Shown here: positions 1 through 64,000 of the stretch, piece after piece
Numbering within the stretch: the first letter of the stretch is position 1
How the letters are laid out: each line of letters begins with the position of its first letter
Source: Octopus vulgaris
Taxonomy: Eukaryota
DNA length: 64,000 nucleotides
Direction of reading: 5' to 3'
NCBI GenBank assembly: GCA_951406725.2
Contig: OX597816.1
Coordinates: 155,124,001 to 155,188,000 of the forward strand
Notes under the pieces: generated by a model
What the model was told of the DNA's origin: nothing
Seen by the model: the letters and a program-made list of their open reading frames with translations, nothing else
Database searches by the model: none
Translations under genes and position numbers: made by a program

Positions 1-172
1 TTGTCAAATGTAATACTTACATTTTCACATAGTTTTAAATTGATTGTAACTTTGGGATTTTGATTATGTTACTGCATGTTGTGGGGTAGGTGTGAGATGC
101 CAGAACTGACTGGTTTGAACATAAAACAGAATATTTTGGTATGATATGGCCAGTTTAAGTGCTAAATGGTTA
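1..172. mobile_element. End of a TTAA-terminated non-autonomous DNA element (piggyBac-like MITE end)
   Basis: Ends in ...ccagtttaagtgctaaatggTTAA (reverse complement TTAACCATTTAGCAC), resembling a TTAACCC-type terminus. The other end is not in the window. Confidence 0.35.
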
Positions 173-654
173 ATTGTTAATGATATCCTTCTTGTGTTGT
201 AGAAAAAACTTTCATCGTAACCCTACAGCTTTCTCAATCAGACAGGGAATGATTTTATTTTATTTTTGTTAACTGGGTTTTTTCAATTTTATGAGCATTT
301 ATGCAATCACATTAGTATTTGCGTAAATGGTTAAGCTATTCTTTCATCTAGGTTAATTTGATAATATTCCCTATCTTTACTTGATTGGTGTTAATCAGTG
401 TTTATTTTTACCCACAGCAAATAAATCGTTACTTTATAATAATATTCTTTAAAATCCGATTAACATTATATTTTTTAAAGTCTACTCTTTTTCTTCACAG
501 AGAGTTGATAATTTATTCATGCAGACTGTTATTATTTGAATTTCCCGAGGTTTCACTTGGGAGAATGCACCGGCTGCAATGCACAGAAGACAGAATGACA
601 TACTCACACACAGAAAGAATCCCGCATCTCTCATCCTCGCACTACCACTCTCTC

Positions 655-692
655 TCTATGTGTATATATATATATATATATATATACATACA

Positions 693-726
<34 letters not shown>

Positions 727-827
727 CATACATATATATATATATATACATACATACATATTTATATATATACATACATATATATACATATATATATGTA
801 TATAAAAATGTGTGTGTGTATGAGTAT

Positions 828-877
<50 letters not shown>

Positions 878-905
878 ACACAATATATATAAATATATAT
901 ATTAA
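655..905. repeat. (TA)n/(CA)n compound microsatellite (representative of dozens in the window, e.g. 8580-9070, 18355-18670, 19083-19200, 45735-45945, 47620-48470)
   Basis: Directly visible dinucleotide and tetranucleotide runs. These explain the YIYI/HTHT/VCVC ORFs. Confidence 0.98.
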
Positions 906-1197
906 CTGTTTGCTGCATTGCAAATGGGATATACTTAATTCTAAAATAGTTACTCTGATTCTAAACCTCACTAGTTTATTGTTATATCTAATCAGCGTAT
1001 AGCTGATTAAATTAAAATTTTTTTAATTTCTATTGAAATAACAATGTGTTGTGATGAACCAGGTCTAAATTTAATTAGTATTCCTCATAACATCTTATCT
1101 GTATTATGCTATTATGTTATTAGTCGCCGAAATTTTCATCTCGCGGGTATTAATAAAATCATCGCTTTTATTATTTTATCAAATTTTCTTCGATTAT

Positions 1198-1648
1198 TTA
1201 GGCGTGGGCGTGGCTCTGTGGTAAGAAACGTGCTTCCCAACCACATCATTGCGGGTTTAGACTCACTGCGTAACGCTTTGGACAGGTATCTTCCACTATA
1301 GACTCGGGCCGACCGAAGCCTTGTGAGTGAATTTGGTAGACGGAAACTGAAAGAAGCCCGTCATATATACATGCGTACACACACACACACACACACAATA
1401 TACATGTATGTGTGTGTGTGTGCGTGTGTGTTTGTGTCTGTGTTTGTCACACCACTACTACTTGATAACAAGTACTGGCGTGTTTACGTCCCCGTGACTT
1501 AGCAATTCGGCAAAATAAGTCGTTACAATAAGTACTAGACTTAAGAAAGTAAGTACTAGTGTCGAGTCCTTCGAGTAAAAAATTCTTTAATGCGGTGCCC
1601 AAGCATGGCCGTCGTCTAATGACTGTAACAATTAAAAGATAAAAAATA
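1198..1648 (+). mobile_element. tRNA-derived CORE-type SINE with internal microsatellite (diverged copy of the 42929-43330 family)
   Basis: Head gtggctctgtggtaagaa...; body ggccgaccgaagccttgtgagtgaatttggtagacggaaactgaaagaagcccgtc; internal (CA)/(TG); tail gcggtgcccaagcatggcc...tgactgtaacaattaaaaga. Collinear with 42929-43330. Confidence 0.85.
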
Positions 1649-2681
1649 AAATATGTCGTACTACAAAAAGTAGATCTCTGGATTAAAATGTACCGCTGGA
1701 ATAAATTGAAAAGATATGAAATCTAAAAATACCATAAATATGCAGAAATCACAACTAAATGGGAAAAATGACTTTTATATTTCAGAAAACTATCGATAGC
1801 ATTATCACAGTGCAAATACATTTACCAAGAGCTATTTTTCATCATTTTGACAGTAATCGCGATAACTTTCAAATTTATCTCAAACGTATAATTGTGGATT
1901 TCAAAGCGAATAATGTTATCAATGAGGATAAACTGAAATCCTATCTACAATCATGGATTGTTCATAAAAGTAACGATTTAATAAACTAAATATTCGGATC
2001 CCGAAGGAGTTCATTGTTATATGATTATTACTGCTATATCGACCGGATTATTTCAAAATACTTCGCTGTTTTCTAGTCGCCCCTAATAAATTTCCCCAAT
2101 GTATAATGAAAACTGATCAATTTATATGCTAAAATTGAGATGAGAATGTCGGTACGAGATTGCAAATTCGGATATAATATTATTGATAATTTGATACGAG
2201 ACTAAATTGACACGTTTATACCTCATCAAAAAGTATACTGTACTTATCTTCCCGGTGAAAACCCATCGCACGATAAATTTGGGCAAAAGCGTTAAACAAG
2301 TACTTGGTGATGAAATGATATCACCATGATATTTATGATATTTCTATGGTGGATTCCAGCGAGTTTGACTTTGCCTTTCATATATTCAGGGTTGATGAAA
2401 TAAGTTCCAGTTGAACCATGTACAGACACAAACCCAGAAGAACTCATAGTTTGTTTCTGTAGTAGAATGGCTTTAAATGATATTTCTTTAATTTCATCGA
2501 ATTATGTTCAAAATAATAAATATAAAGTTACTGGGATAACATTACAAATAAAGATAATAAAAAATTCCTCACCGAGAACTGTGCCGGTGCTACATATACA
2601 TATGTTTTTGAATGCATCCAAATGTCACTCAATTGATTTGTTTGAAGTCATTTACTCTGCACACATAACCCACAAACCTGT

Positions 2682-2724
<43 letters not shown>

Positions 2725-2728
2725 ATCT

Positions 2729-2782
<54 letters not shown>

Positions 2783-2799
2783 ACCTTTTCTACCAATCT

Positions 2800-3177
2800 A
2801 CAGTAACCTACGCTCTTTGGAGTTTGTTAGTTGCGTACAACTTTTATTCAAAACTCCTGACTCACACACCCTTACGTGTATTACGTCCACTGCCCCTTGT
2901 TTTATACTAACAACTACACACATTTCTTCCTCCCGTAACGCCATGAGCTTATCTGAAATTCTTTTCCTCGTGAGCTTACTTTTCCTTCAGCCATCGAGTT
3001 CAACTGTTCAAGAGAAACATTAACTGCGTCGATCTTACTGTCCTGTGAAAATACCCTAGGCATATCTCCTTTGTTCCAGACTGAATCGATAAGAATAGTA
3101 GGGACTCTTCTAAGTTTAGTTATATTGCTTAAAACGCTTTCTTTTATTTCTGTTTTGCTTGAGCTCCATTTATCCAT
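2800..3177 (-). mobile_element. Possible 3' end of an LTR retrotransposon (ORF end, polypurine tract, short LTR)
   Basis: On the minus strand an open frame runs into GGGAGGAAGAAA (2923-2934), immediately followed by TG (2922), TATAAAA (2900-2906) and AATAAA (2843-2848). No partner LTR is seen. Confidence 0.3.
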
Positions 3178-3980
3178 TGAGTTATTACTCGTGAAATTCT
3201 TTTCATTATGTAAATTTTAATACATTTTGTATGTGAAAGGTTCAAACTTATCGTCTACATTTAAATTTCAACTTAAAGTATTGAAGTATGAAAGCAAGAG
3301 CTGTATACTATTTCACATTCAATATGAGAATAATTTCATTCAATGTAGAATAATTTCATTCAAAATGAGAATATTAAAAATGAGAATATTAAAAATGAGA
3401 ATAGAAAATACAGTATTTTTGCTTTAATTATTTATGTATCACTAATAATAAACATATTTTTGCGTTATATCGTTCCATCATTGACAATTAATTCATTAAG
3501 TTTATATATTATTTCCAAAATGCATATTACATAGTGCGTAATAAGATTTTTGGAAATATTATTAAAATGTTCATGGTTTACATGGTATAAATAAGTTGCA
3601 TAGATTCCATTAATTTTATAAATATGTTTGTTGGCAACTGATGTTGATGAAACTCTGGTATTTATTCATTTTAAGTCAATGTCCTCGGCTTATATATTAT
3701 CCGTCTTCGGTAAAAAAAAAACATTCAAAAGTATATCACCGAGAAAGGGGTAATAGATATACATAACTTTAGAAAAATTAATTTATTTGAAAAAAATACT
3801 GTAAAACAAGTGTAAATTTTTTATCCTTTGGTGTTTATGTATTTCAGAGAATATAACTTGCATAATTCGAAAGCATTTAGAAAAATGATTAAAGAAACAA
3901 ATAATTTTATTATATTGTCTAAGATATTGGTTTTCTTAATGTAAATTTCTTTAAAATTATTTTTCGATTCCGTTTTGTAG

Positions 3981-4137
3981 TTGTACGATTCTCGACTTGT
4001 AATTCGAAAAGGAATTTTGGTCCCAAGCAGCAAATGTGCGATGCTGCTTATAAAGACACTAAACTGGATTCAATTACTATACATCCGTCAATGCCAGGCG
4101 TTCAAGTTTGGACTGTTCCCAGAACTGGAGAATACAG
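3981..4137 (+). CDS. ALK: Internal coding exon of an ALK/LTK-family receptor tyrosine kinase (start of TNF-like/glycine-rich ectodomain region)
   Basis: Acceptor ttttgtAG|TT and donor AG|GTAAGC. 157 nt, phase 1 in and phase 2 out. Translates VRFSTCNSKRNFGPKQQMCDAAYKDTKLDSITIHPSMPGVQVWTVPRTGEY, matching the ALK/LTK pattern FTTCG..G..GP.Q.QC..AY...GIQIW.VP.T..Y recalled from human ALK. The ORF track shows a different frame. Orthology (ALK versus paralog) is not established. Confidence 0.9.
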
Positions 4138-4886
4138 GTAAGCGAAAAGAAGTTTTTAAAGTAAATACTGCATATTAGAGTATTTCAGCTCCCTTAAGTG
4201 AGAATGATTTTCATAAACTATTACTTCTCGATATTGAAAAGAGTCAATTTATCGCCGTCAATGCGATATGGTCAGTACTATTCTCTTAATACTACAGCAC
4301 TTTTAGAAACTGACTTTTAAGGAACATTTTACAGATTGTAACCACACTACTCTAAACTGCATTGCTCTGAATGCTTAATACATTGAAATTAAATATTCAT
4401 GGAATTTACTTACAGTAAAGTTTATTGAGTGTAAAGGATTTAAATATGAACTTACTGTAGTGCAAACCACAACAGTAATTTTCTGAAGTAATAAAGAGAT
4501 GAAAATATGCGGTATTCTTCATAGAATTGACATTAATTTCATGGTTAAGATGCTTGAATATTAGCGAGTGGTCCAAATGTAAAGATTAATATTGTGTTAT
4601 TGAGCAAGCATTCATTTCTATACTTGCATCGTCTTTCTTCATAGTAAATTTTATTCCATATTATCATTATTCCCTAAGCTAATGGGAATAGATGCATTAT
4701 CCTGGAATGACTCCTGACATAGACTGGTGACTCGTCAAATAAAAATCTTATCTTTCAACCGCTTAACACTGTAAAATAAAAGCATTGCATCGGACTTCAA
4801 AGTCTTAATGGGTCAGCTATTTACACTTTCTAGGATTACGCGACTCCTATAAAGTGATGCAATATATATATATATATATATATATA

Positions 4887-5005
4887 TTGGCCTGCTCGCT
4901 TAGCCAGCAGGGTGGCGTTATTCAAAGGTTAAAACAATGCGAACGCATAGTGACCAGCGATGTGTAACAACATCTGATGGTCTGCTCGGTCACGTGATCA
5001 CGTGA
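4887..5005 (+). mobile_element. Solo SINE/LINE 3' tail (same as tail of SINE at 45961-46227)
   Basis: ggcctgctcgcttagccagc.gggtggcgt.att..aagg.taaaacaatgcgaa..gcat.gtgaccagcgatgtg is shared with 46126-46227. Flanked by (TA)n. Confidence 0.8.
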
Positions 5006-5179
5006 TATATATATATTATATATATAAGTAATGAGAGAGAGTCCACATGTGGTCACTCTAACGCTAGATATAGATGCACGAAGGGAATCCACCACTTAAG
5101 AATTGTTCTCAAGAATTAATTCAACGCGCCAAGAATGTAAGCGAGCAGGACAAATGAAAAATAACGAAAAAATAGATTA

Positions 5180-5255
5180 ACTCTATACAATTGTTTCACC
5201 GTTAATAGATTGTGTAATTTTACTTACATAATCATTTTCGGATCTTCAGTAGAGT
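5180..5255 (-). ncRNA. Minimal type I hammerhead ribozyme motif (Penelope pLTR-type)
   Basis: Minus strand reads ACUCUA-CUGAAGA-U-CCG...GAUUAUGUAA/UUACACAAUC...CGG-U-GAA-ACAAUUGU-A-UAGAGU. Stem I is 6 bp, the core is canonical, stem II is extended, stem III is palindromic, and the cleavage triplet is GUA. Confidence 0.75.
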
Positions 5256-5369
5256 ATATAAAAATAATATAATTTGCTGAGTCGAGCGCCAACATCCACA
5301 CGAAGCCGAATAAAGGCGAATGGCAAAGCCGATTATATCTGATTATATATATCTGATTATATATATCTG

Positions 5370-5411
<42 letters not shown>

Positions 5412-5989
5412 GAATTAGTTGTATCTTGGGAAAGTCATTATACCAATAACAATCACAAACACTAGTTTCTATTTCACTTCTTTTATAATTATTAGTCAAT
5501 TCGTTAACACTTTGGCAACTTAATCGGAGCAAATATGAACCAGACCTGGACTAGAGAGCGCGTGTCATTGATGAGGTCGCGAATAGCGCCGAAAGGATTC
5601 ACCAAGCTGACTGACTGACCTAACAATTAATCAAACAATTGATTACTTAATTACTTAAATAGTTAACGAATTGACTAAATATAATTATAAAATGTAATAT
5701 AACCATTGTGTATGTTTATTATTGGAATAATGACGTTCCGACACCCAGAGACAATAAAATCTATTTCAGCCCACGTGCTCCGATCAGCAATCTTGCAAAG
5801 TATATACAACAACGAAATATGCAGTAGAACCTTTGCATCTGTTTCTGTTTAAAACATGTACACATGTTTTCTTATGAATGTTTTTCATGAGATGGACAAC
5901 TTAGACAGTTTTCTTAATTCAAACACGCCTTAAATAAGAAAATTGGTTTATTGATGCCAAAATTGCAGAACAGCAAAGCCATCTAATGA

Positions 5990-6200
5990 AGTGCCACGTC
6001 CTCTAAGTCGGATATAACTGAAGGCTCACAGAAAACAGATGGAACCTGCATCTGTTGAGTGTTATCCAAACGATTGGAAGAGGGCACTAAGGAGACATTC
6101 AAGACGATAGGATAGGGATATAGTCAAACAATTAGGACCTAATTTGTGGAGGTAGATGATGCAATCAAGGGAATACTGCAATCTCATTGAGATAAGCAAT
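5990..6200 (+). pseudogene. Degraded RTE-clade LINE ORF2 3' end
   Basis: Broken frames give NRW...VECYPNDWKR..RR.SRR*DRDIVKQLG..LWR...QSREY, resembling the RTE C-terminus (RW....W.P...KR..GRP..RW.D). Confidence 0.45.
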
Positions 6201-7140
6201 ACATAAGGACATCTCATAGTCTGATAGTTAGAGCGAGAGAGTGATATAGCGATGTATAATTTAAAACATATTGTGGAAATATTCGCTTAAATTGCTATGG
6301 TTTTGTTTGCATTAGTGTTTGCTTGATGGTGCAAATACTTTCTTCATGCTCTTAATTTGATGGTATTTTGTTATTATCATTGACGTGTCTCTTCTTTCCT
6401 TACTCCAATTTATGTCACTATTTGGTTGACATGGACTTTCTGTTTCTCTCCCAAGATTACCGCTTCGTCTTTTCCGGTTTTTTTTGCTAGTGTCTGTCTT
6501 TTTGACCATGAGTCATTGCGCTTTCTGAAGTCTGCATTTCCCACCCAGTTGAATAAAAAAAAATCGTACAAAGTTAACATGTTCAAGTACATTTGAATGT
6601 GGGAAATGGCTTTATACTGCAAAAATAGCCCAGGGAGAAAAGATCTTCCTCTGTACAAATTTGGAGCCACGAATTGTTTATGACATCATTGGATCATTAG
6701 ATGCATGTGTCTGTTTTCTTGTGCTTCGTCAGGTATGAACATCAGATCTGTCTGCTTAGATCAGCTGGTCTCTTATTTTCTGTTTATGAAGATAGTGTAC
6801 ATTGAGCTAATAATTTTGTTGTGTACTGAATTAATTTTCACTTTCGCATTTTTATTGAATTCCTCAAATTCATGAAATATACATTTCAATAAAACGTGTA
6901 TTTCACTAATTTGAGGAATTGTATAAATTTGTATGCAATATAAGTTTATCGCAAAGATTGAAAAGTTAGAATAGCTGTAATTTCACTTCAGGTTAGATTC
7001 GATCGAGTAGACATGGATCCAGACCAAGCAACACTGATCAACTCATCTTTTTGTTTGATGATGATTACATTCTCCATGCTCTTTGATTTTAAGGCAGTGA
7101 GACATGATTTGAAAAGATTAGTGTTTTTTCTAGCTGATCA

Positions 7141-7526
7141 TGGGAAGCACTCCGTCGGTTACGACGACGAGGGTTCCGGTTGATCCGATCAACGGAACAG
7201 CCTGCTCGTGAAATTAACGTGTAAGTGGCTGAGCACTCCACAGACACGTGTACCCTTAACGTAGTTCTCGGGGATATTCAGCGTGACACAAAGAGTGACA
7301 AGGCCGGTCCTTTGAAATACAGGTACAACAGAAACAGGAAGTAAGAGTGAGAGAAAGTTGTGGTGAAAGAGTACAGCAGGGATCACTACCATCCCCTGCC
7401 GGAGCCTCGTGGAGCTTTAGGTGCTTTCGATCAATAAACACTCACAACGCCCGGTTTGGGAATCGAAACCGCGATCCTATGACCGCGAGTCCGCTGCCCT
7501 AACCACTGGGCCATTGCGCCTCCACA
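7141..7526 (-). mobile_element. Full-length tRNA-derived SINE, tail type A, with 11-bp target site duplication
   Basis: Minus head GTGGAGGCGCAATGGCCCAGTGGTTAGGGCAGCGGACTCGCGGTC...GTTTCGATTCCC (A/B boxes). TSD CTAGCTGATCA at 7130-7140 and 7527-7537. Confidence 0.93.
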
Positions 7527-7964
7527 CTAGCTGATCAAACACATAGATATTCCTTTGTTGGCTATGAGAGGAATGAGTGAACAGATGAACAGATGAGTTA
7601 AAGCCTAACGTTATAAACTCTCGTACATTTAGGAGTTGCATTCAAATCCCACCGTATGAAGTGTTGAGGTAAACACAATAATCCTTTGACCTAGTGTAGT
7701 GGATTCAATGTAATATTTATGTTGCAAGTCCAAAGTATTTCCCATATCTTTACATATTGATTTAATGTGGGAACATCAAAGTGGTTGCTTGATTTGCTAA
7801 AAGTAGTAAATCTAGGTTGAATCACACCGTTTTATGGAATAATGTACACCGTAGTTCCTTATCTTTCGCTAAACAATCGAAAGATCGTGGCGAGAATGCA
7901 TATATCATAAGTCATCTTGATCAGGTTTGAAATCGGTTAAAAATATTCTTTCTGCTATAAATAT

Positions 7965-8158
7965 ATGGCCTGGAAGTTTGGGGAAATGGAAAGACGGTTG
8001 CATCGACCCCAATGCATGACTAGTACACTCTTACCGACTCTGAAAAGATGAAAGCAAAGCCGAGCTCGGCGAAGTTTCACATCAGAATGCAAATTCGGAC
8101 GAAACGGCACTAAACATTTCGGCCGGCACGGTAGAGATTCTGCTTGTTTACCGCCTTA
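7965..8158 (-). mobile_element. Diverged SINE of the 51426/58416 family
   Basis: Reverse complement aligns by eye to ggcggcgagctggcagaatcgttagcacgccgggcgaaatg...gactttgcctttcatcctttcggggtcg. Confidence 0.7.
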
Positions 8159-8592
8159 TTCTTGGTTAAAATTCTACAACATAACTTACAACAAGGACAC
8201 ACAAAGAAAATCTAAAATCTTACTTGAATAAAGACACAACATTGGGTTTTCACTATGGGATACTAATGTCGTAAAGCATTGATCTCATCTAAAAGATAGA
8301 AATATTCTAAATTTGAGAAACTATCCCATTTACTCTCATTAGCTTTAGGTGTGTATGTTTTGTCACTAAATATCTAATAGACCATTTCAATAATTTCTCC
8401 TTGAAATAAATATCATAATTATACAGATGAAGACATACTGATACACATACATGCATACGTGATTACATACATACATGCATACATACATAAACATACAGAC
8501 ACACACACCCACATATACGTATGCTTATATGTGTGACTCTATACATGAATAAATAAATACATATATATATATATTATAAATGTATATAAGAT

Positions 8593-8654
<62 letters not shown>

Positions 8655-8663
<9 letters not shown>

Positions 8664-8763
8664 CATATAGCTTTTTATGTCTATAACTGCACACACATAC
8701 ACACATACATATATATATATATATATGCATATATATAAAGATATATATATATATATATATACA

Positions 8764-8800
<37 letters not shown>

Positions 8801-8886
8801 CATATAGCTTTTTATGTCTATAACTGCACACACATACACACATACATATATATATGCATATATATAAAGATATATATATATACATG
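8655..8886. repeat. Local tandem duplication (~140 bp period) within microsatellite
   Basis: tataatatcatatagctttttatgtctataactgcacacacatacacacatacat...gcatatatataaaga occurs twice. Confidence 0.85.
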
Positions 8887-8888
8887 AG

Positions 8889-8921
<33 letters not shown>

Positions 8922-9353
8922 ATACATACATATATTTACATATATATAAAGATATATGCATATGTGTGTATATATTTTATATATATAGGCAAACTGATGC
9001 ATCTACATATATACGTAGACATATATACAAACACATAAATATACATATATATATATACACGCGCACACACATGTATAGGTAGGTATATAAATACGAAGCT
9101 ATCAATTAACATCTGAAAGAGCTCATGAACTGCAGACACCAAAAAGAACATTATAATGTGATACGGAAATGTATATTTGAAGTGGTGTCTCTTTTCAGTT
9201 TCTTTGGCACAATGTATTCTCGAATACATGATTATTTATTCATCCCTTCATTCATATGCAAATGTGTCTGTGTATGTATGTGTGTGTGTGTGTGTGCGTG
9301 TGTGTGTGGTTCGTACACGCATATATAATACAATATTAATTCGGTTCTACGTC

Positions 9354-9422
9354 AGTTCCGACGATGAGTATTCCAATATAGTTACCAACTGAAGTAGCTA
9401 CTCATTGAATAATTGTCCAACT
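9354..9422 (+). ncRNA. Degenerate hammerhead-like motif
   Basis: AGTT-CCGACGA-TGAGTA...TACTCA-TTGAATAATTGTC-CAACT. Stem I (AGTT/AACT) and stem II (TGAGTA/TACTCA) are present; the GAAA box is damaged. Confidence 0.35.
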
Positions 9423-10199
9423 CGTTCCCCACCCACAGACGCTTGTAGCATTAAGTTAATCCCGTGGCAGATTCAATAAGATACTGTATGAGTACTCCAG
9501 CCAACTAGCTTTTACAATGTTTGTCTACTTACTTCATTCACAAGGCTGAGATCGAACAAAGGCTATACTAAAACCGCTAACAGTGGACGACATGTTGCAC
9601 TTAATCACTCAGCCGTGCCTGCCTCCATACACTCATACATACAGCGCACATATACACATGCACTTCAACACATAAACACAAGCATACACATATATACATA
9701 CATATATGCATACACATGTATACATATATATATACATACACTCCACGATGTTGTTTAATTTCCCTCTGCGATATTCAGTTACCTCTTTTTACAGACACGG
9801 CGTTGGCCATGCATAAATATATTAACTAAATACAGTTAGAGTGTCGTGATGTAGTAGTACATCTACGGTAATTCCGTGAAGCAGGTACCAAGTGATAATT
9901 CTCATGGAAGGTACAGGAGTATTTGGTTTTCTTGATGAACGTCTGACATCTTTTGCACACACACACACAATCACACACTCAGAATAGACATGTAAATAAC
10001 AGAATTGTGAAGGAATGAGACAAAATGTCCCAATCGATAGAATGCAGCCAAACTATATCCTATATTGGCATCTACCATGTCAAGACTTTCTAAAACGTAT
10101 TCACAATTGTCGGGGCTATGTTCTCTCGGTATAAAATGTTAACTTGAACTTCGTAACATTCGTACTTTCCTCTAGAACGTCGTAGCTCTTGCCTATGAC

Positions 10200-11250
10200 C
10201 ATCACTTTATGTGCCAAATGAGGAGCGAACAAGTATGGCATATATCCATAAGGATCCTTAAACAGGCTATCCAATGCAGTGATATTCGTTTCTGAAAACG
10301 TTTCACCGCCAGTCGTATCAAACCTGCTGCTACAAGTTTTTCGCAACACCAAATGTTCATCTTTAAACCACATATCCATCTATTCCAGCTGAAATTGTGG
10401 AGGCACATGGCTTAGTGGTTAGAGCATCGGACTCGCGGTCGAGGGATCGCGGGTTCGAATCTCAGATCGGGCGATGAGTGAAACACCTAAGCTCCACGCG
10501 GCTCCGGCAGAAGGCAATGGTGGAATTCTGCTGACTCTTTCGCCACAACATTCTCTCACTCTTTACTTCTGCATCTTGCAGCTCACCTGCGACGAACCTA
10601 TACGCCAAGGAAACCGGGAAACCGGCCCTAATGAGCCAGGCGTGGCTCGAGAAGGAACAGACAATTCCAGCTGAAATCGCAGAAATCCTAATCTGTCCTT
10701 ATTCACTAAAGTCACAAATACTCTATGGCTATAACATCTGTGTGATCCGATGCGATTTCTCTCAGTACCTGTTAGTACAATCGAGAAATCGAGTCGGTAT
10801 CTATAAGACTGCTTTGCGAGGGGTTTTACGTCTCACACTCTTATTTTGTACTCCGACACAAAACTAGAATTGTTCTACAGACCCATTCCGATCGCCCACT
10901 ATGTAGAGGTGCATCGCACCTTATAAAACATCAATGATTACTCGATTCCAGGCATCATCTTAGCTGATGGTTACATTTCGGACCAACGACTTATAACCCG
11001 TATCCAGGAAAACAATTCGCACCTCGAGGTTCACTACTTTCCGAAATAACAAGATTATGACAACCGAAAGATATATATATAGATCTCGTTGCCATTCAGT
11101 AAAAACACCAACAACTGTGTGCAGGAACATTTGATCGAGCTGATAACTATCATATCCAAATCTATTGGTATGGAGCCATTATTCAAGTTACTTTGATTCC
11201 TGACAAACAGGCTATTCTGGAAGGAGGAAGATGAGAATGGCTATTTGGTC
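10200..11250 (+). pseudogene. Heavily degraded Gypsy-type integrase region, interrupted by a SINE
   Basis: LYVPNEERTSMAYIHKDP*TGYP resembles the integrase zinc-binding L.VP...R..IL..LH..P..GHPG. Downstream RYL*DCFAR, SIPGIILADG and ISKSIGMEPLFKLL appear in the expected order. Many stops. Confidence 0.35.
10396..10663 (+). mobile_element. tRNA-derived SINE, same head family as 7141-7526, tail type B, 14-bp TSD
   Basis: Head TGTGGAGGCACATGGCTTAGTGGTTAGAGCATCGGACTCGCGGTC...GGTTCGAATCTC. TSD ATTCCAGCTGAAAT at 10382-10395 and 10664-10677. Confidence 0.92.
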
Positions 11251-11984
11251 CTTGGATGGACTTATCAAAAAGTTACCTGCTGTAATTCTTCGGGAAATCC
11301 CCGTTGTGAATATTTTTATAACTTTAGTCATAAAAATAAGAGTGTATTTATTTCAGACTATTTTCTTTCTCTCCCTGTATGTATGTATGTATGTATGTAT
11401 GTATGTATGTATGTATGTATGTATGTATGTATGTATGTATGCATGTATGTATGTTTATGTGGGGATATGTATGTAAGTATGTACGTGTGTATATACATAT
11501 ACAGATACGTACTCAAATAGACAGAAAATGAAATTGCATGCTACAGTTAAGTAACAGATACAGATATAAAGTACCTAATTTGAGTGAATTATTCGTTTTT
11601 AAATTATATCATCAACGCAGTCTACCGACTAACAAAGTCTTTGTGATTTTAACCCTGCTAGTTAGTTTTATTTCTGACTGATTAAAAAGTCGAATATTAT
11701 AGATACCTATTATTATTAGAATAATACCTATTATTATTGAACCAACTCGTCTGGAGCAAAGTATAGGGAGAACGCAAACACTTAATTCATATGCTTCAAA
11801 TACTGGGACTATAAAAACTTACAAGACCTTCTTAAGATTTGAAGAGTGTTGGTTGAAATAACCTTGCTACTGATTAGGTGGCTCTTCAAAATTTACTCTA
11901 AAATTAGAAAGAGAAAAAGAACATACGTACATACATACATACATAAATGCATACATACACATCGAACTCTAAACTGCCATTCCA

Positions 11985-12262
11985 TCTTTTGCGACAAGGG
12001 TTCCATCTAAATCAGTCAACGGAACAGCTCGCTCGTGAAATTAGCATGCAAGCGGTTAAGCACTCCAAAGTCACGCGTTACCCTTGACATAGTCCTCAGG
12101 GAGACTCAGCGTGAAGGAGAGTGTGAAAAAAGGCTGGCCCTTTGAATTGGGGGTACAACTAATTTTTGCTCGCTGAGTGGACTGGAACAACGTGAAATAA
12201 AGTGTTTTTGCGCAAGGAGACAATGATCGTGAGCCGAATAACCTAATCACTAAGCAACGCTT
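11985..12262 (-). mobile_element. Older SINE with a different head/central domain but tail type A
   Basis: Central tccttgcgcaaaaacactttatttcacgttgttccagtccactcagc (CORE/V-like). The 3' part caacggaacagctcgctcgtgaaattagc...cagcgtga matches 7190-7320. Confidence 0.75.
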
Positions 12263-12764
12263 ACATACATACATATGCATACGAATACATACATATATAA
12301 ATGTACATATATATGTACATACATTCACACATACACACACATATATACATATACACACACACATACACCTCACACATATTTATATACAAGAGTTGTTACG
12401 TCTTATGTAATGAGTAAGTTTGGAAGCTTACTGTTGTTTCTGTGGGTAATATCTGGAAACATGACCGACGTGCAATAAATATAATCTTTCATAAATTTTC
12501 TTGAATACTTCTAGAAAATAACGAAATGTATACTAATTTTCAATGGGAAATATTTAATACCTTAAAATGAAATTAGTAGAATTTTCCCACTGAATATGAC
12601 GAGAAATATTTGTAATATCACCAGCAGAATCCGAACTCTGCGTCTGGTGTGCACCGTACAGCTGCGTTAACAACTGCCGTAAAAACCACAAACACACACA
12701 CACGCACACACTGAAACGCACGCAGATATGTACATACGCTAGTACGAGTTTGTATGTTTGTCTC

Positions 12765-12958
12765 TCACTGCTTGACAACCAGAGTGGTTTAGCTTACGTC
12801 CAATTAAACTGGACGTTTAGACAAAAGAGACAGGTGGAATAAGTAAAAGACTCTAAAGATAAATGCTGGAGGCGATCTAATCACCAATATCCTTTAAGAC
12901 GGTGCTTTCAAGCATGGCCACAGTTCGAAGAATGAAACGAGTAAGGGGATAAAAGGAA
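12765..12958 (+). mobile_element. 3' half of CORE-type SINE (diverged)
   Basis: gcttgacaacc...ggtgctttcaagcatggccacag...atgaaacgagtaag matches 43150-43330. Confidence 0.7.
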
Positions 12959-13041
12959 ATCTTTGAAACATATTTATTGGTATACACACACACACACACA
13001 CACGTGTGTGTGTGTATGTGTGTATGTATATGTGTGTGTGC

Positions 13042-13148
<107 letters not shown>

Positions 13149-13553
13149 AATAAAGATATAAATATCATATTGATATTTCGGAATTTAAGAATCTTTATAA
13201 AATATTCACCTGCAGGTATGCAAATAAAATTACATTTGCGCTTTGACATAAGTAAAGACACCGATGTCAATTTCTGTTTAAGGAAATTATCAATTGGATG
13301 AAATTTAGCCTTAAGTGAACATCGAGATATATCTTGGTATATTTCTTGTTTGTTCAATCTACAGGGCGATTTATGTCTTCGAAAAAAGCATCATTATCTC
13401 TTAATACACACACACACACATGCCCTGAAGCAATATCTATGCTATTTTAGCTGTAGAATATGGAACACATTTATTTGTACAGGTATGGGAATTTGTGTTA
13501 TAGTGGATATATATATATATACATGCATTCATACACACACACGCACTTGCGTG

Positions 13554-13602
<49 letters not shown>

Positions 13603-13683
13603 CCGACATGTATATCATTAAACATTCATCACGCCTGATCTTACCAAACAGTTTTGTGTAAAGAGTACAATGGAGTGTTAGGT

Positions 13684-14372
13684 ACTTCGATACTTAGATA
13701 GGTTTCAGTCACATTGGCCCAGGCGATAGCTAATTTAAAAGAACCACCTGGAAAAGGCATTTAGTAATGTATTTTTGTATAGTTATTTTTAGGCAACATT
13801 GCCCATACGATTAAAGAGTTGCTGTTATGCAGCAGTATATCCGAGTGTAGGCGGTTTATCTGGAATTTGTTGGAGATATTCATCCAGGAGCTTTTTGAAG
13901 GTTATGAAATCTTTTTCCTCCTTTATATGTTTTGGAATGATGTTCAAAAGAGCAGTTCCAGCTGAGGAGAAGTAGTTCTGTCTCTGTGTTGTGATGTGCT
14001 GCGAGCACGATTTCTGTAGAGGACGTATGGAACGGAGATCAAGCCTTGGGTGGATTTTAAAAGTGATATCGATATCATTTGGGCAATAATGTCGGAACAA
14101 TTTCCGCATCATACAATTAACATGGCGCTCTCGGCGGCGCTGGAGAGAATACAGTCTGAGATTCGCGATCGATCCCAGTAATTCAGACTAGACATGCCAT
14201 CAGTTTTTTTGTTGTTGTTGTAATTGACCTCTGGGGTGCTTCAAGCTGTTTGATATTCTGGCTTGTGTAGGGGGGAACATAGCGGAGAACAGTATTCAAG
14301 CGGGCGAATGTAGTAAAAAGAAGGAAAATGGCTGGAACATCTCTAGACTGGAAAGTCCTGAGGATTCGCTCA
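13684..14372 (-). mobile_element. 5'-truncated CR1-clade LINE (RT C-terminus plus 3' UTR)
   Basis: Minus strand gives RILRTFQSRD...RLEYCSP...NIKQLEAPQRSIT...YSLQRRRER...FKIHPRL...RQNYFS...LLNIIPKHIK...FKKLLDEYLQQIPDKP..LGY, the typical CR1 ORF2 end. Contains frameshifts. Confidence 0.85.
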
Positions 14373-16100
14373 TCAGATTTAGTCGATATGGAAGAGCATG
14401 GCGACTGCTGTCGGTCAGCGGATGTTGTGTAAAAAGGTGGTGAAACGAAAAAGTGCCAGGGGATTGGGTTAGGAGTTATGTCTCTTGGCTGTGAAGCCGG
14501 GAAGAGTTATCTTGAAGTGGGGGTAAGGTGTGTATTATTAGTGTGGTGCTCCTGGCGGGGTGGGTAGGGGTGATATGTGTAGTGGTGTCATATGAATAAT
14601 TTTTTCTGGGGGTGTAGGTATATATAGCTGCGTTCGTTGGTCTGTTTTCTTTCTGTAAAGGATACAGTCGTGGGATTTTTCGTGTTACCTTGCAGTGTGT
14701 AATGCGTGTGTGTCTGTCAGGGCATCTGTGTATGTGAGTGGGTACAGTTTGTGTGCGGGAGTATGTGTTGGGGTGGTTGGAGACAGTCTATTTTGTGGGG
14801 TGCCAACTTATAGGGATGTGCGTACGTGTACATGGGTGCATTGGTGTGTACTTTGGTCAAATCCTATTTGCCGGGCCCGTGGGCATTGATGGATGGTCGT
14901 TGGTGGAGGGTCGAGGTAGGGCACCTGTGATTGCAGTCATGGTGGGGCACGCAGGTAAGATAGGATGTACTTCCTTTCATGTGGGCAAGAATTAAACACC
15001 ATAACTCCTGCTATTCAGGTAGACATCCTGGCGTTGGTTACCTTTTAAAATTGCTCTCTTCTCAGCCAGACATAATATGCACTTTCTGCTGCTATTGAAG
15101 TATGATTTGCATTTTTCTAGGATCTTCCACTTTATGTTGGTTTAAAGGACATTTATAAGGATAAATATATAGATATAGTCTTACAGCTGTTTCTTTGATA
15201 TTATAGATATCTCTTCATCAGAGACGATGAGATGGTTAAACAGAGGTAAATATTTGAGTTTGAAATATAGAATTATTATGGAAAAGGATGGGATAGGGGA
15301 TATAGAGGGAAACAAAAAAATGAATGTAGAATTAAAATATAAAATAAAGATATTGTAGTAGCAGCTCTATTATTCGAGGAAAGTGTTGTATAGAATTGGT
15401 AAAAAAGTTTCCTGTACATGGTATGTAAGTTGCAATAATAGTCCATGTTTAGTCATTTCTAAGTATGGAGCCGTAGATTCTGTGTTGTAAAGAGTGAATA
15501 AGTGTGAGATATGTGAGTAGGTGTGATATGATAGAGCTGCATTAAGGGTTGGGTAGAGAAAAGGCATGGGTGGGGTTTTTACTAGTAATTATTTAAAGCG
15601 GAACGAAGAATAGAAGGATGTCAAATGTCTATAAATAGAATGATTGTATAGGTTAGTGTGATAGCGGGGAATCAGAGAGGAGGGAAGAAGGTATAATGAC
15701 ATGCGTACGGGCGCGCACACGTACATATCTATGTGCGGATATGCATACATACACGCACACATACACATATATATACATACGCACATACATACACATGCAT
15801 ACATATATACACATATACACATGCATGCTCACGCGCATCCGTAAATGCATTCATACACGCATATGCGTGTGCATACATATACACATACATGCACACGCAC
15901 ATACATACGAGCAGGCACATACGCGCTTGCACACAGACATACGCACGCGCGCATACAGGTACATACGTATACTTATATACACACACACTTGTATCCTCTT
16001 GAATGTCCATATATGTAGTATTAGATTATTGAGATCTTTAAAGATAGAGGAGTGAAAAATGAAAGATTAAAAATAAGATAGAGATAAAGAAAAATTTGCA
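14373..16100 (-). mobile_element. Penelope-like element remnant (pLTR with hammerhead, GIY-YIG endonuclease C-terminus, C/A-rich 3' region)
   Basis: Minus 15140-14955 translates NIKWKILEKCKSYFNSSRKCILCLAEKRAIL...LNSRS...SCPHERKY, matching the Penelope endonuclease C-terminal IKW.IL....PY....K.C.LC..EK...LN.R.E...CRH..K. Hammerhead at 15178-15225. Outer boundaries are approximate. Confidence 0.8.
15178..15225 (-). ncRNA. Minimal hammerhead ribozyme motif in Penelope pLTR
   Basis: GUCU-CUGAUGA-AGA-GAUAU(CUAUA)AUAUC-AAA-GAA-ACAGCUGU-A-AGAC. Canonical core, palindromic stem III, GUA site; the base of stem II is degraded. Confidence 0.7.
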
Positions 16101-16122
16101 TTATTTATATATATATAATGGA

Positions 16123-16343
16123 GTGGAGGCGCAATGGCCTAGTGGTTAGGGCAGCGGACTTGCGGTCGGAGGATCGCGGTTTCGATTCCCAGACCGGGCG
16201 TTGTGTGTGTTTATTGAGCGAAAAAAACACCTAAAAGCTCCACGAGGCTCCGGCGGGATGTGGTGATCCCTGCTGTACTCTTTCACCACTCTAAAGGCGG
16301 TGCTCCAGCATGGCCGCAGTCAAATGACTGAAACAAGTACAAA

Positions 16344-16361
<18 letters not shown>
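16123..16361 (+). mobile_element. tRNA-derived SINE, same head as 7141-7526, tail type C plus poly(A)
   Basis: Head near-identical to the 7526 and 45961 copies. After ctgtactctttcaccac it switches to aaaggcggtgctccagcatggccgcagtcaaatgactgaaacaagt, the tail of the CORE-type family. Confidence 0.92.
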
Positions 16362-16383
<22 letters not shown>

Positions 16384-17117
16384 TAGCGGCGTACGTATAA
16401 TTTGGCCTCTTATATGGAAGTATACATTTTCTAAACTCTATTTCTGTCTATCAGCCCTTTCACGCTTATTCCTTCATTCCACTCTTTATTCTCTCGTTCC
16501 CCCTCTCTCACATTTCTTTGCCTTCTCTTCTTGCTCACTTTACCTCCACTTTTCACTTCACTGTGTCCCTGTCATCTTTTTCTCGCCCTCCTTAACTCTT
16601 ATCTCCTTCTGCTTCTACTTCTCTCACTTCTCTTACCACGTGACCGGCGTTCGGCCAAACCTGTTCTTTCTTTCTTGGTCTGGCCGTTGTCCGTGCAACA
16701 TTGATAGTCAAATGTGATTGTCAAATGTTGTATCCCTGCTGTAAGGCTTCATTTCCACACACGCCAGCTTAATTTAATTCGTCCTTAGTCGAAAGATTCC
16801 TGTTGTTATATCCTGTTATTATTTTTATTGTATTTGTGTAACATTATCCGTTTTTTCTGTCCTTGTTTTTGTATACATTCGCTGCTTTCTTCCATGTAGA
16901 ATCAGAGGGACAGAAGAATTAAGGAGGGATGAGAAAAAATGACAAGAACACAGTGAAGTGAATAGTAGAGGGGAAGGGAGCAAGAAGAGAAGGCAAAGAA
17001 ATGTGAGAGAGGGGTTGGAATGAACGAATAAGCGTGAAAGGGGTGATAGAAATAGAGTCGTACAAGATTTAGAAAAATGTGTACTTACATATAAGAGACC
17101 AAAGTGTACGTACGCCG

Positions 17118-17120
<3 letters not shown>
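16384..17120. repeat. Imperfect inverted repeat (arms 16384-16618 and 16896-17120), probably a Penelope-like pLTR with inverted partial copy
   Basis: tagcggcgtacgta...cctttcacgcttattc...ctctctcacatttctttgccttctcttcttgctc is present in both orientations. Both outer ends abut (TA)n. Confidence 0.85.
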
Positions 17121-17165
<45 letters not shown>

Positions 17166-17169
<4 letters not shown>

Positions 17170-18161
17170 CAAAATGGGACAAGAACGCAAAACATCCGGA
17201 CAGTGATCGCACAGTACGAATGTGGTTTCAGAAATTCCGTAGTGATGATGAAGAAGGTAGAGGACAGTCATGCAGTCTTGACAATGAGCAATTTTGAAAG
17301 AGATTGTTGAACAAAACCAACGTCAAAGTGTTAGAGAAATGTCTCAGGCACTTGGTGTCGGTATTGCAACGGTCTCACGCAATCTGCAGATGATTGGTAA
17401 GGTTTAAAAGCTTGATAAATGGGTACCGCATGAGCTCAATGAAAATCAGTGTTCAGCGTTTTAAAGTGTGCTCGATGCTCTTTCTGCGAAACACCAATGA
17501 TCCTTTTTTTTGATCGAATAGTCACTTGTGGTGAAAATTAGATCTTTTATGATAACCGTAAACGATCTGGTCAATGGCTTGATCGTGATGAGTCCCCCAA
17601 ACATTTCCCGAAGCCAAAGTTTCATTAGTAACATACTACGGTGACATCAGTAGAAGACTATGGTGGTCTGCAAGTGGTGTTGTCCATTACAGATTTCTGA
17701 ACGCCAATCAGAGCATTATAGCAGAGATCTACTGCAATCAGCTCGCTGAAATGCATGCTCACTTGCAAAAAACGAGACCTGCATTGGTGAATCAGCGTAG
17801 CCCAATTCTGCTCCATGATAATGCTAAGCTACACGTTGCAAGAATGATGTCGCAAAAACTCACGGACTTGGGATACGAGATTTTGCGACATCCTTCATAT
17901 TCTCCTGATCTTTCACCCACTGACTACTATTTTTTAAAAGCATTTATACACATTTTGAAGTGATAAAACCTTCAGGTCTAAACCAGAGGTGGAATCAGCT
18001 TTCAAAGATTTCTCAGCATCAAAGCCAATAAGATTTTATTAACGAGGCATAAATAATCTCGTTGATCGATGACAGAGTCTAATAAAACGTTTCTATTGTT
18101 AACTTTTCCAGAATAAAATTATGTTTCTGAAATCGGGCCTTATTTTCGGGACAACCTAATA
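17166..18161 (+). mobile_element. Mariner transposon relic (DD34D, cecropia/Hsmar1-like), 5' end lost
   Basis: WFQKFR, KLDKWVPHELN, DRIVTC, YDNRKR, ILLHDNA, HPSYSPDLSPTDY with stops and frameshifts. Right TIR ...ttttcgggacaacctaa followed by TA. Confidence 0.93.
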
Positions 18162-18165
18162 TATT

Positions 18166-18262
18166 GCAAATAAGTAGCAAGGAGGTCCAGATATTAGTGC
18201 ATTAAAGCCGTTTCAAGCGGCCGTAATGCACTAATACCTGGACATCCTTGTTACTTATTTGC
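18166..18262. repeat. 97-bp near-perfect palindrome/hairpin
   Basis: 45-nt arms (gcaaataagtagcaaggaggtccagatattagtgcattaaagccg and its reverse complement) with 5 differences and a 7-nt spacer. Confidence 0.9.
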
Positions 18263-18354
18263 TTTTTATTCACCTAACTTCGAGCTGTGCGCACAATACG
18301 GGATTGACTTTGTACCTCAACGTAAATATTCAGCTGAATCTTAATAATCTCTCT

Positions 18355-18430
<76 letters not shown>

Positions 18431-18557
18431 TATTATTATATATATATATTATTATATAATAATATTAATATTTTATTATATTATTATATATATATATCTA
18501 TCTATGTATCTATCTATGTATGTATGTATCTATCTATCTATCTATCTATCTATCTAC

Positions 18558-18595
<38 letters not shown>

Positions 18596-18803
18596 TATAT
18601 AAAGAGAGAGAGAGACAGAGAAAGTGTGTGTGTGTGGGAGTGTGAGAGAGAGAGAGAAAGAGAGAATGAGAGCAGCTGTATTAAGAAAAAATAACTAGAT
18701 ATACTTGTAGAGAGTTATATTTAGAACCTACGCATCATGCATTATATGCACTATGCTTTAAAAGTAAATACACAAAGACAAAGAGATAAAAGCAGAAACA
18801 TAT

Positions 18804-18834
<31 letters not shown>

Positions 18835-19078
18835 TGGTGGTGGTATTGTGTATGATGAAATGAGAGATGTAAAGCTGTAACACTGTCACATAAACATTCT
18901 TCAAAAGCTTTTATTACTATTTCTGCACATGAATAAAATCATTTATGTACACGACATGTAAGATTTGTTGGGTATTAGAAAGATATTAATCCTACTATTA
19001 TTGTTACTTCTAGAAACGCTGCCCCCCGGAAGATTATTATGCATGTAAAACAATTGTTGTGAAGGGTATTTCTCTCAA

Positions 19079-19168
<90 letters not shown>

Positions 19169-19279
19169 ATATATATGCGTGTGTATATGTGTGTGTGAGT
19201 ATGCACATAAGTATCGTATGCTATTTTTCTAAATATCAGGCGACATCTGCAAAGTAATTTTCGTATGATAGATAAATAT

Positions 19280-19720
19280 GTCGTAAAATGTTTCACAAAT
19301 ATTCACAAATTGTCTCAAAGGACAACTTTGTAATCATTTATTTTCCATTAAAAACAATTGAACAGAGCTAGTAGGGAACAAGAAAGAGAGAATGAAAGAC
19401 AAAGATATTGTTGCAAGGGGAAAAGGTGAAAATGAGACAGACAAGGTGCAGAGACAGACAATGAAATGAAATGGTAAGGGTTGTGAACAAACTTCCTGAA
19501 AGTAAGGACAAATGCTTTAGAGAAGACCGCTTTAGATGCAGAAAATAACACAAAGTCTTCATTAGTCAAAGGGCCACATGTATCTATAATGTTATAAAAC
19601 TTTGAAGTAAGTTTGATTTGTTAAATGGATGTTGTGTAAACATTTTCAGAAATATTCTCAAAGTATTTCAAAGACAAACTTTGTAATTACTTATTTTTAA
19701 CGAAAACCATTGAATAGGGT
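19280..19720. repeat. Diverged direct repeat (~85-bp similar blocks about 350 bp apart)
   Basis: gtaaaatgtttcacaaatattcacaaa...aactttgtaatcatttatttt...aattgaacag versus gtaaacattttcagaaatattctcaaa...aactttgtaattacttatttt...cattgaatag. Confidence 0.6.
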
Positions 19721-19884
19721 GATAGAGAGAAAGTGTGAGGGTGGGGTGTTTAATTCAGAGAAGAAAATTTATTATGAATATAATTGAATAGAGCAATAGA
19801 AGGCGAGAGGGAGCGAGTGGAACAGAGAGAGAGGGAGACAGACAGACGGAAACATAAAGAAAGAGAGATAGAGAGAAAGAGAGG

Positions 19885-19934
<50 letters not shown>

Positions 19935-20555
19935 CACCGCAACGAATAAATATTAGCTTTGTGACTCAAGTAAGTTCTTGAATGTTCAATAACAAAAGAA
20001 AGTTGGAAACGTCATTAGGATTTATAAGAATTTTCAAGACATTTTAGACTTTAATGAATGATTTCCTTTTTCTAAGTTACATAACACCAACTGACTAATT
20101 AGCACCTCTATCTGTGTAGACTGAAATTGTTTTAACACATTGATTCATACACTCATTTTACCTTAAAGAATTATTTTAAGCACAAACTTGTGTAGAAAAT
20201 GCTCAGCCATGTATATGTTCATTCACGAGTAGGTAATTCAGTTGACTGATCAACTGTGAATCCTCATTAACGAACGACGGTGATCCATCTCTTTGACTGC
20301 CACCGATCCTCACCACCACCACCACCACCACCACCACCACCACCATCACTACCACTACCACTACGACCAACAATATCAACAACAACAACGTCAACAAAAC
20401 CACGACCTTTGATTTTAATATTTACTCCTTCATGGGATTTATGCACACATTTACTGATGTACTTTGCACCCTTAATTACACATTTTGAAATGCTTTACCT
20501 CTGCTTCTGTTCGTTGTATCTTATGAATATCTTTTTCTTTGTCATAAATTAAACC

Positions 20556-20630
<75 letters not shown>

Positions 20631-22011
20631 AATAAAGTGGTTGGGAACCACTTTCACTTGAGATATCTCAGAAACAGCAGTAAGACCAATAATTGATTAT
20701 TAATTAATTACTTCAAATTCACTTTACCCCAATTAAATATTCTAAATGACTTGAAATACTCGTCCTGCTTTGGTTTTTGTTCTTTTTCGTCTAATTTATA
20801 CCTGCTAATTCGGAAACCTACTACGGATCCCCAACCTCAGCTGTGAACTTGGAACCTAACGGATGATCAATTATTACACTTACACAGCATACCTATTCGT
20901 TTAAATCACTGGTGAACTAAACCCCCCATATTTTATGCATGTATGTGTGCGTGTGTATGCATACACATCTGCATACACGCTAGTTTTCATTGGCTTCTCT
21001 TTTTACCCCTATTGTTAGAAGTGAAACTTTTTGGGAATGGTTTTTGTTTCTTTCCTTAGTGAAATAAGCAACTAAAAATATTGTATTTCTTTCTCTGGAA
21101 TCGTTTATAACATTTTGTATGACGTTAGGCCCAGCGTTAATCTGCTCATATTCACAGACAGTTACTTCGACATTTCGTAACGTCTTCAGTGCGATACCTT
21201 ATCTGTAGCTATATTAACTAATAACACTATGTTCGATAAGAACTGATAAGAACAAGCAATTGCTATTGGCAGACAAAAATATTTTAGATAATTAACAAAA
21301 TTAGATAAGCAATATTTAAAAAAGTTAATAAACTTCTTACTGCATCGAACATTACTTTGAAAAGATCGTTAAAATTGCTGGTTCGTTTCAAAAAGAGGAC
21401 CAAAAAAGATTTTATAAAGATTTTAAAGTAATTTGGAAGAAATACAATATATCTTTTTTCTACAAACGTTTTTCAAGAGCTTAGCAGACTGTCTCTAGTC
21501 AAGTGGATGTTATTGAAATTACATGAAAATACTTTCCTTTCTATGTATTGGGTAGTGTGAGTGCATGCGTGGGTGCGTGCGTGAATTTGTATGTGTGTGT
21601 ATACGCCGAAAAAGGACGCTACGACTCTCCAAAATGTCAATTTGAGGTTCAGTTTTATTGTTGCCATCTACAAAGAAATGGCTACTATCAACCACCCTTA
21701 TCATTAGAGTGTTGGTATACTGGAGTGAGCCATCTTCATTCAACGTTGCCGTGAATGGTGCCTCCGGTATAAAGGGCCCACACCTGTCGCAGCTAGGCCG
21801 CCGATATCTTTTTCCTTTATAAATTCGACTATACTCTCATGCATTTTCTTTAGGGCCTCACTTGGTTGGAATCTTGTGTGTAAGCTTTTCTTTCCATCGG
21901 CTGGAACGAAAAGAAGGATTTCAGCCTTAATGTATCGAGACTAAATGCAGTGAAGAGAGAATACTGTACGAAGGTGTAGACAAACTGCTTAATGTGAATA
22001 CTTGAACACTG

Positions 22012-22220
22012 ATACAAGAGGTTGACATTTTACAGGAGACCACTAATATGCATATTAAAAAGCACTATGGAAGGTAAGATTGACGTGCTATTGCACGAAC
22101 GAATCTTGACGTGCTATTGCACGAACGAATACAAGAGGTTGACATTTTACAGGAGACCACTAATATGCATATTAAAAAGCACTATGGAAGGTAAGATTGA
22201 CGTGCTATTGCACGAATGAA
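22012..22220 (+). repeat. Recent tandem duplication (~117 bp period with nested ~25-bp duplication) inside a probable degraded RTE 3' fragment
   Basis: atacaagaggttgacattttacaggagaccac...ttgacgtgctattgcacgaa is repeated essentially exactly; ttgacgtgctattgcacgaa occurs three times. Confidence 0.9.
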
Positions 22221-23616
22221 ACCGAGTTGGCAGAAAACTATAGGCACATTGCTTGCCTAAACACTAAGTAAAAACTGTACACAAGCTGCTTCAATCAGTT
22301 CCTCCAGGATCATTGTGAGTCGAAAAACATAGTGACTGATATGCAGGTCGGTGGAAATAAGGGAATGTGGAGATGTGCCGAACAACTTTTTATAAAGAAA
22401 GCTGTCATGCCAGAAGTGAAAAAAGCATTGTAGAAGCCTTACGACAGTATGGCTTGATTACGGAATGGTATTTGACTCTGCTCCCCACTAAGAACAAGTA
22501 ATCAACTAACTCGCACGTTACAAATACAATCTGTAAGCAGAATAGTAAAAATATACAAGACTTTTCTCAAGTTTAAAAGGTGACAATATTTTTGTTATCC
22601 ACAGTTCAATGATGGAGCCTTGTATTTTCGTTCAAAACCATCCCCTTCCTCAGAGGTAGAATTACAAAGATTAAAAAAAATAGAAAAGAAGACATGTGTG
22701 TGTGTGCATATCTTTTTGTATATGTGCATACTCACACACGCACATATGCACACATACACACACACACGCACACGCACATATATTTGTTTAACTGTGTCAG
22801 AACCAGTAAATAATTGTTAAAACTCTCTCTTTCTCCTTCTCTCTCTCCCTATATATATATATATATATATATGAGTGTGTGTGTATGCCTGTATGTATGT
22901 ATATTCATACATGCATGTATATGTATGTATATTGGTGCATGTATGTATATGTATATATAATGCAACTATTTCTAAGTGCTGGTGGTAAGGTACCGTGAAT
23001 TCAGTGACTTTCTGATAAGAACCAGAAGGTAGTTAGCGAACATAATATTAATCAATAAGTGAATGAGAAAGGATCATCTGTTGCGTAATTACAGTAATTG
23101 GTTTACCTCTACTTCCGCTACAAGCATCTGAACAGCAGGGATTCTCAACATGCCTTCAGGGTCTGCAGAATCTATAAGACGCTGCATTCTCAATGTCGTT
23201 ACAGGGGAACGAATGTGATTATCCGACTCTCCACCGTTGGCATTTAGTTATTAATATGTGGGTTTGATGTCTCTTGGCCTTGTTGTCTCTATTTATCATA
23301 CACATGCTCATAAAAGTCCCACATTAGACTCCTCACTCGCATCATTATCGAACCGAGAGTTTAACTACGTTCCTTCCATAGCACTTACATAGCATTACCT
23401 GCCACCTTAGGTCTTCTGGATGTAGTGTGTGTATATATATCTTTATATCATATTATACAGTTCTTTATTTAAGAGATGAGGAATTATGTACATTATATAC
23501 ATTATTTACATTTGACAGATATTTGTTCTCATCTTGTTTGTTGTTAACACAACGTTTCGGTTGATATACCCTCCAAATGTCTTGGGAAAATTTCTAAGAT
23601 GTTGTTGTTGTCATGG

Positions 23617-23648
<32 letters not shown>

Positions 23649-23662
23649 GCTGTTTTTGTTGC

Positions 23663-23735
<73 letters not shown>

Positions 23736-23738
<3 letters not shown>

Positions 23739-26510
23739 TAGTTTTATTTTTTATAGCGTGCTTTCACTTCACTACCGAGCGCAGCTCTGTGTGCCTTGGG
23801 TATGTGCTGTGATTTGTTGTGATGCTCTGATGGTTATTGTATGGAAAGTGTTCTGCGTAGGATGTGTGCAGTACCTAGTTGTGCAATTTTCTGTATGTTA
23901 TATGTGTTTGTAAGTCCTGGTGTTTTTGTTATGTATTTGTCTGAATATTTTTTTATCATGCCTAATGCACCTACTATGATAGGAATTGTTTCTGTTTTCA
24001 GATTCCACATTCTAGTTACCTCTATTTCCAGGTCTTTGTATTTTGAGAGTTTCTCCATTTCTTTTAGAGACACGTTGTCATCAGCCGGTATTGATACATC
24101 AATTAGAAAGCATTTTTTTTCTTCATGGTCTCTGACAACTATATCTGGTCTGTTGGCCTTAATTTCTCTATCTGTGTGTATCGGCATATCCCAGAGTATG
24201 GTTGCTTTCTCGTTTTCTGTGACCTTTTCCGGTGTGTGTCTATACCATATTTTTTCTGTTGTTATTCCATAATGTTGGCATAGCTTCCAATGTATGTAGG
24301 TTCCAACTCTGTCATGTCTGTGAATATATTCCTTCTTAGCCAGGACTGGGCAGCTAGAGATAATATGGTTTATTGTTTCTTGTCCATCTCCACATATTCT
24401 GCAGTTACTTGTTATATTTCTTTTCATTACATGTTTTTGGTAATTTCTGGTGGGGAGGCTTTGGTCTTGTGCTGCAATTAAAAATCCCTCTGTTTCTGCT
24501 TTGAGTCCTGAGCTTCTCAACCATTGCTGGGATTTTTCTTTGTCTAATTTCTTTTGCGTTTAGTTTAGTCCAGTATTTACCATGAAGGGGCTTTTCTTGC
24601 CATCGTTTTATCATGGTTCGTTGCTGTTCTAGTTTTAGTTTGGATTTCATTTGTTTTATAGCTTTTGTTGTTTCTTCATCTTCTTCTTCTTTATGTTTAT
24701 TAGGTGGTATGATTTCTTGTTTGTATTTGTCAGCTTCCTTAAATACTGAGAACAGTTTTTTGTTTTGCTCGTGTTTTGCCGCTATCTGGATCAGTTTTCC
24801 TTCCTTCTGAAGTAGATATTTTTGCAGTCCTATGGTGGTTATTTTATAGTAGTTTTCCAGCTGTATAAGGCCTCTACCACCTTCTATACGTTGTATATAT
24901 AGTCTTTCTATGTCAGATTTTGGGTGATGCATCCTAGATCCTGTCAGTATTTTTCTTGTTTTCCTATCTATTTTGGTCAGTTCATTTCGTGTCCAGTTAA
25001 GGATATTGTAGCTGTAACTTATAACTGTGACAGCTAAAGTGTTGATACCTATTATCTTGTTTTTAGCATTGAGCTCTGTGTTTAGTATTGATCTAACTCG
25101 TCTATAAATATTCTTTTTTTATTTTCTCTTTCATTTGTGTGTGTTGTGTCTTATCTAGTTCATGGATTCCTAAGTATTTGTAAGTTTGGCTTTGGTCTAA
25201 TTCTTTTATTTCATTGGTTTTATCTAGTGTGATGTTGTTACTCTTAACTAGTTTTCCTCTTTTCATGGTTACTTTGGCGCAGTTTTCTAATCCAAATTTC
25301 ATATCTATTTCTTTGGTAAATCCATGAACTGTCTTTAATAGTGTTTCCAGCTGTTTGTCATTTGCAGCGTATAGTTTTAGGTCATCCATATATAAAAGGT
25401 GGCTGATCGTTTTGCCGTAACATTTATATCCGCATCCAGTTCTATTTAGCATATCAGATAGAGGTGACAGTGCCAAGCAGAAAAGGAGTGGAGAGAGCGT
25501 GTCTCCCTGGAATATTCCTCTTCTAATGGGGATGTCTTTGGTTTTCATGAGTCCCTCTTTTGTTTGGAGGTGTAGGACTGTTTGCCATTTATTCATAGAG
25601 TGCTCTATGAATTTTATGATTGTTGGTGCTACTTTGTTAATGGCTAGTGTTTCGAGGATCCATGTGTGGGGGATGCTATCAAACGCCTCTTTGTAGTCAA
25701 TCCAGGCCATACTGAGGCCTTTCTTCTTTCTGTGGCTGTCTTCAGTTATGGCTTTATTAATCATTAGTTGATCTTTACAGCCATATGAGCCTTTGCGGCA
25801 TCCTTTCTGCTCTTCTGGGAACAGTTTGTTTTCGTCCAGGTGCTTGTTCAGCCTTTGTGATATCACTGCAGTAAATGCCTTGAACATAGTAGGGAGGCAG
25901 GTTATTGGTCTGTAGTTTTCTGGTTTTTCTGTTTCATTTGATTTGGGAATTAAGATGGTTTTGCCCTTCGTGAGCCATTCAGGCATTGTCTCTGGCTCTG
26001 CTAGTACGTTGTTAAAGTTTTCAGCCAGCTTTTTGTGCATTCCTGTTAGATATTTCAACCAGAAGTTGGGGATCTTGTCATGACCAGGTGCCTTCCAGTT
26101 GCTTAGTCTTTGCAGTGCTTGGGTGACCTCTTCAGTTGTTATGGGGGTCCAAAGTTGTTCAGATGCCGAGTTTGTTATTTTGATACTCCTTTTTTTGGTG
26201 GTTCGTTCGCCGACCATATTTCTCTCCAGAATTCTTCCAATTCTTCTGCCGTTGGTGCTGCAGTGACTTCTATTTTATTTTTGCCCAGTTCTTGGTAGAA
26301 CTTTTTGGGGTTGGAGTTGAACTTTTTGTTTTGTTCAAAGAAGCGTTGGCGTTTCTTGTACCGGCGGATCCTTTGTGCTTTGGCAAGGATATCTTGCTTC
26401 AGCTTTTCTTTTATTTCAGGCAAATCTTTCTCTGTGATGTTATATTTGCGGAGTATTTTTGTTCTCTTTTTGTTGCTCAGTAGCGTTGCTTGTTTGCTGA
26501 TTTCATTAAG
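23736..26510 (-). mobile_element. 5'-truncated R4/Dong-clade non-LTR retrotransposon (RT plus restriction-like endonuclease) inserted in (TAA)n
   Basis: RT motifs KAPGHD, NYRPITCL, WIDYKEAFDS, GIFQGDTLSP, LYMDD, YKYLG. CCHC knuckle CRICG..ETINHIISSC, RHD, and RLE PD..D motif (RPDIVV...IDVSIP...EK..KY). Stop at 23834. Three frameshifts near 26190, 25105 and 24545. (TTA)n on both sides. Confidence 0.95.
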
Positions 26511-26560
<50 letters not shown>

Positions 26561-29539
26561 GTTCACTGCCTGGAATCGAACTCAGCCATATGCCCGTGGG
26601 TAATTATGGAGTAAATTTTATGGCTTATAAGTCTAATATTTTCCTAATAATCATGTTGCAAGATTGGATAGTTGTGTAAATACTTTTAACACTCAGATGA
26701 AGTAAGAAAGCTCCGCGCTTCTATTGAATGTATACGGCCGGCTCGTCTTGTCCGTTTGCTCTAGAGCTATATCCACAACATGTAACACAATATAGACGAT
26801 CTTTTAAGAAATAACAGCAAACTTTCCTTCAAATCACATCCTAAAGTCTTAAAATAATGGAGGCCATAATAAATAATGTAGACTCGCATATATACTGTGC
26901 ATGAAAATATTGACACGATCACAAAGGGAATACTTTTGTTATTTTTTCCTCGTGACGAAATTAATTATAGTCACATTGATTTCCCTTATAGTAAATATTC
27001 TCAGAGAAGTGTTAAGGCTAATAACAAGCACCAGAGCAACTACAATTTACAATGTAGGGGGAAGAAATGAAGTACTGCAAAATAACAATCCCGGGTTGTT
27101 CAACTCCACCTTTTAAGACCTTTCTGCTTATTGTCATTTTAAGCCCAGTACTTTATATTTTAAGAACAGGCCACCGTTAGTGCAATTCTCGCATTAATCC
27201 TCGTATTAACCCAACACTATTTTATGATATTGTATCCCTTGTACAGAGGGGATGGACCTTATATATGGACCTTTATGATGTTTCTGTGACTGTTTTAGGT
27301 ATATTGGGACAGGAGACTTCATACAAATGCTTCCAATTTAGAAGAATCTACTAGAACACATAAAAACGGAGTGTTGGCATTAAACCGGGCGAAGGATTAA
27401 GATTTCCACTCAACCCACATAAGCTACGTGAACTCAGATAGCTAAGAGTTTGTGGAACAAATACTTGTCCGACTTTCTATTGATTTAGCCTGTTCCTAAA
27501 CTGAGCAAAGTTAAAAGTAAAAAGTTGGATTTGATCGCAAGAAACTGGGATAAATACCAAAAGACATTCGGGCTGATGTCCGATTAAAGCCTTCTAATTT
27601 GTGGTCTTATTAATTAATGGAAACCATATTCTAATTTATTGGAATTTGTACTTGCAGAATAACAAGGTGTTAAAAATTGTACGCAATTTATTTAGTCTGA
27701 ATTTCTCTAACTTTGGCTAACAAGCAGCTTTTAAACTATTCATTTGTTACATTGGAGCAAAGCCAGAAAACTGCAAACAAGGTTAGAGGAATTTAAATCG
27801 ATGCCCGGTCAAGCCTTACATTAATTTTATCAACAATGATAAAGTTGATGCTACTAAAATGTGAATTATAAATATAGTGACGAGATATGCATCAGCAACG
27901 AATAAAATAACTGAAAACTGAAACTGGATAAAATTGACTTGTCATTTGACTCCTAGTCAAGCCTGATTGGACAGAAATATTATCAAAGGCAATTCAACCA
28001 TGACCATCCTGTCGTTTATTATAGATATCTGCAACTATATTATCTAATGTGTTTCCTTATTTAAGATTCGAGGCTGGTTTCTCTGTTATATCTGTTAAAG
28101 AGAGAGGCCTCTTAGAACACCGTCATTAACATAGAATATCTTTAAATTAGCGACGAGTGACACAATGAAATATGGAGAGGTGTTTCAATGAAATATGGCA
28201 GGGTGTCTCAAGAGTGACACAATGAAACATGGGAAAGTGTTACAATCTCTGCAACACCACCCCTTCCTTTTAAATGAGTATCTTTTAAAAGATTTTCCGA
28301 AAGCATCCTTGAAAAGATAATATTTCAGTATAAATCTTAAAAATTCATGAGTTGGAATAAACAAGTGTTGATCTAAGTAGTTTGGAGTGAGATTTCTTGC
28401 AGTGGAAAATTAGTTTCATGCAGAAATGAATATTTAGATAGGTAAGTAAGACAAGTATTGTCACGTATTTGTAAACATTTAAAGTCGTTAATGAAACAGC
28501 GAATGCGCAAAGCCTTTTGATCGCTGAATAGAATGCCTCGAGATAATTGTTCCGACTCTCTATGATTTAATTCCAAATCCCGCTAATGTCAACTTTGACT
28601 TTCATACTTTCAGAGTCGAATAAGTACTAATCCAGGGCGGCAGATAAGTAAAATTCTTAGAGAGTCAGCCAAAATGCCTTGCTGTAGTAATTTCGCTATT
28701 TTGCGTTCTGCTCAGCAAGAACTGAGACGGCATTCGTGGCGAACTGTATCTGTCTGTGTCCATGACTTCTCCTTCGGTTATACATCGGTGGCATGCAGAA
28801 GGAAGCTTGTATGCATATGCAACTGTCGGTATTCCTCAAAATAATATTTCCTGAGCCTGCATGCGTGCGCAGACGCATGTCCAACTTTAACTGAGGGAGA
28901 CTTATTCTCACTCTCTCTCCTTATGTGTGTGTATGTACGTGTATTATATTGTAAATCATTAAAAGTTATAACTTAGTGGTGTTTTCTGTAACGTATAGAT
29001 TCTCATACATTCAATCCTTTTAAAAGTGTGTCAGTAACTATAGCAACGCGATAAAAGGAAATAATCAGATATTATTTTAGTCGACGACTTGAAACTACTC
29101 TTGCTCGGCGAAAATAATCGCAAAACGGACTTAATTTTCTGCCAGATTAAACTGATACGAAATCAACAATTCTAAGTTAACAGCAGAAGTTTTAAATAAT
29201 TACTGTGCAAGCATTACACTGATAATTCAAGTCAAATGAAAGAAAATGACATTAACAAATGTACACTATTTCGTCTATTATATGTCTCATTCAGGTAATG
29301 TGTTGCAATTATTGCAAAATTATGTAGGCTAAGGAAATATTAAATGCTTTGCGATATTTAGTCATGTGTTACTTCGATCAGAACTAATTACATTATATCC
29401 AAGTGCCACTAACATACTAGAGCATTAGAAAGTATCAATAGTATTTTGAATAAAAATAAAGTACCATGATTTAGTTTTACAGGGTGGATATCTTACACCG
29501 ACAGGGATCGATAAAATGAATAAAATAAATACATCAAGT

Positions 29540-29860
29540 TAAAAATCAAGTTGACGATTTTACATGCCTCAGTTCTGAGATACCACAACTGAAAAAGGAT
29601 GTCAATATCCAGTCAGCCAAAGCATAGTAACCCTTAAACAAACTGGATATTGTCTGGAAAGCATCCCTGTCAGACAACCTTAAGACAAATTTTGTCCGTG
29701 CAATAGTAAAGTCAGTCCTTTTATAGAGAGCAACAGCCTGGACGCTTACCAAATATATGGACTCATAGCTAGATGGAACTTACACGTGAATTTTAAGACC
29801 AGTCTGGAACATATCTTGGGGAATAATCCCACAAAGAAACAGCTGTATGAAGGTCTCCTG
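29540..29860 (+). pseudogene. RTE-clade LINE RT C-terminal fragment
   Basis: QVDDFTCL.S...KDVNI..AKA...LNKLDIVWKASLSDNLKTNFVRAIVKSVLL*.ATAWTLTK....LDGTYT.ILR...NISW, with stops. Confidence 0.8.
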
Positions 29861-29888
29861 GCACTCTTTCTCGTTTCTCTGATATTCG

Positions 29889-29991
29889 CATGCCATTAGG
29901 AGTTATATGCCCATCCGAACATGTCATTAGGAGTTATATGCCCATCCGAACATGCCATTAGGAGTTATATGCCCATCCGAACATGTCATTA
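29889..29991. repeat. 31-bp minisatellite, 3.3 copies
   Basis: catg(c/t)cattaggagttatatgcccatccgaa three times plus a partial unit, with no spacers. Confidence 0.95.
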
Positions 29992-30809
29992 CTGGTCAAC
30001 TTAGCCAAAAAGGTAATGACGATTGAAAAGTTAATCCCATAATCAATATCCTTGTCTACAACCCACCAACTGCATCGATCCATGTATTAAAACATATTTG
30101 TATAAACTCTCGTATATCATACTAGCTCTGCCTGCTTCATTTTGTTTCGCATAGTTGTCAGTTTACAATCAGACTGGTAGTTGCGTAACTCTTTCTTCGG
30201 CTGATAAACAAAACTTTGAGGAGAGCTGCTTCTGAGAGATCTTTCAAGGAGGAAGTCTGCTGCAATTTTGGCAGTGCATAAACAAATAACCTTGCTTTGT
30301 TTTTAAATATCGAAACTCCGTTAAAGATGCACCTTTCGTGGTTATGAAACATTGTCAGTCGATTTCTGTTTAGAAATTCCCTATTAATGACAACGCGAGC
30401 AGATTAGAATCTATTTCCTTCATTTGACAATAAATGTATAAATGTGTGCGCGTATGTGTGTGGATTACACGTGTATTTGCTGTTCTTAGTTTTGTTTAAG
30501 GCACAAATTTGTATTTTCAGATATTAAATTTTGACTGTCTGCGAGTTTTGAGGCTGGGGACTTTATTGTCATTTTTATTGATTAATTTGCTTTCGTTTAA
30601 TTCGTTTACGTGTGTTCAAATATTAACTGACTGTTTTCTTTTAGAGGAACATAATCAGCGGCTACGCCATTTATTATTCCTCTAACAGATGAATCTTTAC
30701 CTAATAAAATATAAATACAAAATTATTCAGAAAATATATTGAAATGAAGTTTTAAACAAACCATCTCTGAACGACCGTAAACTTACCATGTTTATAAAAT
30801 AAACTCCAA

Positions 30810-30926
30810 AAAGATGAAATGCAAAGTTGAACTCGGCGGAATTTGAACTCTAAAATGTAAAGACGGACGAAATGCTCCTAAGTATTTTACCCGATGTGCT
30901 AACGGTTCTGCTAGCTCATCGTCTTA

Positions 30927-30927
<1 letters not shown>
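30810..30927 (-). mobile_element. 5' part of SINE (51426/58416 family)
   Basis: Reverse complement gacgatgagctagcagaaccgttagcacatcggg...gagttcaaattccgccgagttcaactttgcatttcatc. Confidence 0.75.
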
Positions 30928-31000
<73 letters not shown>

Positions 31001-31001
<1 letters not shown>

Positions 31002-31424
31002 GCAAATATAAAGACCTTGAAATAGAAATCAGCAAAATGTGGAACCTGAAGACTAAAACAATACCTGTTGTCATAGGTGCCCTGGGAATGATAGCAAAAG
31101 GGGCTGATAGCTACCTAACTCAGATACCAGGAAACCCCAAAATATGGCAGAAATTCAAAAGATAGTGCTCATGGGAACTGCTCATATCCTACGCAAAATA
31201 CTTTCTATGTAATCTCAAGGTTTAAAACAAACATAATTTTCGGTTTAAAAAAAAATTTTTTTTTAGACATTCATTAGTACAACACCAAAAACTTCACCCC
31301 CCCCCCAAAAAAAAATATGGCACACTAGGCATAACAACAACATGAACTTCCAACCTGTTGTCTCTTGAGGTCTCTGGGTGAGACTTGGAGCCAACTTGTA
31401 CAAATATAAAGCAAAAGTCAAACA
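31001..31424 (+). mobile_element. Short 3' fragment of a second R4/Dong-clade LINE family in (TAA)n
   Basis: SKYKDLEIEISKMWNLKTKTIPVVIGALGMI...IQKIVLMGTAHILRKILSM*, homologous to the C-terminus of 23834-24520 but with a different 3' UTR. (AAT)n on both sides. Confidence 0.92.
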
Positions 31425-31486
<62 letters not shown>

Positions 31487-32548
31487 GTTGTAGTATTAGT
31501 ATTAGTTTTAGTGGTAGTAGTAGTAGTATTAGTAGTAGTTGTGGTTGTAGTAGTAGTAGTAGTAATGGTTTCAAATTTTTCCACAAGGGCAACAATTTTG
31601 GGGGAGGGGATGAGTCGAGCCCGAAGGAATGAAGGGCAAATTCGACCTCGACGATTAATAATAATAATAATAATAAAAGTAATAATAATAATAATACTAA
31701 TAATAATGATGATGATGATGATGATGACGACGATGATGACGATGATGATGATGATGATGATCGCTAACAATTAAAATATTTCAAACGTTGAGGAGATATT
31801 TTTCTATTATGATTCAGTATACGTCTGGGATGCTTCACAGACTAATAAATAAACTTGGCTGTCACTTTATTTTATCACTAAATGCTACAATGCGTTCCTT
31901 CATTGTTCTGCCGATTCTGTTATCTTTCATCCCTACCTTGTAGCCACACAGATATTGGATATTTCGAAGATAGGCACAGATACAGCAACCTTAGCGCTTT
32001 ATTGGAGTTTCTTATGAAGGATGAAAAACAAAAGCCAATTTGGGCGAGATTTGAAATCAGGAAGTGAAAGACAAGAGTTTAAACAAGTTTTAGTGTTATA
32101 TAATTTCTTTACACAAAAAATAAATAAACAACAAAAAACTGCTTCTTAATTTTGCACTTAGGCACTGTTTTTTATTTACATAGAGTTACAATTTTTTAAT
32201 GTTTGATGAAGAGTGATCAGTATATAATTACTACAAAGAACATGATATAAGTAGGAAAATATACAAGAATCAATGCATGCTGTTTCTTAAAAAAATACTT
32301 TGTTCTTGAGTTAAGATACATACATACATACATACATACATATAGGATACGAACATACATATATATATGCACACACACACGCACACACATACGCACGCAC
32401 ACACACACACATGCACACACATATATACATGCATACACAAACACACAAACACACATCCGCACAGCGGTGTAAGTATGATTGTGTGATATGCTTCCAAGCC
32501 AAAAGCTTTTGTGTGGACTTCGTAGACGGAAACTGAAAGAAGCACGTC

Positions 32549-32611
<63 letters not shown>

Positions 32612-32619
32612 CATGTGTG

Positions 32620-32651
<32 letters not shown>

Positions 32652-35072
32652 TATATGTATGTATGCATGCATATATGTATATATATTGAGCAATCTGCAG
32701 AACACTGCATCCTATGAGTATAGGGAATTGCAAATATTTTAAGAGATAAAAGCTTTTGAATACTGGAGTTATTCCGCTGAATTTTTTTTTGTCAATTTAT
32801 AACAAATAGAAACAAATGAATTTTACTATATAAATAAATAGTTAATTTATTTTTTCCAATATCTCTGGGTTGTATTTAACGCCATGATGTATGATTCGGA
32901 ATCTGAATAGGGATATCAGATAGCTGACAGCAACACGCTTTTGCTTCATCGGAAGTCACACTTAGCAACCACTTTATCGTTTGGAAGCACTTATCGGATT
33001 AAAGAAAGTTTCCCAAAAGGATGATGCAGCTTTCTGGGCTCTTAAAACGGGTAACGCATAAACTAGGAAGCTGGGTGTATGTTTGTTGGTGACAGTAAAG
33101 TAGTGCGTGTAACTAACTAATGTTATGAAGAATATTCACCAGCATTGCATATATAATATTTTAATGTTTTACAATGCAGAGAATTTTAGTTCCTGACTGG
33201 AATCTAAACGCACCAACTAGAAAATAAAAGAATGTTTTTGCGTTTGCGTTAGAAAAGAACATACAATATCTTACATGTAATCTTTAGCACTATTCCTTAT
33301 AATGTTCTTACACTGAAATTGCCTGGTGAAATATATTAAAACTGTTATATTAAACAATGGGTTCTACAGTCATAGACTGCAATATTTTATGAATGCCTTT
33401 CGACGCTGACTAACGATCATATTTCCAGAGTGTTTAATAACTCAACTGTCTCTAAATCCAATTATGAAAACTGGCAAATTCTTCTATTGACGTTGTAATT
33501 GTTGGTATAATGTTTTCTGATGAATTTAATTTTCAACCGACAAAGAAAAAGACAAAAATATTAATTTCTTTTGACAAGATGATTTTCGAAGCTGCGACAT
33601 TCATGATTTCTTTCATCGCTTTCAAATTATTGTAAGAAATTCTTACAAGACAATTGTGGCTGCAGTAAAATAGAGATAAAATTGTGCCATAGTAAGCTAC
33701 TCAAAAACGACCAAGCACTTATTCATGCTCTGTTGTTAACAAAAGAGTCTAGTTGATGGGTATATTTTCATAATGAATATTTCTTTTATATGAGTGACAC
33801 CTAAAAAATAAGCAATCTAAAACTATCCCTTTAAAAGGGAACTATGGCAGTCTGGTAAATTAATACCGTTGATATTCAATTTTGATACTTCGTAGCTAAT
33901 TGTTTAGAGAGAAGCTTCGGAAAGAATATATTTCTTGGAGATTAAATTTGGAAAAGTGTGAGGCATTGTACGTCTGATAAACTGGAGGAGGGGAAAAAAA
34001 CATTTGAATGAGTTTGCAACATTCAGAAAAACCATTATAGATTTGATAGAAGGGAGTGAGAATGAGAGAAAGGATGGAAAATTATTTGAATAATGTTAGT
34101 GAATGAAGGTTCCTTCTGTCGCGTGAGAGGACGACGATTAAATCTTATGTGGAATTTAGTACGGCGCTCTTAAGTCTCTTACATCTCTTATCTACTGAAT
34201 AAATCTATAGTGCGTCATTTTAATCTATACTATGATAAAAGCCACGTCCCTCTGTCTGTCTGTCTTCCGCCTGTCCGTCACACTTTTCTTCAGTACTATG
34301 AGGGAGAAATTCAAGCAGCTAATTTGAAAGAATGGTATCACATATACTAAGATTAAATAATTCTATTGAAATGGGAGATAAAAGGAAAGAGAGAGAGAGA
34401 GAGAGAGGGGGGGGAGGTGACTGAAAGGAGAAGAAAAATGTTTATCAGTATTTTCAGATTAGACTGATACATACAAAGAAAAATAGATACATAGATAAAA
34501 AAAATGTAGATATATATATATATATATACACACATTGTTAAATTAAAAGCGGAAAAGAGAAGGGAGACAGAGGAAGTGAGAGAGAAAGAGAGACAGTGAG
34601 AGAGACACTAGATACATGGATGGAAAGAAAAGTTGGCACATAGATACATAGACTCAGATTGCAGTATTCTAACTGTGGGCGACATTGGGGACTCGTTTCC
34701 CTTATTTGAAGCTCTTTCAGCAGTCGTCCGATTTGCGACAAATACCAACCAAATCTCCTTCAAATGATACCCTCCTGTGTTAGTGTATCTCAGACAACAC
34801 GGTTGTATTTTAATAAGACAGCAGGGTAACGCCACTTGTAGGATAGGAAGGAATATGTGAGAAAATAGAATAAAATAGCTATTTAAAATACAATAAAGGT
34901 AGGAGTACAAGGAGGTTTAATTTTTCTGTAATAGGTTGATGGATATTAAAAATGTTTGAGGTTCACTGATATGAAAGCTTTAAAGGTTCGTGGATATCAA
35001 GGTTCGTGGAAGGTAATTGTATCTAAATTTATTATTACCTGTATGTTTTAATAAATATTTGCTCATTAATAT

Positions 35073-36075
35073 TCATACTATAATAATGGACACGAAGCAG
35101 AATCTATAGTGATGTTTCAAAATAATTATGTGCACTGAAAAAATCCGTGCACGCTTTTATTTTGATAAATTTGAAGTCACTACCTAAACACACATTTTCT
35201 TATTTTTTGTACCTATTAAAACCCTGTTATGATTATTGATATTGCTAGCCAGAGAAGAGAATCAGCATGAGTCCTTCAACAGGAGAGGCGAAGAAGACTG
35301 AGCAGTGATCGATGAGAAGCTGCAAGAAGAACATATGCTGCACGATGGAGAGAAGCGCGGGCTAACTTGAACTATGCACGACGCTCCGAAATTTTACTAC
35401 AGGACTTTCAACAACATACAGTAGCAAGAGGATATATTTCACGGGAAAGACGAGAAATTTTAGATCAAAATGCTGAACATCACGAGAGAATTTATCACAG
35501 GAAAGAAGAGAAGAAATTCTTCATCAAGATGCTCAACAACATCGTGCAGCCCGAGAGAATTTATCACAGGCAAGAAGAGAAGAATTTCTATCAGTGGTCT
35601 ACCTCTGCATGAGATTAAATTAAAAGTTGGAGTACCAATAATGTTATTCAGAAATCTTGATCACAAAAACGGTCATTGTAATGGCACAAAGTATAACATT
35701 GTAACTGTAAATAACAATCTAATAACAGAAAAAGAAAAGTGATTGGAGTTGATGTGGAACAAATTGTTCTGATTCCTCGGATCAGTTTAATGCCTTCTGA
35801 TTCTGACTTTACATCCACATTACATACACCGGCTTTTGCAGTTTCTATAAACAAAAGCCAAGGGGTCTGTCAAAATGTGGCATTTACTTACCAAATCCAG
35901 TTTTCACTCAAGGTCAATTATAAGTTGCTATAAGCAGGGTTGGAAACCCACACAAGATAAGAATTTAAGCTGACTATAATGGGTTCCCTAGTTACAATTC
36001 AAATCCAAGACGTCGGGAGCATCATGATACACAGAAACTAACTAGAAATGTTGTATATACTGAAGTTGTCTAAAT
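35073..36075 (+). mobile_element. Internally deleted Helitron relic (PIF1-type helicase C-terminus)
   Basis: SGLPLHEIKLKVGVPIMLFRNLD..NGHCNGT, VLIPRISL.PSD, PAFAVSINKSQG, GIYLPNPVFTQGQL*VAISRV, RNVVYTEV*. Helitron-like 5' starts TC(T)ATACTAT.ATAA at ~35073 and ~34224. Boundaries uncertain. Confidence 0.85.
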
Positions 36076-36430
36076 GTAAAAACCTCCCTGTATATACACC
36101 TTATATAATAAGATTATGTTGTATGTGTTCAGTATACAAATATTGTAATATTTATTTGTTATATGGAGATTTGCGGATTAATTATTTAAAACAAACAGTT
36201 TAAAGATGAGTTTCAATAAGTACACATTCTATTTCCATTTTATTTTCAAATGTAATTGCTTGGGAGCAGGAGAGTTAAATATCAAAGCCAAGCATTAGCT
36301 AATTTTGCATTGGTTGTACACACACTCAATTGTTCTTGAGTAGTTGCTGATTATTACTTATATTTATTATTTACTTCTTGTCATGAATTTATCCTGTGTG
36401 TATAAAATATTTAATAAAATTGTATAATAC

Positions 36431-36508
<78 letters not shown>

Positions 36509-37853
36509 AAGACGGGTTATTGATACTTTCAATTACTTTTGGCTATACATGAGAAAAAATAGGACATTAAACTATACATCGTTTAACGTGTGCCCTAGTT
36601 AGACATAAAAACTCCCTATTCTAAAGTGATTAAGAAATGATATATTTATATAAATTTCAATGTCTTTAAATAAACTGAAGCTGGAGGAACTGGAAAGTGA
36701 AACTATTTGATTTATCCAAATAGGCAACGATTTCCTAATCCACAGTATTTCAATTTTTCTAGGTTTATCATTGGATTTAGACAATGGGATAATGCCACAA
36801 CTTCACAAGTATAGTGTTTAATTGGCAAAATTTATGCCAGTAAGTAACTGATATCATTTTATCTAACCTGTAAAATAGAGCAGAGGAACGAAACTAAATA
36901 CTTAGAGAAACAGCCCAGTGCATATCTGTATTCAAAACTCTGTAGTTTTGTATTTCAATAGAATATTAACGAAAGAATCGAGAATTTGACAGCTAGATCC
37001 ACGAAGACATCTCAGCATATGAACATGGAGCTTGAATAATTGAAGTGTGATAAAGAGAATTTTATGCTAATGCCTTATAACTGTTAAAAGAAGAGGGAAA
37101 TTGAATTTCTTTACATTTCGCACCTTATGACTATGACTGAGAGGATATAAGGCTGATAATGTTGGTTTGGATGTATTCAGTATCTAATCGAAAATCAATG
37201 TATACATACGTACACACACGCGCGCGCACACACATTTATACAATCAAATAATCCTGCCTTATTCATAAAACAAAGGAAAATATAAAATGCTCATCTTTTG
37301 CATATAGAAAAGAGACACGTCTGTAATTTCATTTTCAGTATTCGCTGAAGCATTTGAAGTTAAGAAGAGAAATCAAAGCTTGTTTCTTTTGTAAGGAAAA
37401 AAAATCAGTTTTTGTCAGCATAAAAGAAATATCTGGTAATTTATTAATAAAATATTCGATAATAAATAAAACAATGCGGTTTACTAACATCTCTTTACTG
37501 TCAACGGGAAAACTTGCCTATAACGCATTTTCGTGTTTTCTCCAAATAACAAAATACTGACATTAATCTATTAAAGTATATAGTTACGCCAAAATGTTAT
37601 ACACGTCGCTTTCGGGAGGAGTGTATAAAGTTTGCAATTAGATTAGCGAGGGCAAAATCTTTATGAATTCTACCTGTCAACAGGTGAAAACTGCACAGCA
37701 TACACACATCATATACATACACACAAACGCACAAAAAAGACACACAGATACACTCTCTTTCTTTCTTTTTTTCTTTCTTTCTTTCTTTCTTTTTTCTTTC
37801 TTTCTTTCTTTCTTTTTTTCTTTCTTTCTTTCTTTCTTTTTTCTTTCTTTCTT

Positions 37854-37905
<52 letters not shown>

Positions 37906-38419
37906 CCATTCACTAACACACCCATACTAATAACAACATATTTTCAATTCGAGAATGACGAATTCTCGGCTGTTCCTGGATAGCAGCGCTAATGACATAG
38001 TATTTCAAGAATTATTATACAAATACATATATATTTTGAATTTACTTTGCAAGAATTTTGATCCGAGATCATGTGTTGAAACCAATACTATTATATTTGA
38101 GAAGAGTCTTGATAATGCGTACAAACACAACCACCAGTCGTTGTCTATATTTTTTTCACTTTTCCAAAGCAGCTATTGCTTAGTTGTGACCCACCAAATA
38201 TTTTTCTTCATTTCTCTGTAGCCTTTTATGCAGATGGATAATTTTAAAGGCTTAATTGTTCGTCTTTAACACATGCAGCAGTAAAATAATTGTAATTCTT
38301 CAAGTGATCTGAAACTCTGGTTATTGATTGCTTAGCATTATGAGATATAAGTAGTTATGAGAGGATACTAACAAAAACAAGGTTAATTAGAAAAATCAAT
38401 GTTCCAACATTAACCTACT

Positions 38420-38720
38420 TCATGTCTCGGTCCAGGTGTGATAGAATATTGTCAGGCTGTCTTGAAAATTAAATTTGCTTCTTGGGAATAATGCACCAAA
38501 TCGCTATTCGACCTCGATCATCTGAAAGATAAAGTCCTACCAGTTTTTATACCTCCAAACACAATCAGCGTGATTCGTTCTATGAATTAGAGTGAATCTT
38601 TGTACAAAAGAGTAAGCTCCAAGATCATGACTGCAAATCTTGTATAAAAGAATTATTGGCGTGATCATCAGATCGCTCTTGGAAATTAGCATTATGGTAC
38701 TAAGTGGTACAATGAATCTG
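38420..38720 (+). pseudogene. Very degraded LINE RT N-terminal fragment (CR1/L2-like)
   Basis: Ordered remnants resembling PG.D.I, KVLPVF, SKIM..ILYKRII and .YG across broken frames. Confidence 0.35.
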
Positions 38721-39180
38721 GAGTAAAATCTATCAAAACTACAAAACAAAATATACAGATATGTGCATGCTCTATCTCTTAATACTTGCACATATACTCA
38801 TAAACATGCACAACTACTCTGATGATGTTGTTGAAATTTCAATGGAGGGGTTTGGATCTAGGCGACATACCGACTATTTTTTCCATTGGCAAGGAATCTT
38901 GAAATAGCATTAAATAAATAGACGTGAATACATACTGTTATATCCTTATGGATAAATGAATACACTACAGCAGTATAATAACAAAATAATCGAAACAAAC
39001 AGCGGTAACCACACGGTACGTAACAGCAATATTTTAAGAACCAACAATCTAACACGCTAATCGGAACTGTAAACTTTGAACTCCAACTTTGTACGATCAA
39101 CACACGAACTGTGGAATTAGCACGTACTACCTCAGTTACTCAGACTGCTACAATATATATGTGCAGTGATCCAGTCCATT

Positions 39181-39197
39181 CTCGCCAGGGGGCGTCA
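39181..39197 (+). promoter_or_regulatory. Candidate CTCF-binding motif
   Basis: CTCGCCAGGGGGCGTCA is close to the CC.CCAGGGGGCGC core, in otherwise AT-rich non-repetitive intron. Motif match only. Confidence 0.3.
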
Positions 39198-40190
39198 TAC
39201 TCTTGCACAACACATAGGCATATGATTAAGCGTACGTTTGTGCATGTGAGTTAGTGATTACAATTTTGTTTTATTTTTATCATGCATGTGTGGTTAAAAA
39301 GATTACGTATTTATAAGTCATTATTGTCCCTTTTATGACGTAATTTTTTAATTGCGTGAAATGAATCTAATTGAACGCAGAAATTGATGTCAATGCGTCA
39401 GTTCCAATACACGGCTTTGTTCAATAAAAGAAAATTAACAATTATGATTATATATAGAGATAGAATTTACGAATATATATTAACAGACACAACTATCTCT
39501 ATCCATCTATCAATCTCCTACACACTTTAGCTCACACGATCACACTTTCTCTCTATGTATATGCATAAACACATGCACGCGTACATATATGTATGGTGAT
39601 CTAAAAGTGCTTTTAGCAATATGTTATGGAGATCTAAAGCTATACAACACAACATGACTATACTATAATTATGTTCATACAAAAAAAGCGGATAAATAAA
39701 ATAAGAGATGAACCGGTGAGTGTTAAAAGCATCAAACATTTAAAAAAAGCTATACAGATATAAGTACAAATGTAATTAAGGAAAAAAACGGAAATCAGGT
39801 AAGTGAGACATTATAGTAGATCTTCATGTATGATGTGTCGATGTCCTGAAAGTTCACTCTAATCCCTAAGATAAGAACGTAGAATTCGTATAATTGATAG
39901 GTCGGGAGGTATCTAGAGAATTCATATTAGAACTTGACAACTAGGAGGAAAGAAAATAGTGGTAATCTTTTAAAGCTGTATCTGGCTTTTGTTGCTCATT
40001 AAATGCAATACTGTGCATTGGGTTTACATATAATTGAAACAAATTGACGTTTTCAAATGTAGATGAAATATCAAAAAATTGCATTATATTAACACTCGTC
40101 ACGTCATTGGAAGGAAATAAAATTTTTGTTGTTGAATACACGCACACACACGCATGCACACACACACACGCACACAAGCACAAACACACA

Positions 40191-40237
<47 letters not shown>

Positions 40238-40626
40238 GTATGCAACGAAAACACACACACATAAAACAAAACGTAGCAATTCATCACATTTAGTTGTCGC
40301 TGTAACTCTTTTACAACACGTGGTTCATTATCACATGATTTCAAGTTTCGTTGGCACAAAACACGCATCAACACGTGCTCTGAATCAAAGGGCAAATGTG
40401 TACATGTGGGAGTTGCGTCAAAATCATAATTTAACCAAGTAGTAAAATATAGAACGATACAACAAGGGGGGGGGGGTCAGATTCGAATAAATACAGAAGT
40501 CGGTATAAACTATGAAAAATAATCTGAAAGTTATGCTCCAACAAAATCCGAAATCAATAATAATAGTAAGAAGTGAAACTAATAAAACAATACATAGATA
40601 CATACATACATACATGCACACACACA

Positions 40627-40730
<104 letters not shown>

Positions 40731-40759
40731 AATAAAAACTTACTTGGAGAAGAGAAATA

Positions 40760-40912
40760 GAGAAAAGGGAAAGTTTACGAAAATAAACAAAAGACGAAGG
40801 CAGGTGAAGTACAAACAAACAAATGTATTAGTGTAGCGCTCAGGAATAGAAAAAGTCTTTTACCTTTCGAGCCTACGCTCTTCGACAGAAAGATACACAG
40901 AAGAAAACAAGG
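40760..40912 (-). mobile_element. Penelope-like pLTR end with hammerhead-like motif (40856-40893)
   Basis: UCUUU-CUGUCGA-A-GAGC(GUAG)GCUC-GAA-AGGU-A-AAAGA. Downstream cctgagcg...taata is shared with 63520-63600 and 45180-45300. Confidence 0.7.
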
Positions 40913-40933
40913 ACATACACACATACACACATA

Positions 40934-41013
<80 letters not shown>

Positions 41014-42838
41014 GTATGCGGAGGGATATAGCGACTATCATGAAAGCAATAATAATAAAGATAATGAGCAAAATATATAAAACAAACACAAACATTATTT
41101 CTAATAATGAAAACGTAGATAACTTTATACATGGAAAATGTGATTGCGCTAGGAGAACGCAATGCAAATTTTAAAATATCTATAAGGTAAGAAATACAAC
41201 TGTCTTCGTCTTTTGGTTTCTGTAAATTCCAACAATATATATATATATATATATAGGTTCTGTATTTGGTTTTCAAAATTCTTTATATGATTTCGTGTGC
41301 TGAAGAATATTTTATTGTCTAGGGAGGACCATTCTCTTTTAGTGCCTTAACACAACCACCGGTTCGATTTCCACTCTCTTATTTCTTTCTTTCTAAAATT
41401 TTTATTGCATTTTGCAACTTCTTCAATAGTCGTCGACACGCATACATGCACACACAAGTACATACATAAATACATACATGCATGCATGCATGCATACATA
41501 CATGCATACATACATGCATACATACATTCATACATACATAAATACATACATAAATACATACATACATACATATATGTATACACATGCGCACTGATGCACA
41601 CACATGCCAACAAACAAACAAACAAAAAGAACGCAGCTCTGATAACGGACAGAGTCAATGACTATTAAAGAGTTTGCAAGATACAACGAAAATTTTAGAA
41701 AAAATAAATAAGTATATGAGCGGAAATCGAACCGGTGAGTGTGTTAAGTAATAATGCACTAAAAGAATATGACTCTCCCCAGACACAATAATATATATAT
41801 ATATGTATATGTATGTATATATGTATGTATGTATATATATGTATATATATTAATGAGTGTGTATATATATGTAAGTCTCATCTATTCAGTATGGAAATAG
41901 AATATACAAAACATCAAATTATCGGTACACCTTAATTAAAAAGTTGCAAAAGATATGTTACTTTACTATTACAACGTATATCACCCTACTGGTTTCTCTT
42001 CACCAAACTTGAAAGAATGAACAGTTATGATGAAACGTTAAAACGAAATGTGTTTTAAAGAAACTTTCTGATAGAAATAATATAAAAGCTCAGATATATA
42101 ATAAATAGCAAATCATTTGGTTTAATGCTCTCCTTAGTCTCATTATCTAAATACATATATTGCTAAGCACATCTTTAATTATCACAACTGACACTCTCCG
42201 AAGAATCATAAATATTGAATTTTTAATAGAAATAATGCTAATTTAGTTTCAGCTCTTAATATAATTTTCTAAAAATCTAGGAAACCCTACGACTATCATT
42301 CATAAATATCTACATGCCAAATCTTATAAACAGGTTAACTAAGGTTAAGACAGCTTTCAGAGATTTATTGATTTATCGAGTATTCACCTTAAACACTTTT
42401 TATTTGAGTTGTCACCATTTTGTTTCTACAAATATATAAGCCTGTTGAAATATTTTGAGTCATGTGAGAAGTGAATATTATGTATTACATGGATCAACGT
42501 TCTAAAAAGAATGTTCCATATATTTTGAAACGATTGTTTCTCCTCAGTGTGTTTATTCAACGGATTATTCCAGTGTATGAGTTGAAAATTATTGAAAACA
42601 TTACTCTCATTGCTATAAAATTGGTAAATTATGAAACTAATAATCGCAGTCTTATTTCAGCTTAAAATATAATACGCATATAGGCACACACACGTATACA
42701 CACAAATGCATATGTACCCTGAGCAAGCTAAAGCTTCGAAGTCACTGTCAACTTTCACACGTAATAGTTAATGTATTATTCAGTAGCTTTTCAGTAGTAG
42801 TTTCACGTTAAGTTGTTTTAATACACAGCTTAACCTAA

Positions 42839-42905
<67 letters not shown>

Positions 42906-42928
42906 TCACACACACATTTATCACTATA

Positions 42929-43330
42929 AGGAGTGGCTGTGTGGTAAGTAGCTTGTTTACCAACCACATGGTTCCGGGTTCAGTCCCACTGCGTGGCACC
43001 TTGGGTAAGTGTCTTCTACTATAGCCTCGGGCCGACCAAAGCCTTGTGAGTGGATTTGGTAGACGGAAACTGAAAGAAGCCCGTCGTATATATGTAGATA
43101 TGTGCGTGCGTGTGTGTGTTTTTGTCTGTCTGTGTTTGTCCCCCTAGTATTGCTTGACAACCGATGCTTGTGTGTTTATGTCCCTGTTACATAGCGGTTC
43201 GGCAAAAGCGACCGATAGAATAAGTATTGGGCTTACAAAAGAATAAGTCCCGGGGTCGAGTTGCTCGATTAAAGGCGGTGCTCCAGCATGGCCGTCGTCA
43301 AATGACTGAAACAAGTAAAAGAGTAAAGAG
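42929..43330 (+). mobile_element. Full-length tRNA-derived CORE-type SINE with internal (TG) tract
   Basis: A box gtggctgtgtggtaag, B box ggttcagtccc, CORE-like ggcaccttgggtaagtgtcttct, tail ggcggtgctccagcatggcc...tgactgaaacaagtaaaagag. Further pieces at 32495-32550, 54275-54445(-), 59865-60050(-) and 63693-63832(-). Confidence 0.92.
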
Positions 43331-43406
43331 TATATCTATTGCAATATATATATATTCACACACATACACATGTATATATGTATATACATATGCGTATACA
43401 CACACA

Positions 43407-43453
<47 letters not shown>

Positions 43454-43593
43454 GCACGCACACACATGCACTCACACATAAACATACACACATGCATATA
43501 TGAAGGAAGAAAGAGAGAGAGAAGGAGAGAAAGAGAGAAAGAGAGAGATGACAAAGATATATGACTAATATTTTCCTATTCATATCATTTCAG

Positions 43594-43753
43594 TATTTTG
43601 GCTCTTGGTGCTGAAGGTGGCAGGGCAATAGCTCCACTACACCAGTCACGTGAAGCGAAGCAGTTAGCTCCATATGCGATGGCGTACTTTCATCTATCTG
43701 AAGGTACAAAACTCAATATCTTGATCGGTCAGAAAGGTCAAGACGCTTGTTCC
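43594..43753 (+). CDS. ALK: Next coding exon of the same ALK/LTK-family gene
   Basis: Acceptor catttcAG|T and donor TCC|GTAAGT. 160 nt. AG+T completes a Ser codon with the previous exon, giving ...GEY-S-ILALGAEGGRAIAPLHQSREAKQLAPYAMAYFHLSEGTKLNILIGQKGQDACS, matching ALK YSISGYGAAGGKG...FNL.K...LYILVGQQGEDACP. Confidence 0.9.
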
Positions 43754-44689
43754 GTAAGTAATATTTATATTGCATTTCTGCTTTGCTTTTAGTTTATGTC
43801 GATGTGAAATTCCAGAGTACAAGTGATAACTTCAAGTAGGAAGGCAGTAACAAATTTATTTGCACACGTAAAAAATTCTTTCATGCAGAACATTACAATA
43901 TCTGAAAGCGGGAATTTATTCTATAGACCAATTGATATGATACAAAGTATAATTATTATTGTTTATATTCAATTTTTAAGGTCTATATCAAGCTGAATTT
44001 ATCTAGTATCAATCTTCTATACATTGTCGGAAACGTTTCTCTGTATATTAGCGTTGAAGTATTAGTACAACCATGGTCTTCTGGTGATTGATGAGCTAAC
44101 TTTCTTTATGTTGTTTGATTGTAAAAGTACGATTGCTTTGTGCAATGCGCAGAACGCATAGTGGCGGAGACATGTAAAATAATTGGATCTTTTCTGCTTA
44201 GCTGCACCTGTGGAAATTTCAAACTTAGTGGAAATTTTAAAACTTGGTGTATTGATGTAATTTTCTACGCTAAACCTCAGGGAGTATTTAACTGAAAGGT
44301 TTTTTAAAAACGTTATAGGGTTTCAAGTTTCATGATTTTTACGCAGTTATAAAACAAAATTTGGAAGGTGTTATACTGTGTGTGACAGCATTCTGAAAAT
44401 AACACGTGTTTTAATATGAAACTGCAAACAAATCAAATTCTGATTTATGTAACCCCTCATAATATTTTAGTATTTTTTGAAATTTTCAGAAGCTTTTTAC
44501 TAATTGGTATTTTACACACAGGAATTCATGCGTAATTTAAGGTCTATTTAGCAGTTATTTTTAGAACATCTCAGGACCGGAGTACAAGAAGCAGACGAGC
44601 ACAGGCAGCAGAATACAGTGTCAACGCACGTGGTTTCGTGTAGAATATATTTGTCAACACGTGCTTTCTCGCAGACAAGAGAGTTCTCG

Positions 44690-44885
44690 TGTTTCGCCTG
44701 TTACTATGGAAACAGAGATGGATGTGTCTGTGGCTAAAATTATCCAAAATTTGCAAAGTTAAAAAAAATTAACTCTTTATTGAATTATGGCAAAATTAAA
44801 TGCCATGTCAATGATTAGCATAAAACACTACATCATTACACCAAATAAGAAATCAATTGAAACAGAAATTGAAGAAATTGAAAAG
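44690..44885 (+). mobile_element. Interspersed non-autonomous DNA-element end (related copies at 57100-57310 and 58880-59095)
   Basis: Shared order GTTACTA(T/C)GG.A.C ... (gat)tggctaaa ... taactc/taac.ttt ... attag ... ac(c)aaat..gaaa.caatt.gaac. Confidence 0.6.
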
Positions 44886-44913
44886 TGACAGCCAAACAGA
44901 GAAGATCCAAATA

Positions 44914-44967
<54 letters not shown>

Positions 44968-45099
44968 CATTATTGCATGACGAAGGCAGCAAAAGGGCGT
45001 TAATACTATAGATATCACGTGGTTAAATATACATACGTATAATATCTATATCTGTATCTATATCTATTTCTGTCTATATATCTATCTATTTATCCACCA

Positions 45100-45179
<80 letters not shown>

Positions 45180-45631
45180 GGAAGAATTCACAAAAATAAA
45201 AGAAAAGATGCAGACAGGTGTACTAGACAACAAACAGATATATTTGTTTAACTCTCGGGAAATGAAAAGGTCTTTAACATTTTGAGCCTACGCTGTTCCC
45301 TTGTTAGTGTATCGATATTTTACTCTTCTTACAACATTAAGAGTTTTTAACTATTATTTGAAACAATATAGGTGCTTCTTCACCATCAATCACATTTAGC
45401 GACGATCAAATTTTTGATTTTGGTATTATATTGGGCCTAGCTGTTTAAACTAATATTCAGAGCAGATGAATTTATATGTGCGTGTATGTGTGTGTTCTAT
45501 CTACATTGGTGTGTATGTATATATGTGCGTATGTATATATGCATATATATACCATATATATGTGTGTGTGTATGTGTGTGTCTGTGTGTATTTATGTTCA
45601 TATCTGATTGTGATGTTCGTGTATACATATA

Positions 45632-45673
<42 letters not shown>

Positions 45674-45703
45674 TTATCTATCCGTCTGTCTGTCTATCTA
45701 TCA

Positions 45704-45738
<35 letters not shown>

Positions 45739-45745
45739 ATATATA

Positions 45746-45949
<204 letters not shown>

Positions 45950-45960
45950 TGAATATATAT

Positions 45961-46227
45961 GTGGAGGCGCAATGGCCTAGTGGTTAGGGCAGCGGACTCG
46001 CGGTCGTAGGATCGCGATTTCGATCCCCAGGCCGGGCGTTGTGAGTGTCTATTGAGCTCCGGCAGGGGTGGTGGCGAACCCTGCTGTACTCTTTCGCCAC
46101 AACTTTCTCTCACTTTTTCTTCTGTTGGCCTGCTCGCTTAGCCAGCGGGGTGGCGTCATTTGAAGGCTAAAACAATGCGAAGCGCATTGTGACCAGCGAT
46201 GTGATAGCCTGGTCGGTCATGGTGATA
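45961..46227 (+). mobile_element. tRNA-derived SINE, same head as 7141-7526, tail type D
   Basis: Head GTGGAGGCGCAATGGCCTAGTGGTTAGGGCAGCGGACTCGCGGTCG. After cacaactttctctcact it switches to ggcctgctcgcttagccagc... Confidence 0.92.
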
Positions 46228-47654
46228 TGAATGTATATGTATACGCACACACCGCACACACACGCACACGTGTGTGTAAAGGTAAGACTCAAGGATCAAG
46301 GTGTAGGAAGTTAGTGAGCTTCAAGCAATCCATGGAAGATATACAATAGTGGTTTATTGACGCAGGAAGTTGTGAATGTTTCCCATATCGAAGTACGATA
46401 AACTGAAAAAAGTTAATTTTATAGTTCAAGGTTAACAATAGGGGTTGTTGTATATGCGAACAAGTATCTTAAAATTAGTGATTGGAGTAGATAAAATCCA
46501 GGCTACATATGTTTCATTGGCAGCGGAAAGTCAGAATTAGTAAATTATCCAAACGAGACCGCAAGCTGCTTTTCAAGTCAAGGATACCTTGATTATATGA
46601 AGTTTACATTGTCGTCACGAGATCCTGATTTAAATCGTTGGGGATTCGATCGAAGATGATTTCATATACTCCATTTCCTAACTTTAGTATATATATATAT
46701 AGTTGAAAAACATCGTTATAGGTATAAATATACCATAAACAAGTATAAAAATGGAAGAGAAAAACATGTTGAATCAAAATTAGATTTAATACAAATTTGG
46801 ATTCAATACATACGCACGTTTCAAAAGACAATACAAATATGTAAGAAAAAAAATTATAATCATAGTAATTATGATTAAATTTATGCATTGTCATTCTCAT
46901 CTGTGTGAGGAATTTTTGGAAGGACACCAAAAAAGGTTTAATAACTTAAAATACAATATAGTATAATAAGGGAGAATACAGATGGAGTATTAGGGAAAAA
47001 TTGGATATTTACAAACAAGTTGTAAAAGGGAAAAAATAACAGTAATAATAATAGTGAGAGAGACGAAAGAGAAAAATGACAAACATATCAATGTGTATGC
47101 AAGTCTGTATGTGCAGTAAAGTATAACATAAAAATAAAAATCTAACGGATATGTTTAAAGAAATAGTAACAGGTCGAGACGAAGTATAGTGTAAACGAGG
47201 CCACGTCTGTATAGTAGAATATAACGCAACAGGTACACTAACAGAAAAAAAACCATAGAGATTTATACGTAGACATATCAATATTGAAACACGAAGAAAA
47301 AGCTAACGAAGAGGCTAAAGGTTCTAGGCAAGTCTATGCTTGAAAAACGTACAATATTTGTCAACACGTACATAAAATGTACATAAAAGCAAACATAAAA
47401 ACCAAAGAGAACTTAGCAAAGAAAAAGCATTGATCACAGACAGGACCGGTTGGTGTATCAAAGAGAGTTACCTTGTTCAAAAACTAGCCCGGGGTAGGGA
47501 AGACAATCAGAAAAATAAGAACAAAAACGAATATATGAAGGAGACGATTATTATAAATTTACAAGTGATAGAAAGAGCGTATACACTTACCATGTAAGGA
47601 TATACAATCATACATATATACATACACACATACACAACACACACACACACACAC

Positions 47655-47701
<47 letters not shown>

Positions 47702-50439
47702 TACATAAACTCACACATACACATACATGGGTGCAAGTGTAAGAGGGAAGAAACAAGTAAAATAAAGGAGTACGTATTCACATAAGACACACACACTCAC
47801 ACACACAAACACAAACACACACACATACACATATATATATATATATATACATAAAACATAATCATACACATACATGTACACGTACACACATATACATATA
47901 TAAATCAATCAATCAATCAATAAATAAATAAATATATATATATCTACACACATATACAGACACTTATATGTACTTATATATAAATACATAGATAAAAAGA
48001 CAGACACAGATTTATATACATACATACACACATGCAAATACATGTATACACGTACACATATACATATGCATACACAGATACACACATTTATACACACGTT
48101 TATACACACATACATACAAAAGCACACATATATACACATCCACACAAGCATAAAGAACACATGTACATGCAAATACACCAAACAAAAACTACACAGAAAT
48201 AAACACATATATGTGTGCGTGTTAATGCATCCATACAGACAAAACAAGTATACATATACACATATACATGTGTATAGACATATAGACACAAACATAAAAT
48301 ACATTCATTCGCAAACATAAAAAACATACACATACATACATACAATGTTTTCCGTTCGTTTCTGTAGTTAAGTGTATGTTCGTATGCTTATTTATTACAC
48401 ATGTTTTGAATCACACGCACATACACACACACACACACACACACAGACACACACACACACACACACACACAAGCATGTCATGTTTTCCGCCATCTTTTTA
48501 TTTAATCCTGAAAATATCATTTATGTAACGTACAATCAATGTGTCTGCGCATGCACGAACAAAGGAAATGGTTAGCATTTTAATACATGTTAATTATTTT
48601 CACTGCATGTCTTACCACCTGAATTAAATACCATGGGGCTGCAATGTGCATGCGTTGATGGAAGATGAAGCAGAAAGTAATGAGATAAAATGCTGCAGGG
48701 GGCTGATGATAGCGTTTAATATCGTAAATGCTGTTCCGTGAAAGGACTGCTTGTGACAACAAAAGCCGAACAAGGACGATTAATTATCCTAAATGCATAA
48801 TAACTGAAATAACAATGTAAAGATATCTAAGTATACATTGCGACAATCATGTAGAACAATAAGACATAATGGTATAATAAAAATAACACATTTGCCGTCG
48901 AAAAAATATTATGAAAGACTGAAGGAATTAATTGTATTTGTTATATTATTTCATAAGACACATTACATGACATGTTAAAATGAGACAATGCAAAGGAAAC
49001 AAGCAATAGATAAAGGAAAATATTATGTATAAATGTCACAGTACTTCATGTTGAACTATCTGTACGCAAAATGCCATCAAGCATTGTGGAATCTATCTTC
49101 ACTAAAATAATCAAATGAGGAAAATGGAGGCCAGTAAGGAATTCTGCAGTTTATATACGTAAACTAATATGAAGTGGAGCTAGTTTTGCCAATTCTTTCT
49201 TCTCATTTCCATTAACATTTTCATAATTAAAAAATTAATCGAGCACAAGAAGGATTTGAACTTGAAGAGTTTATGAATGAAACAATATGAAACCTGGCTT
49301 ACAACATTTCACTTTCTACCATTCCACTCTCATTCCGATAATGGTTTCATCTTTCGAGACACGGCCAGTAGATTTAGGAGGACGGGTTATTCGTATATAT
49401 CAGCCTAGTACTTAGCCGGTACTTGTTTTTGTTGAACTTGAAAGAGGGAAGGCAAAGTCGACCTCTGCTGATTCTGAACTCAGAACGTAAAGATGTTCCT
49501 CCCGCCCCAAAAGACTAAAGATTTTGTTCGACGCGCTCAGTTTTCCCAGACTTCTATTTATTCTCGTTAGAATAATGATAAACGTTTCCTTTCACGTGGG
49601 GTAGTGAAATCTAAATTTAATCGTATCTTGTGTATGACTAATAATTATCCATTGCCAGAGGAATGAAAGACAAACTCAACCACTGTTGGGATTCTGAAGC
49701 GAAACTATGACAGATACACTACACTTCATACTATAAAGCATTTATATAGCCATTAGCGAAGACAAATACTTACAAACATATAGATATATAGATAGATTGA
49801 TAGATAGATAGGAGGCGATTTTGTATGTTACGTTGCTAATTGAAGTTTCTTATTTATCATATTTCGTAGAGGAACAGGAAAATGTTCTGAGTTGTAACCC
49901 AAGAAGTGCCAACAGTGTAAGTTATTGTACTCTACACTGTATTGGGCATCTTTTCTTTCCTTCCTAAACAAAGACTTTCTTCTGCCCATTCATTCCTATT
50001 CCTCCATTTTTTTCACATATTTCAGGATTCAATATGTTGCTTTCTGAATCAGGTATCAGATTACAGTTTAACACGTGACAAAACAATCCCATGTACATAG
50101 GAATACGTGTACATATGTACCTATAGACACATATGCATACATATAGCCATATATATACCTACATACAAATATGCATATGTACATGCATATATTAATTATA
50201 CAACGATATATACACATATATTTACATATATATGCATATATACATGTACGTATATACGCACGCACACACATATGTACACTCACTTAAATATGTATAGATT
50301 ATACATATATATGGACATACAACATAAACACACAGTCCAATATAAATGCAAACACAACTGCCTATTCAGTAAACAAAGTTAAACATACATACACAAACGG
50401 ATAGGGATACATACATTATACATATATATATATGATGAT

Positions 50440-50895
50440 CTTCAAAGTCACTACTGCTGTCTACATAGAGGTGTTGGAGAAATTTGAGCTCATGAGTAGT
50501 CCGAATACCCAACGCCTTTCAACAACACCTACACCTTCCAAAAAGACTTTGTACCGTCTTATAGGACACGGACAACCCAAGCTTGGATGTGTACCAATCT
50601 TCATGATCACTTTCTCCTAGATACATGCTCTTCTAGCTCACCAGTTCTCAGTTACGTGTGGGCTATTACGTAAGGGAGTTAGCCGAGAGAGAGGTCAATC
50701 AACACACTCACGATAGCATATAATCTGATGAAGCAACCATTGATGTGAACGTATTCATCGAATAGGTCTGATAATAGGATCTTCAAAATTATTTGTACCA
50801 ATTTGTTTCCAAATACAGGTCATTTTGATGAGCTACGCGTCTTTTATTTTAAAATTCATTCCTATAAGTGACCTCGAAAACAGATGCATCCTGTA
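50440..50895 (+). mobile_element. Degraded Tc1/mariner-superfamily transposase 3' half with TIR-like end
   Basis: VYIEVLEK...YTFQKDFVPSYRTRTTQAWM..NLHDH...SSSPVL...YYV.G..EREVNQH, resembling FQQD.AP.H....TQ.W....WPPSSPDLNPLDYYVWG. Ends in catcctgTA. Confidence 0.75.
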
Positions 50896-51425
50896 TAAGA
50901 AACTGATAAAATCCAACCTTACACTTGATAGCCAAATGCTTGTTAGTATATTATTATATTAATAATGTAAATATATTTAATGAAGTGTAGGAAAAATAAT
51001 TTTAATTATCAATCAATTAAAATTATAGCCACCTCTGAGAAGAAAAGCCTTATCATTGACGATCGAATATATAGTGTAACATCGAGAAACGAGAATGGCA
51101 TTGCCAACTGTATTTCAAGCCTTCATTACCATAGAATGAGTCAATATAATATGTATAGTGCTGTACAAGACGCATTTAAATATTTCACTTGCAACATAGA
51201 AAAGGATTTACTCTTTTTTAAAGCGCTTTAAGGTTGATTCAAGGACATATTTCTGGGTTCAAATCAAAGCAATGTTAACTTAATGTTGCAGCAGCCAAGG
51301 ACTTCGATCAGTGGAATTCATGTAAAATAGCTGTTTCAAATACCCTACGTTATTTCCTGTCCTTCAACTGTACTCGTAAGGTAGTTTCAGTTGAAATACA
51401 AACCCAGGTTATTATATCATTCTTT

Positions 51426-51645
51426 AGGGTGGCGAGCTGGCAGAATCGTTAGCACGCTGGACGAAATGCTTAGCAATATTTCGTTTGCCGTTACGTTCTG
51501 AGTTCAAATTCCGGCGAGGTCGACTTTGCCTTTCATCCTTTCGGGGTCAGTAAATTAAGTACTAGTGAAACACTGGAATCAATGTCATGACTAGTCCCCT
51601 CCGCACCAAATTTCAGGCCTTGTGCCTTCACTAGAAAGGATTATA
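51426..51645 (+). mobile_element. tRNA-derived SINE with Meta-type central domain
   Basis: gggtggcgagctggcagaatcgttagcac...gagttcaaattcc...gtcgactttgcctttcatcctttcggggtc...taagtac. The domain name is assigned from memory. Other fragments at ~2350-2415, 28570-28630 and 49400-49530(-). Confidence 0.88.
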
Positions 51646-52553
51646 CAATTTCATCTCACATCTCATTGTAACTCGTATTACTGTATATTCCGGTGGTTTT
51701 TCAGAGTCAAATACACGAACTACAGAAACACACGACCCCCCCCCCCCCACTTCTCTCTCACTCTCTCTTTAAAGTTGCTCTACATTTCGCTGTAACAAAG
51801 GAAGAAACATTTTATAAATTCTGTATCGATTGTTCCAACAGTCCCGAAGGGAGACAACAGCTATGAAGCGGAAAAAGAGGGAAATAGTTTCCAATATATA
51901 TGTATGAACATGCACACACAAACACACACACATGCATATATATATATATATATATATATATTACACATAAACACACAGTTATATATATTGGATAAATGCC
52001 GTGTGTATTATAATACATTCGCATTATAAATTCCATGTATATAGATACATACAGGCGTGTGTATTTGTTTGTTGTGTGTGTGTGTGTGTGTGCAATTCAT
52101 TCAGGCTAATACCTTTGATATATTTTTTCAATGAAAATTTGTGATGAAATTTTAGCTATTTATATTTGAAATACATTGACTGGTATTCTTGCTATTTTTA
52201 AAACGAAGTGTATTTTGAATATTTTAGAATTTGACACAATACAACCCAATATAAATTGTATTGTATCATTCTTTCTAGATTTTCTGTGTGAAATGTTTAA
52301 ACAGTCCTTTATTCAATGACTGTTGCAAAAGCGCTCAGTTCTGATAACATTAACTCCTTTAGGCGCCTCATATGTACTATATTTTCGTATGTAGGTACAA
52401 ACTCAATAAACGTCTTTCCTACGCTTCCTGTTATTTATTTCTTCTCTATCACCTATCTATCTTTATGTGTTTAATAATTTTTCGCCTATTTTTTTCATAT
52501 ATTTTCACTTATTTTTTTCCATTGATCCTCATTATATATATTTCATTTTCTCT

Positions 52554-52595
<42 letters not shown>

Positions 52596-52702
52596 TATGT
52601 GTGTGTGCATGCGCACATTATGTGTGTGTGTGTATGTATGTATGTATGTATGTATGTATGTATGTATGTATGTATGTATGTATGTATGTATGTATGTATG
52701 TA

Positions 52703-54163
52703 TGGAGAGAAGTGTATTCCCACGGTGGAAAAATATAGGTGAATGTGTTTTGGGAGTTTGAAAATGCACTTGAATCTCAAAACGTGCATTGGTGTTCAAA
52801 TTTATAGATTTATTCAAATGCTATTTGAATAAATAAAGGATAAATAATAGATTTATTCAAATTCCAAGCAGGTGTCGATTTTGTTTTGCTTATCAGTCGT
52901 ATACATATATAAATAAAGAGTTAAGAAGAGTTTAAATTTACAAGGTAAAATTTGGAAATCATGTTTAAAATATCCGATGTTCAAATGTTCATAGAAACTT
53001 CAATGAGTTTCACAGGGAGACGCTGTAATATAAGTATATTTAATGAAGATCAGAACAAATATACATGACTAATGACTCATATTGAGGTTTTTTTTTATAA
53101 AAAAAAAAAGGGGTAGAGAAGAAAGAGAAAAAGATAGACTGAAAGAATTTTGTTTTTACAATTTCTTTCGTGATGTACGAAGGAGTTCTATCAATTCCTG
53201 TTCGCTAAAGTCCAATTTTTTCAGTATATATATATTTACGGTAATGGATCAGTTTTGATTAGTTATAATTTTGATGGCGTCTTTTGTATTTCTCGTGGAT
53301 GGTTTGATCAAAATATTTTTGTTTTGGCAAAATCCAGCATTCTGATTGGTTATCTTTCTGGTGGGGATTTAGTAACTTGTTTTCGTCTGACGGTCATCTA
53401 ACGTTCCAGTTGGTTGGTTCCCTTAAGAAGTCACCAGTTCGGTCGCCTCGATGTTTACTTGTCTTTTTCCTGAGCGTCTGATTTTGACGAGAGAAAAATG
53501 TTCATTAGTTTAGTTTGAGGTGATGTCAGCAATTGGTGTTTGTGAAGGTGCGTAGTGTTATTGTGTTATTGTACAGTAGTTTAGTGTTAGAGATTCAAAT
53601 CCCTGAAGGAAGTCTGTTACTTAAAATTTTCGATTTATATCTGTTGTCTCTGGTGAATGAATATTTTCGTGAATAAATTGGGTTTTCATTTTCTTGTGTG
53701 TCATTATTGAATATTGAATTGTTCGTATTTTTTAAACACCTAATTCCTTATTTCATCGAAATTGGGTCGATGAGTTTCCGGTGCATTGATAAAGAGGGAA
53801 ATCTGGTATTCGGATTTATATTTGCAGAGCATTGGTCTAAGTGTTTACTTTCGGGAATTTTCTTGGACGCGGAGTCCTGGATCTGTTGCCAGTGTACCGT
53901 TAAGTTGTTCCTCAAGGTCAAGCTTGTTTGACTTATGTAATCCCCACCACACCCATTACATTTGAGAACATAAATTAAGTTATTCGATGAACACGTGAAA
54001 TGAAGTGGGTGTAGTGAGGACTACATAGGTCAAACGAGCTTGACCTTGAGGGATAGCATAACGGTACACTGGCAACAGATCCGAGACCCCACGACCCCAA
54101 AACTTCCCGAAAGTAAACACACAGGTCAATGCTCCGCAAACATAAATACAACTACCAGATTTT
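52703..54163 (-). mobile_element. Penelope-like element remnant: GIY-YIG endonuclease with head-to-head inverted copy
   Basis: Minus 53981-53700 gives NLIYVLKCNGCGGDYISQTSLTLRNNLTVHWQQIQD...IPESKHLDQC. Plus 53998-54163 gives GCSEDYIGQTSLTLRDSITVHWQQIRDP...ESKH. The 3' region resembles 60185-60870. Confidence 0.85.
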
Positions 54164-54165
54164 CT

Positions 54166-54233
<68 letters not shown>

Positions 54234-54790
54234 CACGCGCGCAGACATAGACATACACACACACGTATATGTGTCTTTCTTGCTTCTTTCAGCTATTAAA
54301 CTGTGGCCATGCTGGAGCAGTACTTTTTGAAGAATTTTAAGTCGGATAAATCGATACCAGCACTTTTTTTTTTGAAGCCTGGGTCACTTAAACCGAGCTC
54401 CTAAGTTACCGGGACGTAAACACACCAACACTGGTTGTCAAGCTAGAGTGTCACACACACACATACATATCTACACAAACAAAATTCACATACCAGACGA
54501 ACACCAATTGTATCCTACATAACACTTATATATCCATGTAAAAGGCAGGCTTTTCAAATAACATCTCGGTATACGTGTATATTCGGAATAATTCAGCACT
54601 GAATATATTGCAGTTAAATTTGAACGTGAGGCATTTACTTGTAGTAATGCCCTTAATATCTTAATATAATAAATGTATTTTAAAGAGAATAAATTAATAA
54701 TATATTTTGTATAAAGTTTTTCTTTAACTGGTTTTTCACGCTGACAACTTGATAAATTCTTATATAGATTTTATCCTTATATTTAATTTA

Positions 54791-54821
<31 letters not shown>

Positions 54822-54822
<1 letters not shown>

Positions 54823-56132
54823 CAACTTATAAGCGAGGGCTAAAGGAGATTATTCCAAAGCCAATATACTGATTTTCCACATATAATCCACTTGCTATAG
54901 AAATTGAACTGAAGTCGGGCAAACTAACCGTTAGAATATTTAAATTTCGTTATCTCTATATTGAATCAATTTCGGAAGTAATCTCATAAAGGATTCATTC
55001 TTCATCGGTAGAGCTTACGAGAGAATATAATTAAGATACTTACATGCGCCTATGGAAAAAGCCGAAGCAAAGAACATAAGTACGTTTAAGTTCCTCAGTT
55101 ATATCTAAAAATAAAAATTCTTTGGTCAGTCTCAGAACAACGTGTTGACTGTTGGCCGTTACAGATTGTAATGGTTACCAGTCCCTATAGCAAGCAGTAA
55201 TAAGCCTACTACTAATAATATAGGATGAAGTTTTTTCTCTACAGAAAAGAATTCCATCAAGAAATGTGGCAGTATATTAAAAAATACCTTTACGGTTAAA
55301 ATTATAAACAACTTATAAGCGAGGGCTAAAGGAGATTATTCCAAAGCCAATATACTGATTTTCCACATATAATCCACTTGCTATAGAAATTGAACTGAAG
55401 TCGGGCAAACTAACCGTTAGAATATTTAAATTTCGTTATCTCTATATTGAATCAATTTCGGAAGTAATCTCATAAAGGATTCATTCTTCATCGGTAGAGC
55501 TTACGAGAGAATATAATTAAGATACTTACATGCGCCTATGGAAAAAGCCGAAGCAAAGAACATAAGTACGTTTAAGTTCCTCAGTTATATCTAAAAATAA
55601 AAATTCTTTGGTCAGTCTCAGAACAACGTGTTGACTGTTGGCCGTTACAGATTGTAATGGTTACCAGTCCCTATAGCAAGCAGTAATAAGCCTACTACTA
55701 ATAATATAGGATGAAGTTTTTCTCTACAGAAAAGAATTCCATCAAGAAATGTGGCAGTATATTAAAAAATACCTTTACGGTTAAAATTATAAACAACTTA
55801 TAAGCGAGGGCTAAAGGAGATTATTCCAAAGCCAATATACTGATTTTCCACATATAATCCACTTGCTATAGAAATTGAACTGAAGTCGGGCAAACTAACC
55901 GTTAGAATATTTAAATTTCGTTATCTCTATATTGAATCAATTTCGGAATTAATCTCATAAAGGATTCATTCTTCATCGGTAGAGCTTACGAGAGAATATA
56001 ATTAAGATACTTACATGCGCCTATGGAAAAAGCCGAAGCAAAGAACATAAGTACATTTAAGTACCTCAGTTATATCTAAAAATAAAAATTCTTTAAATAT
56101 TCTAACGGTTAGTTTGCCCGACTTCAGTTCAA
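54822..56132 (-). repeat. Tandem array of 486/485-bp units (2.6 copies) with a hammerhead-like motif per unit and a terminal 41-bp inversion
   Basis: Units start at 54822, 55308 and 55793 and are almost identical. Motifs at 54954-55013, 55440-55499 and 55925-55984. 56092-56132 is the reverse complement of an internal segment. Confidence 0.93.
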
Positions 56133-57319
56133 CATAAAAATCTCACATTCGGAATGAAGCGTATTAGAAAATGTGAATGGTAAATGGAATGAAAGAATCG
56201 GCAGTATAAATATTATGATGGGAAGGTAGAGAAAGAACTAGCAAAATACTAGATTAAAAATTAAAATCAAATCAAATAAAGTTTAAATAACAAATGAAAC
56301 TAAAAAACAAATAAGATTTTAAATTAAAAAATAAAATAGAGAATACAAATATACATACATATACACACATATATATATACACTTCATTGCTTCATCTTGA
56401 CAAATGATAGCCGCCCTATCACCCCATCACACAGCACAGATGACACTCATATTACATATCCACTGTTCACTGCTGATTTCAGTTCCAATTGTTCTTTTGT
56501 GACAGGCATTTTTAAGCTCAGTGTGATGAATCATCTTTTCCTCCAAGGCGTTGTAAATAAACGTTTATGTTAATTTAAAAGATTTATCCCCCAAATCTTA
56601 TTTAGCTGTTATTTTTAGTATACAACAAAACCACCTCAATGCTAAATGACAAAAAGAAGCGAATAAACGAATATTTAAGCATTCAAATGAATTTTGTGCA
56701 AATGCGATAAACACATTACGATTTTTAAAAGAAAAACTTGGAAGAATTAGATGAAAGTATTTCCGGGAATTTTCTTTAATGTAAATAAATATTTATGTTA
56801 ATTTTAAAATTTGCCAGCAAAATCTTATAAACTGACAATGATCCAAAAGATGTACTTGTTTATATGTTATATATGAAAAGAAGAGGGAACAAAATATGCT
56901 TAAAAAACAAACATGTAAGCATTAAAAAACAAGCATTTAACTTTCGGTTTCAATTTTAAAAATATCCTCCCCTGTTTTCAATGTTTCTATAATAGAAGTG
57001 AAGTTACTGAAACTTGCTGCCATAATCACACAGAACACAGCGTCAAATTTGTCAATCACATCTTCCTCGCTGATAAAAGACTTTTCAAAGACTGCACGGA
57101 TTCGCTTGTTACTATGGCAGCAGGCATGTTGAGAGACAAAAGACTGGGTGTGACTTACGATTGGCTAAAATTACTAAAATTTTCAAGCTTTAATTGCTAA
57201 TAACTCTTTATTTATTGATTTTTAGCGAAAATTACTTTCACGTCATTAATTAGCCTATAAAAGTGCTTCATTACACTGAATTTGAAATCAATTCGAACAC
57301 AATTGATGCTGGCAGTCAA

Positions 57320-57820
57320 ACCGATGAGATCCAGGGGACATTCTCTCCCTCCTCAACAGTCGCAAGTGACTTTGTGATTCCTTGTGCGGTTATTATCCTT
57401 ATTATCATTATTATTACCATCATTACGGTAATTATTATTTTTGCTGTCATTTTTATTTATATTATTCTCCCAATTAGTTTTATCATTGATATTATTGTTT
57501 ACGGCCTGACCATGATTTTCGATGCCTGTATTTCTAGTATTACTCACAACGTCTCCACATCTTCCTCTATGTTTTCACTCAATTTTTCCATTACTGGCTC
57601 CGGTTCGTTCGCTACTATTGGTTTTATTACCTCTACTGTAATTCATGTTATCATCACCATCAGCAGATCTAATATTTATATTACAATAATTCTTGTTACA
57701 TTACAGTAATCCTTTACACTATTATAATAACCCTTGTTATAATAAATATATATTGCTTTCCTATTCTTATTGATACATCTGTTCTTGTAATCAATGTATT
57801 ATTACCAATGCTATTAGGTC
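57320..57820. repeat. Decayed (ATT/ATC)n low-complexity tract
   Basis: Trinucleotide periodicity producing an Ile-rich pseudo-ORF. Confidence 0.75.
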
Positions 57821-57879
57821 GTTAAGTATGAAATTTGTAGTTTGGTATATGGGTTTGAGTCTTTGAAAAGACAACTAAG

Positions 57880-58300
57880 GCCTTCCAGTCCGTGTTCGGC
57901 GTCTCCGACGTTGGCCACGATGCTGCGCAAATAGGTGAACTCCTCGATTTAGTGTTGTCTAGTCATCAAGAGGACGCCATTGTTGTTTTCATCGACATAC
58001 CCAATCCTCATGATCTTCACCTTGTTTGCATTTATGGAGAGTCCGATCTTGGCCGTCTCCCGTTCCTCACTCTCTGTCATTGTGCGAGTGACATTCTTCG
58101 TCGCTCCGAGGAGTGCGATGTCATCGCTGAAGTCGAGGCCAGTCAGGCGCTCCAACCCACATCACGGAATCCTAAATCCGCGTTCGTGCATCGCGTTGTG
58201 CATGACGAAGTAGATTGCCATAAGAAATAGGAGAGAAGATAGAATGCACTCTTGCCGTACACCGATTTCAATAGCAAAGTAGTCGATGTAGCCCGTCTCC
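57880..58300 (-). pseudogene. RTE-clade LINE RT core fragment
   Basis: GVRQECILSPLLFLMAI...LTGLDFSDDIALL...AKIGLSINANKVKIM...EEFTYL.SIV. Confidence 0.88.
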
Positions 58301-58415
58301 GTTCGAACGCAAAGTAAACAGTAAAAAAAAACATTGAAATATTCGCGTGCAAATTAAATATTTAAAAGCTTCGAGCAAACCGACAGGAATTGCTAGAAAT
58401 AACAGTTTAGACATT

Positions 58416-58639
58416 AAGGCGGCGACCTGGCAAAAACGTTAGCACGCCGGGCGAAATGCTTAACAGTATTTCGTCTGCCGCTACGTTCTGAGTTCAAATT
58501 CCGCCAAGATTGACTTTGCCTTTCATCCTTTCGGGGTCGATAAATTAAGTATCAGTTACGCACTGGGGTCGATGTAATCCCTTTGTCTGTTCTTGCTTGT
58601 CCCCTCTATGTTTTGCCCCTTGTGGGCAATAAAGAAATA
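58416..58639 (+). mobile_element. Full-length Meta-type SINE with 21-bp TSD
   Basis: Same family as 51426. TSD AGAAATAACAGTTTA(G/A)ACATT at 58395-58415 and 58640-58660. Confidence 0.92.
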
Positions 58640-59789
58640 AGAAATAACAGTTTAAACATTCCTTAAAACAAACATTTATTAGTTAAAAGACTCGAGAACG
58701 AAAGTTCATATTACACTCTACAGTTTTATAAAATAAATTATCTTTCTCATATTTCCTACACACAACTTTCACAAAAATAAGAGTTAACGGGCGTTTGTGT
58801 CCATGCTTTAAAGATGCTCAGGTACTCTCAGTTTGTTGATTACACTTTGGTGGTTACACTCCTTCTGCGCATGCGCAGCAACTTTGGTTACTACGGAAAC
58901 AGAGATTTTCTCCACGGTGATGAGTAAAATACTCGCTTCTGATTGGCTAAATAACACAAATGTTGCAAATTTTAAAGGCTAATAACATTTTAGTTATGGA
59001 TTTATAGGGAAAAGGAATTCCATTTTCATAATTAGTATACAAAACTTAATCCATATACCAAATTTGAAAACAATTGGAACAAAATTGTAAACAGTGGCGA
59101 AAACCGCAAAGATCCTTCTGTTTTGGTACAGTCATTACGCCAACAATAATAACATATGTATAGATTTTGCCGTTTATAAATTTTTCAGTGACTCGTGAGC
59201 TCTTAAATTACTTCGAAGGCTACTTTCGTCTGTCAGAGACCTAGTCCTATGCCTCTCTGTCTGTGTATGGATGCTTGTATGTGTGTGTTGCGTGTGTGTA
59301 TGTGTGTGTGTGTACGTGTGCATGTGTGAGAGTATGTATGTGTGTGTATGTTTGAGTGTGTACATTACGTTCGCGCGGCTGTGTAGTTGTGTGCGTACGT
59401 CCGTGTAAGTGATTGTATGTGTGTTTGTGAGTGTGTGTGTGTGCACTAGCCACCCGTGCCTTCTTTCAGGTTTTACTAGTTTGTCTTTATCGTTATTCAC
59501 AAGAACTCACCTTCCTCACACAATGTGAAATACAGAGAAATGCACAGAGCCTTACGCAGAAAGCAGCATTTGAAGCGAGTCGGGAGATCATAAGCCACTA
59601 AAAAAGTTGGAAACGGCAACAAAAGAACTTTGACGATCAAACAAACGGTTTTTTTTTAAAAGTACGTTAAGCAAAAAGTCGATGACTTTGTTGGATAGAT
59701 ACTTAACGAATGGACGAGTAATAATGAAGTGGAATTGAACCTACGTATGTGTTATAACTATTGGCATCATGACTCTCCCATGTACACAA

Positions 59790-59837
<48 letters not shown>

Positions 59838-60108
59838 GCATGTATGTGTATTTACATATGTATTTTCTTTTATTATTTTATTTGTTTCAGTCATTTGACT
59901 GCGGCCATACTGGACCACCACATTTAGTCGAACAAATCAATCTCAGGACTTATTCTTTGTAAGCCTAGTACGTATCCTATCGGTCTATTTTTGCCGAACC
60001 GCTAAGTGACACACCAACATCGGTTGTTAAGCGAGTGTGGGCGACAAACACAAACACACACGCACACACACGCACACGCATACACATATACATACATACA
60101 TACATACA

Positions 60109-60184
<76 letters not shown>

Positions 60185-60185
<1 letters not shown>

Positions 60186-60866
60186 CAAAAGAGGGAGTGG
60201 TATTTCCACGCAGAAAAAAATAAAAATATAGGAAAATGTGTTGTTGAAAATGAACTTAAATTTTAAAAGGCTCCTAAATGCTTAAAATACATTTATTTAC
60301 ATATATTCGAAACTAGTTTCAACAATTTTTTTTCGTTTATCAGTGGTAAAAGTGTAAGATTAGAAAAATACTTCGTTATAAGTTTCAATGTTGACAAATC
60401 AAAATGTTTCAATGTTAACAAACTAAAATGTGTCGATGTTGATAAATTAAAATGTTTCAATGTTGATAAATTATCATGTTCAAAACAGAAGGTGTCAGTT
60501 TGAAATTAAAACTGTATATTAATTTGTTAGAATGTACAAGGTTCATTAATTTCAGTAGTGTTCGACAAGTCATACCGAAAAAAAGAAAAAAAAAAACAAG
60601 TGTGAGAATTAAAATAGTAAAAAAAGGAAATTTGGTTTACGGTTTCTCAGATCTTCTTTAAACAGTCGCTTTCGCTTGTAATGGTATGTTTAGCAAAAGA
60701 TGTAATAATAAACTTTTTTCTGCGAGCGAATCTGATTTTGATTCGTTAAAAAATTGATGACGGTTATAAGTCGTTCCGGTTGGTTGGTTCTCTTATGTAA
60801 ATAAATGTATTTTAAATATTTACGAGCTTTTGAAATTTAAGTGCATTTTCAACAACACATTTTCCT
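60185..60866 (-). mobile_element. Penelope-like pLTR fragment bounded by ~73-bp inverted repeats
   Basis: 60230-60303 and 60794-60866 are imperfect reverse complements. Shares blocks with 52703-52790 and 53390-53425. Decayed hammerhead-like CTGATAA...GAAACTAGT on the minus strand near 60310-60345. Confidence 0.65.
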
Positions 60867-60949
60867 TAATATATATATATATCATATATACATACATACA
60901 TACATACATACACATATACATATATATATATATACATACATACATACCC

Positions 60950-63594
60950 ACACATGCACACCCTTACACTGAATGCACACACACATACACCTTTTTGCAT
61001 CCAGGCAGCCCCCCCTCTTTTCTGCTTTCCGGTTTTGGCTGATGGATCCTCGGTTCCCGCGTAGCGGGTCGTTCGAGGGCCTTTGCGCTCGCGCGCCTTG
61101 GCGCGCGCTGGGGGCTTGGTCGGCCCCTTGGGCTTGCGTTGTATTGCTTGTGTGTTGTGTGCGTGAGCGCGCTTCGTGTGTGTGGGCTTGCTTCGGGTGT
61201 GTGCGTGCGTATGTATACATACATACCCACACACTCGCATGCATCCCTACCCACATACATACACGCACACCTACTCACACACACACATACACACACACAC
61301 ACACATACCCGCACACACACACACATACATACATACACACACATACCTACTTCAGACATACACACACACAGACATACACCCATACACTCACACTCACACG
61401 CATACACACACACACATACACACGCACACGTACACATACACACACACACACCTACATACATACATACATTACACTTGTACACACACACACTTACATTCAT
61501 ATACATACACACACCTACACAGCCATACCCTCACTCAGACACACACACCTACCTACACACACACACAAACACACACAGACACACACCCATACATACATAC
61601 ATCTACACACACACGCCTACAAACATACATACACACATACATAAACACACACATACACATACACACACATACGCACACACACATATACTTATACACATGC
61701 ACACACACACACATACATACATACACCCATACACATACACACACACATACCTACATACTCCTATACGCACATACATACACACAGACATACACACATACAC
61801 ACTCACACAAACATACACACACACATACTTACACACACACTCCCTGCACGCGCACACACATGCATGACAAACACCCATACACTCACACTCACATACGCAC
61901 ACACCAACATAAACACGCACACGCACACACACACCTACACTCCCACACACATACATACGCACCTACATACACACACGCACGCATACACACGCACACACAC
62001 CCATACACACATACATTACACACGTACACACACACCTACATACACATGCATACACACACACACAAACATGCACGGACACACCCAGACATACATACATACA
62101 CCTATACACACACACACACCTACATACACACACATACATACACACACATACACGGACACACCCATACATACTTACATATATACACCTATACACACACGCC
62201 TACACACCTACATACACACACATGCATACACACACACACATGTACGCACATACACACACATATACGCACATACATATATACCCACACACATGCACACACA
62301 CACACATACGCCCATGCATGCATGCATGCACACGCGCACACCTACACGCATACATGCATATATGCATACACACACACACACGCACGTACATACATACATA
62401 CACACACACATACATACACCCATACACATACATGCATCCTACACACACATACATACACACTCACACATACATACACACACACACACTCACTCACACACCT
62501 GTATGTACGCGCACACACATGCACATACACACACTTCCACACACCCACACGTACATACATACACACTCATACACATACACACACACACACACACGGACAT
62601 ACATCTATGCACACACATATATACACACATACTTACATACATTCATCGGACACACTGACACCCAGACATACACACAGACACACTCACACATCCACACACA
62701 TACATACTTACACACACACTCGCAGGCGCGCGCACACACGCGCTTGCGCCGGTTCGCGCACGCATACGCGCATGCATGCACCTCGCTCTTGGACCCGACG
62801 AGACCACCCGCTCGTTTCTGGGGCCGTCGCCTGTCGTTGGGTTCTCCCACGCCCGTCTCTGCGGGACCACTCTTCCATCTTCCCCTCAGCTGGAGTCCTT
62901 TTTCCTTATAACCCCCCCTTTTTGTTACACACACGCGCACATATACATACACCCACTCACACACACACATTGCTTAAATATATACATTACTCTTACACAC
63001 ACTTCAAATCTACTCGCCATACATACAACTACGACACTGGACACACACACACTACTACTCAACACACACGCTGGCACGTTACATACGCCCCCACCCCTTC
63101 CCCTCCCTCCCTTCCTCCTTCCTTCATTTTCTTACTACTGACCACTGTCTGCTATGCCTACTACTGTTCGCCCTACCTCACACGCCTACACACAGACGCA
63201 CACACTAACATATACATATATTTTTTGTTTTTTTATCTCGCCTCACACACACATACACACACGCACACGCACACACTCACACATACACACACATCTGTTG
63301 CGTTACCAACCCTGTCTCCACTCTTTTGGCTTTAAAAACCTACTTTGCTCTTGTTATCGTAAACTTCCGCCTTTCACCATGTGTACTTCGTAAACACCAG
63401 TCGTTTTTTTTTTTCTCCCTCTTGTTGCCCACTTTGGGATCTTTCTTTCCTCTCTCTTCCTTCTTTATGTTTCCGACGAAGAGCTCCGCTCGAAACGTCA
63501 TACCTTCCTGCTTCCATCTTTCCTGAGCGCCTATTAATAATAATACTGTAATTGTTCCACGTGTTGATGTTTTTTCTGTTTTCCCGTTTGGATT

Positions 63595-63600
<6 letters not shown>
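60950..63600 (+). mobile_element. Penelope-like 3' region/pLTR: long cryptic (CA)-rich tract, two A-depleted tracts, terminal hammerhead-like motif, ending at (TA)n
   Basis: 63473-63503 reads CCGACGA-A-GAGC(TCC)GCTC-GAA-ACGT-C. The terminal 120 bp is homologous to 40760-40893(-). The 5' boundary is approximate. Confidence 0.7.
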
Positions 63601-63693
<93 letters not shown>

Positions 63694-63905
63694 AAGGGCT
63701 TCTTTCAGTTTCCGTCAACCAAATCCACTCAAAGGTTTTGGTCGACCAGAGGCTATAGTGGAAGACACTTGCCACATGGGACTGAAGTCGGAACCATGTG
63801 GTTGGTAAGCAAGCTATTTACCACACGGCCACTATTATATATATGTGTGTGTATATAACACCTACATACGCACACACACACATATACATACATAAATACA
63901 TACAT

Positions 63906-63953
<48 letters not shown>

Positions 63954-64000
63954 AAAAAAACACAAAAACGCGAGGACGTGGAACAAATATAGTATTATTG

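Follow-up and report, generated by a model that had tools for sequence, protein, structure and literature searches.

The A-poor tract at 61021-61200 of the window, by which we mean the whole 64,000-nucleotide stretch of Octopus vulgaris DNA that was analysed (GCA_951406725.2, contig OX597816.1), belongs to one arm (arm 1) of an inverted repeat that a Penelope-like retroelement carries in its 3' UTR. From the comparison of its genomic copies, it is very probable that the hairpin RNA of this element was hyper-edited by ADAR and that the reverse transcriptase (RT) of the element fixed inosine as G in a master lineage. A-to-I edits are ordinarily lost along with the RNA; here they were apparently turned into germline DNA and then amplified by a successful retroelement lineage.

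The tract is composed of 6 A, 45 C, 70 G and 59 T, being the 180-nt stretch with the fewest As in the window (the runner-up has 17). It includes an A-free run of 66 nt (61077-61142), and the two longer A-free runs of the window are both within simple-repeat arrays. The six remaining As (61042, 61046, 61063, 61076, 61143 and 61166) are preceded by G in four cases, and our recount gave exactly the numbers of the earlier note for the As, the A-free run and the As after G. According to the subfamily ladder described below, the clearly old ones are 61042 and 61046 only, both after G. Genomic support for the tract was found in assembled contigs from four public runs, which belong to 4 studies and carry 3 organism labels. 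These contigs cover all of its 30 bins; the G>A differences listed in these contigs are at 61197, 61205 and 61207 only, and no A-rich form of the tract was seen in them. Since contigs of runs from four studies span all bins, we consider the tract real DNA and not an assembly artefact.

The copy in the window (60940-63600, plus strand) is 5'-truncated and retains the 3' UTR and the pLTR only, with a 5' boundary that is approximate, within CATA/TA repeats. It has genome-wide matches of 96-100% identity, and longer copies contain upstream a single ORF with the RT followed by a C-terminal GIY-YIG domain, which places the tract in the 3' UTR of a young Penelope-like family. More than 100 of the 150 scored RT matches are 96-100% identical. 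An intact ORF of 950 aa (L141) gives sub-cut-off Pfam matches to RVT_1 (433-614, E=0.0012) and GIY-YIG (855-891, E=0.013), and it has 801 homologues at E<=1e-30, with PF00078 in many and PF01541 in some. This ORF (L141:570-3422) is strongly C-biased on the sense strand: third positions are 57% C and 11% G, and T>C is its most frequent lineage change. The 3' end of the element recurs upstream of the ORF in L066, L069, L071 and L074, forming a pLTR, and 10 of 12 intact copies have the hammerhead-like motif on either side. At one locus (L148, G000:C10:97807937-97820760), three long-ORF copies on one strand, spaced by ~6.2 kb, are apparently a head-to-tail tandem array. A sister pLTR family (from L110) was discarded, its copies being too short.

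In the pLTR of the window copy, a minimal hammerhead-like motif (63473-63499, plus strand) has a 4-bp stem, GAAAC and a core beginning with CCGA, not CUGA. Its fold z is -0.36, and there is no Rfam hammerhead among the matches listed. The core reads CCGACGA in the window family and CTGACGA or CTGATGA in related families and some sister copies, a change that may affect cleavage. The copy is followed by a (TA)n tract (63600-63691), the customary 3' neighbour of the family. The RT and GIY-YIG ORF together with the pLTR bear out the Penelope-like identity first proposed from the window, and the plus strand, taken as sense from the motif beginning at 63473, is indeed the one that encodes the family ORF. 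The translation, read by eye, has two Cys inside the GIY-YIG core and two His downstream, which is CCHH as defined in PMC8557442, and a C-X4-C-X2-C linker upstream of GIY-YIG agrees with CX2-5CxxC. The ORF architecture and the Cys linker fit Neptune/Nematis-type elements as characterised there. As far as PMC8557442 and PMC4209133 describe them, the latter reporting minimal hammerheads in Penelope-like elements, the likeness, which is one of architecture, extends to a single ORF with RT ahead of GIY-YIG, the Cys linker, tandem pLTRs and (TA)n neighbours, and the motif at 63473 resembles their minimal hammerhead; unlike them, the present family has a 3-kb CA-rich 3' UTR with an internal inverted repeat.

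The origin of the tract was found in copies followed from the ORF end. Three of them (L253, L255 and L256) are without the tract and contain one segment, here called X, at the site of the second G-rich island; identity to X is 87-100% in each of the 40 matches scored. The tract corresponds to X in reverse complement, and a plain BLAST of an old arm 1 against an X copy aligns on the opposite strand with 70% identity (E=1.3e-10). In the derived lineage, X occurs twice in inverted orientation. Alignment and BLAST identify arm 1 (60990-61135, plus strand) as X duplicated in inverted orientation and altered by A>G, its core (60999-61132) being traced to X, while arm 2 (62758-62921, plus strand) aligns as the descendant of X in the original orientation, also with A>G changes. 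They are separated by a loop (61223-62757, plus strand), a C/A-rich low-complexity spacer with many As and few Gs. Within the 134-nt core in the window, the 46 Gs come from A (21), from G (19) and from other states (6), and the 42 aligned As of anti-X are now G (21), C (9), T (7) and A (5). The earlier note had derived the tract from the adjacent ACACAC words with G read as A, which was mistaken: the actual source is the reverse complement of X, whose other copy is ~1.7 kb downstream in the window. Its example stretch falls in the GT-rich 3' end of the tract (61136-61222, plus strand), outside the traced core, which by eye looks like an inverted CA/CATA flank with a later duplication and T>C changes, and which ends in a 14-bp palindrome (61209-61222).

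Two candidates for the source were rejected. Scoring G as A, nothing in the element or the window exceeded the control scorings, and an origin from the pLTR/leader junction, which looked convincing when G was scored as A (0/200 shuffles), fell to 0/19 once the scoring was neutral. In L253, L255 and L256, X has a 5' half that is GT-rich and complementary to CA repeats, and may be an older inversion. No X was found in the stretches examined of L154-L156 and L257.

We counted substitutions at columns fixed at 70% in 14 X, 15 old arm-1 and 6 old arm-2 copies. These sets result from the exclusion of unanchored sequences (3 of 17 X copies and 6 of 12 fetched arm-2 stretches) and, for arm 1, of L226; L178, L172, L165 and L250 were kept apart, belonging to later or side lineages. 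On the sense strand, arm 1 differs from X by A>G at 19/35 As, with 5 A>T, 1 A>C and T>C at 0/26; arm 2 differs by A>G at 12/27, with 2 A>C and T>C at 3/43. In the pooled arms, A>G reaches 31/62 against 3/69 for T>C (p=1e-9), with C>T at 0/47 and G>A at 2/53, so that the clustered sense-strand A>G change fixed in DNA, as claimed in the earlier note, is confirmed. Clusters of sense-strand G>A, the APOBEC signature, are not what these counts show.

The direction of change was taken from a three-way comparison of extant copies. The sequence that departs from the other two by A>G is arm 1 at 19 columns, arm 2 at 10 and X at none. X is thus the older state and no root is needed, since either arm retains the X base where the other changed. 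In direction-neutral pairwise alignments, with all mismatches scored alike, A>G amounts to 18-30 per copy in arm 1 (11 copies) and 13-17 in arm 2 (7 copies), and to 0-1 between X copies (7 copies). Outside the arms, A>G was found at 0/19 As in the flank, 0/29 in the ORF end and 1/69 in a UTR block (1/117 in all), and the strand-specific excess is limited to the arms.

The neighbours of the changed sites follow the direction expected for ADAR as a trend. A 5' G precedes 1/31 edited and 5/23 unedited sites (p=0.07), 1/37 and 6/42 in L288 alone (p=0.11), and the pooled set gives p=0.22, the three counts being non-independent. There is no enrichment of 5' U at edited sites (7/31 vs 5/23). The eight A>T and A>C changes of the arms are not explained by ADAR.

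Inversion followed by ordinary drift or GC-biased conversion would make arm 1 A-poor simply as an inverted T-poor segment, with both arms drifting to GC. The inversion is real, 19 of the 46 core Gs go back to G, and T>C drift affects the whole element (13/32 at ORF third positions, which are 57% C). However, a strand-symmetric process predicts that A>G and T>C are equally frequent within either arm, against the 31/62 and 3/69 observed, and unpaired regions of the same lineages show one A>G in 117 As. For the first step this explanation is very unlikely and largely refuted; the T>C changes that came later are correctly explained by it.

Just as improbable, in our judgement, is another A-specific process acting on the sense strand of the hairpin, such as RT misincorporation on a structured template or adenine deamination of a DNA hairpin during second-strand synthesis. 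It would likewise be limited to the arms, and the non-significant neighbour preference and the accompanying A>T and A>C changes agree with it. Yet change at ~50% of As with almost no other transition is the pattern that ADAR is reported to leave when it hyper-edits an inverted repeat of a retrovirus (PMC12925331), and deamination of the cDNA strand would give sense T>C, which is absent at the A>G step.

We give marginally less credit still to selection on random mutations for G-U wobbles that weaken the perfect duplex, evading for example dsRNA sensing or RNAi. The predicted duplex energy weakened from -256 kcal/mol to about -150, old copies having 28-36 G-U pairs, and the lineage with intact ORFs today is the edited one. 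But C>T would generate the same G-U pair, and it is absent. Selection may explain the survival of the edited master.

The G-type tract is common to the family. A purine-degenerate motif gave 79 matches, all with G at the eight degenerate positions, and 11 of the 12 fetched copies with intact ORFs have the tract. Among 21 copies chosen by their 3' end, 5 extend to the tract and all 5 are G-type. In an alignment of 100 copies (without L205, L078, L086, L099 and L234), a copy has A at no more than 10 of the 67 window-G columns, with a median of 2. Degenerate probes for an A-form of the tract returned 1, 0 and 1 matches, none of them A-rich, and a probe from the oldest tract form returned 13, of which 12 are all-G and one has two As; this probe missed anti-X, since anti-X departs from it at four fixed positions. 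With degenerate and oldest-form probes and BLAST, no copy with an unedited arm 1, or with both arms unedited, was found. Within the young subfamilies, the G-rich sequence is thus in the literal sense shared by the copies, an outcome that the earlier note held to speak against its reading. That the window holds a single, freshly edited form of the neighbouring CA repeats is practically dismissed: the local words are plausible when G is read as A, but all 79 siblings are G-type, the tract shows 96-100% identity to its best 40 BLAST matches, and under G=A scoring no source in the element or window beat the controls. The mechanism of that note, an ADAR-edited transcript that was reverse-transcribed and fixed in the germline, largely stands, without its source sequence and its framing as one copy.

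Searches from diverged copies separated five subfamilies (O1, O2, M, Y and I), with tract identities within groups of 0.86, 0.89, 0.92, 0.97 and 0.997, and the ORF tree is a ladder that matches this order. The order is suggested by end-branch lengths and within-group identity, and it conflicts with the root given by an outgroup of 80% identity, which falls at the young end of the ORF tree on a very long branch; this root may be an effect of the length of that branch. The three-way polarity is independent of the outgroup root, while the order of later steps depends on it. Copies with X only are poorly placed in this tree, having 15-42% of columns filled. From O1 to Y, the tract changes by T>C at 18/47 and by A>G at 3/8. 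The GCGC and CpG richness of the window tract is therefore partly late, since the changes from O1 to the window group are mostly T>C, a bias shared by the ORF. The earlier note ascribed the CpG-rich islets to editing; much of the CpG and GCGC content is later T>C drift.

We suggest the following course for ADAR editing of the hairpin. The starting state would be that of the sister lineage, with a single X and no arm 1. X would then have been duplicated upstream in inverted orientation (the homology is observed in the copies and the order of events is our reading), and the transcript would have gained a perfect duplex of ~130 bp. About half of the As of each arm became G, in more than one round, a pattern seen in the alignments, with ADAR as the likely enzyme acting on hairpins in the germline and the RT copying I as G. 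In the genome, the A_deamin domain (PF02137) has matches above cut-off at four places, a count that pools ADAR, ADAD and ADAT types. The edits were inherited via the master lineage, because the edited form is present in all later subfamilies examined, including the one with intact ORFs. Element-wide T>C drift later made the arms GC- and CpG-rich, with pairing still predicted.

More than one round of A>G is apparent as a pattern across copies. L288 has 37 A>G changes, of which arm 1 holds 20 and arm 2 holds 17; compared with the main lineage, 10 sites of its arm 2 are shared, 5 are private and 4 are missing. In L250, which forms a side lineage with its relative L285, the outer flanks have also become able to pair (-87.8 kcal/mol vs -11.8 in a control). 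A>G in the left flank reaches 11/46 in L250 and 9/36 in L285 against 0/56 in a control copy, these counts being approximate in a low-complexity alignment. To the right of arm 2 in L250, a GT-rich stretch (L250:2040-2110) absent from other old copies renders the outer flanks complementary; by its looks it arose from another inverted duplication or from editing of a TA-rich sequence.

The arms are predicted to pair still. The arm-arm duplex has z of about -10 in old copies and, in the window, -114 kcal/mol with z -6.5, where 61027-61082 would pair with 62839-62895. In the predicted fold of the whole UTR, 42 arm-arm pairs are formed and 61136-61222 pairs with 61219-61420. Compensatory T>C opposite edited sites was not detected (15/24 vs 10/26, p=0.16). 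A local structured-RNA domain at the tract was rejected, with fold z of 0.11, -1.30 and -0.39 and Rfam matches that are repeat-driven and below gathering scores.

ADAR-type A>G hypermutation is known in avian retroviruses (Hajjar & Linial 1995; Felder et al. 1994, as cited in PMC12925331 and PMC8586724), with A>G at nearly 50% of As in a retroviral inverted repeat (PMC12925331). As summarised in these sources, the cases are alike in that an inverted repeat or U3 has nearly half of its As changed to G, and the changes pass into DNA by reverse transcription. However, the avian cases concern exogenous retroviruses, and here the element is endogenous, Penelope-like and fixed in the germline, with more than 100 later copies over several subfamilies. 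In vertebrate LTR retrotransposons, G>A fossils of APOBEC are described (PMC4866542; PMC2873906), being absent from 19 invertebrates in the account of Knisbacher & Levanon (PMC4866542). As presented there, they resemble our case in being deaminase signatures preserved in genomic copies of retroelements and told by strand bias, whereas APOBEC produces G>A on cDNA in vertebrates and the present change is A>G, confined to duplex arms, in an edited lineage with intact ORFs. Coleoid cephalopods hyper-edit repeat RNA heavily (PMC9068888, PMC5625713). As those papers describe it, this is also ADAR acting on repeat dsRNA, often in 3' UTRs, with G depleted upstream of edited sites; in contrast, it consists of RNA-versus-DNA differences, and here the genomic DNA itself is changed. 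In a literature search largely outside subscription journals, we met no description of a master lineage, Penelope-like or otherwise non-LTR and endogenous, in which ADAR edits had become fixed.

On this reading the tract is an invertebrate, RNA-based counterpart to the APOBEC fossils of vertebrate ERVs, and it implies ADAR activity on retroelement RNA within germline cells. Age estimates from repeat divergence can be inflated by fixed edits. The comparison of a one-arm sister lineage with a two-arm lineage is a simple genome-only test, usable wherever a family has an internal inverted repeat. More tentatively, and with chances we put slightly short of even, ADAR could be a recurrent heritable mutagen of Penelope-like elements in this genome: the gain of an RNA duplex would be followed by germline ADAR edits, fixation by the RT and a weaker duplex, with the lineage transposing on. 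If so, a datable germline fossil record of A-to-I editing would exist across retroelement families with internal inverted repeats.

Other repeats are present in the window. At 54817-56087 there are three copies of a unit of at least 300 nt, 99-100% identical and spaced by 485-486 bp. An inverted repeat at 53799-53963 and 53998-54162 is MITE-like, with 165-nt arms that are 82% complementary and a 34-nt gap. By eye, 58000-58300 on the minus strand contains the remnant of a LINE-type reverse transcriptase frame. A dispersed pair of short repeats (51424-51588 and 58414-58578) shows 84% identity, and another dispersed short repeat, next to the (TA)n tract (63692-63829), recurs in many fetched loci at 73-87%; all three are probably SINE-like.
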